Part shown: piece after piece, positions 1-64,000 of the stretch
Layout of the letters: each line of letters begins with the position of its first letter
How positions within the stretch are numbered: the stretch's first letter is position 1
Source: Alphaproteobacteria bacterium
Lineage (GTDB): Bacteria; Pseudomonadota; Alphaproteobacteria; SHVV01
Length of the DNA: 64,000 nt
NCBI GenBank assembly: GCA_965261735.1
Contig: OZ253470.1
Span: 640,001-704,000 of the forward strand
Direction of reading: 5' to 3'
Notes under the pieces: model-generated
The model's database searches: none
The model's input: only the letters and a program-made list of their open reading frames with translations
Told to the model about the DNA's origin: nothing
Translations under genes and position numbers: made by a program

Positions 1-259
1 ACTGGTCGCTGGTGTAGGCGCCGAAGTCCGAGTTCTTCTGCTCCTCCTCGGAGAGATCGGGCATCAGCGCGAGCAGGTCCTCCACCCCCTCGTAGACGAC
101 CCGCATCGCGCCGGCGGTGAACCGGCTGTTACCGCCGCGCTCCTCTTCCGGCGCGCGCTCCAGCACAACCACCTCGGCGCCATGCTCGCGCGCAGCCAGG
201 GCCGCGCAGAGGGCGGCGTTGCCGCCGCCAATGACCACGACGTCGCAGGCTTGAGACAT
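1..259 (-). CDS. FAD-dependent oxidoreductase, tricarballylate dehydrogenase TcuA/CobZ-like (N-terminal part, runs off window)
   Basis: Manual translation MSQACDVVVIGGGNAALCAALAAREHGAEVVVLERAPEEERGGNSRFTAGAMR: GxGxxA FAD motif and RGGNSRFT typical of the TcuA family. Confidence 0.8.
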   Translation of the reverse strand, partial: MSQACDVVVIGGGNAALCAALAAREHGAEVVVLERAPEEERGGNSRFTAGAMRVVYEGVEDLLALMPDLSEEEQKNSDFGAYTSDQ

Positions 260-295
260 GATGTGCTATGCGCCGGGGCGAGCGGCCGGCAGCGC

Positions 296-1129
296 CTACC
301 GCGCGCGCTCGCGCTCGAGCGTGCGCCAGTGCGACAGCCTGCGTTCGATCCACCCCGTGACTTCCGTCAGCACGATGCCGATGAAGCCGATAATGACGAT
401 CGCAATGTAGAGTTCCGCCATGTAGAAGGCATCGCCCGAATCGCGGATCATCCCCCCGAAACCGGTCGTCGCCGTGAAGAACTCGGCGACCACCATGCCG
501 ATGATCGCCAGGCCCACGCACAGGCGGACGCCGGCCATGACGTAAGGAACCGCCCCCGGCAGCGTGATCTTGAAAAAGATCTGCGACTCGCTGGCACCGA
601 ACACTCGTCCGATGTCGAGCATGGCGCCCCGCGTGTCTTTAATTCCCGTGTAGGTATTGATGATTACGGGGAAGATGGCGATGGAGACGAGGATCACCAC
701 CTTGACCGTGGTCTCAAGGCCGAACCACATGATGAACAGAGGGATGAACGCGATACGCGGCATGACGTAGAACCCGTTGATGAACGGGTCCATCGTGTAC
801 TCGAAGAACCACCACTGGCCGATCATCACGCCGATGGCGATGCCGCCGAAAATGGAAATCCCCAGGCCGATCAGGAAATGTTCCATGCTCTCGGCGAAGG
901 CATTGCCCATCGCGCCCGTATTAAAGATGTCGACTCCGGCCCAAAACACGTCGATGGGGCCGACGAGGAACAACTGGTTGGCGTCCCTCGCGGAGATGTG
1001 CCAGAAGATGAAAAAAGCGATGACCGCGACGGTGCGGACCGTGTTGGGGACCGAGCGGACGGCGGCCATAGCGCGGCCGAAATCGTTCTTTTCTCCGCGT
1101 CCGCGTGCGCTGATTTGTTGCACGGCCAT
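296..1129 (-). CDS. ABC transporter permease, TauC/SsuC (NitT/TauT) family
   Basis: Six hydrophobic segments; PRIAFIPLFIMWFG; EAA-like region FGASESQIFFKITLPGAVPY. Confidence 0.9.
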   Translation of the reverse strand: MAVQQISARGRGEKNDFGRAMAAVRSVPNTVRTVAVIAFFIFWHISARDANQLFLVGPIDVFWAGVDIFNTGAMGNAFAESMEHFLIGLGISIFGGIAIGVMIGQWWFFEYTMDPFINGFYVMPRIAFIPLFIMWFGLETTVKVVILVSIAIFPVIINTYTGIKDTRGAMLDIGRVFGASESQIFFKITLPGAVPYVMAGVRLCVGLAIIGMVVAEFFTATTGFGGMIRDSGDAFYMAELYIAIVIIGFIGIVLTEVTGWIERRLSHWRTLERERAR

Positions 1130-1158
1130 CGGCGTAGCGTCGGGCTAGAGTCCGGCGT

Positions 1159-1863
1159 TCACTGGATCGCCTTAACCAGGCGATACATGTCGTCGTACAT
1201 GAGGAGCATCATGTCGATCGTCTCCTCGACGGTCCTGAGAACGCGCCGTACGTCGTCGTCGGTCTTGGCAAACTGGCCCAAGAGCTCCTCGCCGATGCCG
1301 GAGTGGTCCTTGTCGGCCGTTTGGTGGACCGTGAAGAAGCGCACGTCCTCGTCCGACAGTCCGTAATACTTGCGCAGCGCATCGGCGCGGCGGCTGCCGT
1401 GGGCCGGGACCGGTCCCTCGGCCGCCAGCATGTGGGCCGAGACGCCCTCGAGAAAATCGCGTCCGCAAACATCGCTGAAGTACGCCTTGAACGCCAGCGC
1501 GCCGGCGCAGTAATCGGCGTTCCACATCTCGTCGCGGCTGATGCCGAGCGCCTCGCCGTAGCGCAGATACAGTTCGTTGTGCCCGACTCCGTCCGCGTAG
1601 AGGCGACCTGTGGCCTCTTCGTAGCATACCTCGACAATGCGGGCGCGCCATTGCGGGTCCGGGCAGACCACGTAGAGCCGCCCGTGGAAGTTGTGGTTGT
1701 ACAGCGGAATGATGCCGTTCTGCTTGGCGAACGCCTTGACTTGCTCCTTGCTCAGCTCGCCGTCGCACAACTCGGTCCACAGGGAGTGCCCGAAGCGCGG
1801 CTTGCGCCGGTGAATCGCCTCGATCTCCTCAAGCACGCTTTCGGCAGAAATCGTCATCGTCAA
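1159..1863 (-). CDS. Heme-oxygenase-like diiron oxidase (CADD/PqqC/TenA superfamily)
   Basis: Candidate metal ligands YEE..., GHNELY, AAEG and FFTVHQTADKDH match the CADD-type E/H/E/H/D/H set. Confidence 0.75.
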   Translation of the reverse strand: MTMTISAESVLEEIEAIHRRKPRFGHSLWTELCDGELSKEQVKAFAKQNGIIPLYNHNFHGRLYVVCPDPQWRARIVEVCYEEATGRLYADGVGHNELYLRYGEALGISRDEMWNADYCAGALAFKAYFSDVCGRDFLEGVSAHMLAAEGPVPAHGSRRADALRKYYGLSDEDVRFFTVHQTADKDHSGIGEELLGQFAKTDDDVRRVLRTVEETIDMMLLMYDDMYRLVKAIQ

Positions 1864-1936
1864 CCCCTCGAACGCTTGCGCAAAATGGAGAAGCGCGGAC
1901 CGCCCGATGGTGGCGGTCCGCGCCTTCCGGGCTGAG

Positions 1937-2953
1937 CTAGAACGAGCCCAGTTCCTTGATGATCGGCTCCACGATCGAGGTGTCGAGCACCTGGTCGGTA
2001 GAGATCGCTTTCTTCAGTACGCCGTATTCGAGGTACCTGCTGGCCGTGAAATCGGTGACCTCGTTGGGAACGCCGCCGTCGACGCCCCATACCGGAATCG
2101 CATTGAGCTGGCCGACGACCGTCTTGATGAGGGCGAGGTCGATGTCGGGCGTGCGTTTGTGCATCGCCGCCGCCGCCTCGTCGGGATGCTGGATGGCGTA
2201 ACGCGCCCCCATGATCGAGCCCTTCATGAACTTGGTGAAGGCTTCGCGCTTGACCGGATCTTTCAGGTCTTCGGCCTTGACGGCAAGGTAGACATAACCC
2301 AGGGAGCCGAGTTCCTTGGCCACCGGGGTGATCCAGTTGATCTGGTCACTCGCCCTGGAGGCGGTTAGGGTATTGACCAGCGTGAAGTCCGCCTTGCCCG
2401 AGAGCACCGCCGCGATGCGATCGGCGTGGCCGCCCACGGGAAGGTATTTGAGCCGCTTTTGGACATGGCCGTGTTTCTTCAGGATCATCGTCGTCATGTG
2501 GTTGATCATGCCGACGCCGCCGCCGCCGGCCAACGTCTTGCCGAGCAGGTCTGCGATCTTGGTGATCTTGCCTTTCTTGCTGCTGATCAACTGGTAGTCC
2601 ACGCGCGGCTGCCACGAGCCGATGACCTTGATATCGGCGCCGCCGAGAATGCTAAGCATGGTCGTCGACGGGGCGAGAAGCGTGACGTCGCCGGTGCCCG
2701 AAACCATCGCGCGTATCGCGTTGGGGCTACTGGTCAGGTAAATGTCCTCGACCTCGAGGTCCATGTCCTTGAACCAGCCCTTGTCGGTGGCGATGTAGTA
2801 GGGGATGCCGTACGTCGTGGGCGCCGTCGAAAAGATCATCTTGAGCTTGGACATCGCCGCACCGGCCGGGGTCGCGCCAGCGAGCACGGACGCCGCAGCG
2901 AAAACCGCCGCGATGAAGAGCGTGTGGCATGAGGCTAGTAATGATTTATTCAC
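1937..2953 (-). CDS. ABC transporter substrate-binding protein, NMT1/THI5/SsuA family
   Basis: GTG start at 2953 after GGGAGG; signal peptide; PYYIATDKGWFKDMDLEVE and HPDEAAAAM motifs. Confidence 0.85.
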   Translation of the reverse strand: MNKSLLASCHTLFIAAVFAAASVLAGATPAGAAMSKLKMIFSTAPTTYGIPYYIATDKGWFKDMDLEVEDIYLTSSPNAIRAMVSGTGDVTLLAPSTTMLSILGGADIKVIGSWQPRVDYQLISSKKGKITKIADLLGKTLAGGGGVGMINHMTTMILKKHGHVQKRLKYLPVGGHADRIAAVLSGKADFTLVNTLTASRASDQINWITPVAKELGSLGYVYLAVKAEDLKDPVKREAFTKFMKGSIMGARYAIQHPDEAAAAMHKRTPDIDLALIKTVVGQLNAIPVWGVDGGVPNEVTDFTASRYLEYGVLKKAISTDQVLDTSIVEPIIKELGSF

Positions 2954-3158
2954 CGGCAATTCCTCCCATTTTGATTGTATGACATTCGTCTTGTTTGCAT
3001 GACGTTGGTCGTTGCAATACCATCCCATACCATCTCTGCCTCGTCAACGCGCCGCAACCACAGCACATCCCCCCGCTCAGGCCGATTACGTTCGCAACCA
3101 AGCAGGCGAAAGCCGGAGCGCGGCTCGAATAGTCGTCGTCCAGCATCCCGGCGCCTGG

Positions 3159-4176
3159 GCGCCGATCTCCCATTCCCGCATTCGCTACCCGAGTTCCAGC
3201 GACTTTTCCCCGATGATGCGGCCTGCGCCGCCTACCTGGAGAAAGCCCGCTGGGGAGACGGCTTTGCCTGCCCGCACTGCGGCACGGCGGGAGAGCCGTT
3301 CCACTTTGAAAACCGCCCTGGCGTCCTGCGCTGCCGCAAGTGCCGCCAGAACACCGGGCTGACGGTGGGAACAGTGATGGAGCGTAGCCACACTCCGCTG
3401 AACGTCTGGTTCTGGGCCGCTTATCTGGTCGCCAGTCAGACGCCCGGCATGTCCGCCGTGCAGTTTCAGCGGCAACTTGGTCTTTCGCGCTACGAGACGG
3501 CCTTTCAAATTCTCCACAAGCTCCGCTCGGGCATGGTGCGGCCCAACCAAGACAGGATCGGTGGACAGCCCAAGAACCATGTTGAGGTGGACGAAACCTG
3601 GGTTGGCGGGCGAACGCGTGGGGAAGGCCGTGGTGTTCACCACAAGGTTCCCGTCTCCTGTGCCATCGAGGTGCGTCATCGAAAGCCGGGCACCAAGCTC
3701 GACAACCGGAAAGACGGACGCTATGCCGGACGCGTTCGGCTCGCCGTCGTGCTCGACCGTAGCGCCGAGTCGCTCTGTGGGTTCGTCGAGAGCACCGTCG
3801 CGCCGCGATCGCTGATCGTTACTGACGATTGGAGCGGCTATGCTGGCCTCGGGAAGCGCGGCTATGAGCACTTCGCTGTTGCCGAGTGTGGTGATCCAGA
3901 GGTTGCCGAGCAATACCTGCCGATCATCCATCTGGTTTTCGCCGACCTGAAGACGTGGCTGATCGGTATCTCACCACGGCGTTAGCCACCAGCACCTACA
4001 AGCCTACCTCAACGAGTTCACCTTCCGCTTCAACAGGCGGTTCTACCCGTTCAACGCCTTCCGCTCATTGCTCGGCATCGCGGGCGACACCTCTGCTCCA
4101 ACCTATGCCGAGCTTTACTCGGGAGAGTGGCGGCACCCTACATGTAGCGGTCATGGGCGTTAACCGGATAAGCAAG
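3159..4176 (+). mobile_element. IS1595-family element, 5'-truncated and frameshifted copy
   Basis: Near-identical to the intact copy at 39601-40705; zinc ribbon CPHC/CRKC, VEVDET, TDDW; extra T near 3971; right end ...AACCGGATAAGCAAG. Confidence 0.95.
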
Positions 4177-4395
4177 GGTTGGACGACTTGACTCTTCGCG
4201 CTGTGCGTACCGCCGACAGTCTCCGCCGCGTGGCACGAGGGGACGTTTGACCGCTCGAAAAGGTCCGTTTCTCGGACACCCACCGGAGGGGCCGGAATGA
4301 GGGGCAAGAACCGTCCTAAAACCCGTTCCGGAAAACAGCGCGATATTGCCCCCACGCGGCGGGTTTTCGGGCGGCATGACAGAGGAGGGTGCGTG

Positions 4396-4734
4396 ATGGC
4401 GCTTAACCGTTGGAGCCGATGGCGGTCTTTTCCGGATCCAAAGACAGGCGGCTACCTATCCGCCCCGTTTGGTCCGGGCGTGTACCAATTGCGCAATCGG
4501 AAGACCCGGGAATTAGTTCTGTTCGGAGAGAGCAAGAACGTAGCACACAGGATGTCTTCTCTCCTGCCGCAGCCTCATGATGCGTCTGGGCGGAACAACG
4601 AGCAAAAGAAGGAATACGTCCTGGTTAATCTCGACAACATCGTGTACCGCGCCAAAGCGTGCGGGTCGGAAGATGAAGCAAGGAACGAAGAGCGTTCCAT
4701 GCGCGTCAAAGGCTCCCATATTTTCAAAACATGA
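4396..4734 (+). CDS. Small GIY-YIG nuclease-like protein
   Basis: PGVYQL...LFGESKNVAHR plus distal EARNEE; ATG after GGAGGG. Confidence 0.6.
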   Translation: MALNRWSRWRSFPDPKTGGYLSAPFGPGVYQLRNRKTRELVLFGESKNVAHRMSSLLPQPHDASGRNNEQKKEYVLVNLDNIVYRAKACGSEDEARNEERSMRVKGSHIFKT

Positions 4735-4791
4735 ACGCGCGTGATTGCCTGGTGCGGAGCGGCGTAAGGACGGGAAAAGGGACGGTGCGTA

Positions 4792-5340
4792 GTGGTCGGT
4801 AGCGGTAGATGGGCTACGCTGAGACATGAGATCGACGTGGTAAGAACCCGCTTGACGGCCGCCGAAGCCCGACCGAACAGGAGTATGTGCCGTCTTCTCG
4901 TGTTGGGCGAAGACCACAGAATTGCTCTTCATCCGGGTGCGGATCCGCTCGCGCTGTGCCGCGCAGCGTGGCGCACTTACGGCTGCGGGCGGCGGGAAGG
5001 CAGTTCCACGGTGGCGATGCAGTTGGTGATGATACTTACCGGCCGGTTCGAGAGGAGTTGGCGAAGGAAGGCGAACGAGATGATTCTCGCGATGCTCGTG
5101 ACCCGCCATGTGCCAAGTGGTGAATTACCTGCGCTCTACCTTTCGGTCGGTTACTACGGTTGGGGCATGAATGATTCGTCCATGCTTGTCGTCGGCTGTG
5201 TATCGATCCGGCATGCTGTTCGCTGCAGGAGTCAGCGATGGTGGTTGCGCGACTGAAGTACCCGGAGCCGCGAAGCTGCTCCGCAGAGAGGCGACTCCAG
5301 ATAGTTCGAAGGTCCGAATACCTCATGGCGCGGCTCAAGG
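4792..5340 (+). pseudogene. Stand-alone peptidoglycan transglycosylase (GT51) domain gene, frameshifted
   Basis: GEDHR..HPGAD, GSSTVAMQL, RKANE and YLSVGYYG correspond to GT51 motifs; C-terminal ARLKYPEP lies in another frame. Confidence 0.7.
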
Positions 5341-5358
5341 ATCATGGCTGGCGGAATT

Positions 5359-6752
5359 AAGGTGGTGCGGAGCGACGAGACGTCGGCCGTCTACGAGCGC
5401 AAGGTTCAACCGAGGCCGAAGCTGGGACCGTGGATCGGGGAACTGGACCGTCGTCTGGAGGCCAACGAGAAGAAGCCGCGCCGGGATCGTCTGTCGATGA
5501 TGCAGATCTACGAGGATCTGGCGTCGCTGGGCTACGCCGGCGGTTACGACGCGGTGCGCCGCTATGCCGGGGCGTGGCGCCGCCGGCGGCGTAGGCCTAT
5601 ATGCCGCTGAGCTTCGATCCCGGCGAGGCCTACCAGTTCGACTGGAGCCAGGAATACGCGATCCTGTCGGGCACGACGAGCACGGTCAAGGCGGCGCACA
5701 TGCGGCTCTGCTACAGCCGCATGCAGCTGGTTCAGCTCTTCCCGCGCGAGAGCCAGGAGATGGTGTTCGAGGCGCACGAGCGTGCCTTCCGCTTCTTCGG
5801 CGGGGTCTGCCGGCGGGGGCATCTACGACAACATGAAGACGGCGGTGAGCACGGTGTTCGTCGGCAAGGAGCGTGCCTACAACCGCCGCTTCCAGGAGAT
5901 GTGTTCGCACCATCTGGGGGAGCCGGGGGCGTGCACCCCGGTGGCGGCATGGGAGAAGGGCCAGGTCGAGAAGCAAGTGGGTGACGTCCGCGGCCGCCTG
6001 TTCGTGCCCCGGCCGCGGGGCCGCTCCTACGCCGAGTTCAACGCGTGCCTGATGGATTGGTGCATCGAGGATGCCAAGAAGCGGCCGCATCCGACGATCA
6101 AGGGCAAGACGGTGTGGCAGGTGTTCGAGGAAGAACAGCCTTTCCTGATGGCGTATCGAGGGGGCCGTTCGACGGTTTCCATGCGGTCGAGGCGGCGGTC
6201 TCGAAGGCCTTCCTGGTGCGCTTCGACAACAACCAGTACAGCGTCGCGGCGTGCACCGTCGGACGGCCGGTCGACGTGCGGGCCTATGCCGAGAGGATCG
6301 TCATCCGCCAGGACGGCGAGACCGTCGCCGAGCACCCCCGGCGCTTCGCGCGCGGCGAGATCGCCTACGATCCCTCGCACTATGTGCCGATCCTGGCGCG
6401 AAATCCCGGCGCGCTGAGGAACGGCGCGCCCTTCAAGGACTGGCAGCTGCCCGGTGCGCTCGGCCGCATGCGGGCCCGGCTGTCGGACCGCGACGACGGC
6501 GACCGGCAGATCGTCAAGGTGTTCACGGCGGTGCAGGAGGACGGCCTGGAGGCGGTCGAGGCGGCTTGCGCCGAAGCCCTCGCCCATGGCGCCTGCAGCG
6601 CCGATGTCGTGCTCAACATCCTCGCCCGGCAGCGCCAGCCGGCGCCGGCGGCGGCGATCCCGACCCCGGAAGGCCTGCAGCTCCGCCACTTGCCGACGGT
6701 CGACTGCCGCCGCTACGACCGCCTGAGGGAGGCCGACCATGGAGCGTCATGA
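5359..6752 (+). pseudogene. istA: IS21 transposase IstA, several frameshifts
   Basis: FDPGEAYQFDWS, IYDNMKTAV, WEKGQVE and LARNPGALRNGAPF spread over different frames. Confidence 0.9.
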
Positions 6753-7470
6753 AGTGCTGGCGATGATGACCGCGCTGAAGCTCGCAGGCATGCGCGCCGC
6801 CTATGACGACATCCTCGCCGACGGGATCAAGCGCCGTCATCCGGTGCACCGGATCGTCGGCGCACTGCTGCAGGCCGAGATCGCCGACAAGACGGCGCGC
6901 TCGATCAAATACCAGATGATGAGCGACAAGCTGCCGATGGCCAAGGAACTGGCCGACCTCGACTTCTCCGCCTCCCCGGTCAACGAACCCCTGATCCGCA
7001 ACCTGGCGGCCGGCGGATTCCTCGAAGGCAAGCGCAACCTCGTGCTGGTCAGCGGCACCGGCACCGGCAAGACCCATCTCGCCGTCGCCATCATGCGCGC
7101 CTGCATCCGAAACGGCGCCCGCGGCCGCTGCCACAACTTCGTCGAGCTGGTCAACCTCCTCGAGGCCGAACTCCGGTCCGGCCGTCAGGGTCGCACCGCC
7201 GATGTAGCACACCCGGCGCGACTTCTCATCCTGCTCGACGAACTCGGCTACCTGCCCTTCGCCCAGGCCGGCGGCCAGCTGCTGTTCCACCTGATGAGCC
7301 GGCTCTACGAGCGCACCTCGATCATCGTCACCTCCAACCTCGTCTTCGGCGAATGGCCCTCCGTCTTTGGCGACCCCAAGATGACCACGGCGCTGCTCGA
7401 CCGCCTGACCCATCATTGCGAGATCGTCGAAACCGGCAACGAAAGCTGGCGCTTCAAGCACCGCTCGTAA
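6739..7470 (+). CDS. istB: IS21 helper ATPase IstB
   Basis: [40 protein letters not shown]. Confidence 0.92.
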
Positions 7471-7589
7471 TCCGGCGCCGACCGAGCCTGCGGCCCGGTT
7501 GACCCGGTGGGTCAACAGGCACCCCCCCCTGTGGACTACCAGGATAACCTCCATCCAGCCTCCTGAAGGGGTCATCTGTGGACGCCTCC

Positions 7590-7846
7590 GTTGATGCAAG
7601 CATTTCTTTGAACGTCTTGGGGCATGTGGTCAGGTGCGGTCATCTGTCCGGCCTCATGATGCGGCTGGTTTGACGCCGCAGGCCCCTATGGAGATGTGCA
7701 GACCGGGTCCAAGATCAATTTTGCGGGCTTGAAAGCCCCTTGACCCACCGCTGGTTTTCCCGATCCCGTCTCGATTGACCGTTTGCCCTTACTCGTCCTC
7801 CGACCTGCTCACACCCCCGACGTCATTCCGCGAGGCTGCCGCCGTG
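7590..7846 (-). ncRNA. Putative bridge RNA/seekRNA of IS1111 element A
   Basis: ~260-nt non-coding region 3' of the recombinase; scaffold shared with 16377-16628; loop segments match own target and donor junction. Confidence 0.75.
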
Positions 7847-8875
7847 TCAGGCAGCAGCCGGCGCGAAACCTCGGTAGGTCTCCTTGCGTGTCATGAGCGC
7901 CCAGACGATGCGCGCCATCTTGTTGGCCAGCGCCACCGCGACAAGCATTCGCGGCTTGCGCGCCAGCATCCTGGCCAGCCAGGGGTCGTTCGTTTCGCCG
8001 CGACGAACCGCCGAGCTGACGACAGCCATGGCGCCGATGATCAAGAGGCGCCTCAGATCGCGTTGGCCCATCTTCGATATCCTGCCCAGCCGTGGCTTGC
8101 CGCCGGTCGTGTGCTGTCGCGGCACGAGGCCCAGCCAGGCAGAGAAGTCGCGGCCGCGCCGAAAGCTCTCCATCGGCGGCGCGAAGGCCTGAAGCGCCAT
8201 CGCGTTGATCGGCCCGATCCCTGGGATGGTCATGAGCCGTGCCGCCTGCTCGTCCTGACGCGCGCAGGCGCGGAGCTCCTTTTCCAATCCGCCGATCTTC
8301 GCATCGAGGTCAGCGATCTGACCGAGCAGAACGCCACCCAGCGCGCGGACCGCTCCCGGTAGTCCCGAACCCGGATCCTCGAGTGCCGATGCCAGCCGAC
8401 CGACATGAGCCGGTCCCTGCGGCGCGATGACGCCGAACTCTGCCAGGTGGCCACGTAGCGCGTTGATCGTCTGCGTGCGCTGGCGCACCAGAAGATCGCG
8501 CGTGTGGAACAGCATCGCTCTTGCCTGTTGCTCTTCCCCCTTCACCGCCACGAAGCGCATGGTCGGGCGCTGCGCCGCCTCGCAGATCGCCTCCGCGTCC
8601 GCCGCGTCGTTCTTCTGCCGCTTCACGAACGGCTTCACGTAGATCGGTGGGACCAACCTCACTTCGTGGCCGAGCTTCAAAATCTCCCGGCCCCAGTAGT
8701 GGGCGCTCGCACAGGCCTCCATCGCCACCACGCATCGCTGCTGCGCGCCGAGAATGTACAGCAGCCTCTCCCGGCTCACCTTCCTGCGGAACGCGACCGA
8801 ACCGTCCGCCCGAGCACCGTGAAGTTGAAAGCTGCGCTTCGCCAGATCGATCCCGATGATGTTAACCTGTTCCAT
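7847..8875 (-). CDS. IS110-family DEDD recombinase
   Basis: IGIDLAK, VAMEAC, KNDAADAEAI, LMTIPGIG, AWLGLVPRQHTTGGK, ALANKMAR; ATG at 8875 after GGAGG. Confidence 0.95.
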   Translation of the reverse strand: MEQVNIIGIDLAKRSFQLHGARADGSVAFRRKVSRERLLYILGAQQRCVVAMEACASAHYWGREILKLGHEVRLVPPIYVKPFVKRQKNDAADAEAICEAAQRPTMRFVAVKGEEQQARAMLFHTRDLLVRQRTQTINALRGHLAEFGVIAPQGPAHVGRLASALEDPGSGLPGAVRALGGVLLGQIADLDAKIGGLEKELRACARQDEQAARLMTIPGIGPINAMALQAFAPPMESFRRGRDFSAWLGLVPRQHTTGGKPRLGRISKMGQRDLRRLLIIGAMAVVSSAVRRGETNDPWLARMLARKPRMLVAVALANKMARIVWALMTRKETYRGFAPAAA

Positions 8876-8963
8876 GGACGCCTCCTCCTCCGGGGGTTGG
8901 TCACGCCACCACCTTGGCACACTGCGATGCCGTCGGGAGGAGGCGTCCACTCCATCAATTTTG

Positions 8964-9146
8964 GGGTCTGTCGCCGTCTCGATGATGTCAGCGGTTTATG
9001 GACGCCAGATGCCGGCGAACGGAGGCCAGATCGACAATCTGAGGGCCTTCCAGCGCCAGACTTTTGGGATGTGCCGATCTGGATGTGCTCAGAATCCGCC
9101 TCGTCGTGCTGTCCGAAGCCACCATCATCGAGATTGAGTCAGACCC
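8964..9146 (+). mobile_element. 183-bp MITE, internally deleted ISL3-like derivative
   Basis: 24-bp imperfect IR GGGTCTG-N6-TCTCGATGATG at both ends; flanking duplication AATTTTG (8957-8963, 9147-9153); interior resembles an ISL3 transposase C-terminus (GQIDNLRAFQRQTFG). Confidence 0.7.
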
Positions 9147-9167
9147 AATTTTGAACGCTGATTGACA

Positions 9168-9742
9168 CCCTCGCACCCGCGCATCAGGTCCTCTCGCGCG
9201 AAGCCATTGTCGCCGCGCAGCAGGATGTCGACGTTGGGCCATCGTTCGCCGATCATCCGGACGATGCGGCGGATCTGGTTGCGCGCGCCCCTGGCGCCCT
9301 CGATGTTGGCGGGTCGGAGCTGGGCGAGCAGGAGATGGCGGCCGCAGAAGACGTAGAGCGGCAGGAAGCAGCGGTGTTCGTAATAGCCGTGGAAGAAGGC
9401 GTTCTCCTGGCGCCCATGGGTCTCCACGTCGGTGGCGTCGACATCGAGGGTGATGCGCGCGGGCGGCGTCTGGTGGGCGTCGAGAAACAGGGTGCCGAAC
9501 AGGTTGGAGAGTTTCTTGAGGTTGGCAGAGATCTGATGGTACCGGCGATCGCCGGTGTCCCAGGCGTGCTCGATGCGGTTCAGCGTCGATTTGCCGGCCA
9601 ACGCCGGCGGGCCTTTACCGGTGGCCGGCGTCGGCTCGCCGCCGCAATCGGCGAGGAGCTTGCACGCCGGATCGTGGCGCAAGGCGTCGTGATCGTTGAT
9701 GTTTTCATAGCCCAGGGCGATGCCCGCGACCCGCTGGGCCTT
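9168..9742 (-). pseudogene. IS1380-family transposase internal fragment
   Basis: GYENINDHDALRHDP, LAGKSTLNR, ITLDVDATD, GYYEHRCFLPL, LLRGDNGF. Confidence 0.9.
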
Positions 9743-10347
9743 GCAGAGCGACTCAGCGACGAAGCATTCGATGGATTTCTGGAAAAGTTGAAAACATTCC
9801 CGATACAGCACTCGCAGCGTCGAAATACGAGGACACCTTATCGGCAGCTGATAAGTGGAGCGACGTGTTCGAACACTTCTTTCCAATGCCCGACGAAGAA
9901 GGTCTTCAAGAAGTCGTTATAGGTTCCGCGCAACTTCCCGTGCCGGCATTCATACCTGAGGTGGACGTTCATGCGGTTGTAAAAGAAAATGCGCACCAAT
10001 ACTGGAAAGGCAGGAACAAAATAGGCCCGATTCCAAAGAATTTCGAGATTAGTTTTCGAATTGCCAATTCCGCGTTGCTCCCCGCTAACTCAACAATCAA
10101 ATGGATGGTCAGAAACGAAGGCGATGAGGCTGAGGCAATCAACGATCTTGGCCACAAGGCGGGAATTATGCTCACTGCCTCCGAACGTTCCGCCTATAGA
10201 GGTACCCACTACATGGACTGTGTTGTCCGTCAATATGGAGTTGTAATTGGAGTGCGTCGAATTCCGGTTTCAATTTCTGCAGCGGCTATGCCGAGGCGCA
10301 ATCCCGCAAGTCATCCTGCTTGGGTTCGACATCGTGGCAAAAAATGA
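9743..10347 (+). pseudogene. C-terminal remnant of a CBASS CD-NTase with AGS-C sensor domain
   Basis: AADKWSDVFEHFFP then KWMVRNEGDEAE...ERSAYRGTHYMDCVV...PVSI, the AGS-C pattern; low GC; 5' end replaced by an IS1380 fragment. Confidence 0.7.
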
Positions 10348-10592
10348 TTCCCACGCCCTGCTACCCTTGCGACGCATTTATGGAACCACCCGTGCCTCAG
10401 TCAGTTTCGTAGTGTCCACTAAACGATGGTGGACATCATCGACCTCTGGACGGCTTTGTCAAGTTAACTGGATTCACTCCGAAATTTGGTAAATTGTTGA
10501 TGGCTGCTCTACGCAATTTCAACGGCTTAGCCTTATGGAGAAATGCCGAAAACAGCCTACAATCATTTAACTTGACAATACCCACCCAGCGC

Positions 10593-10904
10593 CTATTCCT
10601 CACACGGGTAGACATTCGACAGCAGGAGCATGAAGGCCTTGTTGGACGCCTGTTGCTCAGCCACATGCGGGTGCCGCGATATGTAGGCCTTGATGTCCCG
10701 CTGGATTTTCTTTGGATCCACCGGCTCATCGACGCATACGACGGTGTCGACCTTGTAGACATCCCGCGCCGTGCTCTGGTGTCCTTGAATGAACCCCGAG
10801 AAGTATACCGGTGCGGAACTCAGGGCCACGAACTCCCCGATGGTCTGGGCATGGGCTGTGCAAGTCCATGCTACGAAAGCCGCAATCAGAGCAAGAAACT
10901 TCAT
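10593..10904 (-). CDS. Secreted Rap1a/Tai-like T6SS immunity-family protein
   Basis: Signal peptide, YFSGFIQG, central Cys, YISRHP, terminal YPC. Confidence 0.55.
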   Translation of the reverse strand: MKFLALIAAFVAWTCTAHAQTIGEFVALSSAPVYFSGFIQGHQSTARDVYKVDTVVCVDEPVDPKKIQRDIKAYISRHPHVAEQQASNKAFMLLLSNVYPCEE

Positions 10905-11071
10905 ACTTCCCTCCCGGCTGTCTTGAAATAGAGGGCGGCCGTGCTGATCGGGATCCGCCTAGCTATGTTGACCAACGGAATTGGTGCGATTCCGGATGCT
11001 GGTTTTCCGACGCTGCTTAGCGGACCGCAGATATCACGTGTCACCCCTCAGAACATCCCGACAAATCCAGC

Positions 11072-13384
11072 GTGGTGCTGGCGCGCACACGGGCCGAAGT
11101 GCGGGCACTGTCCCACCTGATGCGGGAGCGCCGGTTCGCCGCGCTAACGGATGGGGAACGGCCCGATACGGACCGAGTGACGGTGATCGTAAGCCGGGGC
11201 ACGGAAGACGAGCGAACAACCTCGCCGCTGGAAATCGCGCGCGGCGATTGCTTGCGTATCGGCGCCACCCACTGGGAGAAGCAGCTGTTCAACGGCACCG
11301 TGGTCACGGTCGACGACTTCAAGGTCCAGAGAGGCGAAGCCGGTAAGGAGCCAAGTGTCCTGATATCGGCCCGCACCGAGGATGGGCGGGCCGTATCGTT
11401 CCATCACGACGAGATCCGCGACTGGTACGGCAATATCCGTCTCGATCACGGCTATGCCCTCACTATTACATCCGCCCAGGGGTTGACCGTGGACCGGACG
11501 TTCCTGCTAGCGGATGCAAGGCCCGCTCGTGAAACCATCTATCCCGCGGCGACACGCCATCGCGAGGGGCTCGACATCTACGTTAACCGAGCACCGCTCG
11601 TTCTCGATATCGCCGACAGGCGAGCGGACAACGACCGCGAAGTGGCGGTAACGGACACCGAGATCCGGGCCTATCTGGCCGACCGCAGGTCACGGTCTCA
11701 GCCCAAGGAGGCGGCGCTCGACTACATGGCCGATGGCATATGGCAAGACAGCCGAGAGAATGTCCGGGAGAACAATTCCCTGTCAATTCGAGAAACTCAG
11801 GGAGAACCTCTGGAACCCCGTCCGGCGGCGAACGATAACACGCTGGTCCGCATCGCGCGGGATGTCCGGCGCACCGCCTTCGGCTGGCGTCATGCCCAGG
11901 CGGTCTCCACCTTCGCCGCTGGCCACAGGCAAGTTCTGGCGGCATACGACGATTTGCGCGAGCGCACCCGCACGCAAGGCGATACCGTGGCGCTTGGGCC
12001 TGCTTACCAGGAGACGCTCACCCGTCACTCGGCACTGCTTAAACAGGCCGAGACCTTCCGCGCCCGGCCGGACGACTTCGCCTCCCTGCTGGCAGAACGC
12101 GGCGGCATCGGGCGCAAGGATCTCGACGCCTTCGAGGAACTCCATACACGGGCGCGACGCCACCGGCGCGCGGCCACGATGCGCTACGTGCATCGGATCA
12201 AGCGGGAGGCTGAACAGGGGCCGGAACAGCAACCTGGGCCGGCGTTGCGGCAAGGCGAGCTTCCTCTGGAGGACGATCATACCGCGCTGGACGGGCGTGC
12301 CGAAACGGTGGAGCGGACCGCGACGACAGCGCCATCCCGCAGTCCTGCCGCGACGACGGCCGATGCGGGGGCGCCCGCAACAGACGCGGAAACCGCAAAG
12401 CCCGACTGGCTGGAGCCCTACGAAGCCTTGCGGCGGGATTGGAACAGCCTGATCGAAAGGGTTCAACAAATCGGGGAGCCTATATTCTACGCCAAAGGGT
12501 ATGCGGACATGATGCCGCGCATGCAGGCGCTCGCGGATAACCGGGATATCCCGGCCGAGACACGGGTGCCCATGATCCGGGCGCGCGAAAATCACCAACG
12601 GGATCTCTCGGCGCGCAATTTCGTCGCGGACTATCTTGACGCGGCCGAACGGCACATGGGCAATCACGCCGCCCTTCAAAGCGCGGCGGAGAGCCTCGAT
12701 ATTCCGATCGCCGAGGTACCGGATCATCCGGATTGGAGACAGGAAGCGGACCGCCTGGTGGCGGCGGGTGAGGCTATCCTCTCCGATAAAGAGGCCTACG
12801 GTGTGCATCTCGATCACATCCTGATCGGCGATACACGCCTGAAATGGGCACTCTCCGACCTTCGCGAGGCGATCCGGCGGGACAGCGCCACCATCCGCGA
12901 GAACGCTGTAACAGTAACCCGGGAGCGGCCTTCCCCGGCGCAAACGCCCGAAGAGAGCGCCCGCAAAACCCAAAGCAAGGTCCACGAGTTCCGTCGGCTT
13001 CAGTCGGCCGCCTACCACGCATCGGGGGACGAGCGCAAAGCAGCACGGAAGGCGTTCGACGATTATCGAGAGCGCGAGTCCAAACACTACACCACGTCCG
13101 GGGAAGACCGCCGCCACGACGCCCGCGACATACATGAAGAGACCCAACAACGGCCCTCCTCGCCGCAAACGGACGAGGAGCGCAGGCGCGAAGCCCAAAG
13201 CAAGGCCCACGAGTTCCGCCGGCTTCAATCGGCCGCGTACAACGCAACGGGGGACGAGCGCATAGCGGCACAGAAGGCGTTCGACGACTATCGCGAGCGC
13301 GAGTTCAAAAAGAACGAGAAGCACGAGGAGAAAAAACGCCAGACCCGCAAGAAGTCCAAGGGCCTGAGAATGCGCCTGCAGTAA
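11072..13384 (+). pseudogene. traA: C-terminal part of a TraA-type conjugative relaxase-helicase (relaxase domain missing)
   Basis: LFNGTVVTV, LDHGYALTITSAQGLTVDRT and YPAATRHRE helicase motifs; basic tail KKSKGLRM. Confidence 0.75.
12926..13309 (+). repeat. Two ~159-bp direct repeats (225-bp period) in the TraA tail
   Basis: RPS..QT.EE..R..QSK.HEFRRLQSAAY.A.GDER.AA.KAFDDYRERE occurs twice. Confidence 0.9.
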
Positions 13385-13587
13385 GCCGCGCGGTTGACTG
13401 GGCCGGCGCCCTCTCTCCTCGACCTCATGAGCAATGGCGCGCCCTCACGGCATCGAACGCGGCGAGAGACGCCATTTTGAGTGCCGGATTCTAATCTGGA
13501 GGCTCTCAACCGAACGGCAAACGGCCGATGCGGTGCCTGGTGGAAGGAACGTTCGGATCGGGACAGCCCTCAACACGCCGCACGATC

Positions 13588-13593
13588 TTGACA
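13588..13593 (+). promoter_or_regulatory. Putative -35 (TTGACA) of the umuD promoter, detached by IS1595
   Basis: TTGACA lies 13 bp upstream of the first GTTC of the SOS box once IS1595 is removed. Confidence 0.5.
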
Positions 13594-14342
13594 ACCAGTG
13601 TTGTATGTTCATTTCTTGCCTATCCGGTTAACGCCCATGACCGCTACATGTAGGGTGCCGCCACTCTCCCGAGTAAAGCTCGGCATAGGTTGGAGCAGAG
13701 GTGTCGCCCGCGATGCCGAGCAATGAGCGGAAGGCGTTGAACGGGTAGAACCGCCTGTTGAAGCGGAAGGTGAACTCGTTGAGGTAGGCTTGTAGGTGCT
13801 GGTGGCTAACGCCGTGGTGGATACCGATCAGCCACGTCTTCAGGTTGGCGAAAACCAGATGGATGATCGGCAGGTATTGCTCGGCAACCTCTGGATCACC
13901 ACACTCGGCAACAGCGAAGTGCTCATAGCCGCGCTTCCCGAGGCCAGCATAGCCGCTCCAATCGTCAGTAACGATCAGCGATCGCGGCGCGACGGTGCTC
14001 TCGACGAACCCACAGAGCGACTCGGCGCTACGGTCGAGCACGACGGCGAGCCGAACGCGTCCGGCATAGCGTCCGTCTTTCCGGTTGTCGAGCTTGGTGC
14101 CCGGCTTTCGATGACGCACCTCGATGGCACAGGAGACGGGAACCTTGTGGTGAACACCACGGCCTTCCCCACGCGTTCGCCCGCCAACCCAGGTTTCGTC
14201 CACCTCAACATGGTTCTTGGGCTGTCCACCGATCCTGTCTTGGTTGGGCCGCACCATGCCCGAGCGGAGCTTGTGGAGAATTTGAAAGGCCGTCTCGTAG
14301 CGCGAAAGACCAAGTTGCCGCTGAAACTGCACGGCGGACATG

Positions 14343-15736
14343 GGTTGTGTCTCGAAAGTGGTGGAAATTGGTTTTGGCGCCTCTCCGAGCGGGTTGAGTT
14401 TTGCGGCGGTCAGGCTGCGCGGTCAAGGGTTTCGTCGGCGATTAGCTGATCGAGGGTTTCCCATCCATTGACTTTGCGCATCTGGATTTGGCCGGAAGCG
14501 AGGAGTGCCCAGAGGAGCATCGGCACTGTTTCGGGACACGGCAGCACGGTCTGTGTTTTGATCCGGCGCTTGAACTCCTCGTTGAGACGCTCAATGGCGT
14601 TGGTCGTTCGGGCTGATTTCCATTGGCTCTTGGACAGGCGCGTGAAGGTAAAGAGCTTGTCGCCCGCTTCTGCGAGGCTGTCCGCGACGGCCCTGCATTT
14701 CAGCCGCCACTTGCGGACAAACGCCTTGCGGCGGGTTTCCACCTCGGAGGCAGTGTCAGCATAGATCATATCGCGGTAATCTTCGCTCAGCTCGTCATGC
14801 ATGTGTTTGGGAGCATGACCCAGAAGGTTGCGGTGCTTGTGCACGGTGCAGCGTTGAACGGGAAGGTCATCGCCCCAAAGCGCCGACAGAGCCGCCTCCA
14901 GTCCCGGCGCGCCATCGACGATGACAAACCCGGGCCGTTTCAGTCCACGCGCATCAAGGTCGTCGAGGAACTGGCGCCACGCCGCCTGGCTTTCTCCGCC
15001 CATATTCCCGATCGAAAGCAAGACCTTCTGGCCATCCCGGCGCACCCCTATAGCCGCGAGAACCGAGATGTTGGTGGCCTTGCGGTCCAGTCGGGTCTTG
15101 ATCACAGTGCCGTCAAGGATCAGCCGAACGATATCCTCATCCGCGAGGCCACGGCTGCACCAGGCGTCCCAATCGACCTTCACCTTGCGCCACGCCCGGC
15201 TCACAACGTCCTTGCTCACAGCACCCCGGAAGAGCCCGAACAGCGCGCGTTTCACCCGCCGCGTGTTGGTTCCGGACAGATACACCGAAGCGATCAGCGC
15301 CTCGGCCTTTCTGGTCAGCCGCTGGTAGCGCGGCAGCGCCCGCGAACGCCATTCCGACGCCCGACCGTCTTCCTCAACGATCCGCGCACGCGGCACGCTC
15401 ACCCTCTCGGTCCCGAATGTCCCCGTCAGTTGCCGCTCCCGGTGCCCGTTCCGATACCCTTGCCGAAGCGCGTCCTCTCGACCGTATCGGCAGCGCCCGA
15501 GAAACTGCGCAAGTTCCTCCTCAAAAACGGCCTCGATCGTGGATCTGATGTTCTCCCGCAGCCGGTCCTCGATCGGATCATAGCCGGCGTCATTGGCCAG
15601 TAGCGAAAGCGCGGAAGTCTCGGTAGTGTTCTTCATGGCGTGATCTCCTTGGCGGTGCTAGCCGCCGATTGGGTGGTTGTCTTGTCACCCGGAGATTACG
15701 CCATCCTCAAATTTCCACCACTTTCGAGACACAGCC
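14343..15736 (-). mobile_element. IS256-family element type 1
   Basis: IR GG(T/C)TGTGTCTCGAAAGTGGTGGAAATT; 8-bp TSD CGGACATG (14335-14342, 15737-15744). Confidence 0.95.
14410..15636 (-). CDS. IS256-family (Mutator) transposase
   Basis: YRNGHRER, LILDG, IVDGAPGL, QRCTVHKHRN, TTNAIERLNEEFKRR. Confidence 0.95.
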   Translation of the reverse strand: MKNTTETSALSLLANDAGYDPIEDRLRENIRSTIEAVFEEELAQFLGRCRYGREDALRQGYRNGHRERQLTGTFGTERVSVPRARIVEEDGRASEWRSRALPRYQRLTRKAEALIASVYLSGTNTRRVKRALFGLFRGAVSKDVVSRAWRKVKVDWDAWCSRGLADEDIVRLILDGTVIKTRLDRKATNISVLAAIGVRRDGQKVLLSIGNMGGESQAAWRQFLDDLDARGLKRPGFVIVDGAPGLEAALSALWGDDLPVQRCTVHKHRNLLGHAPKHMHDELSEDYRDMIYADTASEVETRRKAFVRKWRLKCRAVADSLAEAGDKLFTFTRLSKSQWKSARTTNAIERLNEEFKRRIKTQTVLPCPETVPMLLWALLASGQIQMRKVNGWETLDQLIADETLDRAA

Positions 15737-16122
15737 CGGACATGCCGGGCGTCTGACTGGCGACCAGATAAGCGGCCCAGAACCAGACGTTCAGCGGAGT
15801 GTGGCTACGCTCCATCACTGTTCCCACCGTCAGCCCGGTGTTCTTGGCGGCACTTGCGGCAGCGCAGGACGCCAGGGCGGTTTTCAAAGTGGAACGGCTC
15901 TCCCGCCGTGCCGCAGTGCGGGCAGGCAAAGCCGTCTCCCCAGCGGGCTTTCTCCAGGTAGGCGGCGCAGGCCGCATCATCGGGGAAAAGTCGCTGGAAC
16001 TCGGGTAGCGAATGCGGGAATGGGAGATCGGCGCGGTCGAGAACATCCATGGCGCGCTCCCCTATATCCGGGTTGCGCCCATTCTAGCCCTAGTGGGTGT
16101 GGGTGTAAACCGGATAAGCAAG

Positions 16123-16137
16123 GTTCATTTTATGTTC
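16123..16137 (+). promoter_or_regulatory. Alphaproteobacterial LexA (SOS) box
   Basis: GTTC-ATTTTAT-GTTC fits GTTC-N7-GTTC, upstream of the umuD remnant. Confidence 0.75.
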
Positions 16138-16376
16138 GTATAAACACTGAGGGTCGCCTCCTTGCAGCGTTTCACAGATCAGCCCACCGAACTCGCCCTG
16201 CCGCTCTACGGCTCCAGGGTACCCGCCGGATGTATCTGTTCGGCGAAGCTGTGGAATCGGCCGGCCCGCGGGAGAAGTGGGCGATCACAGCCGCCTCGTT
16301 TGTTGAAACAGCGCTCATTCCCTGCCTCCCCCCATTCGGACGTCCACGGTTTGAACGAACGTGTGTGGACGCCCCC

Positions 16377-16628
16377 GTTGATGCAAGCAGTTTTTGGTCG
16401 GCTCGGTGCATGCGGTCAGGTGCTGTCGTGTGTCCGGCCTCTCTATGCGGCAGATGACACGCCGCGGGCCCGTATGGAGATACGCGGATTGGGTCCAAAT
16501 CGGTTACGCGAGCTTGAAAGCTCTCCGTTCGGATGCTGGTTTTCCCAACCCGGTCTCGTTGACCTTTGCCCTTACCTGTCCTCCGTCCTGCCCACATCCC
16601 CGACGGCTTCCCGCACTTCGCCGTTCTC
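16377..16628 (-). ncRNA. Putative bridge RNA/seekRNA of IS1111 element B
   Basis: Same scaffold as 7590-7846 with a compensatory stem change (GGGC/GCCC vs GAGC/GCTC) and different guide segments. Confidence 0.75.
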
Positions 16629-17651
16629 TCAGGCGGTGGCGGGAGCCCGGTAGCTCTCCTTCTTCGTCAGTAGCGCCCAGACGATGCGCGCCATCCTGTT
16701 GGCCAGCGCCACCGCGACGAGCATCCTCGGCTTGCGCGCCAGCATCCCGGCCAGCCAGGGGTCCGTCGTCACGCCGCGCCGAACCGCCCAGCGGACCACA
16801 GTCATCGCGCCTGTGATCAGCAGCCGTCTCAGATCGCGCTGGCCCATCTTCGATATCTTGCCCAGCTTCGGCTTGCCGCCGGTCGTGTGCTGACGCGGCA
16901 CGAGGCCGAGCCAAGCGGAGAAGTCGCGGCCGCGCCGGAAACTCTCCATCGGCGGTGCGAAGGCCTGGATTGCCATCGCGCTGATCGGCCCGATCCCCGG
17001 CACGCTCATCAGGCGCCTCGCCTCCTCATCCTGCCGTGCTCTCACGTGGACCTCCCTCTCCAGGCCCGCAATCTTCGCATCGAGGCCGGCGATCTGCTCA
17101 AGCAGAAGGCCGGCCAGCTCGCGGACCGCTTCCGGCAACCTCGAAGCCGGTCCCCCAAGCGCCGAGGCCAGCCGGCCGACATGAGCCGGCCCCTGCGGGG
17201 CAATGACACCGAACTCCGCCAGATGGCCGCGCAGCGCATTAATCGTCTGGGTGCGCTGGCGCACCAGAAGATCGCGCGTCCGGAACAGCATGCCCCGAGC
17301 CTGCTGTTCCTCCGTCTTCACAGCCACAAAGCGCATGGTCGGCCGCGACGACGCCTCGCAGATCGCCTCCGCATCCGACGCGTCGTTCTTTTGCCGCTTG
17401 ACGTACGCTTTGACGTAGATCGGTGGGACCAGTCGCACCGCATGGCCGAGACTGCCGATCTCCCGGCCCCAATGGTGCGCGCCGCCGCACGCCTCCATCG
17501 CCACCGTGCAGCGTGGCTGCGCAGCCACAAAGTCCAACAGCTTCGCCCGGCTCAGCTTCTTGCGGAACGCAACCGACCCATCCGCCCGCGCACCGTGCAG
17601 CTGAAAGCTGTTCTTCGCCAGATCGATCCCGATCATGTGAACCTGTTCCAT
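16629..17651 (-). CDS. IS110-family DEDD recombinase
   Basis: IGIDLAK, AMEAC, KNDASDAEAI, VPGIG, AWLGLVP; close paralogue of 7847-8875. Confidence 0.95.
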   Translation of the reverse strand: MEQVHMIGIDLAKNSFQLHGARADGSVAFRKKLSRAKLLDFVAAQPRCTVAMEACGGAHHWGREIGSLGHAVRLVPPIYVKAYVKRQKNDASDAEAICEASSRPTMRFVAVKTEEQQARGMLFRTRDLLVRQRTQTINALRGHLAEFGVIAPQGPAHVGRLASALGGPASRLPEAVRELAGLLLEQIAGLDAKIAGLEREVHVRARQDEEARRLMSVPGIGPISAMAIQAFAPPMESFRRGRDFSAWLGLVPRQHTTGGKPKLGKISKMGQRDLRRLLITGAMTVVRWAVRRGVTTDPWLAGMLARKPRMLVAVALANRMARIVWALLTKKESYRAPATA

Positions 17652-17819
17652 GGACGCCCCCTTCCTCGCTTGGCGTTAACAACACCGCCAACCTGGCACA
17701 TCGCGATGCCGTCGGGAGGGGCGTCCACCCCATCGGTTGCCGCCGGATTTCCAAGCCCCGCCGACGACCATATCGAGGGCAAGCTTGATCTCAATCTGCA
17801 TCTGATCCGCCCGCGCCAC

Positions 17820-18062
17820 GTCCGTCGCCGCGAGGCCTGCCGCCCGCTCCGCATCCGCTGCCAGGGATGGATCGAGCAGATCGCGGTGCTCTACCGCCTG
17901 AACGAGGCGCGTCTGGAGCATTACGACCCCGGCCTTGAGCGCCAGACGCCAGCGTTCGATGCGGCGCAGGGCAGGCTGAAGGAGGCGCTCGGCGGCCTGT
18001 TCGCGGAGGCCGAACAGGAGCTCGCCGGCCTGCCCGACCAAGCGCGCGAGGGCAAGGCGCTG
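17820..18062 (+). pseudogene. IS66-like transposase fragment
   Basis: WIEQIAVLYRLNEARL...GKAL resembles the IS66 TnpC mid-region. Confidence 0.5.
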
Positions 18063-19105
18063 CCCGCAACTGTCCGAGTAACGCTGAGGAGGAAATGGCA
18101 TCCGCAAACAATCAGGATGTCACGAAGGTCGCGGACCGACACCGGGAGCGGACCGCGAACCTTACTTCTGGGCAGGACCACGATCAGGCGCGAACGTCCC
18201 CTCGAAGGTGCTTTCGGGAGCGCCCCGACTGCCCTCGACGAGGACGACTGGATCGCGCGCTTTCCGGATGTTGTTCGGCGCGAGGGTTCGACGCTGATCA
18301 GGACGCCAACTTATTGCTTGCCTATCCGGTTAACGCCCATGACCGCTACATGTAGGGTGCCGCCACTCTCCCGAGTAAAGCTCGGCATAGGTTGGAGCAG
18401 AGGTGTCGCCCGCGATGCCGAGCAATGAGCGGAAGGCGTTGAACGGGTAGAACCGCCTGTTGAAGCGGAAGGTGAACTCGTTGAGGTAGGCTTGTAGGTG
18501 CTGGTGGCTAACGCCGTGGTGGATACCGATCAGCCACGTCTTCAGGTTGGCGAAAACCAGATGGATGATCGGCAGGTATTGCTCGGCAACCTCTGGATCA
18601 CCACACTCGGCAACAGCGAAGTGCTCATAGCCGCGCTTACCGAGGCCAGCATAGCCGCTCCAATCGTCAGTAACGATCAGCGATCGCGGCGCGACGGTGC
18701 TCTCGACGAACCCACAGAGCGACTCGGCGCTACGGTCGAGCACGACGGCGAGCCGAACGCGTCCGGCATAGCGTCCGTCTTTCCGGTTGTCGAGCTTGGT
18801 GCCCGGCTTTCGATGACGCACCTCGATGGCACAGGAGACGGGAACCTTGTGGTGAACACCACGGCCTTCCCCACGCGTTCGCCCGCCAACCCAGGTTTCG
18901 TCCACCTCAACATGGTTCTTGGGCTGTCCACCGATCCTGTCTTGGTTGGGCCGCACCATGCCCGAGCGGAGCTTGTGGAGAATTTGAAAGGCCGTCTCGT
19001 AGCGCGAAAGACCAAGTTGCCGCTGAAACTGCACGGCGGACATGCCGGGCGTCTGACTGGCGACCAGATAAGCGGCCCAGAACCAGACGTTCAGCGGAGT
19101 GTGGC

Positions 19106-20499
19106 GGCTGTGTCTCGAAAGTGGTGGAAATTTGAGGATGGCGTAATCTCCGGGTGACAAGACAACCACCCAATCGGCGGCTAGCACCGCCAAGGAGATC
19201 ACGCCATGAAGAACACTACCGAGACTTCCGCGCTTTCGCTACTGGCCAATGACGCCGGCTATGATCCGCTCGAGGACCGGCTGCGGGAGAACATCAGATC
19301 CACGATCGAGGCCGTTTTTGAGGAGGAACTTGCGCAGTTTCTCGGGCGCTGCCGATACGGTCGAGAGGACGCGCTTCGGCAAGGGTATCGGAACGGGCAC
19401 CGGGAGCGGCAACTGACGGGGACATTCGGGACCGAGAGGGTGAGCGTGCCGCGTGCGCGGATCGTTGAGGAAGACGGTCGGGCGTCGGAATGGCGTTCGC
19501 GGGCGCTGCCGCGCTACCAGCGGCTGACCAGAAAGGCCGAGGCGCTGATCGCTTCGGTGTATCTGTCCGGAACCAACACGCGGCGGGTGAAACGCGCGCT
19601 GTTCGGGCTCTTCCGGGGTGCTGTGAGCAAGGACGTTGTGAGCCGGGCGTGGCGCAAGGTGAAGGTCGATTGGGACGCCTGGTGCAGCCGTGGCCTCGCG
19701 GATGAGGATATCGTTCGGCTGATCCTTGACGGCACTGTGATCAAGACCCGACTGGACCGCAAGGCCACCAACATCTCGGTTCTCGCGGCTATAGGGGTGC
19801 GCCGGGATGGCCAGAAGGTCTTGCTTTCGATCGGGAATATGGGCGGAGAAAGCCAGGCGGCGTGGCGCCAGTTCCTCGACGACCTTGATGCGCGTGGACT
19901 GAAACGGCCCGGGTTTGTCATCGTCGATGGCGCGCCGGGACTGGAGGCGGCTCTGTCGGCGCTTTGGGGCGATGACCTTCCCGTTCAACGCTGCACCGTG
20001 CACAAGCACCGCAACCTTCTGGGTCATGCTCCCAAACACATGCATGACGAGCTGAGCGAAGATTACCGCGATATGATCTATGCCGACACTGCCTCCGAGG
20101 TGGAAACCCGCCGCAAGGCGTTTGTCCGCAAGTGGCGGCTGAAATGCAGGGCCGTCGCGGACAGCCTCGCAGAAGCGGGCGACAAGCTCTTTACCTTCAC
20201 GCGCCTGTCCAAGAGCCAATGGAAATCAGCCCGAACGACCAACGCCATTGAGCGTCTCAACGAGGAGTTCAAGCGCCGGATCAAAACACAGACCGTGCTG
20301 CCGTGTCCCGAAACAGTGCCGATGCTCCTCTGGGCACTCCTCGCTTCCGGCCAAATCCAGATGCGCAAAGTCGATGGATGGGAAACCCTCGATCAGCTAA
20401 TCGCCGACGAAACCCTTGACCGCGCAGCCTGACCGCCGCAAAACTCAACCCGCTCGGAGAGGCGCCAAAACCAATTTCCACCACTTTCGAGACACAACC
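19106..20499 (+). mobile_element. IS256-family element type 1, second copy
   Basis: Same IRs as 14343-15736; 9-bp TSD GAGTGTGGC (19097-19105, 20500-20508). Confidence 0.95.
19206..20432 (+). CDS. IS256-family transposase
   Basis: 408 aa, two substitutions relative to 14410-15636. Confidence 0.95.
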   Translation: MKNTTETSALSLLANDAGYDPLEDRLRENIRSTIEAVFEEELAQFLGRCRYGREDALRQGYRNGHRERQLTGTFGTERVSVPRARIVEEDGRASEWRSRALPRYQRLTRKAEALIASVYLSGTNTRRVKRALFGLFRGAVSKDVVSRAWRKVKVDWDAWCSRGLADEDIVRLILDGTVIKTRLDRKATNISVLAAIGVRRDGQKVLLSIGNMGGESQAAWRQFLDDLDARGLKRPGFVIVDGAPGLEAALSALWGDDLPVQRCTVHKHRNLLGHAPKHMHDELSEDYRDMIYADTASEVETRRKAFVRKWRLKCRAVADSLAEAGDKLFTFTRLSKSQWKSARTTNAIERLNEEFKRRIKTQTVLPCPETVPMLLWALLASGQIQMRKVDGWETLDQLIADETLDRAA

Positions 20500-20882
20500 G
20501 AGTGTGGCTACGCTCCATCACTGTTCCCACCGTCAGCCCGGTGTTCTGGCGGCACTTGCGGCAGCGCAGGACGCCAGGGCGGTTTTCAAAGTGGAACGGC
20601 TCTCCCGCCGTGCCGCAGTGCGGGCAGGCAAAGCCGTCTCCCCAGTGGGCTTTCTCCAGGTAGGCGGCGCAGGCCGCATCATCGGGGAAAAGTCGCTGGA
20701 ACTCGGGTAGCGAATGCGGGAATGGGAGATCGGCGCGGTCGAGAACATCCATGGCGCGCTCCCCTATATCCGGGTTGCGCCCATTCTAGCCCTAGTGGGT
20801 GTGGGTGTAAACCGGATAGGAAAGACTTATTGAACCCGTTTTACTATGAAGGCTCAATCTCCCGCGCCGAACAACACTCTGG

Positions 20883-22121
20883 TTAGTGGACCAGCCTTGC
20901 CTCGGCGAGGCTCGGGGTTCCGCGCTTGCGACCTTTTCCGGCAATCTTCCGCCGCGGGCGACCGCGCGCGGGGCGAAAGGGTGCCGGGGCGGGGCCGTCT
21001 CCGATCACGGTCAGCCGTTGCCGGATCAGAGACTCGATCTGGCCGAGCGAGTCCCGCTCGCCCGCATCGCAGAACGAATAGGCGATGCCGTCGGCTCCGG
21101 CCCGCGCCGTGCGCCCGATACGGTGGACGTAGCTTTCCGGAACGTTCGGCAGCTCGAAGTTGATGACGTGGCTGATATCGTCGATGTCGATGCCGCGCGC
21201 CGCAATGTCGGTCGCGACCAGAACGCGGGCCTCGCCCCGCCGGAAACGTTCGAGGGCCCGCTGCCGGGCGCCCTGGGACTTGTTGCCGTGCATCGCCTCG
21301 GCGGCGACACCGCCCTTCGCCAGCTGGGTCGCCACCCGGTTGGCGCGATGCTTGGTGCGGGCGAAGACCAGCACCCGCGAGAGCGCGGGGTCATCCAGAA
21401 TCTCGGCCAGCAGGCGCTGCTTGTCCCAGGACGAGACGTGGAAGACGCTTTGGCGGATCCGCTCCACCGGCGTCGCCTGCGGCATCTCCGCGACCCGAAC
21501 GGGATCGCGCAGGAAGTCGCCCGCCAGACGCGCCACATCGCGCGGCATGGTGGCGGAGAACAGCAACGACTGCCGCGGCGTCGGCAGGGCCACGAGGATG
21601 CGGCGCACGTCGCGAACGAAGCCCATGTCGAGCATGCGGTCCGCCTCGTCGAGGACGAGATGCTCGACCCGGTGGAGGTCGACGCGGCGCTGTCCCATCA
21701 GGTCCAGCAGGCGCCCGGGCGTGGCGACGAGGATGTCGACGCCACGCGCCAGCGTATCGACTTGGGGCCTCTGGCCGACGCCGCCGTAGATGACCGCAAG
21801 CCGCAGCTGCAGATGGGTGCCATAGGCGGAGAACTCGTTGGCGATCTGGATCGCCAGTTCCCGCGTCGGCGCGAGGACGAGGGCGCGCGGTGCGCGACCG
21901 CGACCGCCGCTATTCGTGCCGGCGAGCCGTTGCAGGATCGGCAACGCGAAGGCCGCCGTCTTGCCGGTGCCGGTCTGGGCGATGGCGAGAACGTCCCGCC
22001 CGGCCATAACCTCCGGGATGGCCCGCGCCTGGATCGGCGTCGGGGTCGTGTGTTCGCGCTCGGCCAGCGCACGTTGCAGGGTCTCGGCCAGGCCGAGTTC
22101 GGAAAACCTTTGGTTGGTCAC
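20883..22121 (-). CDS. rhlE: DEAD-box ATP-dependent RNA helicase, RhlE-like
   Basis: Q motif, [39 protein letters not shown]. Confidence 0.9.
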
Positions 22122-22649
22122 ATTGTTCCTTGATCGCCCGGCGCGGTCCGTCTTGTCGGGACGGCTGGTTTCGTGCGCACACGCCGGCCGCAGGAGCGGC
22201 CGGCCCGGGTGGGGTTGCTTGTTTCAGGGTCTGATCCGGCGCGAGCTCGTTGCGTCGCGGGGCCAGAAGACGATCTACATGAGTTACATGCGCTCTCGGT
22301 CCGCTAATGTCAATGCGCCCCACCGCCTACGCCAACTTCACCGAGGCGGCACTGGTCAACTTGCCCTTCTGGTCGACGCCTCGGCCGTGGCGGGCTGGAT
22401 CGAGGACCATTTCCGCTCCCCGATACGGGAAGGGCACCTCGAACCGCTGCCGCTATCTTGATTTCCCCAGCTCATGGCCGGCATACATGTGCTGACTCAG
22501 TGTGTCGCTAGCAAGTGGGTTTGGCCGGTTTTGGTAGCACATCATTTGTCCGCTTCTTGTTGTTGCGGTTGGCCCTGTTGAAACTGCCCCTCGTGCGGGA
22601 GATCAATGAGACCGCATCGCCATCTTGGCTATTCGTTCAACATCCGACT

Positions 22650-23251
22650 TCACATCTTCAACGGAGCTAGCCGCGCTTCGGATTCTGGACATGTGCTCTT
22701 CAATCGCGTTTCTTTTGATTTCGTCTGCGGTGTCACGCAACTCCTTGGAATCTCGTTAAGGTGCTGGTTGACAAGGCTGATGAACTCATCAAACAACTCA
22801 CATCGCCCCACGATCACCTGCTGCAATTCGGCTAGTTCTTGTTCCGCTTGCCGATATGAGTCAGAGTGGTTTTGAGCCACTCCACAACACCGTCGGCGAT
22901 CGCTTGGTCAACTTGGAGCGGCATTTCATCCACGTCGCTGACCAACTGATCGTAGGATTCATCAAAGTACGCCTTGAGTGCAAGTGCCAAGCGCCGCCGG
23001 TTCGTACGAGATGCCCATTTCTCTAAAAATATGGGTCGTAGCGCTCGCCGTACGTTTTCATTCTTCGCACCGGAAACCACGTACCCGAATGCCAAGACGA
23101 GGACAGTTGACAATGAGCCGACCAAAATTGCTTTAAACAGACGATCAGATAGCATTGACCAGAAGAGCGCAGATTGATTCGGCGCAAACTTGGAAAACAC
23201 GAACAACACACCCGAGAGCGAAATGGCAACCAAGGCAAAGCGACCGACCAA
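22650..23251 (-). pseudogene. Low-GC hypothetical membrane-protein gene remnant, apparently frameshifted
   Basis: Two overlapping ORFs (22832-23251, 22650-22880); hydrophobic N-terminal segments. Confidence 0.3.
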
Positions 23252-23355
23252 GGTTGCCCTAGCGGATCGAATCTAACACTTGATGCCCTCGTTTGACGGC
23301 GGCGATGATTTTGCCTGGATCGGCGGTCCAGGTGAAGGGCTTTGGGTTGTCGTTG

Positions 23356-24415
23356 GGCTTTGGTGCATGGACCTGAGGATTAGTATACCTGGCTCCGCTT
23401 CCGTCTTTGAGAGTTTGTCATGCCTTTCAAGTTCCACGCATCGCGTCGCCACCATATCCCCAGAGCCAAGTACCGGGTCATGAACTGGCCGGATTATGAC
23501 CGTGGTTTGGTTCGGCGCGGCGACATTCGTTTCTGGATTGATGAGAGCGCCCTGGAGCAATGGGACGCAGCCAAGCGGCGAACTCCTGGTGGCCAGCGGC
23601 GGTTTTCAGAGTTGGCGATTTCCACGACACTGATGCTGGGGGTGGTCTTCAGATTGCCGCTGCGCCAGACGGAAGGCTTTGTGCGTTCCCTCGTGGACTT
23701 GATGGGGTGCGATCTGCCGGTGCCGGATCACACCACGCTGTCGCGGCGGCGGCGAACGGTGGATGTCGTTGTGGAAACCAGCACGAACAAGCGGTCTACG
23801 GATATCGTGCTGGATTCCACGGGCCTGAAATTCTTTGGCGCTGGCGAGTGGGCTCGCGCCAAGCACGGTGAAACGCGGCGCTCGTGGCGCAAGCTGCATA
23901 TCTCGGTTGACCCGGCCAGCAGCGAGATCCGGACGCATGAACTGACCGGTGACGACACGGCCGATGCGACGATGGCGGGACCGCTGGTCGCCGGTTCCGG
24001 TGGGATGATCCGGCGCGTGTTTGCCGACGGCGCCTATGACGGGGAGCCCGTGACAAAAGCGATCCGAGAAGCTCGGCCACCGAATTCACCACCTGAAATC
24101 ATCATCCCGCCACGCGCCACATCCATTCCTCCCCCGGACACGCCTCATGGCGGATCGGAACGGGAGCACCATGCGGCGGAGATCGCGTCGAAGGGAAGAA
24201 TGAACTGGCAGAAACGACAGGGCTACGGATTGAGAGCGCTTGGCGAAACAGCCATGGCTCGCGTCAAGAGGCTCAACGGCGGCAAAGCTCAACGCTCGCA
24301 CATTCCAATCCCAACAAACCGAAATCGCCATGCAGATCGACGCACTCAATCGCTCTATCCGTGCGGCGAAACCAAACACAATCAGGATCCGCTAACCAAC
24401 CGGGGAATGGGCGAT
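23356..24415 (+). mobile_element. IS5-family (IS903-like) element, C-terminal frameshift, right end lost
   Basis: Left end GGCTTTGGTGCATGG; NWPDYDRGLVRRGD, LRQTEGF, PDHTTLSRR, LDSTGLK, WRKLH, ADGAYD. Confidence 0.88.
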
Positions 24416-24438
24416 CACACAAGTAGGACGGACAACTC

Positions 24439-25241
24439 ATGCACGGAAAGCGGCAGAACATCCAGCACTCGCTGGCCTTGGACCTAACCGGCCGGGGTGA
24501 ATCCCCGCTCGGCGGACACCAAGGGACCGAACCACCCGTGGCGAAGCCCGACCCCGAAAGCCCGGCCTTGGCGGAGCAGATCATGGAGGAGGTGTGCGAG
24601 CGGGAAAACTGTGAAACTACGTGGAAGCACGTTCGAAAGAACAAGGGCGGTCCCGGTGTCGATGGCATGACCATCGACGCCGTCAGGGACTACCTGCGGG
24701 AGCACTGGCCAAGCATCAGGTCTCAACTGCTCGACGGAACCTACCAGCCCCAGTCGATCAAGAGGGGCGAGATACCCAAGCCGGACGGCGGAGTCAGAAA
24801 ACTCGCCGTCCCCTGTGTCGTCGACAGACTGGTCCAGCAAGCCGTGCAGCAGGTACTTCAGGCGCAATGGGACCCGACGTTTTCCGAACACAGCTACGGG
24901 TTCCGTCCGGGGCGCTCGGTCCATCAGGCGGTGGCACAGGCACAGGCGTACATTGCCGAGGGCTACGGCATCGTGGTTGACATCGACCTCGAAAAATTCT
25001 TCAATCGTGTCAATCAGGACCGACTGATGGCTCGCGTCGCCGAACGGGCCTCCGAGAAACGGGTGCTCAAGCTGATTGGGGCCTTTTTCAAGGCCGGGGT
25101 AATGGAAGACGGGCTGGTCTACCCGGTGGACGAGGGGACCCCGCAAGGCGGTCCGCTTTCGCCTCTCTTGAGCGTCTCGTGCTCGATGAACTCGACAGGG
25201 AACTGACACGACGCGGCCACCGGTTCTGCCGGTACGCTGAC
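24439..25241 (+). pseudogene. ltrA: Group II intron reverse transcriptase/maturase fragment
   Basis: NKGGPGVDG, IPKPDGGVRKL, SYGFRPGRS, DIDLEKFF, GTPQGGPLSPLL; frameshift then LDRELTRRGHRFCRYAD, truncated. Confidence 0.9.
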
Positions 25242-25546
25242 GTCAGGCAGTCATCGAAGCTCAGAAGACGTGTACTTTGGAAAATCGAGGATCGAGTAGA
25301 GCGACGGCAAACGGACCGCGATCATCCAGATCCCAATCGACGACGGCGGGCGCGCGCCCTGCCGGTTTCCTCTACTCTTGACGATCACATTGGTCGATGG
25401 TACAGGCGCCATCGAACGAACACTGGTTCCGAACGTCGATCGACGCCTGCACCTGCAGGACCGGACAAGGGAGAAAATGTAGTATTTCTCGGCGTTGAAT
25501 ATGAGGGCGCACAATTTGTTCGCCCGTGACAGATAGGGAGGTTCTT

Positions 25547-26029
25547 ATGGCCGTAAATGTTGGCGATCCCGTTCCAGATGTAACACTTGCTGTGATGGGT
25601 CGCTCCGGTCCCGAGCAAGTCTCAACCGATGACCTGTTCAAAGGTAAGAAGGTCGTGGCCTTTGCGGTGCCCGGTGCATTTACCCCGACATGTTCGGCCA
25701 AGCATCTGCCCGGCTTCGTCGCCAACGCCGATGCCATCAAGGCGAAGGGTGTGGACTCCATCGTGTGCCTGGCCGTGAACGATGTCTTTGTCATGGATGC
25801 TTGGGGCAAGGATCGGAACGTCGGTGAGAATGTGACGATGGTGGCGGACGGCAGTGGCGCCCTCGCCGAGGCCTTAGGGCTGGGACTGGATCTTACTGAG
25901 CGGGGTTTGGGCGTTCGCTCCCAACGGTATTCGATGATCGTCGATGACGCCATCGTGAGCGCTCTCAATGTGGACGAGAGCGGCACCTTTGAGGTATCCA
26001 GCGCCGAGAAGATCCTTGAACAGCTGTAG
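25547..26029 (+). CDS. Peroxiredoxin, Prx5-like
   Basis: VPGAFTPTCSAKHLPGF, VNDVFVMDAWG, RSQRYSM. Confidence 0.95.
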   Translation: MAVNVGDPVPDVTLAVMGRSGPEQVSTDDLFKGKKVVAFAVPGAFTPTCSAKHLPGFVANADAIKAKGVDSIVCLAVNDVFVMDAWGKDRNVGENVTMVADGSGALAEALGLGLDLTERGLGVRSQRYSMIVDDAIVSALNVDESGTFEVSSAEKILEQL

Positions 26030-26160
26030 AAATTAACCGGCCGAGCAGGAGGGGGCCGTTACCGAACCTCTCCTACTCGGCCATTCGTTGAACTCGTTCA
26101 TACTATTCTGCCCATATACATTGCTTGCTCAGCAACCAGTTGGTTGTCCCGGTAGGCTGT

Positions 26161-28170
26161 TGTCAATCGGCGTGCAAAATCGACCCCATCTGAGCGGCAC
26201 GGCGGAAGTTGTCCCGGTAGCCAATAGGGGGGACGCACGTGGCTTCGTGTCGCGCCTTGCGCTAAGAGTCGGTTTCGAAAGTCATGGGGCTCGGGCCAAT
26301 TTGCGGACGAGGAGCATGACGGAGGCAGCGTAGAGGAAGGCGCGGGCCGAGGCGATGGTGGCCTCGAAATCCTTTGCCAGTCGCCGGTTGCGGTTGATCC
26401 AGGCGAAGAAGCGCTCCACGATCCAGCGGCGCGGTTGGACGGCGAAGCCGACCTGATCGGGGCTTTTGCGCACGATCTCGACGGCGATCACGGTGGCCGT
26501 GGCGACCTTCTCGCCGGCGTAGCCGCTGTCGGCAAAGACCTTCTCGATGAACGGAAACGAGCCGCGTGAGGCGCACAGCAGCGGCCCGCCACCATCGCGG
26601 TTCTGGATACTCGCCGGATGCGCCTCGAGCACGAGGCCGCGCCCGTCGGTGTCGACCAGCGCGTGGCGCTTGCGCCCCTTGATCTTCTTGCCCGCATCGT
26701 AGCCGCGGGGGCCACCAGCCTCGGTCGTCTTGACGCTCTGGCTGTCGATAATCGTGCCGCTCGGGCTGGCCTCGCGTCCGACCCGCTCGCGATCGGCCAT
26801 GACCAGAGAGTGATTGATCTTCTCAAGGAGGCCGTCGTCGCGGAACTTGGCGAACCAGCGATAGATCGTGCCCCACGGTGGCAAATCGCTTGGCAGCAAG
26901 CGCCAAGGGCAGCCAGCCCGCATCACGTAGAAAATGCCGTTGACGATCTCTCGCATCGGCCATGACCGGGGCCGTCCCGTGCCATGAGCCGGAGGCAAAT
27001 GAGGCTCGATCACAACCCACTCCGCATCGGTCAAATCAGTCTGATAACGCAGCGCCTTGCGGCTATGCTGCTCTCGGGTGGTCGGCGTCCACATGGCGGC
27101 TCCAAATCGGTCTCAACAACCTTCCTGGAATCACATCGACACCGGCCACTCAACCCCTTTCGAAACGGCCTCTAACGCGGAGCGAAGCCGCGTGGGGGGT
27201 TCTCTGTTGATTCACTGCGGCACCCGGGGCGCAGGCACGGCCGGCGTCCGGTCAGGAGCGGTTCTTGAAGCGCCAGCTTTCGTTGCCGGTCTCGATGATC
27301 TCGCAATGATGGGTGAGGCGATCGAGTACCGCCGTGGTCATCTTGGGGTCGCCGAAGACGGAGGGCCATTCGCCGAAGGCGAGGTTGGTGGTGATGACGA
27401 TCGAGGTGCGCTCGTAGAGCCGGCTCATGAGGTGGAACAGGAGCTGCCCGCCGGCCTGGGCGAAGGGCAGATAGCCAAGTTCGTCGAGGATGACGAAGTC
27501 GCGTCGGATGAGCTGGTCTGCGGTGCGGCCCTGGCGTTCGGCACGGAGTTCGGCCTCGAGATGGTTGACCAGGTCGACGACGTTGTAGAAGCGGCCGCGT
27601 GCGGCCTTGCGGATGCAGGGCGCCGGCCCCAGGGCAGCGTGAACGTACCGAAGTCCACCTGGCCCTGACGCCCCGCCGGCGTCTCGAACCGGACCAGCGA
27701 TTCAACCGGTTCGCGCGGTCGCGTCGCCCGCACGTAGTCGTTCACGCGAGAGTAGCAGCCCGGGTAGTCCGCAGCGCGGACCTCATCGAAAAGCCGCTTC
27801 GCCGACAGCTTCGGGAACGCCTCAAGACGGGCGTCGATGATCGCCTTGTAGGGGTCCAGCTTGTGGGCCACAGGCGGACGGGGCGAATACCCTCGCGCAC
27901 CGGCCGCCAGATCCCGGTCCAGTTGGCCGGTATCGACCCAATTGTGGATCGTCCGACGGTTCACCCCGAACCGCCTCGACAGCTCCGCCTTCGAGACACC
28001 CCGGTCCAGATAGTGCTTCAACAACATCCTGGTCTCCCATTTGTACATCCGCGCACCGATCCCGCTCTGTTGGCAAAGCCAACAGAGCGGCCCGGGACGC
28101 CTTCAGCGACAAGCCCAAAGTGAGAAATTTTGGGTCGTTACAAATGGGAAATTTACGGTCGCTACCAACA
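26161..28170 (-). mobile_element. Internally deleted or chimeric IS21-family element (istA 5' part 27625-28048, istB 3' part 27251-27620)
   Basis: Ends TGTCAATCGGCGTGCAAAATCGACCCC and ...GGTCGCTACCAACA; [21 protein letters not shown]; ist[10 protein letters not shown]...GNESWRFK. Confidence 0.8.
26266..27172 (-). mobile_element. IS5-family (IS1031-like) element with intact transposase 26282-27094
   Basis: IR GAG.C.GTTTCGAAA; TAA duplication; YQTDLTDAEW, IDSQSVKT, DSGY, RWIVERFFAW. Confidence 0.93.
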
Positions 28171-28374
28171 CTACAACACAACGCCCGTGCTCATCGAGAC
28201 CTTCGTCGAAAAGCCGCGATACACCGGCGCCGTCTACAAGGCCTCCGGATGGATCCATCTCGGAACCACCCAGGGGCGCGGGCGCTATGATCGGGACAAG
28301 CTGTACGACAAACCCCCAAGGACATCTGGCTCCGACCCCTGCGAAAAGACTGGAAACGCGCCCTCAATCGCTAG
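28171..28374 (+). pseudogene. DUF4338 (DruA-like) C-terminal fragment
   Basis: PVLIETFVEKPRYTGAVYKASGWIHLGTTQGRGR. Confidence 0.75.
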
Positions 28375-28538
28375 AATTTGCGGGATCGGATAAGCTCATC
28401 ACGGGCTGACGGAACATTTACACTCCTCCAGCGCCGCGCTGAACTTTCGCCTTTCACCCTGCGCAAGGCTGCGCACAACTTGGAAATAAAACGGTGCCTA
28501 TGTGGTACCTGGACAAGAACAGGGAGCTGTACTAGAAA

Positions 28539-28578
28539 TAAAAAACCACGTTATCCTATTGGAATAACGTGGGTTTTT
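28539..28578. terminator. Hairpin with A/T tails next to the tRNA remnant
   Basis: AAAAACCACGTTAT...ATAACGTGGGTTTTT inverted repeat. Confidence 0.5.
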
Positions 28579-28622
28579 GGTTGCGAGGGTTGGATTTGAA
28601 CTAACGACCTTCAGGTTATGAG
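28578..28622 (-). other. Degenerate 3' half of tRNA-Met(CAT), probable att-site remnant
   Basis: Reverse complement CTCATAACCTGAAGGTCGTTAGTTCAAATCCAACCCTCGCAACCA; no D-arm or 5' half. Confidence 0.75.
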
Positions 28623-28727
28623 TTTGCGTAAGAGTGAAGACGACAATTGCAGTCATACGTGCGCACGGACGCGCTGATGCGTGATAATTGGCTATTTTAC
28701 AAAGGCTTTGTGGGCGGTGCAAAAGCC

Positions 28728-28922
28728 CCGATCAGGCCGGCTTCGCCGTCCAACCGCGCCGCTGGGTCGTGGAGCGCTTCTTCGCCTGGATCAACCGCAA
28801 CCAGCGACTGGCAAAGGACTTCGAGGCCACCATCGCCTCGGCCCGCGCCTTCCTCTACGCCGCCTCCGTCATGTTCCTCGTCCGCAGATTGGCCCGAGCC
28901 GCATGACTTTCGAAACCGACTC
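28728..28922 (+). mobile_element. 3' end fragment of the IS5 element related to 26266-27172
   Basis: [26 protein letters not shown]; end TTTCGAAACCGACTC. Confidence 0.88.
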
Positions 28923-29085
28923 TTAACGTCGACCGTCTCCAATGGGTTACCATGCCGATTTGCTTCGAACGCTAGGGAAGCATTCTTACTCGGGCGCGAG
29001 GGGCTGTGTCAGTCGAACGAAAACTACGTGAAGGCACACGCGGAGTTACCTGAAGACGGTGCTCCGGGACGAGGAAAAGGCCTGA

Positions 29086-30453
29086 ATGAACAGCGATTTG
29101 AGTGATCTGGTCGAGAATCTCCGCGAGGACTTAAGCATCGAGTGCAAGGGATGGCTCGACCTTGCTGACAATCTCCAAAGAGCGAAAATTGCCCGGTATC
29201 TTGCCGCCCTGGCTAACCACGGTGGTGGCTACTTGCTTCTTGGGTTCAGCGACGACCTGACTCCTGACCAACACCGGCCCACGGATGTCAGGATCTACAA
29301 CCGGGATGTATTTTCGGACATTGTCCGTCGCTACTTGACACCCCGGTTTCAGTGCGAGGTCACCCAAGTGACTGCTGCCAATGGCGATGATTTCCCCATT
29401 GTCAGAGTACCTAGACACGGAAGTGTCCCGATCGCCGTCAAAGCGGATGGACCAAAGGGCAGGTCTGGAGGACCGCAGGGCATCAGAGCCGGTGTCTATT
29501 ACATACGGAAACCGGGACCTGAAAGCGCGCCCATCATTGGTGCCGAGGAATGGGCACCCCTGATCAGAAGGTGTGTCTTGAACGATCGTGACGGATTGCT
29601 GCGAGATTTTTCAACCCTGATGCACCAGCGTGACCAATCGATTCTGGACGGCGGGAGACAGTTAGCTAAGTGGCATCGGAATGGCGAACTGCGGTTTCTC
29701 GAGTTGTTGCCCGATGACATCGCGTCTCGATGGCCCGTTTCGATCAACGAAACCCGATACCAGTTGAGTTACCTGATTTCGACCGAAGAAGAAGAGGCGC
29801 TACAGGTCGGGGAACTCGCGCGGATACTGGAAGAGATCAATGTTGAAGTCCGTGCCACCGTTTGGACGGGTTGGAGCATGTTCCACCCGTTTACCAGGCC
29901 TGACATTGCGCCCAAACTGTACCCCGAGAATGTGGATGGACCTGGTGGCGATGTACTGGAGTGCAATTTGCTGGTCGACGGGGAATTCGATATCTCCCTT
30001 CCCGATTATTGGCGTTTGGCGCCAGACGGGCGAGTGACGCTGGTTCGAGCTTACCGGGAGGATCGAGCGCGAAGTGCGACAAGTCTTCAGCGTACGAGCG
30101 GCACGTGGCTGTCACCGGAAACGGTGGTACGCGAAACAACGGAGCTGGTCACCCATGCGAGGCTACTGGCGAGATACTTCGAGGAACCGACGCGGATTTC
30201 CTTTCGATGTACCTGGCTCGGCCTGCGAGGACGGCAGTTCGCGGATTTCGATCCCGCAATCTACTGGGGCCAAGGTCATATCGCATCTGCCGATCGGCGC
30301 ACCACGGAAGGAGAGTGGCCAGTAGCCATGATGGCAGCGTCGTGGAGCAGAATCGTCTCGGAACTCTGCTGTCCAGTCCTCAATCTCTTTGGTTTCACAC
30401 GGTGCAGTGCGGAATTCGTGGAGGGATTGGCCCCCAGGTTTGTGAAATTGTGA
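29086..30453 (+). CDS. Schlafen/AlbA_2-domain protein with unknown C-terminal domain
   Basis: REDLSIECKGW, ALANHGGGYLLLG, YYIRKPGPES. Confidence 0.8.
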   Translation: MNSDLSDLVENLREDLSIECKGWLDLADNLQRAKIARYLAALANHGGGYLLLGFSDDLTPDQHRPTDVRIYNRDVFSDIVRRYLTPRFQCEVTQVTAANGDDFPIVRVPRHGSVPIAVKADGPKGRSGGPQGIRAGVYYIRKPGPESAPIIGAEEWAPLIRRCVLNDRDGLLRDFSTLMHQRDQSILDGGRQLAKWHRNGELRFLELLPDDIASRWPVSINETRYQLSYLISTEEEEALQVGELARILEEINVEVRATVWTGWSMFHPFTRPDIAPKLYPENVDGPGGDVLECNLLVDGEFDISLPDYWRLAPDGRVTLVRAYREDRARSATSLQRTSGTWLSPETVVRETTELVTHARLLARYFEEPTRISFRCTWLGLRGRQFADFDPAIYWGQGHIASADRRTTEGEWPVAMMAASWSRIVSELCCPVLNLFGFTRCSAEFVEGLAPRFVKL

Positions 30454-30485
30454 GGCACCACATGCGCCATGGTGCACATGGGGTG

Positions 30486-30661
30486 TTGTATGGACGCCTC
30501 CCGGAACGCAAGGACCGATTTGGGTATGACGGGCAGGCAGATTGCAGTTTTGTATCCGGCCTTTGTGCGCGGTGCGATGACCGCTGGCCCTGATGAAGTC
30601 CGCACACCAGGTCCCTCTCAGATCACCGGGCTCGAGCGCCCAGACAAGACTTCGGGTTTCC
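30486..30661 (-). mobile_element. Orphan IS1111-group right end with bridge-RNA-like scaffold, no recombinase
   Basis: TGGACGCCTCC IR at 30491; TCCGGCC...GGCCC, GGTCC, GGGC-N6-GCCC and GGTTT(T)CC blocks colinear with elements A and B. Confidence 0.65.
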
Positions 30662-31254
30662 GGAAAGGCCGTGGCGCCGGTTTGCGCGCGGCGAGACGGC
30701 CCGGATCGTCATGCGCAACGACACCGCCTTCCCGCACGGCATCCACCTGCACGGCCACCATTTCCACGAGTTCCGGGAAGACAACTCCCCCGGCCAATAC
30801 CGGGACCCGAAGGATGAGCGCCGTCCCGACCGAGGTCTGCCAGACGAGGCCCAGCATCTCGGGGGCAGTCATGCCGGAGGCCTCGACCGTCATGGCGGCG
30901 CCCTTGAGGGCGAAGCCGATCCCAGAAGGCCGCAATGACCGTCGTCCATCGCCTCGGTGAGCGCTTGGAAAATACCCGCGCGAACCTGGATCATGGCCGT
31001 CTTTTCGATGCCGAGCTTCATGGCGATCGCGTCGGCGGTCTTGAACCCGATGCCGCGAATGTCGTCTGCGAGGACCGTCTGGTCGCGGACATGATCGAAC
31101 TGCCCGCCCGGCTCCGCTACGCTCCGCCCGTCCCCCAGCGTGGTGGAGATACCGGCAATGCACTAATATTCAACTTGGACCACCCGATGGGGGCTGGTCA
31201 CCACGCGCACGCGCTTCAGTCTGGGAGATGGAAGACTGGGTGGAGGTCGGATGA
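30662..31254. pseudogene. Mosaic of fragments: multicopper oxidase (+), CopD-like (-), RecD2 helicase (-), probable oxidase C-terminus (+)
   Basis: HGIHLHGHHF (+); MLGLVWQTSVGTALILR (-); DIRGIGFKTADAIAMKLG...AMDDGHCGL (-); MEDWVEVG* overlapping the next start. Confidence 0.65.
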
Positions 31255-31685
31255 AGCGCTTCCTGTTCGCTCTCGCGTTTCTGTTCCCGAACCCCGTGCT
31301 GGCCGGACATGAGCTGGAGAATCGCGGCCTTCGGAAAGGGGAGGCCCTGTACAAGGAGCACTGTGCCTCCTGTCACGGAGCAAAGCTCGAAGGCCAGCCA
31401 AATTGGCGGCAGATCGGCAAGGATGGGCTGCTCCCTGCACCGCCGCACGATAGGACCGGCCATACTTGGCATCACGACAACATGCTCCTGTTCGACTACA
31501 CGAAGTTGGGCGGAAAGGCCCTGATGGAAGCGCGGGGCATCAGCGGGCTCAAGAGCGGCATGCAGGGTTTCGGGGACGTTCTGACCGACGACGAAATATG
31601 GGACATACTAGCCTACATCCGCTCGACATGGCCGCAGCGCATCAAGAGGATACAGGCCAGCCGGAACCCTCCTCATGACCGGTAG
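31251..31685 (+). CDS. Periplasmic monoheme cytochrome c, copper-resistance-operon type
   Basis: Signal peptide, CASCH, PAPPHDRTGHTWHH, distal Met. Confidence 0.9.
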   Translation: MKRFLFALAFLFPNPVLAGHELENRGLRKGEALYKEHCASCHGAKLEGQPNWRQIGKDGLLPAPPHDRTGHTWHHDNMLLFDYTKLGGKALMEARGISGLKSGMQGFGDVLTDDEIWDILAYIRSTWPQRIKRIQASRNPPHDR

Positions 31686-32282
31686 CAAGTATGCAAAGCG
31701 GCGTGTTGTTCGGCGCGCAGGTTCGGCGCCGATCGGCGCGCTAACTCTTTGAGATCCCTTGATTCTAGGGGGGTTAAATTTCCGCGCTGAATAACAGGCG
31801 GTCGAGGACGGCGTCCGCGATCATGGGTTGGCCTGTGCTGCCGGACCGGCTTCATCGCCCGGCGGTCCGCTAAGGACCTGGCGCCGTTCCGGGGACGTGG
31901 CAGTATGGAGCCGGGCGTCGCATGCGGCGTCCTGGGGCGGCGGCTCATGTGACCGAAGCATTCCCCCCAGGTGGAGCTTCCTAAAACGGGTGCCAGCCCG
32001 TCCCATGACCCGGTGCTCCCCGGCCACCGCCCTCATCCCGGCTTTCGCTCGCGGTCTGTATTTGGCGGCCTCGGTCTCGGGTGCAGGCTCTCATGGGTCC
32101 CCCAGTAGCCCGCTTCGGTCCAATATCGTCCTGGTGCCGCCCATCCGATGGGATGGACCCCGCCCTTCATAGCGGCCTTTCGCGTCGACGATATGTCGGC
32201 TTGCCAAGCCGACATCAGCGCGGCGGGCACCTCCCGCCTCTCGTGAGGTCTTGGCTGTCTTGCCAGCGTTGCGTGGGCATGG

Positions 32283-32672
32283 TCAGGCCGCCTCGGCGCG
32301 TCGGACCGTCGCGGCGTCGAAGCCGTTGCGCTCCAACTCCTCGGGGCTGAGCTCAGGGATGATGTCGATCACGGCTTGCACATAGCCGCCGGCGAGATCC
32401 CATTCGTCGGCCGCGATTTCCTCGGGCGTCTTCTGCCACGGCATAGGATGCGGGTCGGCCCTCGCGAGATCGATAGCCCCCGCCGTGGTCCGCCGTGACG
32501 CAGCGATCAGCCGGTCGATGTACCGGACTCCCAAAACGGCCACGTGGCCGTTTTGAACGCCCGCCATGGCGAAGGCAAGCATCCGGCGCGCCGAGCGTTG
32601 GGGGATGCCGGCGACGTCCGACAATAGTGATTCGCACCTTTCGGCCGACCATAATTCCGTAAATTCGACCAT
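32283..32672 (-). CDS. Hypothetical protein
   Basis: ORF with plausible composition; no motif recognised. Confidence 0.3.
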   Translation of the reverse strand: MVEFTELWSAERCESLLSDVAGIPQRSARRMLAFAMAGVQNGHVAVLGVRYIDRLIAASRRTTAGAIDLARADPHPMPWQKTPEEIAADEWDLAGGYVQAVIDIIPELSPEELERNGFDAATVRRAEAA

Positions 32673-32849
32673 AATTCGGAATTAGATCTCATGATTTCAG
32701 GTACTTGTCCTACGGGACCCAGATTTTAAAACCACAAATTGTGCCATAAATACGGATCGCTTCTTGTAGCGGCATGGAACGGTCCTTTTCGCCCAGATCC
32801 AAAACATTCCGAGCCAACCGAGTTTTTCCTCAAGCGATTGGCAAAGAGA

Positions 32850-34282
32850 GGTCGTGTCCCAGGACGTGGTGTAGGAGTTGTTGGAGCCTCTGTTAGCTGT
32901 GGGTAGGCGGCTTGCCGTAGCGACCGCCGAGAGTCTGGCGTAGGCAAGCCGGCTATCCACAGCGGAGGCCATCGCGGTTCCGGTTTAGGGTTGGGCTAGT
33001 GCAAACCAACCTGACCCGAAGGAGAACCACGATGACCCAGGACATGATGACCCTGCGCGCGCTTTTGGAGAAGAGCTCCGATGCCGATCTGCTTTGCGAG
33101 ATGATCGGCTTCACGGCCGAGCGGCTGATGGCACTGGAGGTTGAGGGCCTGACCGGCGCCGGGCACGGCGAGCGCTCGGCGGATCGTATCACCCATCGCA
33201 ACGGCTACCGCGACCGGTCCTGGGAGACGCGGGCCGGCACGGTCGAGCTGAAGATCCCGAAGCTGAGGAAGGGAAGCTACTTCCCGGGCTTCCTGGAGCC
33301 GCGGCGGATGGCCGAGAAGGCGCTGGCTGCGGTGATCCAGGAGGCCTACATCCAGGGGGTGTCGACCCGCTCGGTCGACGATCTGGTTCAGGCGATGGGG
33401 ATGTCGGGCGCCTCCAAGAGCCAGGTCTCCAGGCTGTGCGGCGAGATCGACGATAAGGTCACCGGCTTCCTCGATCGACCGCTGGAGGGCGACTGGCCCT
33501 ATCTGTGGCTCGACGCCACCTACGTGAAGGTGCGCCAGACCGGACGCATCGTCTCGGTCGCGGTGACCGTGGCTGTGGCCGTCAACGACCAAGGCCGCCG
33601 CGAGGTCCTGGGCGTGGCGATCGGCGCGTCGGAGGCCGAGACCTTCTGGACCGAGTTCCTGCGCTCGCTGGCCCGGCGCGGGCTGCGCGGCGTGAAGCTG
33701 GTGATCTCCGACGCCCACAAGGGCCTGAAGGCCGCCGCGACCCGGATCCTCGGCGCCACATGGCAGCGCTGCCGCGTGCACTTCGCCCGCAACCTGCTGG
33801 CCCATGCCGGCCGCCAGGGCCGGCGCGTCGTCTCCGCCTTCGCCCAGGAGACGCCGACAGCGCGAAGGTCCAGTGGCGCCAGGTCGCCGACCAGCTCAGG
33901 CCCAAGGTGCCCAAGCTGGCAGTTCTCATGGACGAAGCCGAGCACGACGTCCTCGCCTACATGAGCTTCCCCAGGGAGCACCGCCAGAAATTGCACTCCA
34001 CAAACCCGATCGAACGGCTCCATGCCGAGGTCAAGCGTCGCACCAACGTCGTCGGTATCTTTCCCAACGAAGCCGCCATCACACGGCTCGTCGGCGCCAT
34101 CCTTCTCGAGCAGAACGACGAGTGGGCCGTCTCAAGGAGATACATGACGCTGGAATCCATCGCTCCGCTGAGCGATGGTGTCCCCATCACGCTGCCCACC
34201 GTGGCAGCCTGAACGTCCCGGCCCTACCCGCCGGGAGCCGCGTAGAGCGCAACGCTCTTACACCACTCCGCGGGACACGATC
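32850..34282 (+). mobile_element. IS256-family element type 2, frameshift near 33848
   Basis: IR G(G/A)TCGTGTCCC; 8-bp TSD CAAAGAGA; [32 protein letters not shown]. Confidence 0.95.
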
Positions 34283-34415
34283 CAAAGAGAGCACAGGCGA
34301 TGCTTCCGCGCCCCTCAAGCAAGGGGAGATGAGATCCTGCACAGTCGCCCTAAGAGATCTCGTTCGCCTTTTGGCGCGCCAGGCCGCGCGCGAGGCCACT
34401 TTAGCTTCATCCATC

Positions 34416-34523
34416 CTTGCCTATCCGGTTTACACCCACACCCACTAGGGCTAGAATGGGCGCAAACCGGATATAGGGGAGCGCGCCATGGATGTTCTCG
34501 ACCGCGCCGATCTCCCATTCCCG
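34416..34523 (+). mobile_element. IS1595 left-end fragment
   Basis: CTTGCCTATCCGGTTTACACCCACACCC... through MDVLDRADLPFP. Confidence 0.9.
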
Positions 34524-35145
34524 CGTTCGCCTACGCCGCCCGCTCCTGGAGCCGCCAGCGCCGGGTCGTCGCCCGGCTGGAGGCGACCGCGCGGGGCTTC
34601 GCCGCCCGCTACATCGTCACCTCGCTCGGTGGCGAGCCCCGACATCTCTATGAAGGTATCTACTGCGCCCGCGGCCAGGCCGAGAACCTCATCAAGCTGC
34701 ACAAGGGCCAGCTCGCCTCCGACCGGACCTCCTGCCAGAGCCCGCTCGCCAACCAGTTCCGCCTCGTCCTGCACACCGCGGCCTACTGGCTCATGCTCGC
34801 CCTGCGCGATGCCGTGCCCCGCCGGATGCCGCTTGCCTGGGCCGAGTTCGCGACCCTCAGGAAAAGCCTGCTCAAGATCGGCGCCCGCGTCGTCGAAAAG
34901 GCCGCCCGCATCCGCATCCACTTCGCTTCGGCCTGTCCGGATGCCGCCCTGTTCCGCCTGCTGGCCGGGCGCCTCGCCGCCGCGGGCCCCTGATCGCCGG
35001 GGCGCCGTGCCCCGCCAACCCGAGCCCATTCAACCCCAAACCCCGACACCGCCAACCTCAAATCCCGGCACCGCAAGGCGCCGAACACAAACCTTCGCGC
35101 GCTCAAAATCAACCGATAAACTCTGCCTCCGATGAATAAGTCAGG
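34524..35145 (+). mobile_element. IS1380-family 3' fragment with right end
   Basis: YCARGQAENLIK, DRTSC, ANQFRL, LLKIGARV; end GATGAATAAGTCAGG. Confidence 0.85.
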
Positions 35146-35149
35146 CTAG

Positions 35150-35610
35150 TTACGCGCTCGGCGTGCGGCACATACTTGAAGGAAGTGTGCGCAAAGCCGG
35201 TAATCGCGTTCGGATCACCGCCCAATTGGTCGATGGGACAAGCGGCGGACATCTTTGGGCCGAACGCTACGACCATGATCTCAAAGACATTTTTGCGGTG
35301 CAGGACGACGTTAACCAGCAAATCGTTTCCGCCCTTGAGGTAGAACTGAAGGCGGGAGAGGACAAGCGGTTGGTTGAGCACGAAACCGATGACGTGGTCT
35401 GTTACGACTTTTTGTTGCGCGGCCGCGAGCTGCCCGGACGCGCTAGTCCGCCGCATCGAGCAGGCGAGCCAGTACGTACCGCTCGAACGCCTGGCGCTCA
35501 GCCCCCAGTGCGAGTTCGCGACCTCGATCGTTGGCAACCGGCTGTCGATCAACGACCAGAGGTGCAAGCTCGAGGTCATGTGCCAAACCGCCCGCAAGGT
35601 ATGGGGTTAG
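35150..35610 (+). pseudogene. Fused fragments: TolB-like/adenylate-cyclase-associated domain then C-terminus of cobalamin-independent methionine synthase II family
   Basis: LEGSVRKAGNRVRITAQLVD...LWAERYD; PLERLALSPQCEFAT...ARKVWG. Confidence 0.75.
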
Positions 35611-35694
35611 GGCGCGCCGACGCCGATCATTCGGCGCGACGCGGTGAAGCCGCAGCACGTCAGGGCGTTGATGGCCTTTTTGAAGGTCTCAATC

Positions 35695-37329
35695 GGGTGC
35701 GAGTCTCGCATGGCAGTGATGTCTGCGGCTTGGTTCGTTGAGTTCAGGCAGCGATTGCCATGGCTGCTGCACGTGGACTGATGTTGTCGTTGGCCGGTGT
35801 GTCGGTTGCGCTGATCAGGGCCTTCCATGCGCGCTCGAAGCGGCCGGATTTGATCAGGGCGCGGAAGGTCAGAACAGCCTGTCCGCCGACGATCCGCCAG
35901 CGCATGCCGGAGCGCTTCATGCGCTGTGTCACCAGGGTCTTGTTGGCAGCCTCGACCACGCCTGAGCCGATGGCGATGCCCTCTTCCTTCAGGGCGTGGT
36001 AGCGCATGCGATGGCGATGCTTGCGGAAGAAGGCGAGTTCCCGCTCGGTCTCGGCCCGGTCCGGCGCAGCGGCGGCATCGCGAAGGTGGCGCAGCGCCCG
36101 GATCACCTTGGCGACGCCACGGGGATCGTGACGGATGGATCTCGCGGCACTTCTCGAACCAGCCGGGCGCCACGGCATGGTCAGACGCGGTTTGCAGATG
36201 TTCGCAAGCATGCCAGAAGTCGATCACCTCGGTTTCGGGCGACAGGGTCTCCAGGAAGGTCCAGTTGTCGGCGGCGCCATCGGCGATAGCGACGATCCCG
36301 ATCTCGGGGCGTGCTCGCCTGATGTGTGCGACTTCGCTTGCAAGCTGCGCCTTCAGCGTGAGCTTGCCGCTCTCCGGCATGGGGCCGAGATAGAGGGTCT
36401 TCAGGCGCTTGCCCTCGGCGTCGTGGAAGGAGACCGTGCCGCAGGCGGCCTCGCGCCAGGAGGCCTTGGCGCGACCGTCCTCGCCGGGTCTCAGCGGCAC
36501 CATGACGCCGTCGAGGGAGACCGAGGCGGTGGTCGCGTCCTGCGGTATGCCCTCGGCCTCACGGATGCTGCCCAGCGTCTCCGGGCCGAGGCTCTCCCAG
36601 CATTCGTGCATGCTCAGGGTCAGGCGCTCACCGACGGCGTCATGGCGCCGGTCTTCGCAAAGAACGCCGCCGCTTCCCGGGCCGTGCAGCGACCCATCAT
36701 CAGCAGACCGAGCTCGGCCGCCGGCCGCGTCAGGTAATCGTCGACGAGGCCCAGGCTCTCGTCGACCGGCACCGGCGATGCCCCGCTCGCGCCGCTGCGG
36801 TAACGCGCTCGCCGGTAGGCGAGCGAGGTCATGATCGTCTTCGGCGTCACCGCGACCCGGAACCAGCTCTGCCCGTCCCGCTCGATCCGGGAAGCGCCAT
36901 CGTCCCGGTTCTCGATGACGGCGCCCATGACATCGCGAGCGAACTCGTTCGTGGCCTCACGCACCCGCAACTCGACCTCCTCGGGCGCCTCGGGGCGCGG
37001 CTCGGAACGAAGCTCCTCGCGACACAGTGCGAGCACCCGGGCGACCGCCTCGACGACCCGAGGAGGCAGGCCGGAAAGATCGATGGACGAAGGCGCCGGA
37101 GGCGGGGATACTGCCATGGGAATGCTCCCGATGTTGGGTTTCGAGACACGGCATCGTACCGCTTCTGGCGGTGCGGAGCGTTCCCACCTTCCCCTGCTCG
37201 ACCCTGCCGTCGTGACAAAATCCTGCCTTGGGGCGGCCCATTGTCACGAATAGCCGTTTTCGGCCGTTCGTCTCGACACAAAAACGCACTAAATCAATGA
37301 CTTGGATTTTCCATACCAGACCCACACCC
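35695..37329 (-). mobile_element. ISKra4/ISLre2-like element with frameshifted transposase
   Basis: IR GGGTG(C/T)G(A/G)GTCT; SLDGV, ADGAADNW, DFWHACEHL, IGSGVVEAANK...RMKRSGMRW. Confidence 0.8.
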
Positions 37330-37929
37330 AGCCGCCACCGCGTTGGCCAGCGCCACCGTCGTCAGCGGGATGGTCGCGACCGGGGTTCCCAGGCTCAGGT
37401 TGATGATCTGGGCGCCGTTGGCAACCGCGTGGTTGACGCTGTTGGCGATGGCGGCGTCGGTGAAGGTTCCGCCGGTACCCTCGGTCTCGGCGCGGATGGC
37501 GAGAATAGTGGCGTTGAAGGCGACGCCGTGGGTCGCGACGCTGTTGCGGCGTGCGGCCGCGACCCCGGCAACGGCGGTGCCGTGCCCGTTGACGTCCTGC
37601 AGGCTCGCCCCGTTGGGCGAGAAGTTGGCGCTCGCGGCGGCAATGGCGCCCGCGAACTCGGCATTGGCGACGTCGATCCCGGTGTCGATGACGGCGATCG
37701 TAACGCCGGTCCCGGAAAAGCCGGCCTTATAGGCGCCGAGGGCGTTGATGGTGCCAAGCGCGAAGTTGGCCTGGAACTCGGCGGTGTTGAAGACCGCCGC
37801 GAGGCCGCCGCCGCTACCGCCGCCACCCCCGCAGCCGGCGAGGAGGAGCGCGGCGAAAACGATCGCGCGGGCGCGCCACGGCGGCGCACACAACGGCCCG
37901 GCGCCGCGAATGCGCGTAGTTGCGCTCAC
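37330..37929 (-). pseudogene. S8 subtilase lipoprotein, N-terminal part truncated by IS
   Basis: Lipobox LLAGC, IAVIDTG, GHGTAVAG, INLSLG; catalytic Ser absent. Confidence 0.85.
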
Positions 37930-38079
37930 CCCAATTCCCCCTACCTCCTATGATTGCAGGACATACGGAAAACGCTCGTCGTCGCGGAATCTCCCTCGCG
38001 CCCGCTGTGCGTCGGTGCCGGGCGGAGTGTTGCGTATATACTGGAGTCGGCGGGGCGCAACGGGACGTCAGGCAGGGTC

Positions 38080-38744
38080 ATGGAGAAGAAGCACCAGCTC
38101 AACATCTGGTACGTCATCATCGCCTTTTTCGGCGTCCTGCTGCTGCAGTATCTGTATACTCAGAGCCAACAGGTCGAGCCGATTCCCTATAGCGAGTTCC
38201 AGCGCTATCTCGAGGCCGGCGACATCTCCGAGATCGTCGTCAGCAAGAACTTCATTCGCGGCACCCTGAGCGAGCCTCTGGCCGACGGCAAGACGCAGTT
38301 CGTGACCACGCGGGTCGATCCGGGCCTGGCCGATGAACTGACGAAGTACGGCGTCCGCTACTCGGCCCAGGTCGAGCAAACCTTCCTGCGCGACCTGTTG
38401 TCCTGGATCCTGCCGGTCCTCATCTTCGTCGGCGTCTGGTACTTCCTGTTCCGGCGCATCGCCGAGAAGCAAGGACTCGGCGGCGGCTTCATGACCGTCG
38501 GCAAGAGCAAGGCCAAGGTCTACATGGAGCGCGACACCGCGGTCACCTTCGACGACGTCGCCGGCGTCGACGAGGCCAAGGTCGAGCTGGTCGAGATCGT
38601 GACCTTCCTGAAGGAGCCCGAGGCCTACGGGCGGCTCGGCGCGCGGGTGCCCAAGGGCGTGCTCCTGGTCGGACCCCCGGGCACCGGCAAGACGCTGCTC
38701 GCGCGCGCGGTCGCGGGTGAGGCGAGGGTGCCGTTCTTTTCGAT
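38080..38744 (+). pseudogene. ftsH: FtsH protease paralogue, truncated after Walker A
   Basis: Two TM segments, [38 protein letters not shown], cut at PFFS. Confidence 0.9.
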
Positions 38745-38778
38745 GGGGATTATATACCGGAGTCACAATTCGGGCGCA

Positions 38779-38940
38779 TCAGTCATCCTTGATGGTTTTA
38801 ACGGCCATGAGCTGAAGTGCCACCCGCGCAAGTTCTTCGGGCGTCGTGTCGATGGTAGCGTCTTCCTCTAGCTCGGCCTTGCTCGGTTGGTAGGTCGCGG
38901 GACGCACCCACAGATCAGGTTTGGTCTTCGGTTTGGTCAT
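38779..38940 (-). CDS. Small hypothetical protein (53 aa)
   Basis: GGGAGG RBS; MTKPK...[23 protein letters not shown]. Confidence 0.55.
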
Positions 38941-38951
38941 GGTCTTCCTCC

Positions 38952-40780
38952 CTATGCCGCACGCGGCAATTGCAGCTTGGCGATCAAATATTCCATGCCC
39001 CGGTCGCCCTTCACACGGTTGCAGTGCCCACAAAGCAGTTGCAGGTTGTCGATGTGATCGGCGCCGCCCTTCTGTCGGGCAATGATGTGATCAATCTCCA
39101 GGTGCCTCATCTCAAAATGACTGTCGCAGCCTCGACAGTGCCCGCCTTGCTCGCCATAGAGCAGCTTGCGGTTGCGCAGATCGTTGTAGCGGATGATCTG
39201 GCCCAGATCGGTTCGCCGGGGGATGTCATCACGATGCGCTCCTGCAAAGAACAATCCCAACTCATCGCGCATCCTGATCTGAACCAACTCGGCCGCCTTC
39301 GGCGAGATGTCGATCCCTACCCATTCTCGTTGCAGCTCTTCCGCCGCGATGCAGGCTGTTGCACATCCGCAAAAGGGGTCCAGAACAATATCTCCCTCAT
39401 TGGAACTGGCCTCTATTACACGGCGTACTAGATTTAGGGGCTTCTGTGTCGGGTAGCCCGTTCGCTCTTTGGCTCGCGGATTGATCGGCGAAATATCTGA
39501 CCACAGATCGGCCACAGCTTGTCCCGGCATTTCGTCCAAGGATCGCTTCAACTGCGCGACCCTGCTCTTTGTATATATCCTTCCTTCCGCATCTAGCTTC
39601 CTTGCCTATCCGGTTAACGCCCATGACCGCTACATGTAGGGTGCCGCCACTCTCCCGAGTAAAGCTCGGCATAGGTTGGAGCAGAGGTGTCGCCCGCGAT
39701 GCCGAGCAATGAGCGGAAGGCGTTGAACGGGTAGAACCGCCTGTTGAAGCGGAAGGTGAACTCGTTGAGGTAGGCTTGTAGGTGCTGGTGGCTAACGCCG
39801 TGGTGGATACCGATCAGCCACGTCTTCAGGTTGGCGAAAACCAGATGGATGATCGGCAGGTATTGCTCGGCAACCTCTGGATCACCACACTCGGCAACAG
39901 CGAAGTGCTCATAGCCGCGCTTCCCGAGGCCAGCATAGCCGCTCCAATCGTCAGTAACGATCAGCGATCGCGGCGCGACGGTGCTCTCGACGAACCCACA
40001 GAGCGACTCGGCGCTACGGTCGAGCACGACGGCGAGCCGAACGCGTCCGGCATAGCGTCCGTCTTTCCGGTTGTCGAGCTTGGTGCCCGGCTTTCGATGA
40101 CGCACCTCGATGGCACAGGAGACGGGAACCTTGTGGTGAACACCACGGCCTTCCCCACGCGTTCGCCCGCCAACCCAGGTTTCGTCCACCTCAACATGGT
40201 TCTTGGGCTGTCCACCGATCCTGTCTTGGTTGGGCCGCACCATGCCCGAGCGGAGCTTGTGGAGAATTTGAAAGGCCGTCTCGTAGCGCGAAAGACCAAG
40301 TTGCCGCTGAAACTGCACGGCGGACATGCCGGGCGTCTGACTGGCGACCAGATAAGCGGCCCAGAACCAGACGTTCAGCGGAGTGTGGCTACGCTCCATC
40401 ACTGTTCCCACCGTCAGCCCGGTGTTCTGGCGGCACTTGCGGCAGCGCAGGACGCCAGGGCGGTTTTCAAAGTGGAACGGCTCTCCCGCCGTGCCGCAGT
40501 GCGGGCAGGCAAAGCCGTCTCCCCAGCGGGCTTTCTCCAGGTAGGCGGCGCAGGCCGCATCATCGGGGAAAAGTCGCTGGAACTCGGGTAGCGAATGCGG
40601 GAATGGGAGATCGGCGCGGTCGAGAACATCCATGGCGCGCTCCCCTATATCCGGGTTGCGCCCATTCTAGCCCTAGTGGGTGTGGGTGTAAACCGGATAG
40701 GTAAGCTAGCTTCTTCATTTTGTCTTCGGTAAGACGCCACGGTTTGGTGACTCCGTGGAAGTCATAGACAGGCCCACGCC
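38952..40780 (-). pseudogene. Beta-class N6/N4 DNA methyltransferase fused to a C-terminal HNH endonuclease, split by IS1595 and 5'-truncated by IS256
   Basis: GYPTQKP, VLDPFCGCAT, GIDIS; HNH CRGC...IDHIIAR..GG...NLQLLCGHCN; frame continues across the IS (YDFHGVTKPWRLTEDKMKKL|DAEGRIY). Confidence 0.85.
39601..40705 (-). mobile_element. IS1595-family (ISSod11-type ends) element with intact transposase 39614-40633
   Basis: 1105 bp; 8-bp TSD CTAGCTTC; zinc ribbon, VEVDET, TDDW, YLNEFTFRFNRR. Confidence 0.96.
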
Positions 40781-42214
40781 GATCGTGTCCCGCGGAGTGG
40801 TGTAAGAGCGTTGCGCTCTACGCGGCTCCCGGCGGGTAGGGCCGGGACGTTCAGGCTGCCACGGTGGGCAGCGTGATGGGGACACCATCGCTCAGCGGAG
40901 CGATGGATTCCAGCGTCATGTATCTCCTTGAGACGGCCCACTCGTCGTTCTGCTCGAGAAGGATGGCGCCGACGAGCCGTGTGATGGCGGCTTCGTTGGG
41001 AAAGATACCGACGACGTTGGTGCGACGCTTGACCTCGGCATGGAGCCGTTCGATCGGGTTTGTGGAGTGCAATTTCTGGCGGTGCTCCCTGGGGAAGCTC
41101 ATGTAGGCGAGGACGTCGTGCTCGGCTTCGTCCATGAGAACTGCCAGCTTGGGCACCTTGGGCCTGAGCTGGTCGGCGACCTGGCGCCACTGGACCTTCG
41201 CGCTGTCGGCGTCCTCCTGGGCGAAGGCGGAGACGACGCGCCGGCCCTGGCGGCCGGCATGGGCCAGCAGGTTGCGGGCGAAGTGCACGCGGCAGCGCTG
41301 CCATGTGGCGCCGAGGATCCGGGTCGCGGCGGCCTTCAGGCCCTTGTGGTCGTCGGAGATCACCAGCTTCACGCCGCGCAGCCCGCGCCGGGCCAGCGAG
41401 CGCAGGAACTCGGTCCAGAAGGTCTCGGCCTCCGACGCGCCGATCGCCACGCCCAGGACCTCGCGGCGGCCTTGGTCGTTGACGGCCACAGCCACGGTCA
41501 CCGCGACCGAGACGATGCGTCCGGTCTGGCGCACCTTCACGTAGGTGGCGTCGAGCCACAGATAGGGCCAGTCGCCCTCCAGCGGTCGATCGAGGAAGCC
41601 GGTGACCTTATCGTCGATCTCGCCGCACAGCCTGGAGACCTGGCTCTTGGAGGCGCCCGACATCCCCATCGCCTGAACCAGATCGTCGACCGAGCGGGTC
41701 GACACCCCCTGGATGTAGGCCTCCTGGATCACCGCAGCCAGCGCCTTCTCGGCCATCCGCCGCGGCTCCAGGAAGCCCGGGAAGTAGCTTCCCTTCCTCA
41801 GCTTCGGGATCTTCAGCTCGACCGTGCCGGCCCGCGTCTCCCAGGACCGGTCGCGGTAGCCGTTGCGATGGGTGATACGATCCGCCGAGCGCTCGCCGTG
41901 CCCGGCGCCGGTCAGGCCCTCAACCTCCAGTGCCATCAGCCGCTCGGCCGTGAAGCCGATCATCTCGCAAAGCAGATCGGCATCGGAGCTCTTCTCCAAA
42001 AGCGCGCGCAGGGTCATCATGTCCTGGGTCATCGTGGTTCTCCTTCGGGTCAGGTTGGTTTGCACTAGCCCAACCCTAAACCGGAACCGCGATGGCCTCC
42101 GCTGTGGATAGCCGGCTTGCCTACGCCAGACTCTCGGCGGTCGCTACGGCAAGCCGCCTACCCACAGCTACCAGAGGCTCCAACAACTCCTACACCACGT
42201 CCTGGGACACGACC
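40781..42214 (-). mobile_element. IS256-family element type 2, second copy (ORF 40851-42065)
   Basis: Near-identical to 32850-34282, inverted; no TSD. Confidence 0.95.
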
Positions 42215-42548
42215 CGGGCGCCGGCCTCGGCGCGTTTCGGCTCCCTGGTATCAGTGGTGTAGTCGCGCAGAATTTCCGCGACCCGTATGTGGTACGCGGC
42301 GAAGATGTCACCCTTGCCTCGTGCCTGCGCGACTTGGTACTCGGCGGTGTCCTTCCAGGCCCGGACCGCCTCCTCGTCGCGCCAGATCGAGAGCGACACG
42401 TACTTGCTGGGCGTGGTCACGGCGCGAAGCGCTCGACCGAGACGAAACCGTCGACTCGCTCAAGCTCCGGACGAAGCGCCTCGGCAAGGTCGAAGTACGC
42501 CTGATCCCTACCTTCGCGCATCGTCACTTCGAAGACGACTATGATCAT
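42215..42548 (-). pseudogene. Antibiotic biosynthesis monooxygenase (ABM) family, frameshifted
   Basis: MIIVVFEV...DGFVSVERF then SLSIWRDEEAVRAWK...YHIRVAEILRDY in another frame. Confidence 0.8.
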
Positions 42549-42664
42549 CGCTATGCTCCTCGGAACCCGCATTCCGTCGGTGTCCATACCAACCGGTGGT
42601 TTCGCCGCCAGCGTCGGCTACAGGTACGCGGCGCGCGCCGTAGCGCCACCGGCGGGGGATTAGC

Positions 42665-42910
42665 GTGAACATCCTGGTGGGTCTTGTTCGCCTCATCGAC
42701 TTGATCAACGACGCGGTTGGTCGCACCGTTTCGTGGCTCACCGTCTTGATGGTGCTCGTCGTCTTCGCCGTGGTTGTCCTGCGCTACGTGTTCGCGGTGG
42801 GCTGGATCGCGATGCAGGAGATCTACGTTTGGATGCACCGCACCGTGTTCATGCTGGGAGCCAGCTACACGCTGCTCCACGATGGGCACGTGCGCACCGA
42901 CCTCTTCTAA
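42665..42910 (+). pseudogene. TRAP small permease (DctQ) fragment
   Basis: VVVLRYVF, QEIYVWM, GASYTLLHDGHVRTDLF, truncated. Confidence 0.8.
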
Positions 42911-43073
42911 GTGCCTGCAACTGGCGGCCGAGGATGCCGGCCTTGCCGAACGCCGAAACCGCCGTCCACTGCTTGCGGCCCTGTGAGATCGCAGGAGCCG
43001 GGAAACTGGAAGCCGCGGCCGTCGCAGCAACGCCTGCCGCGGCCGTGCGCGTAATGAATCTACGGCGTTTCAT
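42911..43073 (-). pseudogene. Tat-exported TRAP solute receptor N-terminal fragment
   Basis: MKRRRFITRTAAAGVAA...FPAPAISQG. Confidence 0.6.
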
Positions 43074-43451
43074 GGGTGTCTCCCCTAGCTGGGGCGCGAG
43101 TCGGCAACGACGCGCGTTTTCGCCTCGGGCGGGGGCCGAGGTATTGCTAAAGATAGAAGGGCTTCTGGAATGTCGCGACGGAACAAACGCGCGCCCTATG
43201 CTCCCATACGGTGCGCCTCCCTCATCCGTATTGATTCCCAGTTTGTGGCGCGACCCCACCCGTTCTGGCCTCGACAACGGAGTGGGGAACGTGCACACTT
43301 TCGGCGGCATCGGCCCGTTTGGCGGCCGACCAAATGGTTGTCGCTACCGGCGAGGGTGCCGGAGGCAACGGGGGCAATTCCGTCATTGGTTTCGGAGCGG
43401 GCTGCCGCTGCGACGAGGTGGCGTACTCAGAAACGTCCGAGGGAGGTGGTC

Positions 43452-44618
43452 ATGAAAAAGTTCATTACGCTTTTGGTAGTTGGCTTGGCACTGCCTGCGG
43501 TGCTGCTCGCGAGCACCGCCGACGCGGCGGAGAAGGTCCTTCGTATCCCGTTCATGACGAACTTCACGGGTCCGAGCTCGCCCTTCAGCTTGAGGCTGTG
43601 GCGGGGCGGCGAGATGGCCATGAAAGACATCAACGCCGCGGGCGGCGTTCACGGCGGCTACAAGCTCGAGTTCTACAAGGTCGACACCCGGTCCGAGACC
43701 CAGACGGCCCTGACCGAGTATCGCCGCGCCTGTCGCGACCCGTCGATTCCGATGTTTTGGGCGAACGTGGGGTCCAAGGACGTCAACGCGCTCTACGCGG
43801 TCTCGAAGGACTGCAACATGGCGACGTTCGCCACGTCGTCGGGCGCGCATTGGGTCCACCCGGATCAAGGTAAGTGGATGTTCCGCTACCTGCCGGTGCC
43901 CGCGCTCGTGCAGCCTGTGCTTTTCAAAAAGCTGAAGGAGAAGTTCAACGTCAAGAGGGTCGCGATGGGGGTCGAGATCGACAACGATTTCGCCGTTTTC
44001 AACGCCAAGTCTGCACGCAAGTTCCTTGAAGAGCTGGACATGGAGATCGTCGTCAACGTCGATTCGAAGATGCATGAGACGAACTTCTCGGCTCAGGTGG
44101 CGGCGATACGCGGCGCGCGCGCCGACCTCATCATCCTCAGCCACAACTCCGACGCCGGCGGCCGGTTCGCGCGGCAGATTCGCGAGCGCGGCATCGATAC
44201 CCAGATCTCGGATACCGGGTACACCATCGGCAGCCGCGACTTCTGGAACAATTCGAAGGGGATGGGCATCGGCGCGATCACCTCGTCCATCTACAACCCC
44301 ACTGATCCACGCCCTATCGTCCAGGAGTGGGTCAAGCGTTGGCGCGCGGAGACTGGCAAGGATCAGGATCCCGATCCCTACGAGACGTCGACCTACGACG
44401 CGGTCAAGGTGTTGGCCAAGATCCTCGACAACGCCAAGTCGCTCGACCGCAAAGACATCGCGGACGCGTTCTTGACCATCAAGAACGTGGCGACCATCAG
44501 CGGCACGGTCTCGTTCCGGCCCCAGGACCTCCCCGACATCTACCGGTCCGAGCCGATCCTGGTGCAGATCGGTGAGAACGGCAGCTTGGTTCCGTGGCCC
44601 AAGATGGCCACCAACTAG
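43452..44618 (+). CDS. ABC substrate-binding protein, branched-chain amino acid (LivJ-like) family
   Basis: Signal peptide, DINAAGGVHG, ETNFSAQVAAIR, YDAVKVL. Confidence 0.9.
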   Translation: MKKFITLLVVGLALPAVLLASTADAAEKVLRIPFMTNFTGPSSPFSLRLWRGGEMAMKDINAAGGVHGGYKLEFYKVDTRSETQTALTEYRRACRDPSIPMFWANVGSKDVNALYAVSKDCNMATFATSSGAHWVHPDQGKWMFRYLPVPALVQPVLFKKLKEKFNVKRVAMGVEIDNDFAVFNAKSARKFLEELDMEIVVNVDSKMHETNFSAQVAAIRGARADLIILSHNSDAGGRFARQIRERGIDTQISDTGYTIGSRDFWNNSKGMGIGAITSSIYNPTDPRPIVQEWVKRWRAETGKDQDPDPYETSTYDAVKVLAKILDNAKSLDRKDIADAFLTIKNVATISGTVSFRPQDLPDIYRSEPILVQIGENGSLVPWPKMATN

Positions 44619-44662
44619 CGGGTCGGGGAAACTAGCCCGACCAAGCCGAACGCGTTTCGACT

Positions 44663-44694
44663 GGGCCCCGGCCAGAGCCGGGGCCCCTTTCTTT
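44663..44694 (+). terminator. Putative intrinsic terminator
   Basis: GC-rich hairpin GGGCCCCGGC-CAGA-GCCGGGG followed by CTTTCTTT. Confidence 0.5.
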
Positions 44695-44739
44695 AGGGAC
44701 TGGTGGTCCGTGCCGGGACAAGTTCGTTGGAGGACACCA

Positions 44740-45399
44740 ATGTGGAAACGAATGTTGGTGCTGGCGTGGCTTGCACTCGGGCTCACAGGCTGTGTGACGG
44801 ACGGCGGCGGGACCGTCAGCCAAAACCAGGTCTCGCTCCATGACGCGGCGTGTACACAGGCGGCAAAGAGCAGCTCGCCGTGGAACATCAAGAATCTCTA
44901 TAGCTGCGAGGAACGATCCCTCTTTATTCCCTACCAGCTCTGGACCGGAGGCGACTGGGACGGCAACAGAGATGCACCTTGCATGCATCCGGCCCGCTCT
45001 CTCTTCTACGTGAACGGTAGCAGCAGCACGACCATCAGGGGTCCCAAGCGATGGGAGAATCCGTCGAGCGGCGAGGCCCACATCGTGTGGGAGAGGGTGA
45101 AGACGGACGGCTCGAAAACCCAACGGTTCGTGTGCGATGGCATGGGGATAGGCCGCGTGTACGATAGCCGCGGCCCCAGGTACTACAGTGCGGGAAGATG
45201 CAAGTTCCCCGCGGGTTACGGTTGGAGGATGTCAGAGCGCCGCCACTGCAGAGACACATCGATCGAAATCACGTCGGTGTCCCTCGACGACAGCAACAAC
45301 CTCCGCTCCCTGACGTTTAAATGGTGGTATGGGTCAACTCTCGATCACATCTACCGGTACAAACCCAACACAGGCATGGTCAATGCCTGGCCGCAGTAG
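44740..45399 (+). CDS. Hypothetical Cys-rich lipoprotein
   Basis: GGAGG RBS, lipobox LTGC, several cysteines. Confidence 0.7.
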   Translation: MWKRMLVLAWLALGLTGCVTDGGGTVSQNQVSLHDAACTQAAKSSSPWNIKNLYSCEERSLFIPYQLWTGGDWDGNRDAPCMHPARSLFYVNGSSSTTIRGPKRWENPSSGEAHIVWERVKTDGSKTQRFVCDGMGIGRVYDSRGPRYYSAGRCKFPAGYGWRMSERRHCRDTSIEITSVSLDDSNNLRSLTFKWWYGSTLDHIYRYKPNTGMVNAWPQ

Positions 45400-45438
45400 A
45401 GCGTTCCTGCCTAGCCGCCACGTATCGCGAGCCTATCG

Positions 45439-46647
45439 ATGAGCGCTTCCGATCGGATACTGATCGCCGGCGCCGGGCCCGTCGGCTACGCGGCCGCGCT
45501 CAACCTGGCGACCCGCGGTATTCCGTTCATCCTCTTCGAGTCGGGGCCCGACATATTCAAGGACCCGCGCGCCGGCACCATCCATCCGCCGTCGGTGGAG
45601 ATGTTCGACCAACTCGGCATCGCCAAGACGCTCATCGAGCGCGGCTACATCGTCTCCCGCTACCACTATCGCGACCGCAAACAGGGCCTCATCGCCGATT
45701 TCGATCTTGGACTGCTCGCCGAGGACACACCCTTCCCCTTCCGGCTGATGCTCGAGCAGCACAAGGTCTCCGCGATCATTCACGCCAAGCTCGGCGAATC
45801 CGCAAGCCACCGGATATTGCGCAACCACCGCGTTGTCGACGTTCGCCAGGACGATGGCGGGGTTGTCGCGACGGTGGAGACGCCCGACGGCGTCGAGACC
45901 TTCGACGGCAGGTACATGATCGGCTGCGATGGTGGCCGCAGCCAAGTGCGAAAATGCATGTCGGTCGCCTTTGATGGATTCACCTACCCCGAGCGTTTCC
46001 TCATCGTCACGACACCGTACGACTTCGAAAAAGTCGGCTACGCGCAAACCAACTATGTCGCCGACCCCGAGGAGTGGTGCGCGCTGTTCAAGGTGCCCGG
46101 TGCCGACGATTCCGGAATCTGGCGGGTGGTTTTTCCGACCAACCCCGGGCTCCCCGAGGCGAACGTGCTCGACGATCTATCGATCGAGCGCCGCCTCCAA
46201 GGGTTCAACCCGAAGAACGGGCTTTACGATGTGGTCCATCGCAACCTCTATGAGGTCCATCAACGGGTGGCGAGTTCCTATCGGGACCGCCGCGTCCTGC
46301 TCGCCGGGGACGCCGCGCACATCAACAATCCGCTCGGCGGCATGGGCATGAACTTCGGTTTCCACGACGCCTTCAACTTGACCGAGAAGCTTGCCAGGAT
46401 CTGGTCCGGTGAGGCCGACGAGGACCTGTTGGACCTCTATGACCGGCAGCGGCGGACCGTCGCCGTGGAGTTTCTCCAACGGCAAACCATCGACAACAAG
46501 AAGAACATGGAACAGCGCGATGCGGCTGCCCGCGAACGCTTCCACGACGAGCTACGGGCCATCGTCGCCGACAAGGGCCGGCAGCGTGCCTACCTGCGGC
46601 GCGTCGCCATGATCGAAGGGGTCGAGCGCGCCGCGTCGATCGGTTAG
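45439..46647 (+). CDS. FAD-dependent monooxygenase (aromatic hydroxylase family)
   Basis: GAGPVG, IGCDGGRS, LAGDAAHINNPLGGMGMN. Confidence 0.92.
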   Translation: MSASDRILIAGAGPVGYAAALNLATRGIPFILFESGPDIFKDPRAGTIHPPSVEMFDQLGIAKTLIERGYIVSRYHYRDRKQGLIADFDLGLLAEDTPFPFRLMLEQHKVSAIIHAKLGESASHRILRNHRVVDVRQDDGGVVATVETPDGVETFDGRYMIGCDGGRSQVRKCMSVAFDGFTYPERFLIVTTPYDFEKVGYAQTNYVADPEEWCALFKVPGADDSGIWRVVFPTNPGLPEANVLDDLSIERRLQGFNPKNGLYDVVHRNLYEVHQRVASSYRDRRVLLAGDAAHINNPLGGMGMNFGFHDAFNLTEKLARIWSGEADEDLLDLYDRQRRTVAVEFLQRQTIDNKKNMEQRDAAARERFHDELRAIVADKGRQRAYLRRVAMIEGVERAASIG

Positions 46648-46660
46648 GGCTCGATCGGGC

Positions 46661-47413
46661 TTAGTGCGCCGCCAGCAGCAACCCGTAATTCGGGAACTGG
46701 TCCGCGATGTCGGCCGCTCGGAGTGCCGCCCAGAACGTGGCCTGATTGCCGGTGATCACCGGCTTGCCGATCTCCGCCTCAAAGCGCGGTATCAGCCCGA
46801 GCACCGGAAAGTCGGTGCACGATATCATCATCACGTCCGCCTCGGCGCGATCGGCCGAGAGGACATGATCGTGGATTCGCGCCGGCGGGGTCTTGGCGAT
46901 CTGCGGTATTTCGCTGGCGTCCTTTTCGCCGATGCCCAACCCCTCGAGGCTCACGAGTTCGAAGCCGAGGCTCTCGAAGAAATCTCGTTCGTGGGCATTG
47001 ACGGTCTTGCCGTAGGGCGTCGCCGCCGCGACCCGCTTGGCGCCGAGTAGGGTGAGGGCGTTCACCAGCGAGGCCGCGGTCGTGACGCAGCGTATCCCCG
47101 ACAGCCGTTCCATGAAGTCGCTCAATTGGGTGGTCGGCAGAACCATGGAGCCGGCCGTGCAGCCGTAGGCGATGCAGTCGAGCCCGGCCTGCGCGAGGTC
47201 GGCGGTCGCCTTTTCGATGTCGGCGTAGAGGGCCCGCCTGCCGGCCTCGCTGCTGGTGTCCGCGTGGAGCGGCATCCGGGTCGTATGGATGGTGACGCCC
47301 TGGGGCGCCATCGCCTGCCATTCGGCCTCGTTCACGGTGTTGGTCGGCGGGACGATGAGGCCGATCTTGGCGCGCCACCCGTAGGTCGTCGGATGCCGCC
47401 TCTCGGCAGGCAC
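46661..47413 (-). CDS. Maleate cis-trans isomerase / Asp-Glu racemase / arylmalonate decarboxylase family
   Basis: IGLIVPPTNTVNE, YGCTAGS, ATPY, ISCTDFP, KPVITGNQA. Confidence 0.88.
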   Translation of the reverse strand: MPAERRHPTTYGWRAKIGLIVPPTNTVNEAEWQAMAPQGVTIHTTRMPLHADTSSEAGRRALYADIEKATADLAQAGLDCIAYGCTAGSMVLPTTQLSDFMERLSGIRCVTTAASLVNALTLLGAKRVAAATPYGKTVNAHERDFFESLGFELVSLEGLGIGEKDASEIPQIAKTPPARIHDHVLSADRAEADVMMISCTDFPVLGLIPRFEAEIGKPVITGNQATFWAALRAADIADQFPNYGLLLAAH

Positions 47414-48078
47414 TACGCGCGCCTGGCCCGATGGCCGGCCGCTTCGGTGGGCGGGCAAAGCTCGCGGATTTGCGCGCACACCTCGTCCAGGGCCATGACG
47501 TCGGCGTATTTCTGGTCCATATCGAACAGGCTAGCGTCGTGCGGCGCCAAAGCGCGGTCGCCGACGCACTCGCGCGGCACGATGGGGCGAAACCCGTAGC
47601 TCACCGCATCGACGACGGTTGCCCTGACGCATCCGCTCGTGGTGCATCCGGTAACGATTGCCGTGTCCACCCCCCGGTGGGCGAGCCATGCCGAGAGGTC
47701 GGTGCTGAAGAAGCCCGAGGCGTAACGCTTCTCGATGAGGCGCTCGCCCGCGCGCGGCGCGAGCGCGTCCACGACCTGCGCGCTGTGGCCGCCGGGATGA
47801 ATGCTCCTGAGCCCCGGCACTTTCATGGTGAACGCGCCGTCCTCGCTGCCGTCGGCGGCGTAGACGTTCGTCGTGAAGACGACCGGGATCGCATGATCGC
47901 GCGCCAGCGCGAGGAGCCCGACCGTGTGGTCGATCGCCGATTGGATGTTGCCGCCGCCAAACAGCGCGGCGTCGTTGAAGGCGTTGATGAAATCGATCAC
48001 CAGTAGGGCCGGGGCGCGCCCAAACCCGAGGCGAGCGCCGAAACCCTGCCGCTCGTAGATATGCGTGTCGTCGGACAA
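47413..48078 (-). CDS. Isochorismatase-family cysteine hydrolase (maleamate amidohydrolase / N-carbamoylsarcosine amidase-like)
   Basis: ALLVIDF, EKRYASGF, GCTTSGCVRATVVDA, DMDQKYADV. Confidence 0.88.
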   Translation of the reverse strand: MSDDTHIYERQGFGARLGFGRAPALLVIDFINAFNDAALFGGGNIQSAIDHTVGLLALARDHAIPVVFTTNVYAADGSEDGAFTMKVPGLRSIHPGGHSAQVVDALAPRAGERLIEKRYASGFFSTDLSAWLAHRGVDTAIVTGCTTSGCVRATVVDAVSYGFRPIVPRECVGDRALAPHDASLFDMDQKYADVMALDEVCAQIRELCPPTEAAGHRARRA

Positions 48079-48097
48079 GGCGATCTACCCTCTGATC

Positions 48098-48847
48098 CTA
48101 GTGCTCGAGCGGTAGCGAGCCGTAGCCGTCGAACCTGTCGTCCATGCCGTTTTGCCGCAGCGCGTACCAGAAGGTCGCCGTGTTGATCGCCAGCACCAGC
48201 TTACCCAACTCCCGCTCCTTCTCGGCCGCGACCTTGGCCATCGACAGGTTGGTGCCGCACTGCACGATCGCATCGACGTCATCGCCGTCGAGCTCATCGA
48301 TGGTGTTGCGCAGCTCGTCGGGCGTCACGTGGGCGATCACGACGGGCCCGCCGCACTTCAAGCCCTTCAGTCGGACGATTTCGTAGCCATAGTCGGCGAA
48401 GAAGCCGCGCACCTGTTCGTCGCCCGGCGGCATATAGGGGGTGATGACGGCGATGCGCTTGACCTCGGGGTAGCATTGGAGCGCCGCGATACAGGCCTCC
48501 GATCCCATGGCCACGTTCAGGCCACCGGCGCGCTCCACGAAGCGCTGGCGCATCGCGGCGGCGCCCGTCTTGCCGTCCCAGAACGTCTCGCCGGATACGC
48601 CGAGAACGATCGAGTCGGGCTCGCAGGTGAGGACCGGATCGATCGCCGGCAGCAGCGCTTCGCGGATGAGGGTGATCATCTCGAGGAAGCTCGCGTCGTC
48701 GGTGACCGACATGTTGGGGATGAGCGCGCGCGAAAAGTGGTTCGTCACCCCATCGGGCCGCATGCCCTCGAAGTCAGGCTGGACGATTGTGTTGGTGGAG
48801 GGTGCGACGACGCCGAACTTGTGGCGCCAACCCAATGCGTCGGCCAT
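48098..48847 (-). CDS. Second maleate isomerase / arylmalonate decarboxylase-family protein
   Basis: PSTNTIVQPD, GVSGETFW, ITPY, QCGTNL, AINTAT; only one apparent catalytic Cys region. Confidence 0.8.
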   Translation of the reverse strand: MADALGWRHKFGVVAPSTNTIVQPDFEGMRPDGVTNHFSRALIPNMSVTDDASFLEMITLIREALLPAIDPVLTCEPDSIVLGVSGETFWDGKTGAAAMRQRFVERAGGLNVAMGSEACIAALQCYPEVKRIAVITPYMPPGDEQVRGFFADYGYEIVRLKGLKCGGPVVIAHVTPDELRNTIDELDGDDVDAIVQCGTNLSMAKVAAEKERELGKLVLAINTATFWYALRQNGMDDRFDGYGSLPLEH

Positions 48848-48871
48848 GTCGCGCTCCTCGACGAGGGGGTG

Positions 48872-49531
48872 TCAGGCGTCCGCCGCCTCTTTGATCCCGG
48901 CGCTGGTCTGAGCGGATACGGGGTAGGGGAAGGCCATGGTGAAGACGCTGTCGACCACCGTGTAGTCCTGGTAGCCCATGCGCGCGACAGGCCGAAACTT
49001 CGACATGTCGACCAGCCCGTCGGTCATCACGTCGTCGCTGATATGGACCCCGATGACTTCCCCGAACACGATGAAGTTGCGAAATTCGGGGCGATCGCTG
49101 AGTAGCTCTACGGTGCGAATATGTCGGCACTCGAGGTGTGTCGGCGACCCCTTGACCCGCGGCGGTTTGACCAGCACCGAGGGCTCCATTTCGAGACCCG
49201 CCATCGCCGCCTCGTCGACCGAGCTCGGGACGTGTCGCGCCGTTTCGTTCATCCGCTCGCGTAGTTCCCAGGTCACCATGTTGGCGACGAACTCCCCGGT
49301 TTCCTCAACGTTGGACATGGAGTCCTTGTAGCGGCCGTCGCCGTATCCCGTCGAGTTGTGGAACAGCACTTGTGGCGGTTCGGTTCCGCAGCCGTTGAAG
49401 AAGCTGAACGGGGCCAGATTGACGACGCCGGCGGCACTCAGGCTCGATATCCATCCGATCGGCCGCGGGACGACGAGGCTCTTGAACGGATCGTGCGGCA
49501 GTCCATGGCCCTTGCTGACCTCGTAAAACAT
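48872..49531 (-). CDS. Flavin reductase (DIM6/NTAB) family protein
   Basis: VVPRPIGWISS, NLAPFSFFN, KDSMSNVEETGEFV, ARMGY. Confidence 0.9.
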   Translation of the reverse strand: MFYEVSKGHGLPHDPFKSLVVPRPIGWISSLSAAGVVNLAPFSFFNGCGTEPPQVLFHNSTGYGDGRYKDSMSNVEETGEFVANMVTWELRERMNETARHVPSSVDEAAMAGLEMEPSVLVKPPRVKGSPTHLECRHIRTVELLSDRPEFRNFIVFGEVIGVHISDDVMTDGLVDMSKFRPVARMGYQDYTVVDSVFTMAFPYPVSAQTSAGIKEAADA

Positions 49532-49628
49532 GGACATCTCCTCCACGGCTTACAGCCGGCGACGCGCCGACTGTAAGCAGAGAAGGCGCGGCCGTCCAGC
49601 CGCAACATCGGGCGCGATCGGCGCCGAG

Positions 49629-49976
49629 CTACTCGGCAACGATATCGAGGCCCGCGACCATCGAGGGATGGAACTGGCAGAAATAACTCTTGAAGGTGTC
49701 GACTTCGACCACGGTCTCCCAGGAGCCGCCCGCCTTGATCTGGCCTGAGTCCCAGCTGCCGTCCTCGGCCGAAACGGTGTGCGACACGATGTCCCTGTTC
49801 ATCCAGACGATCACGTCGCCCGGCTTAACGACCGGGGTTTCCGGGCGGAACTCGAAGCCCTCGATGTCGACCACGAAACGTGTACCCGTCGCGGCCTCGC
49901 CTTCGAGCAGAAAGGAAAAGGAGATCGTGGCGACGAGCGCCGCCACGATCAGTTTGACGAAAGTTTTCTTTTGCAT
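49629..49976 (-). CDS. Small blue-copper protein (amicyanin/plastocyanin-like)
   Basis: Signal peptide, HTV, YFCQFHPSM type-1 Cu ligands. Confidence 0.88.
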   Translation of the reverse strand: MQKKTFVKLIVAALVATISFSFLLEGEAATGTRFVVDIEGFEFRPETPVVKPGDVIVWMNRDIVSHTVSAEDGSWDSGQIKAGGSWETVVEVDTFKSYFCQFHPSMVAGLDIVAE

Positions 49977-49986
49977 GGGAGGGGGC

Positions 49987-50517
49987 CTAGTGGGTCAGGG
50001 TATCGACCATACGAACGGCATGCCGCTCGTGGGCCTTGAAGATCTGGAGCGCCTGTTGGAAGAGCGCCTTCACTTCCTGGTTCTCGATGTTGGGGATGAA
50101 GGTGAACTCGACCAGGGCATTAACGGCCTTGTGGTAGCCGAGTTCGTTCTCGGCGTAGCGGCGATCGAAGGCATCGCCACTCAGCTGCTTCATTTCGTCG
50201 ACCAGCTGCTCCGACTGCTCGATGAGCTGCTGGCTCAGGAAGTTATCCTGCGCCGTGGCGCCGAGCTTCTTGAGCAGGGCCAAAGCCATCTCATTCACGG
50301 CTTCGTGGTCCCGGACCATGGTCTTGGCGAACGCACGCACGGCCGGATTGTTGGTGATACCCAGCGCCAGGTGGGCATAGCGGATATCGATCAAATCCGC
50401 CGTGTAGGCGGCGTGAGCGATTTGTAGGTCGTTGAGGTCGGCCGCCTTCTCTGCGTGAGCGTTGGCCGAGAAAGTCACGAGCAGCGCCAGAGACGCCATC
50501 ATTACATGTTTGAGCAT
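49987..50517 (-). CDS. DUF4142 (ferritin-like) secreted protein
   Basis: VRAFAKTMVRDH, LSGDAFDRRY, H...A pattern. Confidence 0.8.
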   Translation of the reverse strand: MLKHVMMASLALLVTFSANAHAEKAADLNDLQIAHAAYTADLIDIRYAHLALGITNNPAVRAFAKTMVRDHEAVNEMALALLKKLGATAQDNFLSQQLIEQSEQLVDEMKQLSGDAFDRRYAENELGYHKAVNALVEFTFIPNIENQEVKALFQQALQIFKAHERHAVRMVDTLTH

Positions 50518-50522
50518 GGTTC

Positions 50523-51627
50523 CTTGCCTATCCGGTTAACGCCCATGACCGCTACATGTAGGGTGCCGCCACTCTCCCGAGTAAAGCTCGGCATAGGTTG
50601 GAGCAGAGGTGTCGCCCGCGATGCCGAGCAATGAGCGGAAGGCGTTGAACGGGTAGAACCGCCTGTTGAAGCGGAAGGTGAACTCGTTGAGGTAGGCTTG
50701 TAGGTGCTGGTGGCTAACGCCGTGGTGGATACCGATCAGCCACGTCTTCAGGTTGGCGAAAACCAGATGGATGATCGGCAGGTATTGCTCGGCAACCTCT
50801 GGATCACCACACTCGGCAACAGCGAAGTGCTCATAGCCGCGCTTACCGAGGCCAGCATAGCCGCTCCAATCGTCAGTAACGATCAGCGATCGCGGCGCGA
50901 CGGTGCTCTCGACGAACCCACAGAGCGACTCGGCGCTACGGTCGAGCACGACGGCGAGCCGAACGCGTCCGGCATAGCGTCCGTCTTTCCGGTTGTCGAG
51001 CTTGGTGCCCGGCTTTCGATGACGCACCTCGATGGCACAGGAGACGGGAACCTTGTGGTGAACACCACGGCCTTCCCCACGCGTTCGCCCGCCAACCCAG
51101 GTTTCGTCCACCTCAACATGGTTCTTGGGCTGTCCACCGATCCTGTCTTGGTTGGGCCGCACCATGCCCGAGCGGAGCTTGTGGAGAATTTGAAAGGCCG
51201 TCTCGTAGCGCGAAAGACCAAGTTGCCGCTGAAACTGCACGGCGGACATGCCGGGCGTCTGACTGGCGACCAGATAAGCGGCCCAGAACCAGACGTTCAG
51301 CGGAGTGTGGCTACGCTCCATCACTGTTCCCACCGTCAGCCCGGTGTTCTGGCGGCACTTGCGGCAGCGCAGGACGCCAGGGCGGTTTTCAAAGTGGAAC
51401 GGCTCTCCCGCCGTGCCGCAGTGCGGGCAGGCAAAGCCGTCTCCCCAGCGGGCTTTCTCCAGGTAGGCGGCGCAGGCCGCATCATCGGGGAAAAGTCGCT
51501 GGAACTCGGGTAGCGAATGCGGGAATGGGAGATCGGCGCGGTCGAGAACATCCATGGCGCGCTCCCCTATATCCGGGTTGCGCCCATTCTAGCCCTAGTG
51601 GGTGTGGGTGTCAACCGGATAGGCAAG
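50523..51627 (-). mobile_element. IS1595 full-length copy with intact transposase 50536-51555, no TSD
   Basis: 1105 bp, same sequence as 39601-40705; flanks CATGGTTC and AATCTTTC differ. Confidence 0.96.
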
Positions 51628-52858
51628 AATCTTTCTGGGTTCTTACTTGACAAAATAGGCCTGAATGCAAAACGAATACTTCGAAGCAAAACTAAGGGAA
51701 CGACACAGAGCCTAAGCTTCAGAAACCTCGCACGCTTGGTCATAGTTCAAGAGGGAGAAATTCAACAGACAGGCTCCCCGTTCTGGGGCGGACAGTATAC
51801 ATTAAAGACGGCCGAAATGGCTGCTATCAAGCTCCTCCTTACTGGTGTAGATGATTCCGCCATAGTGTCGACCGACCACGTCGGTCAGGACAGAACCACA
51901 CAGATCGCATTAATCGATGAGTTGCTTGAAGATATTCGGACAGAGTTGTCTGACGTCGGCGAGGAGAGGGAAGACCTTGAGGAGCAACTCCATCAACTCA
52001 ACTCATCGATCGAAGAACGACGGGAAAGCCTAGAGGCGGCCCAGCGGGAGCTTGACGCTGTCCTAACGCAACGGCGCGAACTGGTAAAACACCGCACATC
52101 CACCCAAAATCGCATCGATGAGATCTCCGACCACCTCATACGTTTCGACCTATTGCTGAAGCACTATAGTGTGGATGAGGAGCGGCTACGCGCGATTCTC
52201 GAAAGTGGATCGACATTTGCCCACGTGGAGGCCGTCCCCTGCCCCTTATGCGGTGCACCACCAGACGCACAGCGGCACGAGGAGGCCTGCGACGGGGACG
52301 TCGGTGCTATCGTTCAGGCCGCTAAGGCGGAGATTGAAAAGATTGAAAGGCTAAGGCAGGAACTGCAAACAACAGTTGAGGAGCTTCGACACGAGTCCAC
52401 AGCGCTCGAAGATACTCTTTCAGACGAGAATGAACATATTGAACGCGTAAGTGCAGAAATTCAGGAAACCGTCGCTCCGAACGTCACGGAAGAGCGCTTT
52501 TCTTTTTCAAAGATGGTTGAGCTACGGGCGAGTGTTCAGACGGCGCTTGGTATTTTTGCTCGGGAGGAAAGCTTGGAGGCACGAAAAAGGGGTTTGGAAC
52601 AGGAAGACCAGGACGATGAGCCACAAGGATCAATCGCAACTGGCCTTCCAGACTCTGTTGCACTTCAGTTTTCCCTGAAAGTGTCAAGTTTGTTGAGGGA
52701 GTGGGATTTTCCGGGCGACTGCATTGTGCACTTTGACAAGGAAACGACAGATTTCGTGATTGACGGAAAGCCTCGTGCCAGTCGTGGCAAAGGACTTCGA
52801 GCGATTACCCACGCGGCAGTCACAATATCCCTCCTAGAATACTGCCAGGAACACGACC
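51628..52858 (+). pseudogene. Internal fragment of an SMC/Rad50-like ABC ATPase of ABC-three-component (Lamassu-like) defence systems
   Basis: LSFRNL, LLLTGVDDS, long coiled coil with CPLC hook, GKGLRAITHAA signature; both termini missing. Confidence 0.7.
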
Positions 52859-53115
52859 TGGACGCCAGGGCGGTTTTCAAAGTGGAACGGCTCTCCCGCC
52901 GTGCCGCAGTGCGGGCAGGCAAAGCCGTCTCCCCAGCGGGCTTTCTCCAGGTAGGCGGCGCAGGCCGTATCATCGGGGAAAAGTCGCTGGAACTCGGGTA
53001 GCGAATGCGGGAATGGGAGATCGGCGCGGTCGAGAACATCCATGGTGCGCTCCCCTATATCCGGGTTGCGCCCATTCTAGCCCTAGTAGGTGTGGGTGTA
53101 AACCGGATAGGCAAG
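52859..53115 (-). mobile_element. IS1595 left-end fragment
   Basis: Matches the first ~257 bp of the element; end AACCGGATAGGCAAG. Confidence 0.92.
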
Positions 53116-53914
53116 GTTCGAGGTTCGGCTTCATGCGAGCGGCGGGTACCGTCCAGGTGGCTGCGTCCATATCGATTTCGCTCCAAGCGGTACCCCGCGC
53201 CTCGCCGCTCCGCACGGCCGTTAGGATCAGAAACTCAAGACACCACTTGGCCGCCAGGGACGCTTGCGATCGTCGTATCGCCTCGACCAGCCCGCCGACT
53301 TCCCGATAGGGCAACGCCCGCAGGTGGTTCTTGACCTTCGGCATCGTCGGCAGCGCGCCGTCAATGGCTTCGCCCGCCGCGTTGTGTTCGACGAAGCGAT
53401 GAGCCTGTGCCCACTTGAGGATGGTGCGGATACGTTGGCGAACCCGGCGCGCAGTCTCCGGCGTGGTCCCCCAGATCGGCGTCAGGACGCGAAGCACGTC
53501 CTTCTGGTCGATGGTATCCACCGGCATATTGCCGAGGACCGGGTATGCGTGGCGTTCGAGAGACTGACGCCAGGTCACCGTGTGCTTGCCGTTGCGCCAG
53601 CGTGGGCGGTTCGCTTCGAAGACCTGTTCGGCCGCCCCGCGAAAGGTCGGCACGTTGACCCGGCGCTTCTCGGCGAGTGGATCGCCGCCCGACGCGATCA
53701 GCGCACGGTTGCGCGCCGCCGCCTCGCGCGCCTGGGCGAGCCCCACATCGGGGAAGCGCCCGAGGCCGATATCGCGCCGCCGCCGCCCGTACTTGATGCG
53801 CTGTATCCAGGAGCGCGCGTCACCACGTCCGATCTTCAGATAGAGCCCGACGCCGTCGCCATACATGCCCGGCGCCTTGAGCGTCCGCAACCGCGTCGCC
53901 GTCAGCTTTCCCAT
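53116..53914 (-). pseudogene. P4-type tyrosine integrase, C-terminus removed by IS1595
   Basis: Arm-binding DGVGLYL...GLGRFPDVGLAQAR; ILTAVRSGEARG; WTVPAARMK; HxxR and catalytic Tyr missing. Confidence 0.92.
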
Positions 53915-54063
53915 CGCGCCATCCCCTCACTCCCAACATATATCCCCACACGGATGTTGAGAAGATAGGAGAATGCACGGGAAGATTCAAGAACGAATAT
54001 CGCGGTAATTCAGGATCTTAAGAGAATTCCCCGGGAACCTAAGGAATACCCGGGGAGGAGGGT

Positions 54064-54139
<76 letters not shown>

Positions 54140-54259
54140 ATGTGCCGGCTGCCGGCGCCGCGGCCGCCAGCCGCGGCAGGCGCCGGACCCTAAGGCGCGA
54201 TTGCGGCGAAATCAAGCCGGCGGCGACCGGGCGCGCCGGCGTGGCACCGCGGCGGCGCC

Positions 54260-54631
54260 CTAGCGCTCCTCGCTGCTCTCCTCGGGGCTCGACTCGAGGG
54301 CGACGGCCACATCGTCCTCGTCCTCGCCGAGTTCCGAGGCATCCTCGATGAGCGCCTCCTCCTTGTCTTCGCTCTCGACCTCCGCGCCGCCTTCTTCGAG
54401 CGCGGCGCCGCCCTCGACCTTGGCCACTTCCTTGACCGCCTTGGCCTTTTCCTTGGCTGGCTTGGGCGGGCTTGGCGCGACCAGGCGCACCTCAGCGGCG
54501 CCCTTGCCCTTGCCGCTCTCGACCCACGGCGCCTCGCATTTCGGGCACACGACGGGTGTTCGACTGAGATCGTAGTAGCGCGCGCCGCAACCCGGGCACT
54601 CGCGCTTGCTTCCCCATTCTGGCTTGATCAC
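54260..54631 (-). CDS. TIGR02300 / FYDLN_acid family protein
   Basis: KPEWGSKRECPGCGARYYDL...CPKC, acidic tail. Confidence 0.88.
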   Translation of the reverse strand: MIKPEWGSKRECPGCGARYYDLSRTPVVCPKCEAPWVESGKGKGAAEVRLVAPSPPKPAKEKAKAVKEVAKVEGGAALEEGGAEVESEDKEEALIEDASELGEDEDDVAVALESSPEESSEER

Positions 54632-54844
54632 GCCTACCCCTCGCCGACAGTAGGTTCGTCGGGATGCCGAGACTTGCGGCGAATCCCAATTGCCATGATC
54701 GCCGGTCGCTGTCAAAGCCTAATCGCGGGCGCCGCGCAAGGTGCCACCGCGTGGCCGGCGGCGCCGCTGGCGAGGCCGGCGCCCGTGTGCTAGACAGGCG
54801 CACCCTGCGGCCCGACCGCGATCCCACCCGAAACCGCGACCGTC

Positions 54845-56170
54845 GTGTCACCCCTCGTTGCCCATCCCGCCGCCCGGCTCTCGGGCAGGGTGCGCGTGCC
54901 GGGCGACAAGTCAATCTCGCACCGCGCCCTCATCCTCGGTGCCCTCGCGGCCGGCGAGACCAGCGTCGAGGGCCTGCTCGAGAGCGACGACGTGGCGCGC
55001 ACGGCGGACGCGCTGCGCGCCTTGGGTGCGGTCATCGAGAAGGGCGGGGACGGCCTTTGGCGCGTCCACGGCTGCGGCGTCGGGGCCCTGCGCGAGCCCG
55101 CGTGCGTGCTCGACCTCGGCAACTCGGGCACAGGCGTACGCCTGCTGATGGGCGTCGCCGCGAGCCACGCGTTCACCTCGTTCTTCACCGGCGACGCCTC
55201 GCTCGCCGCGCGGCCGATGCAGCGGGTTGCGGCCCCGCTCGAGATGATGGGCGCGCGTATCATCGCGCGCGAGGGCTGCCGGCTGCCGCTCGCCGTCGTC
55301 GGCGCGCCCGAGCCGATGCCGATCAGCTACACCCTGCCCGTCCCGTCGGCCCAGGCAAAGTCGGCTATCCTGCTCGCCGCGCTCAACGCGCCGGGCACCA
55401 CCACCGTGACCGAACCCGCGCCCACGCGCGATCATACCGAGCGCATGCTTAAGCACTTCGGCGCCGAGGTCGAGGTCGTCGGCGACGGCAGCACGGCGAT
55501 CGCGCTCCGCGGACAGCCCGAGCTCGAGCCGCGCGCGCTCGCCATACCCGGCGATCCCTCCTCGGCCGCGTTTGCCGCCGTGGCCGCGCTGGCGGTGTCG
55601 GGTTCGGCCGTCACCATCGCCGGCGTCGGCGTTAATCCCCACCGCATCGGCCTCTATGATTGCCTGCGCGAGATGGGTGGTGACATCACGCTGGCGCCGC
55701 GCCCACCCCTCGGCGGCGAGGAGACGGCCGACTTGACAATCCGTGGCGGCCCGCTCGAGGCCATCGAGGTTCCGGCGGCGCGGGCACCCTCGATGATCGA
55801 TGAATTCCCCGTTCTCGCGGTCGCGGCCGCCTGCGCCAAGGGCACGAGCGTCCTGCGCGGGCTCGGCGAGTTGCGCGTCAAGGAGAGCGATCGCCTCACC
55901 GCCATCGCCGATGGTCTCGCGCGCAGCGGCGTCGACGTCGAGCAGAGCGGTGACGACCTAATCATCCACGGCGTCGGCGGGCGGCCCGCCGGAGGCGCCA
56001 CGATCGCCTCGCACCTCGATCACCGCATCGCCATGGCGTTTCTCGTTCTCGGCCTGATCGCGCGCGCCCCCGTCGCGGTCGACGACGCCGCGACGATCGC
56101 CACCAGCTTCCCCGGGTTCGCTCGGCTCTTCGCGGCCATCGGCGCGGATATGGCGCCGCCGCCGCCATGA
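54845..56170 (+). CDS. aroA: 3-phosphoshikimate 1-carboxyvinyltransferase
   Basis: PGDKSISHR, GNSGT, RDHTERML, RVKESDR, DHRIAM. Confidence 0.97.
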   Translation: MSPLVAHPAARLSGRVRVPGDKSISHRALILGALAAGETSVEGLLESDDVARTADALRALGAVIEKGGDGLWRVHGCGVGALREPACVLDLGNSGTGVRLLMGVAASHAFTSFFTGDASLAARPMQRVAAPLEMMGARIIAREGCRLPLAVVGAPEPMPISYTLPVPSAQAKSAILLAALNAPGTTTVTEPAPTRDHTERMLKHFGAEVEVVGDGSTAIALRGQPELEPRALAIPGDPSSAAFAAVAALAVSGSAVTIAGVGVNPHRIGLYDCLREMGGDITLAPRPPLGGEETADLTIRGGPLEAIEVPAARAPSMIDEFPVLAVAAACAKGTSVLRGLGELRVKESDRLTAIADGLARSGVDVEQSGDDLIIHGVGGRPAGGATIASHLDHRIAMAFLVLGLIARAPVAVDDAATIATSFPGFARLFAAIGADMAPPPP

Positions 56171-56802
56171 TTATCGCGATCGACGGTCCGGCGGCTGCCG
56201 GCAAGGGCACGCTGGCCGCCAAGCTCGCCACCCACTTCAGATTGGCCCATCTCGACAGTGGGGCGCTCTACCGCGCGGTGGCGCTGCGGTTGCGCCGCGC
56301 GGGCGGCGATCCCGCCGATGTCGAGTCCGCCGTCCGTGCGGCACAGGGGCTGACGGCCGAGGACCTCGCCGATCCCGAGTTGCGCACCCAGCGCGTGGGT
56401 CAGGCCGCCTCCGTCGTCGCCGCGATCCCCGACGTCCGGCGCGTGCTGATTGATTTCCAGCGCCGCTTCGCCGCACACCCCCCCGGCGACGTCAAGGGCG
56501 CGGTGATCGACGGGCGCGATATCGGTACCGTCGTATGCCCCGACGCCGACGCGAAGCTGTTCGTGACGGCGAGCGTCGAGGAGCGCGTCCGCCGCAGGCA
56601 AAGCGAGCTAACGGGCCGCGGCGTCGAGGTCTCCGAGGCGGCGGTGCGCGAGGAGCTCGCGCTGCGCGACGCGCGTGACCGCGAGCGCAGCGTGGCCCCG
56701 CTGCGCCGCGCCGACGATGCCCACTTGCTAGACACCACGAATTTGTCTATAGACAGCGCCTTTACGGACGCTAAGGCCTTTATCGTCGGGCGTCTGAGGT
56801 AA
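56167..56802 (+). CDS. cmk: Cytidylate kinase
   Basis: IAIDGPAAAGKGT, DSGALYR, DGRDIGT. Confidence 0.97.
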   Translation: MIIAIDGPAAAGKGTLAAKLATHFRLAHLDSGALYRAVALRLRRAGGDPADVESAVRAAQGLTAEDLADPELRTQRVGQAASVVAAIPDVRRVLIDFQRRFAAHPPGDVKGAVIDGRDIGTVVCPDADAKLFVTASVEERVRRRQSELTGRGVEVSEAAVREELALRDARDRERSVAPLRRADDAHLLDTTNLSIDSAFTDAKAFIVGRLR

Positions 56803-56907
56803 TCCCGTGACGGTCGGGCCGGCGCCATGGGCGGCCGGTACCATGGCGCCTTGCATCGACGGGGTCCAGCCCCTAGCCTTTCGCAAATGGGTTGATGAGG
56901 AGTCCGC

Positions 56908-58920
56908 ATGAGCGCAGAGACCGACACCGATACCGCGCCCCTCGCCGAGAGCTTCGCGGCGCTTCTGGAGGAGACCTACGGCACCGGCGACAATCTCGAA
57001 GGGACCGTGATTCCGGGCACCGTCATCGCCATCGAGGGCGATGCGGCGCTGATCGACGTCGGCCTCAAGTCCGAGGGCCGCGTGCCGCTGAAGGAGTTCG
57101 CGACGCCAGGCCAGCCGGCGGAGATCAAGGTCGGAGACACCGTCGAGGTCTATCTCGAGCGCATGGAAAACCGCGCCGGCGAAGCGGCGCTGAGCCGCGA
57201 CAAGGCGCGCCGCGAGGAGGCGTGGACGGTCCTCGAGGCGGCCTTCGAGAAGAACGAGAAAGTCTCCGGTAACATCTTCGGCCGCGTCAAGGGCGGCTTC
57301 ACCGTCGACCTGTCGGGCGCCGTCGCCTTCCTCCCGGGGAGCCAGGTCGATGTGCGGCCGGTGCGCGACATCGGCCCCCTGATGGGGACACCTCAGCCGT
57401 TCCAGATCCTCAAGATGGACCGCAGGCGCGGCAATATCGTCGTTTCGCGCCGCGCCGTGCTCGAGGAAACCCGCGCCGAGCAGCGCTCGGGCCTCGTGGC
57501 CAGCCTCAAGGAGGGGCAGGTGATCGACGGCGTGGTCAAGAACATCACCGACTACGGCGCCTTCGTCGACCTCGGTGGCATCGACGGACTGCTGCACGTC
57601 ACCGACATGGCGTGGCGGCGCGTCAACCATCCAAGTGAGGTGCTGAACATCGGCCAGACGGTCAAGGTGCAGCTCATCCGCGTCAACCCCGAAACCCAGC
57701 GCATCTCCCTCGGCATGAAGCAGCTCGAGCAGGATCCGTGGGAGAACGTCGTCATCAACTACCCCGTCCGCGTCAAGCTCAAGGGCAGGGTCACCAACAT
57801 CACCGACTACGGCGCCTTCGTCGAGCTCGAACCCGGGGTCGAGGGTCTCGTGCACATATCCGAGATGAGCTGGACCAAGAAGAACACGCCACCGGGCAAG
57901 ATCATCTCGACGAGCCAAGAGGTCGAGGTCATGGTGCTCGAGGTCGATCCCGTGAAGCGGCGGGTCAGCCTCAGCCTCAAGCAGTGCCTGGACAATCCGT
58001 GGCAGGCCTTTGTCGATGGCCACGAGCCCGGCAGCCTTGTCGAGGGCGAGGTCAAGAGCATTACCGAGTTCGGCCTGTTCATCGGCGTCGACGCGGGCGT
58101 CGACGGCATGGTGCACATGTCCGACATCGACTGGGTCAAGCCAGGCGACGAGGCGATCGCCGCCTACAACAAGGGCGACGTGGTCAAGGCCAAGGTGCTC
58201 GATGTCGACGTCGCCAAGGAACGCATCAGCCTTGGCATCAAGCAGCTGACCGACGATCCCTATGAGGCGGTCGGCAAGCTCAAGCGGGGCAACACGGTTA
58301 CCTGCACCGTGGCCGCCGTCCGTGACAGCGGCATCGACGTCACCGTCGGCGACATGGTCGGCTTTATTCGCCGCGCCGACCTGGCACGCGACCGCTCGGA
58401 GCAACGGCCCGATCGCTTCGCGGTCGGCGACAAGGTCGACGCCAAGATCAGTGCCATGGACCGTGACTCGCGCAAGTTCACGCTGTCGATCAAAGCCCTC
58501 GAAATCGCCGACGAGAAGCAGGCGATGGAGCAATACGGCTCGAGCGATAGCGGCGCGAGCCTAGGCGACATCCTCGGCGCGGCGATGGACCGAACGCGGC
58601 TCAAGCAGCAGGAAGAGGAAGCCGAGGGCGCGGCCAAGGCGAGCGCCGAGGCGCCCGAGGACGGCGCCACCGAAGCGAGCGCGGAGTCACCCGAGGAGGA
58701 AGCCGCCGAGGCGAACGCGGAGTCACCCGAGGAAGGCACCACCGAGGCGAGCGCGGGGGCACCCGAGGAGGGCGCCACCGAGGCGAGCGCCGAGGCAACG
58801 GAGGAGGGCGCCGCCGAAGCGCCAGCCGAGGCGGCCGCCGAAGACGAGAACAAGGCCGAGGCCGAAGCGCCCGCGGAAGACGAGAGCAAGGCCGAGGCGC
58901 CGGCCGACAAGCCGACGTAA
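56908..58920 (+). CDS. rpsA: 30S ribosomal protein S1 with acidic repetitive tail
   Basis: Six S1 repeats (NITDYGAFVDL...), GASLGDIL. Confidence 0.98.
   Translation: MSAETDTDTAPLAESFAALLEETYGTGDNLEGTVIPGTVIAIEGDAALIDVGLKSEGRVPLKEFATPGQPAEIKVGDTVEVYLERMENRAGEAALSRDKARREEAWTVLEAAFEKNEKVSGNIFGRVKGGFTVDLSGAVAFLPGSQVDVRPVRDIGPLMGTPQPFQILKMDRRRGNIVVSRRAVLEETRAEQRSGLVASLKEGQVIDGVVKNITDYGAFVDLGGIDGLLHVTDMAWRRVNHPSEVLNIGQTVKVQLIRVNPETQRISLGMKQLEQDPWENVVINYPVRVKLKGRVTNITDYGAFVELEPGVEGLVHISEMSWTKKNTPPGKIISTSQEVEVMVLEVDPVKRRVSLSLKQCLDNPWQAFVDGHEPGSLVEGEVKSITEFGLFIGVDAGVDGMVHMSDIDWVKPGDEAIAAYNKGDVVKAKVLDVDVAKERISLGIKQLTDDPYEAVGKLKRGNTVTCTVAAVRDSGIDVTVGDMVGFIRRADLARDRSEQRPDRFAVGDKVDAKISAMDRDSRKFTLSIKALEIADEKQAMEQYGSSDSGASLGDILGAAMDRTRLKQQEEEAEGAAKASAEAPEDGATEASAESPEEEAAEANAESPEEGTTEASAGAPEEGATEASAEATEEGAAEAPAEAAAEDENKAEAEAPAEDESKAEAPADKPT
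58636..58851 (+). repeat. 36-bp (12-aa) tandem repeat, about 6 degenerate units
   Basis: KASAEAPEDGAT/EASAESPEEEAA/EANAESPEEGTT/EASAGAPEEGAT/EASAEATEEGAA/EAPAEAAAEDEN. Confidence 0.85.
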
Positions 58921-58975
58921 GATCGCGGCTGATCGCACCCTCACTGCGAGCGCCCCGATTCGCATCGGCTAGCGC

Positions 58976-59881
58976 ATGGCGCTCGACGCTGACCACCTTC
59001 TCGACCGCCGCCGCCTCAAGCGGCGCCTCACCTTGTGGCGCGCCCTCGCGATCATCGGTGCCCTGGCTCTGATCGCGGTTTTGTTCGCCGACCGGCTGTC
59101 TGGGTATGTGGCCGGGCCGCACGTCGCGCGCCTTGCCATCCACGGACTCATTATCGACGACCGAGAGCGCATCGCGGCCCTTAGGCGCCTGGCCGAGGAT
59201 AACCGGGCGCGCGCGCTGATCATCCGGCTCGACAGCCCCGGTGGCACGACGCAGGGGGCGGAGGAGCTGTATCTGGCGCTACGCGAGGTCGCGGAACGCA
59301 AGCCGGTAGTTGCCGTGATCGGCGCGTTCGGCGCCTCCGCCGCCTACCTCGCGGCGCTCGCCGCCGACCATATCGTCGCCCGCACGACCTCGCTGACGGG
59401 ATCGATCGGCGTGCTCGTGGAAACCGCCGAGTTCTCGGGCTTGCTCGATTCTTTCGGGATCACGACCGACACCGTGAAGAGCGGCGCGTTGAAGAGCGAG
59501 CCGTCGCCGCTGCGCCCGATGAGCGAAGAGGGCCGCGCCGTCCTGGCGGCCGTGGTCGAGGATAGCTACCAGTGGTTTGTCGCCTTGGTCGCGGAGCGCC
59601 GCCACCTCGATCGCGCGGACGCCCTGGCCTTAGCCGACGGCCGCATCTTCACCGGGCGCCAGGCGCTCGCCGCCGGGCTCCTCGATGCTCTTGGCGGCGA
59701 GGCCGAGGCGCGCGATTGGCTCGCCGAAACGAGCGGCGTCAGCCTCGGAATACCGACGCGGGACATCGCGATCGAACGCCGCGAGGGCCTCTGGCGCCTG
59801 CTCCGCTCGGCCGGAAAAACATTGCTGTCAGAACGACTTACGCTTGACGGCCTGGTTTCGGTCTGGCAACCTCCTCGGTGA
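58976..59881 (+). CDS. sppA: Signal peptide peptidase SppA (S49)
   Basis: LDSPGG, ASAAY, TGSIGV, DGRIFTGRQA. Confidence 0.93.
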   Translation: MALDADHLLDRRRLKRRLTLWRALAIIGALALIAVLFADRLSGYVAGPHVARLAIHGLIIDDRERIAALRRLAEDNRARALIIRLDSPGGTTQGAEELYLALREVAERKPVVAVIGAFGASAAYLAALAADHIVARTTSLTGSIGVLVETAEFSGLLDSFGITTDTVKSGALKSEPSPLRPMSEEGRAVLAAVVEDSYQWFVALVAERRHLDRADALALADGRIFTGRQALAAGLLDALGGEAEARDWLAETSGVSLGIPTRDIAIERREGLWRLLRSAGKTLLSERLTLDGLVSVWQPPR

Positions 59882-59960
59882 AGCGCGGCAGGGCGGCGGG
59901 AGTGCCGGCAACGGCCGCCGCGCTACCGCCGATTGAAGCGGAGCACTGCGAGTACGGCAG

Positions 59961-60260
59961 ATGGTGAAGTCGGAGCTCATCGTTCGGTTAGCGGAACGCA
60001 ACCCGCACCTGTTCCAGCGCGATATCGAGCGCATCGTGACGACGATTTTCGATGAGATTTCGGCCGCGTTGGCGCACGGCCAGCGCGTCGAGCTACGCGG
60101 GTTCGGGGCTTTCTCGGTCAAGCAGCGCCCGGCCCGGATCGCACGCAATCCGCGCACCGGAACGCCGGTCGAGGTTGCCGAGAAGTACGTACCCTTTTTC
60201 AAGACCGGCAAGGAACTGCGCGAGCGCCTCAACGCCGCCGCCCCGACCGGCAGCCCATAG
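59961..60260 (+). CDS. ihfB: Integration host factor beta subunit
   Basis: [37 protein letters not shown]. Confidence 0.97.
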
Positions 60261-60322
60261 CCCGCTCTTGAGCGGCGGGCCGGCGCGTTCGCAGCTGCCG
60301 GACGCCCGTGGAGCCAAGCGAC

Positions 60323-60739
60323 ATGCGTTCGACCGCCGCGAAACTCTTTCGCTGGGTCCTCTTCATCATCGTTGCGGCAGCCGCGGCGTTGTTCGCCGTC
60401 GCCAATCGCGAGGCGGTGGTGGTGAGCTTCGACCCGCTGCCCTATTCGGTCGAGCCGCCGCTGTATCTCGCGATCTTCGCCATGGTGGTCGCCGGCGGGC
60501 TCATCGGCGCGCTCGTTACTTGGCTTTCGGGCCACCGGGCGAGGCGTGAGCTCGCGCGCGCACGCCGTCGCCTGACGGCGATGGAAAATGAACTCCACGG
60601 TGTGCGCGCGCAGCTCGCCGAGCCGGCCGAACCGGCCGCGCCCGCAGTGCTCGAGGACGTCGCCCAACGGCCGGCGCCCGCGCCGGCGCGCCCGCCACCG
60701 CCGACGGTACCGACGGCGGGCAGGTCGGAGGACGAGTGA
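60323..60739 (+). CDS. lapA: LapA / DUF1049 family membrane protein
   Basis: FAVANREAVVVSFDP, two TM segments, coiled coil; conserved position after ihfB. Confidence 0.75.
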   Translation: MRSTAAKLFRWVLFIIVAAAAALFAVANREAVVVSFDPLPYSVEPPLYLAIFAMVVAGGLIGALVTWLSGHRARRELARARRRLTAMENELHGVRAQLAEPAEPAAPAVLEDVAQRPAPAPARPPPPTVPTAGRSEDE

Positions 60740-60800
60740 GACTTGCGGTCGTCGGCGCCGGCATCATGGGCCTGTCGATGGCGTGGGCTCATCCGCTTTC
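60736..60800 (+). pseudogene. N-terminal relic of an FAD-dependent oxidoreductase
   Basis: GTG overlapping the lapA stop: MRLAVVGAGIMGLSMAWA (GxGxxG), then no continuation. Confidence 0.5.
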
Positions 60801-60919
60801 CCTACGGCGCCGAAGAGGGCTACTGCCGGACGGTGGCGAACGCCTTTGCCGCGATTCGCGCTATAACGGCGGCCATTGGCGGCGCGCGCCAAGGGATGAA
60901 GGGCGGCGGTGACTGACCG

Positions 60920-61564
60920 ATGACGGTCTCGGCGAAGATATGCGGCATCAACGCGCCGGCGGCGATGAACGCGGCCGTGGCCGGCGGCGCGGCCTATGTC
61001 GGGCTCGTGTTCTACCCGCCCTCGCCGCGCTACGTGACACCGGCCGAAGCCGCCGCCTTGGCCGCCCTGGGCGGCGCGGCGTTGCGCGTCGGCCTCTTCG
61101 TCGATGCCGACGACGATCTCCTGGCCACCGTGCTCGACGCCGTCGCGCTCGACTTGCTGCAGCTGCACGGCGGCGAGACGCCGGAACGCGTAGCCGAGGT
61201 GCGCGCGCGCCACGACATCGCGGTGATGAAAACGATCAGCGTTGCCGGCGAGGCCGACATCGCCCGCGCCCACGACTACGAGCACACGGCAGATCGCCTG
61301 CTGTTCGACGCCAAGCCGCCCGCGGACATGGCCCATGCGCTTCCGGGGGGCAATGCGCTAAGCTTCGACTGGCGGCTCCTCGGCGGGCGCGCGTGGGCCT
61401 GCCCGTGGATGCTGTCGGGTGGTCTCGACGCCGACAACGTCGCGGAGGCGGTGCGTATCAGCGGCGCGCCCGCGGTCGATGTATCCTCGGGCGTCGAGGA
61501 CGCGCCCGGCCACAAGAGCCCGGAGCGCATCGCCCGCTTCCTTGAAGCCGTCGGCCGTATCTAG
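60920..61564 (+). CDS. trpF: Phosphoribosylanthranilate isomerase
   Basis: [29 protein letters not shown]. Confidence 0.96.
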
Positions 61565-61580
61565 CAGGAGTTTCTTCGTC

Positions 61581-62788
<1,208 letters not shown>

Positions 62789-62792
<4 letters not shown>

Positions 62793-63676
62793 GCGCGCCG
62801 AGCCGAATCGACGCCCGCTTCGCCGAGCTGCGCGCGGCGGACCGCGCCGGCTTCGTCGCCTTCGTCACTGCCGGCGACCCGGAGCCTGCGGCCGCGCTCG
62901 ACATCCTGCGCGGCCTGCCCGGCGCCGGCGCCGACCTGATCGAGGTCGGCATGCCGTTCACCGACCCGATGGCCGATGGCCCGGCCATCCAGGCGGCGAG
63001 CCTGCGCGCCCTTCGCGCGGGCGCCACGATGCGCGGCACGCTCGACCTAGTGCGCGCCTTCCGGCGCGAGGACGAGGCGACGCCGCTCGTGCTGATGGGC
63101 TACTTCAACCCGATCTTCGTCTACGGCGCCGAGGCGTTCGCGCGTGACGCGGCCGCGGCCGGGGCCGACGGCCTGATCGTCGTCGACTTGCCACCGGAGG
63201 AGGATGCGGAGCTGCGCCCGCACGCGGCCCACGCGGGCTTGCGCTGCGTCCGCCTCGTTACGCCAACGACGGACGAGCAGCGCCTGCCGACCGTGCTCAA
63301 AGCCGCCGAGGGCTTCGTCTATTACGTGTCGATTACCGGTATCACCGGCGCCGCAAGCGCTAACGCCGAAGCCATCGCCCCGGCGCTCGCCCGGCTGCGC
63401 CGGCACACCGAGCTGCCGGTCGCTGTCGGCTTCGGCATCCGGACATCGGCGCAAGCCGAGGCGGTCGCCCGAATCGCCGACGCCGCCGTCGTGGGATCGG
63501 CCCTGGTTAACCGTATCGCCGAGCGCGTGTCGGCTGCGGAGGGCCGAGCCGGCCTTGTCGAGCACGTGCTGTCGCTCGCGCGCGAGCTCGCCGATAGCGT
63601 TCACGCCGCGCGTGACGCGGCGGCCGCACCGGTCGCACCGGTCGCGGCTAATGGCCCGGCAGGATCTCGCGGCTGA
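62789..63676 (+). CDS. trpA: Tryptophan synthase alpha chain
   Basis: ATG overlapping the trpB stop; [30 protein letters not shown]. Confidence 0.97.
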
Positions 63677-64000
63677 GCACGAGCGCCGTCCTCGACCGTC
63701 TCGTCCAGCTTCACCCCAAGCTGATCGACCTGTCGCTCGGCCGCATGGAGCGGCTGCTGGCGGCGCTTGGCCATCCCGAGCGACGCCTCGCCCCCGTCGT
63801 CCATGTCGCCGGGACCAACGGCAAGGGCTCGGTGATCGCCTATCTCGGCGCCGTGCTACGCGCCGCGGGCTACCGCGTCCAGGCCTATACCTCGCCGCAC
63901 CTGCAGCGCTTCAACGAGCGTATCCGACTCGTCGGCGGCGACATCGACTCGCGCCCCCTGGTCGCCCTGCTCGAAGAGTGCGAGGCCGCCAATGCTGGCC
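63673..64000 (+). CDS. folC: Folylpolyglutamate synthase/dihydrofolate synthase (partial)
   Basis: [34 protein letters not shown]. Confidence 0.93.

Follow-up and report, generated by a model that had tools for sequence, protein, structure and literature searches.

An intact IS1111-group insertion sequence in an alphaproteobacterial genome, with a predicted 3' bridge RNA matching the end repeats of IS21-family elements

The window analysed here, a stretch of 64,000 nucleotides from an Alphaproteobacteria bacterium (contig OZ253470.1), contains an IS21-family element whose right end is split by a complete insertion sequence of the IS1111 group, hereafter element A. The host element and its target site comprise the following features.

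5359..7574, plus strand: host IS21-family element; istA fragmented, istB intact, no alignment over the leftmost 222 bp, in which the left end lies
6739-7470, plus strand: istB of the host IS21 (PF01695, 4e-66)
7568..7574, plus strand: left target half GGGGTCA, the inner part of the IS21 right-end repeat R1
8958..8963, plus strand: right target half ATTTTG, the outer part of R1, with a second copy at 9148-9153 created by the insertion of a miniature element
9147..9167, plus strand: tip of the IS21 right end, 21 bp (AATTTTGAACGCTGATTGACA), with terminal CA

The host shows the istA-then-istB order of IS21, with istB intact and istA present only as fragments, one of which carries Mu-transpos_C_2 (PF22483); an intact IS21 copy in a related genome (G002) carries both rve and PF22483. 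Aligned with positions 223-2399 of the intact 2544-bp G002 element, the host is 86% identical with 26 gaps. The initial annotation had placed the target inside an IS21 right end, and indeed istB ends at 7470 and the end sequence continues to the tip ...GATTGACA at 9167; AATTTTGAACGCTGATTGACA agrees with the tips of right ends in further IS21 copies, TGTCAATCGGCGT.CAAAAT.GACCCC. The same end is also interrupted by a miniature element of 183 bp (8964-9146) with a 7-bp duplication, AATTTTG, and the empty-site search returned 8964-9124 as a separate repeat. Since the IS21 end resumes after this 183-bp insert, element A lies 20 bp from the IS21 tip; given the 7-bp duplication, either the miniature element or element A could have inserted first.

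In G002 the IS21 right end reads TGTCAATCGGCGTCCAAAATTGACCCCC followed by AATCGGCGTGCAATATTGACCCCCC, and the left end has the same two repeat types in reversed order. These elements thus have the terminal inverted repeats ending in CA and the paired direct repeats (L1/L2 and R1/R2) expected of IS21; in the window copy we saw R1 and no R2-like repeat. According to the published descriptions, each IS21 terminal inverted repeat consists of two direct repeats, and IstA needs both to be complete at each end.

Element A was delimited by the IS1111 end rule, which PMC11187229 gives as 7 bp plus a subterminal inverted repeat (sTIR) at one end and an sTIR plus 3 bp at the other. Its parts are listed below.

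7575..8957, minus strand: element A, 1383 bp, a complete insertion sequence of the IS1111 group
8939..8950, minus strand: left sTIR, GTGGACGCCTCC in element orientation
8951-8957: left 7-bp extension TGATGGA, outside the left sTIR
7578..7589, minus strand: right sTIR, GGAGGCGTCCAC
7575-7577: right 3-bp extension AGA, after the right sTIR
7847..8875, minus strand: gene for the 342-aa transposase, which has a DEDD/RuvC-like domain at its N terminus and a second domain at its C terminus
Predicted circle junction: ...CCACAGA-TG-ATGGAGTGG

The two sTIRs, GTGGACGCCTCC and GGAGGCGTCCAC, are complementary at 12 of 12 bases, within the 11-13 bp of the group and with its asymmetric 7- and 3-bp extensions. 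The longer non-coding region lies 3' of the transposase gene, as is typical of IS1111 elements, with 272 nt downstream (7575-7846) versus 82 nt upstream (8876-8957). The junctions read GGGGTC|ATCTGT (7568-7579) and CTCCATC|AATTTTG (8950-8963) and have only TCA in common, consistent with the site- and orientation-specific insertion without target duplication that marks the group; this shared TCA leaves the cut point ambiguous by 3 nt. The core dinucleotide is CA on the plus strand, and hence TG in element orientation. An earlier delimitation of the element at 7568-8963 had found the right locus and had taken in both target half-sites, GGGGTC (7568-7573) and AATTTTG (8957-8963), outside the element proper at 7575-8957.

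The transposase can be aligned to the ISCro4 and IS621 transposase chains (IS621 being 8wt6), scores 324 bits against NF033542, 'IS110 family RNA-guided transposase' (cut-off 140), and carries PF01548 (7.5e-16) and PF02371 (2.8e-22). At the position of the IS621 serine, which we take to be the catalytic one, element A has Thr-Gly. Its length and its DEDD and PF02371 domains are those of the IS1111 group, for which PMC11187229 gives 330-350 aa and a GL-P----S/T-G motif in the C-terminal domain; the corresponding segment WLGLVPRQHTTGG, read from the translation, is GLVPRQHTTG. Thus the initial claim of an IS1111 element holds, with a 342-aa DEDD transposase, sTIRs with their extensions and a 3' non-coding region.

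It is within this 3' non-coding region that the segments of a putative bridge RNA (seekRNA) can be recognized.

7628..7780, minus strand: conserved bridge/seekRNA fold, minimum extent (RNAalifold, 36 sequences)
7776-7780 with 7628-7632, minus strand: helix P0, closing the multiloop
7759-7766 with 7700-7707, minus strand: helix P1
7752-7754 with 7709-7711, minus strand: helix P2
7739..7750, minus strand: 5' target guide CGGUGGGUCAAG, in which GGGUCAA (7740-7746) is complementary to top-strand TTGACCC, the right target half in element orientation
7725..7738, minus strand: hairpin P3, GGGC-UUUCAA-GCCC, between both target guides
7713..7724, minus strand: 3' target guide GCAAAAUUGAUC, in which CAAAAUUGA (7715-7723) is identical to the left target half (top strand) with the core
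7687..7695, minus strand: donor guide 1 (AUCUCCAUA), in the multiloop junction, with CUCCAU complementary to left-end ATGGAG
7650..7684, minus strand: hairpin P4/P5 between the donor guides, GGCC...GGCC enclosing GCGGC...GCCGC
7638..7649, minus strand: donor guide 2 (GGACAGAUGACC), in which ACAGAUGA equals the right end, the core and the first base of the left end, that is, the circle junction

The four guide motifs had been claimed previously, and each is present on the plus strand at the coordinates given for it: TCAATTTTG at 7715-7723 and TTGACCC at 7740-7746 on either side of the hairpin GGGC-TTGAAA-GCCC (7725-7738), and, for the donor, TCATCTGT at 7640-7647 and ATGGAG at 7688-7693. The predicted target guides offer contiguous pairing of 7 nt (GGGTCAA) and 9 nt (CAAAATTGA); they match opposite strands, overlap at the core and place the top-strand match first, an order that PMC11187229 also gives for IS1111 seekRNAs. 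The left end of the element begins with bases that likewise correspond to the AU following CAAAAUUGA, which may point to a handshake-like arrangement. One part of the initial annotation did not survive: the 'extended guide GGTGGGTC', offered as an IS21-end repeat, finds no match in the actual targets, which read AAGGGGTC, GGGGGGTC or TGGGGGTC. An internal IS21 palindrome at 7505-7515, which has an 11-nt identity (CGGTGGGTCAA) and was considered as a second target of the 5' guide, was rejected because it lacks a matching other half-site.

As each match is only 6-9 nt long, it might be argued that the matches in the non-coding region are coincidental and that the transposase protein alone recognizes its target. 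When the 237-nt non-coding region of the element A copy alone was dinucleotide-shuffled 5000 times, the two donor matches (8 and 6 nt) were reproduced together 93 times, which lends this view some weight, and the two target matches (9 and 7 nt) 9 times; no shuffle reproduced all four guide matches. Further against it, matches in fixed columns track the flanks in 33 combinations of element and site, described below, and the published experiments on the family show a requirement for RNA (PMC11187229; PMC11208160; PMC11208158). We therefore consider protein-only recognition with chance matches extremely unlikely.

The guides would lie in the loops of a conserved secondary structure, as is characteristic of bridge RNAs and seekRNAs. 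The consensus fold has 29 pairs, with 98.5% of cells paired and compensatory change in 12 of the 29; slid alignments gave 23-47% paired, and on four of five measures the observed value was reached by 0 of 500 shuffles. Pair 77/89 of P3 (alignment A2) occurs as GC, CG, AU and UA, with 22 sequences changed on both sides. Folded by itself, the element A sequence is not significantly more stable than its shuffles (z = -1.58), and its minimum-energy structure departs from the alignment consensus in the donor part. An Rfam search of 7000-9500 at E up to 1 matched no family; scans of 7400-9200 gave no sigma-70-like promoter and two terminator-like matches, at chance level.

Most of element A, including the non-coding region, is covered by contigs from RNA libraries X7 and X10 (one study) and X17 (another), although RNA libraries may hold DNA and the contigs carry no strand, ends or level, such that this coverage says nothing for expression. 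None of the contigs contained a circle-junction joint. A joint in X10 that 'goes back 38' was considered as a circle junction and rejected, with 30 foreign letters between its sides; it fits a relative instead. Loose contig ends at 7568 (X10) and 8963 (X7), one contig each, resemble IS21 repeat sequence and agree with IS21 targeting.

The source genome itself contains a natural experiment in guide replacement. Two sister elements, B with 86% identity (4 copies) and C with 80% (14 copies), have a scaffold in common with A and different guide segments, and in each case these match the element's own flanks: CAAAAT|TGACCC for A, GCAAAAA|TGTACCACG for B and GYAAC|CGTTCG for C. In other genomes, 33 combinations of element and site gave summed longest exact guide-flank matches averaging 13.2, with a minimum of 10, as against an average of 7.85 and a 95th percentile of 10.4 for cross-paired controls. 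Furthermore, in 37 of 43 relatives from other genomes, element and right flank begin with the same two bases. The predicted assignment of the guides is thus supported by natural reprogramming, in which loop segments change in step with the flanks.

The donor guides differ in how firmly they can be assigned. Guide 2 shifts with the right end among A, B and C, tracking right end and core between A/B and C and across alignment A2; in relatives its variants ACAGATGA, ACACACGA, ACATACGA and ATAGACGA pair with the ends CACAGA|TG, CACACA|CG, CACATA|CG and CATAGA|CG, respectively. For guide 1 the evidence is weaker, with a match of 6 nt, almost no variation among A, B and C, and a G-U pair needed in C.

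Sister B extends the association with IS21: all four copies occupy the equivalent position in the inner repeat of a different IS21 species, for which a related empty site exists. A variant of A, here A' (guide CAAUAUUGA), occupies the repeat adjacent to A's in the IS21 end, at AATAT|TGACCCC. The three IS21-repeat targets, AAAAT|TGACCCC for A, AATAT|TGACCCC for A' and AAAAA|TGTACCAC for B, share one position within the repeat. Beyond the family, an order-level pattern search led only to the 8 genomes already known from the family-level one and to two more variants, with 2 mismatches, and a megablast search of a plasmid collection found no place covering at least 80% of element A, the best reaching 38% at 75% identity, and hence yielded no named relative.

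Certain siblings target conserved stretches of one another. In genome G004, the seekRNA gene of an A-type copy is interrupted by element F at GGGCAAA|CG|GTCAA; the corresponding site within F is short of one base in its CG core, a loss that could protect F from itself.

The related genome G002 holds 15 scaffold matches with A's guides, one of which has the single mismatch in the 3' guide (CAAUAUUGA); the locus counts that follow take in 12 of the 15, and the left flanks of copies in G004 fall outside the comparison. The initial annotation had proposed checking whether the flanks of further copies are IS21 ends, and all 12 examined G002 copies do lie in IS21-type end repeats. Nine are in L2 (left end, beside istA) and three in R1 (right end), every one at a single repeat position and with a transposase gene that reads from the IS21 tip towards the interior. 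These 12 near-identical copies are 95.8% identical to element A, and a further genome (L158) has a 96%-identical copy 20 bp from a TGTCAA tip. G002, which has roughly 30 IS21 copies, also contains 60 unoccupied exact 13-mer targets, as against 0 for a reversed control, many of them paired on opposite strands about 2.47 kb apart. The source genome, by comparison, has one copy of A in an own-genome search and no perfect unoccupied target, so that A can be called only putatively active in it. A CG-core variant of the site lies at 26161-26187 of the window.

Such a distribution could also arise if IstA/IstB had copied an IS21 together with its inserted element as one unit, in which case the flanks would say nothing about target choice. 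Nine G002 copies do share a common IS21 left-end context, and the hosts at L031, L040 and L054 differ by just 0-1 bases. Nevertheless, the 12 element copies differ on average at 0.5 of 1383 positions (maximum 3), and the 1200-bp host IS21 flanks of the nine L2 copies differ on average at 52 (range 0-184), with up to 45 per 1200 and up to 184 for L058. Near-identical elements in diverged hosts argue for independent insertions, not for an IS21 carrying a passenger. Moreover, three copies of the element occupy right ends, further genomes carry it too, uninterrupted sites exist, and the guides match the flanks; neither equal divergence of element and host nor an absence of empty sites was found. 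Joint copying with IS21 is accordingly very improbable as an explanation.

Taken together, our findings make it very probable that element A is an intact IS1111 element whose predicted 3' bridge RNA/seekRNA directs insertion into IS21 end repeats. This central claim of the initial annotation, an IS1111 element with a bispecific 3' RNA programmed against IS21 terminal repeats, is strengthened by the covariation in A, B and C and in the 33 combinations, by the conserved fold and by the placement of all 12 G002 copies. From the family's published mechanism we infer that the RNA would be made, bound by the transposase and used to direct recombination. The 3' non-coding region would encode a bridge RNA (seekRNA) whose internal-loop guides, around a small hairpin, pair with opposite strands of the 13-16-bp target CAAAAT-TG-ACCC(C), and in which two further segments, in the multiloop, pair with the joined ends of the element itself. 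With this RNA bound, the DEDD transposase would then recombine the excised circle into the target at the common core TG, without duplication. That target is one of the two direct repeats in each IS21 terminal inverted repeat, which are the recognition units of IstA. Because the target is an IS21 end repeat, every right-type IS21 copy would offer landing sites in the outer R1 of its right end and the inner L2 of its left end.

It is plausible that insertion of element A disables the IS21 end that it splits and so immobilizes the IS21, although in the window the host is already degenerate and therefore nothing is immobilized at this locus now. Whether inactivation is a selected effect is another matter. 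IS21 repeats may simply be a harmless, multi-copy, horizontally travelling safe site, with inactivation as a by-product; this alternative bears on the immobilizing role alone, and we regard the chances for and against it as even. Most IS21 targets in G002 are empty (60 exact sites as against 15 occupied), relatives within the clade insert at many unrelated repeated sites, and the host in the window would be dead even apart from the insertion, all of which speak for a safe site. Conversely, three guide variants (A, A' and B) all fall on IS21-type repeats, and IS21 can hardly escape a cost, given that IstA requires both of its repeats and the insertion splits one.

It is tempting to speculate that the clade has specialized in parasitizing transposons, its guides tracking the IstA-recognition repeats of different IS21 species, although we hold this to be somewhat less probable than its converse. 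Should it be true, reprogrammable guides would run an arms-race layer among mobile elements, with a net effect of disabled IS21 ends that might benefit the host. The testable idea that such IS1111 elements limit the spread of IS21 is thereby raised. More immediately, the locus offers a clean case of natural guide reprogramming, with near-identical scaffolds in one genome and three guide pairs matching their own insertion sites, and A, A', B and C form a matched series of scaffold, guide and target usable in a heterologous transposition assay.

Several characterized systems resemble element A. ISEc11, ISKpn4, ISPa11 and ISPst6, as described by Siddiquee et al. 2024 (PMC11187229), likewise have a non-coding region downstream of the transposase gene, two short, overlapping target matches on opposite strands with the top strand first, and natural reprogramming between close relatives, as in A, B and C. 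Their targets and scaffold sequence differ from those of A. IS621 (Durrant et al. 2024, PMC11208160; Hiraizumi et al. 2024, PMC11208158) shares with the predicted RNA of element A its bispecificity and a target loop 5' of the donor loop, together with a common core dinucleotide and a DEDD recombinase; the IS621 RNA, in contrast, lies in the left end with its donor in a simple internal loop, whereas that of element A lies in the right end with donor guides in a multiloop, a placement noted for many IS1111 orthologues in the work on IS621. ISPpu9 of Pseudomonas putida (PMC12288879), like element A, belongs to the IS110 family, has a gene for a small RNA 3' of its transposase gene and inserts at a repeated sequence, but its target is a REP sequence and not another transposon. 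Our search of the full-text literature returned no IS110/IS1111 element aimed at IS21 ends; ISfinder and the 2024 supplementary tables lie beyond its scope, and such an element may already be catalogued.

Element A is comparable to IS4321/IS5075 on Tn21 ends, and is thus of a kind of RNA-guided element already known. These are reportedly IS1111-group elements with sTIRs that occupy one position and orientation in another transposon's terminal repeat; element A, too, belongs to the IS1111 group, has sTIRs and occupies a fixed site inside another transposon's end. Their target is said to be the 38-bp repeat of Tn3/Tn21-type transposons, whereas that of element A is found in the paired direct repeats of IS21. 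IS21-family end repeats hence join a short list of homing targets of IS1111 elements within mobile elements, of which the Tn21-type terminal repeats are the known example.

Element A is well supported as an IS1111-group insertion sequence with its target in the ends of IS21 elements, and every testable defining feature of the IS1111 group and of bridge/seek RNAs is present in it. Its 342-aa frame matches PF01548 and PF02371, scores 324 bits for NCBIfam NF033542 ('IS110 family RNA-guided transposase'), where the cut-off is 140, and can be aligned with the solved ISCro4 and IS621 transposases. The subterminal inverted repeat is a perfect 12 bp, extended by 7 bp on the left and 3 bp on the right, which is the rule stated for IS1111-family elements in PMC11187229; on this rule the element is delimited as follows.

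Element A: 7575-8957, minus strand, 1383 bp, limits by the IS1111 end rule
Transposase open frame of A: 7847-8875, minus strand, 342 aa
Ends of A, read in element orientation: TGATGGA-GTGGACGCCTCC ... GGAGGCGTCCAC-AGA

The non-coding parts comprise 82 nt on the left and 272 nt downstream of the gene. On re-reading the sequence, every motif listed in the initial annotation was found in place. Its span of 7568-8963 does enclose the element but, as the junctions reveal (GGGGTC|ATCTGT on the left, CTCCATC|AATTTTG on the right), takes in both target half-sites. TCA is common to both junctions, and the crossover point is thus ambiguous by three bases. The window copy looks intact from its sequence; its activity in this genome is unproven.

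Upstream of A lies an IS21-family element in which istB is intact and istA is reduced to fragments. It aligns only to positions 223-2399 of an intact 2544-bp IS21 from G002 (a related genome of a different genus in the same family), with 86% identity and 26 gaps, and its left end is missing or unrecognisable. On the right flank of A there is no immediate IS21 sequence, and a miniature element intervenes.

istB: 6739-7470, intact, PF01695
Miniature element: 8964-9146, 183 bp, with 24-nt imperfect terminal inverted repeats (GGGTCTGTCGC...)

The miniature element was inserted in the same IS21 repeat as A, 7 bp away, and is bordered by a 7-bp direct repeat, AATTTTG (8957-8963 and 9147-9153); five further places in the genome carry its first 161 bp again, each time after an A/T-rich heptamer and always beside a different neighbour. 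On its far side the remainder of the IS21 end follows, up to the tip ...GATTGACA (9167), which lies within a partial copy of another transposase gene (PF13701). Once both insertions are taken out, the right end reads GGGGTCAATTTTGAACGCTGATTGACA, which leaves 20 bp between the insertion point of A and the IS21 tip. Another right end, that of a second and related IS21 on the minus strand (26161-26187; istB fragment at ~27194-27623), is unoccupied. Its repeat reads CAAAATCGACCCC and has the core CG where the A target has TG (CA on the + strand), which may explain the absence of A there. Just after istB stands a palindrome, GTTGACCC-GG-TGGGTCAAC (7497-7516), and comparable ones stand behind istB in further IS21 copies of this genome. 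As a target for A it was rejected: 11 of its bases equal the 5' guide, and the adjoining half-site misfits the 3' guide. The extended guide that had been proposed, GGTGGGTC, must likewise be dropped, being matched by no real target and owing its 11-nt identity to this internal palindrome only.

The proposal that the target lies in IS21 ends is borne out by the flanks of other copies. G002 holds 14 copies with exactly the guides of A, the window copy being 95.8% identical to them; a 15th scaffold hit has a single 3'-guide mismatch and reads as the A' type. Flanks were judged for 12 of the 15 scaffold hits, and all 12 are IS21-type end sequence: nine copies occupy the inner repeat of the left end, directly upstream of istA, and three the right end, 20 bp from the TGTCAATCGG tip. 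The intact G002 IS21, in which IstA domains are present, carries at each end two ~24-bp direct repeats of the types ...CGGCGTCCAAAATTGACCCCC and ...CGGCGTGCAATATTGACCCCC, and the AAAAT-type repeat is the outer one on the right (R1) and the inner one on the left (L2). Such paired ends, L1/L2 and R1/R2, are described in PMC10122671, according to which IstA needs two complete repeats for integration. G002 also contains 60 unoccupied exact target 13-mers, many of them paired on opposite strands ~2.47 kb apart; the reversed 13-mer gave 0. In a further genome, a 96%-identical copy (L158) sits at TGTCAAACGGCTTTCAATAT|TGACCCCC with one mismatch to the guide, and A', from the related genome G004, has the 3' guide CAATATTGA and the right flank TGACCCCCTATTGGGGG, the other IS21 repeat type. 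The window's own genome has no perfect unoccupied A target, which fits the single copy of A, and six one-mismatch targets, four of them in IS21-type tips. Two inverted IS21-type tips ~340 bp apart (TGTTGTTAAGCGTGGAAAATTGACCCCC, TGTCAAACGGCTTTCAATATTGACCCCC; contig C1, 1929334-1929687) look, by their arrangement, like an IS21-derived miniature element; one tip has a near-perfect, unoccupied A target.

These copies would also be expected in IS21 ends had IS21 copied the element along as cargo. Between any two of the 12 G002 copies of A there are on average 0.5 differences over 1383 positions (at most 3), whereas 1200 bp of host IS21 beside the nine left-end copies show a mean of 52 differences (range 0-45 without locus L058, up to 184 with it). 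Near-identical elements in diverged hosts speak against transport as cargo, which we regard as very improbable, and indicate recent and repeated entry into IS21 copies that had already diverged. Three of the hosts differ by only 0-1 bases and could be duplicates. The contrast in divergence supports active site-specific insertion. Immobilisation of IS21 would follow only from the split repeat taken together with the two-repeat requirement given in PMC10122671.

The sister elements B and C in the same genome extend this picture to a natural reprogramming series, with one copy of A, four of B (86% identical) and 14 full-length copies of C (80% identical).

C, window copy: 16362-17735, 1374 bp, 80% identical to A
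Insertion site of A, element orientation, from junctions: CCCCAAAAT|TG|ACCCC
Insertion site of B, element orientation, from junctions: GCGCAAAAA|TG|TACCACG
Insertion site of C, element orientation, consensus of many unrelated loci: GYAAC|CG|TTCGAT
Guides of A, from the aligned non-coding region: 5' CGGTGGGTCAAG, 3' GCAAAATTGATC
Guides of B, from the aligned non-coding region: 5' TCGTGGTACACG, 3' GCAAAAATGATC
Guides of C, from the aligned non-coding region: 5' CATCCGAACGGA, 3' GCGTAACCGAT

When the 3' non-coding regions are aligned, the scaffold is kept and differences concentrate in the loop segments picked out by the initial annotation. In all three elements the 5' guide repeats core plus right flank in reverse-complement form and the 3' guide repeats left flank plus core directly; this order and overlap agree with IS1111 seekRNAs, in which, per PMC11187229, the top-strand match comes first and both matches overlap in the target. 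The C guides GUAACCG and CGAACGG fit the consensus C site, of which no exact unoccupied example (GTAACCGTTCG) is left in the genome. The second donor segment tracks each element's right end, being ACAGATGA in A and B (end CACAGA|TG) and ACACACGA in C (end CACACA|CG). B is found in all four copies at AAAAA|TGTACC, a site within the inner repeat of another IS21 species whose TTGACA tip is 44 bp away; at ~2,249,700 of the genome, behind an istB fragment, there is a related end that is uninterrupted. Only B2 has istB upstream. The hosts of B1, B3 and B4 (contig C1: 4347336, 3421879, 439460) are IS21 right-end remnants with only 58-77 bp kept on the inner side and cut points all different, and an internal deletion in the B3 host fuses istA sequence to the end.

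Guides and flanks also vary together across genomes. We gathered 80 related loci from Alphaproteobacteria, Binatia, Longimicrobiales, Vicinamibacterales and others, with transposases 62-96% identical. Motifs located both ends in 43 of them, and in 37 of these the element begins with the same two bases as the right flank. When the longest exact guide-flank matches of the two guide windows are added up, the sum averages 13.2 (minimum 10) over 33 distinct element/site combinations, against 7.85 for guides paired with other elements' flanks (95th percentile 10.4; maximum 17, since this null contains related elements with similar targets). For A alone, the four matches occurred jointly in 0/5000 dinucleotide shuffles. 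Metagenome-assembled genomes whose labels name several phyla (Binatia, Gemmatimonadota orders, Acidobacteriota orders, Chloroflexota) encode transposases with 74-82% identity, and several sequencing runs with A are labelled sponge metagenome; this spread and these labels suggest horizontal spread within one habitat.

The RNAalifold consensus of 36 distinct aligned non-coding regions has 29 pairs, with 98.5% of cells paired and both sides changed in 12 pairs; 0/500 shuffles reached the observed values on four of five measures, and slid controls gave 23-47% pairing. P0 closes a multiloop, and P1 (8 bp) and P2 (3 bp) lead into an internal loop whose two sides are the target guides, with a small hairpin between them (P3) whose middle pair occurs in four Watson-Crick versions. 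The donor segments lie in the multiloop junctions that flank hairpin P4/P5, in agreement with the remark in PMC11208160 that many IS1111 orthologues hold donor-binding nucleotides in the multiloop. After the core, the 3' guide of A continues with AU, the first bases of the left end, so that it also fits the product junction over 10 nt, a fit that might be handshake-like. No Rfam family matches the region and a promoter scan around A found none; contigs from three RNA libraries cover A, a kind of contig that cannot prove transcription. Near the right end, GCTTGCAT (7594-7599; alignment columns 231-238) is kept in almost all relatives. Joining of the ends into a circle would produce a GATGAT 17 nt further on, and the conserved segment might, at a guess, serve as the -35 box of a promoter at the junction.

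Relatives of A also enter sibling IS1111 elements. One such relative, F, lies within the non-coding region of an A-type copy (L083:1456-1895; G004, contig C4 at ~1,630,400), a single instance, at GGGCAAA|CG|GTCAATCG, which its guides (GCAAACG and the reverse complement of CGGTCAA) fit. This site is kept in most of the 36 aligned relatives; F and C have their own copies of it without one core base. On public contigs, relatives at L114, L133 and L132 are placed in the right subterminal repeat of siblings (GCATCACCGGGGG|CG|TCCATAGA, twice in one genome) or in the donor-guide region (CACGTATCTCCATACGGGCC). Entry into other insertion sequences thus appears to be frequent in this clade.

PMC11187229 does not mention IS21, and full-text literature searches turned up no IS110/IS1111 element described as directed at the ends of IS21. 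What makes the case valuable is chiefly the clean series of reprogrammed guides and the layers of parasitism between insertion sequences. For the type of target, the nearest precedent is reportedly that of IS4321/IS5075 on the terminal repeats of the Tn21 family.

Follow-up and report, generated by a model that had tools for sequence, protein, structure and literature searches.

The window, a 64,000-nucleotide stretch of an alphaproteobacterial contig (OZ253470.1), contains a umuD gene interrupted by two mobile elements, one lying within the other. The outer one is a 135-bp miniature element resembling the IS66 family. The inner one, hereafter B, is a 1374-bp insertion sequence (IS) located in the right end repeat of the miniature element and transcriptionally opposed to umuD. 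Coordinates below are those of the window unless a genome position is given, and a caret within a sequence marks an insertion point or an element end. The features of the locus are the following:

16162..16231, + strand: 5' fragment of umuD, which resumes at 17749-17811
16224..16231: target-site duplication of the miniature element, CGCCGGAT, with its second copy at 17741-17748
16232..16360: left 129 bp of the 135-bp miniature element, the right end repeat of which contains the IS target
16361..17734, - strand: B, IS1111-group insertion sequence, 1374 bp, delimited by full-length copies, flank divergence at the ends and a contig skipping 1374 bases
16361..16628, - strand: long 3' non-coding region (NCR) of B, 268 nt, with the right-end subterminal repeat at 16365-16375 and a 4-nt extension, ACAC in the transposase sense
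16629..17651, - strand: transposase/recombinase gene of B, 340 residues, recognised by Pfam, NCBIfam and PDB matches and by the motif GLVPRQHTTG
17652..17734, - strand: short left end of B, 83 nt, with a 6-nt terminal extension, GATGGG, followed by the subterminal inverted repeat at 17718-17728
17735..17740: last 6 bp of the miniature element, GGTTGC, to the right of the IS

B is very likely an intact copy of an IS1111-group element (IS110 family), the DEDD recombinase of which is expected to act together with a bridge RNA/seekRNA encoded in the 3' NCR. Its protein matches the Pfam domains DEDD_Tnp_IS110 (PF01548, E 1.7e-15) and Transposase_20 (PF02371, E 3.7e-22), the NCBIfam family NF033542, "IS110 family RNA-guided transposase" (321 bits for a cutoff of 140), and the solved recombinases of ISCro4 (E 4.5e-13) and IS621 (E 4.7e-10) in the PDB. 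The IS1111 group is distinguished by a motif GL-P----S(t)G in the C-terminal domain (PMC11187229); the B translation harbors GLVPRQHTTG, the TG of which aligns with the SG of ISCro4. The ends of B display 11-bp subterminal inverted repeats (GTGGACGCCCC / GGGGCGTCCAC, at 17718-17728 and 16365-16375) with terminal extensions of 6 nt (left) and 4 nt (right), as in IS1111 elements, which possess subterminal repeats of 7-17 bp and short extensions. The non-coding DNA is also distributed as in that group, with 268 nt downstream of the transposase gene vs 83 nt upstream. This layout of ends and NCR is the one given for the IS1111 group in PMC11187229 and in the passages of PMC11208160 drawn upon here. 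Finally, the insertion is site-specific and devoid of target duplication, the dinucleotide CG being all that is common to both junctions. This anatomy, like the copy number, site logo, covariation and empty site reported below, was observed directly, while the part played by the RNA is taken from knowledge of the family: a transcript of the 3' NCR would be made, bound by the recombinase, and would direct recombination.

A promoter scan of the linear copy returned no sigma-70-like site within B on the transposase strand. In seekRNA/bridge RNA systems, a promoter arises at the junction of the circular intermediate; by eye, a conserved TTGCAT in the right end sits 17 nt ahead of CAC^GAT across the joined ends. 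Contigs assembled from the RNA-library runs X15-X17 cover B, although contigs are by nature silent on transcription, strand or transcript ends.

On the + strand, the ends of B read ...CGAAC^GTGTGTGG and ...CCCCATC^GGTTGCC, within ...TTTGAACGAAC^GTGTGTGGACGCCCCC at 16350-16376 and ...GGGGCGTCCACCCCATC^GGTTGCCGCCGGA at 17718-17747. The common CG leaves the boundary ambiguous, 16360-17733 and 16362-17735 being equally possible. The span originally proposed for the element (16356-17741) contains B, together with 5 and 7 flanking bases that do not belong to it.

The host gene is preceded, at 16123-16137, by a GTTC-N7-GTTC box, a putative alphaproteobacterial SOS box. The umuD reading frame is interrupted after ...RVPAG (16230) and is taken up again by FPSPADD... 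at 17749. The original prediction held that restoration of this frame fixes the empty target of B. It does not, as the CGAAC-GGTTGCC join reads out of frame to a stop and retains 143 extra bases. It is the removal of 16232-17748, that is, of the IS, the 135-bp element and one copy of the duplication, that restores umuD (LPLYGSRVPAGFPSPADDHIEGKLDLNLHLIRP), colinear with the intact paralogue present at about 4182158-4181850 in the genome. Hence it is the 135-bp miniature element, not B, that split umuD. The terminal repeats of this element are imperfect, whereas the 8 bp duplicated on either side of it (CGCCGGAT) are identical. Tips reading GTAAGCG and 8-bp duplications are an IS66 signature according to the passages cited of PMC11946415; the tips of the window element are the variants GTATCTG and GCAACCG. 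An IS66-type end is found at genome position 234665, followed by ORFs that, judged by eye, resemble TnpA and TnpB. Of three homologues of the miniature element, those at 3403464 and 1951921 are free of the IS; they terminate in ...CGAACGCTTAC and are each bordered by an 8-bp duplication of their own. In the third, at 3608999, B is inserted at the equivalent position.

A contig of the DNA run X1 (depth 12), a run that may stem from the source sample, joins 16359 to 17734, thereby skipping 1374 bases with 2 ambiguous letters. This joint is present in a single contig, the shorter side of which counts 36 letters and reaches the miniature element, or the 8-bp duplication and umuD. Along with the unoccupied homologues, it provides independent proof of the empty site of B. 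Another joint, from 16222 to 17740, occurs in two X1 contigs and in one X17 RNA-library contig, and skips 1517 bases, equal to 135 + 1374 + 8; the X17 contig differs at 4/74 letters, and may therefore originate from a relative or a paralogue. The occupied homologue at 3608999 is what could be expected if B had reached umuD as a passenger inside the miniature element, in which case the window copy would say nothing of local target choice. Such a history is very improbable in view of the first X1 joint, which displays this very locus with the miniature element and without the IS, so that the IS has entered, or precisely left, in place. Rather than travelling as a passenger, B would have inserted into the end repeat of the IS66-like miniature element after the latter had interrupted umuD.

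The long NCR of B contains the predicted RNA, the elements of which are as follows, all on the - strand:

16414..16564: predicted bridge/seek RNA scaffold, with an outer stem GGUCA/UGACC around a target-loop arm and a second arm
16524..16534: 5' target guide, RNA AUCCGAACGGA, the part CCGAACGG of which is predicted to pair with the target top strand CC^GTTCGG
16510..16523: hairpin between the target guides, GAGC UUUCAA GCUC, the second stem pair of which changes on both sides in 15/31 sequences
16499..16509: 3' target guide, RNA GCGUAACCGAU, sharing the sense of the left flank ...CGTAACC^G and predicted to pair with the bottom strand
16426..16433: donor guide, RNA ACACACGA, equal to the right-end terminus followed by the first left-end bases

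RNAalifold applied to 31 distinct relatives yields 28 base pairs, 8 of them with compensatory changes, forming the outer stem, the target-loop arm and the second arm. This alignment-based structure was used because folds of single sequences base-pair one guide strand to the other and are only mildly better than those of shuffled sequences (z-scores of -2.27 for B and -1.55 for A, its sister element described below). A search of Rfam with region 16000-18000, at E up to 1, returned no family match. The 3' strand reproduces the left flank in the same sense, as far as the join and over it. The complementarity of the 5' strand to the top strand spans the last two bases ahead of the join and continues in the right flank. 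The two target matches thus overlap at the insertion point, and in the conserved fold they are separated by a hairpin, as in seekRNAs and bridge RNAs. In the B RNA, the two guide strands would form an internal loop flanking this small hairpin. As for the donor stretch ACACACGA, it copies the right-end terminus and the first left-end bases, and would for this reason read the joined ends of the excised circle. Three candidates for a left-end donor guide, a conserved CUCCAU stretch, the loop of the second hairpin and an AUAGAGA strand, show no covariation with the left end. Covariation is uninformative on this point, the left terminus GATGG being nearly invariant in the family.

The genome harbors 14 full-length copies of B of at least 99.5% identity, one of which has a 1-nt deletion splitting the ORF, and the guide strings are identical in 14/14. 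In gene orientation, B is flanked as ...CGTAACC-like^GATGGGG...CACACAC^GTTCG.... Its 13 distinct insertion sites share the consensus G(T/C)AACC^GnT in the same orientation. Position -4 is A, positions -2 and -1 are C and position +1 is G at 13/13 sites each; G at -6, A at -3 and T at +3 are each found at 11/13. Position -5 is T (5 of 13), C (5), which would give a G-U pair with the guide, or G (3), position +2 accepts any base, and a preference is seen for C at +4 (6/13), G at +5 (9/13) and G at +6 (8/13). The left half of the site is thus AACC^G at 11/13 distinct sites and AGCC^G at the other 2. Right of the join, GTTCG is found at 5/13, the remaining sites starting with GGT (3), GAT (3), GAC (1) or GGG (1). 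Given that 8/13 sites are without GTTCG, the 5' guide explains fewer than half of them. The window site pairs over ~11 contiguous positions, GCAACC^GTTCG, with one wobble, and for that reason ranks among the better ones. Two other genomes contain four B-type sites, which display AACC in 4/4 cases and GTTCGG in 3/4. Neither the predicted target in full nor any of its sub-strings of 10 to 12 nt is present unoccupied in the genome, and the 9-mer AACCGTTCG occurs 32 times.

These sites refine what had been proposed for the guides. Of the "full guide" initially drawn, the pairings with CC^GTTCGG and (G)CGTAACC^G are borne out, and its outer AUC / CGAAC-side extension is not: at +7 and +8, the positions assigned to AUC, the base foreseen is present at only 1/13 and 4/13 distinct sites. 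The umuD site had been viewed as a partially mismatched insertion revealing tolerance outside a core of ~9 nt. Tolerance is real, but it is larger than supposed and one-sided, sparing AACC^G and affecting GTTCG. Similarly, CGAAC^GGTT, which other B sites were expected to carry, is conserved by half, with GGTT at 11/13 and CGAAC at 5/13.

At all 13 distinct B sites, the left flank ends with C and the right flank starts with G, while the element starts with G and ends with C, so that the target and the circle junction share the dinucleotide CG. The presence of CG in both donor junction and target at the crossover accounts for the lack of duplication and for the two-letter ambiguity of the boundaries. 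In A-type elements and in two related loci (L061 and L062), the left flank and the right end both finish in T, and the common dinucleotide is therefore TG. Both guide strands include the crossover dinucleotide, as described for IS621 in the passages cited of PMC11208160.

The sister element A is located in the same window:

7574..8956, - strand: sister element A, identical to B at 81% of protein and 80% of DNA positions, same scaffold, other guides and ends

The genome contains 5 copies of A, at 80-82% identity, plus fragments and more distant relatives. The NCRs of A and B, aligned in the RNA sense, are 85% identical, and their differences are concentrated in the guides, two for the target and one for the donor, and in one hairpin pair that changes in a compensatory manner:

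5' loop strand: AUCCGAACGGA in B, GGUGGGUCAAG in A
hairpin stem: GAGC/GCUC in B, GGGC/GCCC in A (compensatory)
3' loop strand: GCGUAACCGAU in B, GCAAAAUUGAU in A
donor stretch: ACACACGA in B, ACAGAUGA in A

The original prediction described B as a sister IS1111 with the same RNA scaffold, the guides of which covary with both target and donor, a statement that holds for A and B and extends to the whole family (see below). The strings on which it was based are all in place on the + strand: TCGGTT at 16500-16505, GAGC-TTGAAA-GCTC at 16510-16523, CCGTTCG at 16525-16531 and TCGTGTGT at 16426-16433. In the A/B alignment they occupy positions at which A differs inside an otherwise conserved scaffold, and the stem change was rightly read as compensatory (GAGC/GCTC in B vs GGGC/GCCC in A). 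The copy of A in the window is flanked, in gene orientation, as ...CAAAATT^GATGGAG...CACAGAT^GACCCC.... The guides of B have longest identical runs of 7 and 7 on the B site vs 3 and 3 on the A site, and those of A have runs of 10 and 7 on the A site vs 4 and 4 on the B site. A lands elsewhere because it combines the same scaffold with other guides, a TG crossover dinucleotide and another right-end terminus. One observation counts against this scheme: 4/5 A copies reside in a short repeat that matches the 5' guide of A at only 6/10 positions, as established by hand comparison.

The correspondence between guides and flanks was further assessed with 78 related loci from other genomes (70-99% protein identity), making 80 records with A and B of the window. 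Both ends could be parsed in 70/80; after discarding 2 mis-parsed right ends (L019 and L041) and 5 loci without a parsable loop, 63 usable loci remain, representing 36 distinct guide pairs. The mean longest identical run between the 3' guide and the left flank is 8.39 for the own flank and 3.94 for other flanks, and that between the 5' guide and the right flank is 6.56 and 3.35, respectively. The cognate site is top-scoring among 36 for 28/36 guide types, and strictly the best for 24; the high tail of non-cognate scores originates from relatives with a common target. The donor stretch equals the last 6 right-end bases plus G (7 nt) in 11/12 distinct pairs, covering 10 right-end variants and 67 loci. 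The match between guides and flanks exceeds chance, both for A and B and across the 36 guide types.

The unequal weight of the two guides leaves room for a variant of the mechanism, in an element of the same kind, in which the site is chosen mainly by the 3' (bottom-strand) guide, together with the CG crossover and T at +3, the 5' guide being minor or serving a second pathway. The right sides starting with GAT would then be recognised through the GAU tail of the 3' guide, a tail that fits the left end of the element as well. The predominance of AACC^G (11/13 distinct sites) over GTTCG (5/13) is in line with this view, as are the A at +2 in four sites, which fits the ...CCGAU of the guide, and the weaker match of 5' guides family-wide (6.56 vs 8.39). 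The title of a preprint (10.1101/2025.10.25.684509) reports two RNA-guided pathways in an IS110 element, and for ISEc21, an IS110-group element, 3 consensus bases on the right side have proven sufficient for movement (PMC11187229). However, GTTCGG is present at 3/4 B-type sites in the two other genomes, many 5' guides of the family match 9-10 nt of the right flank, and the GAU tail, being near-constant in the family, may just pair with the opposite loop strand, as it does in the single-sequence fold. A dominant 3' guide is a rather unlikely account of site choice, and a dual reading by both guides is retained here.

The closest relatives of B point to the origin of its guides. The string CGUAAGCG is found in the 3' guide of ten loci belonging to five element types (L003, L004, L005-8, L013-15 and L022). 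All these AAGC-guide loci (10/10) sit at gtaagc^, and their 5' guides differ along with the bases that follow. The nearest relatives of B that carry CGUAAGCG are inserted at the very tip of end repeats of the IS66 family, GTAAGC^G, whereas B sits at AACC^G; AAGC is absent from the B sites (0/13). In L003, the protein is 96% identical to that of B, the loop is one base off (AAGC vs AACC), and the element sits at gtaagc^. The genomes of L003 and L002 hold one exact copy each, that of L002 contains three more B-type copies, and that of L001 has broken copies. As far as sequence can tell, B is a one-base retargeted member (AAGC to AACC) of a lineage aimed at IS66-type end repeats.

L003 also bears on whether the RNA is involved at all. 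The proteins of A and B differ at 19% of residues, which would leave room for the protein, not the RNA, to read the target, the NCR matches being by-products, such as target DNA acquired by a past imprecise excision. This explanation is extremely improbable: L003 combines 96% protein identity with a single changed guide base and a site changed by the matching base, the guides hold fixed positions of a conserved, covarying scaffold in 36 types, and the RNA has proven necessary and reprogrammable in experiments on four IS1111 members (PMC11187229). Target reading by the RNA is thus the reading kept in what follows.

A broader interpretation, which is possible but held with less than even confidence, is that this clade reprograms its guides mainly against other mobile elements, the guides acting as weapons or homing devices in the competition of one IS with another, for which a one-base retargeting can suffice. 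The ancestral programme would be the IS66 end-repeat tip GTAAGC^G, and sub-lineages would track variants of the IS66 repeat. L002 (96% protein identity) would have been re-aimed at the conserved scaffold of its sisters' guide-RNA gene, and L019 (76%) at the right end of a sister. A literature search for IS1111 elements targeting IS66 ends found nothing on the point. IS4321 and IS5075, of the IS1111 group, are said to target the end repeats of Tn21-family transposons, as Partridge and Hall reportedly described in 2003. The B lineage resembles them in favouring, as insertion site, the terminal inverted repeats of a different family of transposons; in contrast, the repeat hit here is of IS66 type (GTAAGCG...), and B itself possesses a one-base variant guide, AACC. 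ISEc21 offers another likeness, as an RNA-guided IS of the IS110 group aimed at another IS family, namely at a conserved portion of IS3-family transposase genes; unlike B, it has an upstream NCR and the opposite guide order, and its target lies inside a gene and not in an end repeat (PMC11187229).

The best-documented counterparts of B are ISEc11 and ISXne4 (Siddiquee et al. 2024, PMC11187229), which share with it a recombinase of ~340 residues, subterminal repeats, a long 3' NCR and insertion without duplication. Their seekRNAs also display two short target matches, with the top-strand match located 5' of the bottom-strand match. Relatives that are 72% identical, with a common stem, replaced guides and another target, are presented there as "natural re-direction", the situation encountered with A and B; this is documented between close relatives for the pairs ISEc11/ISXne4 and ISEc21/ISMch6. 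B differs from ISEc11 and ISXne4 by its targets and host lineage, by the presence of the pair in one genome (14 + 5 copies), and by a donor-end guide that covaries. Furthermore, the role of the RNA in B is predicted from sequence, whereas four IS1111 members have been studied experimentally (PMC11187229).

IS621 (Durrant et al. 2024, PMC11208160; Hiraizumi et al. 2024, PMC11208158), as far as the cited passages of these papers go, has a homologous recombinase and a two-part RNA like that predicted for B, in which separate guides address the bottom-left and the top-right strand of the target, another addresses the joined ends of the element itself, and the crossover dinucleotide forms part of the pairings. 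Handshake guides are described for its bridge RNA in the cited part of PMC11208158. According to the passages cited of PMC11208160, IS621 encodes its RNA upstream of the gene, within the left end, and has a CT core; by comparison, the RNA of B lies downstream of the gene and has its guides in the opposite order, and the dinucleotide shared at the crossover is CG for B, TG for A. The same passages mention right-end-encoded RNAs predicted in 93% of IS1111 elements.

Publications of 2024 had already described the natural retargeting of RNAs of this kind, and A vs B is a further case of this known phenomenon; the supplements of PMC11187229 and PMC11208160 may already list relatives or targets. Since the principle has been published, the value of the present case is that of a supporting detail and a source of orthologues, not of a discovery. 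Two sisters in one genome and ~36 guide programmes compose a natural data set for a family of RNA-guided recombinases used in genome engineering. This set includes a one-base guide change accompanied by a one-base site change and, for the less-studied IS1111 group, a donor guide that covaries. In addition, the site logo distinguishes the guide positions that nature enforces (-4 to +1, and +3) from those left free.

Mobile elements are piled up along the whole stretch around element B, the IS1111-group insertion sequence inserted in a miniature element that splits umuD. Identity of the umuD remnant to its paralogue stops at 17811, where the remnant ends, and its same-frame continuation (17812-18100) resembles by eye a piece of another transposase. 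The region is flanked on both sides by an inverted pair of ORFs, which by eye resemble transposases of another IS family:

14410-15636, minus strand: 408-aa ORF, near-identical to the ORF at 19206-20432
19206-20432, plus strand: 408-aa ORF, near-identical to the ORF at 14410-15636

One further gene is represented twice by fragments, at 15696-16050 and at 18330-19202.

Within the umuD remnant, a sigma-70-like match (TTGAGA, 16 nt, TATGGT; 17767-17794, minus strand) lies 33 nt outside the left end of B and is directed into the transposase gene. One such match was found, versus 0.1 expected in shuffles, and this candidate promoter could drive the window copy of B from outside. At the other end of the element, contigs from the RNA-library runs X15 and X16 go no further than 16414, where the predicted outer stem of the B RNA has its 3' edge; the DNA run continues past this point. 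As both runs belong to one study and consist of contigs only, these ends are at most a weak hint of an RNA 3' end.

Elsewhere in the genome, five B copies are found inside about 35 kb (3.60-3.64 Mb, outside the window). Two of them have both flanks identical and a third has one flank only in common, which suggests duplication and recombination between B copies. Four of the five copies of the sister element A, all outside the window (genome positions 3421880, 4174615, 4347337 and 440844), occupy a short repeat, the sequence common to these loci extending only about 60-80 bp to the left and 40-45 bp to the right. In a hand comparison, the 3' guide of A is a good fit to this site, but the 5' guide fits at only 6 of 10 positions. 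The window copy of A lies between AAAATT and GACCCC, a site also found in other genomes.

Related loci in other genomes include elements inserted into members of the family. At L001 (genome G002, about 1860 onward), a 99%-identical B copy is broken within its predicted RNA gene, directly after ...CUCCAUAC, by an insert starting with an N-terminus that by eye resembles a second IS110-family transposase. In genome G003, the element L002 (locus L109, about 1513-2890; 96% protein identity to B) interrupts the non-coding region belonging to an A-type sister: GGGCAAAC and GGTCAATCGAG of the sister's conserved RNA scaffold lie on either side of it. The guides of L002 fit this site; the 3' guide is GCGCAAACGAA, and the 5' strand is complementary to GC|GGTCAAAAT, the actual site being AC|GGTCAATCG. 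The element's own scaffold is missing one base at the position equivalent to its target, and only one exact copy of the element was found in G003.

Two other elements, L019 and L041, are each inserted in another member of the family, inside its subterminal repeat at the right end, between ...CACCGGGGGC and GTCCATAGAC..., and their guides match this site. They are a further putative case of one family member targeting another.
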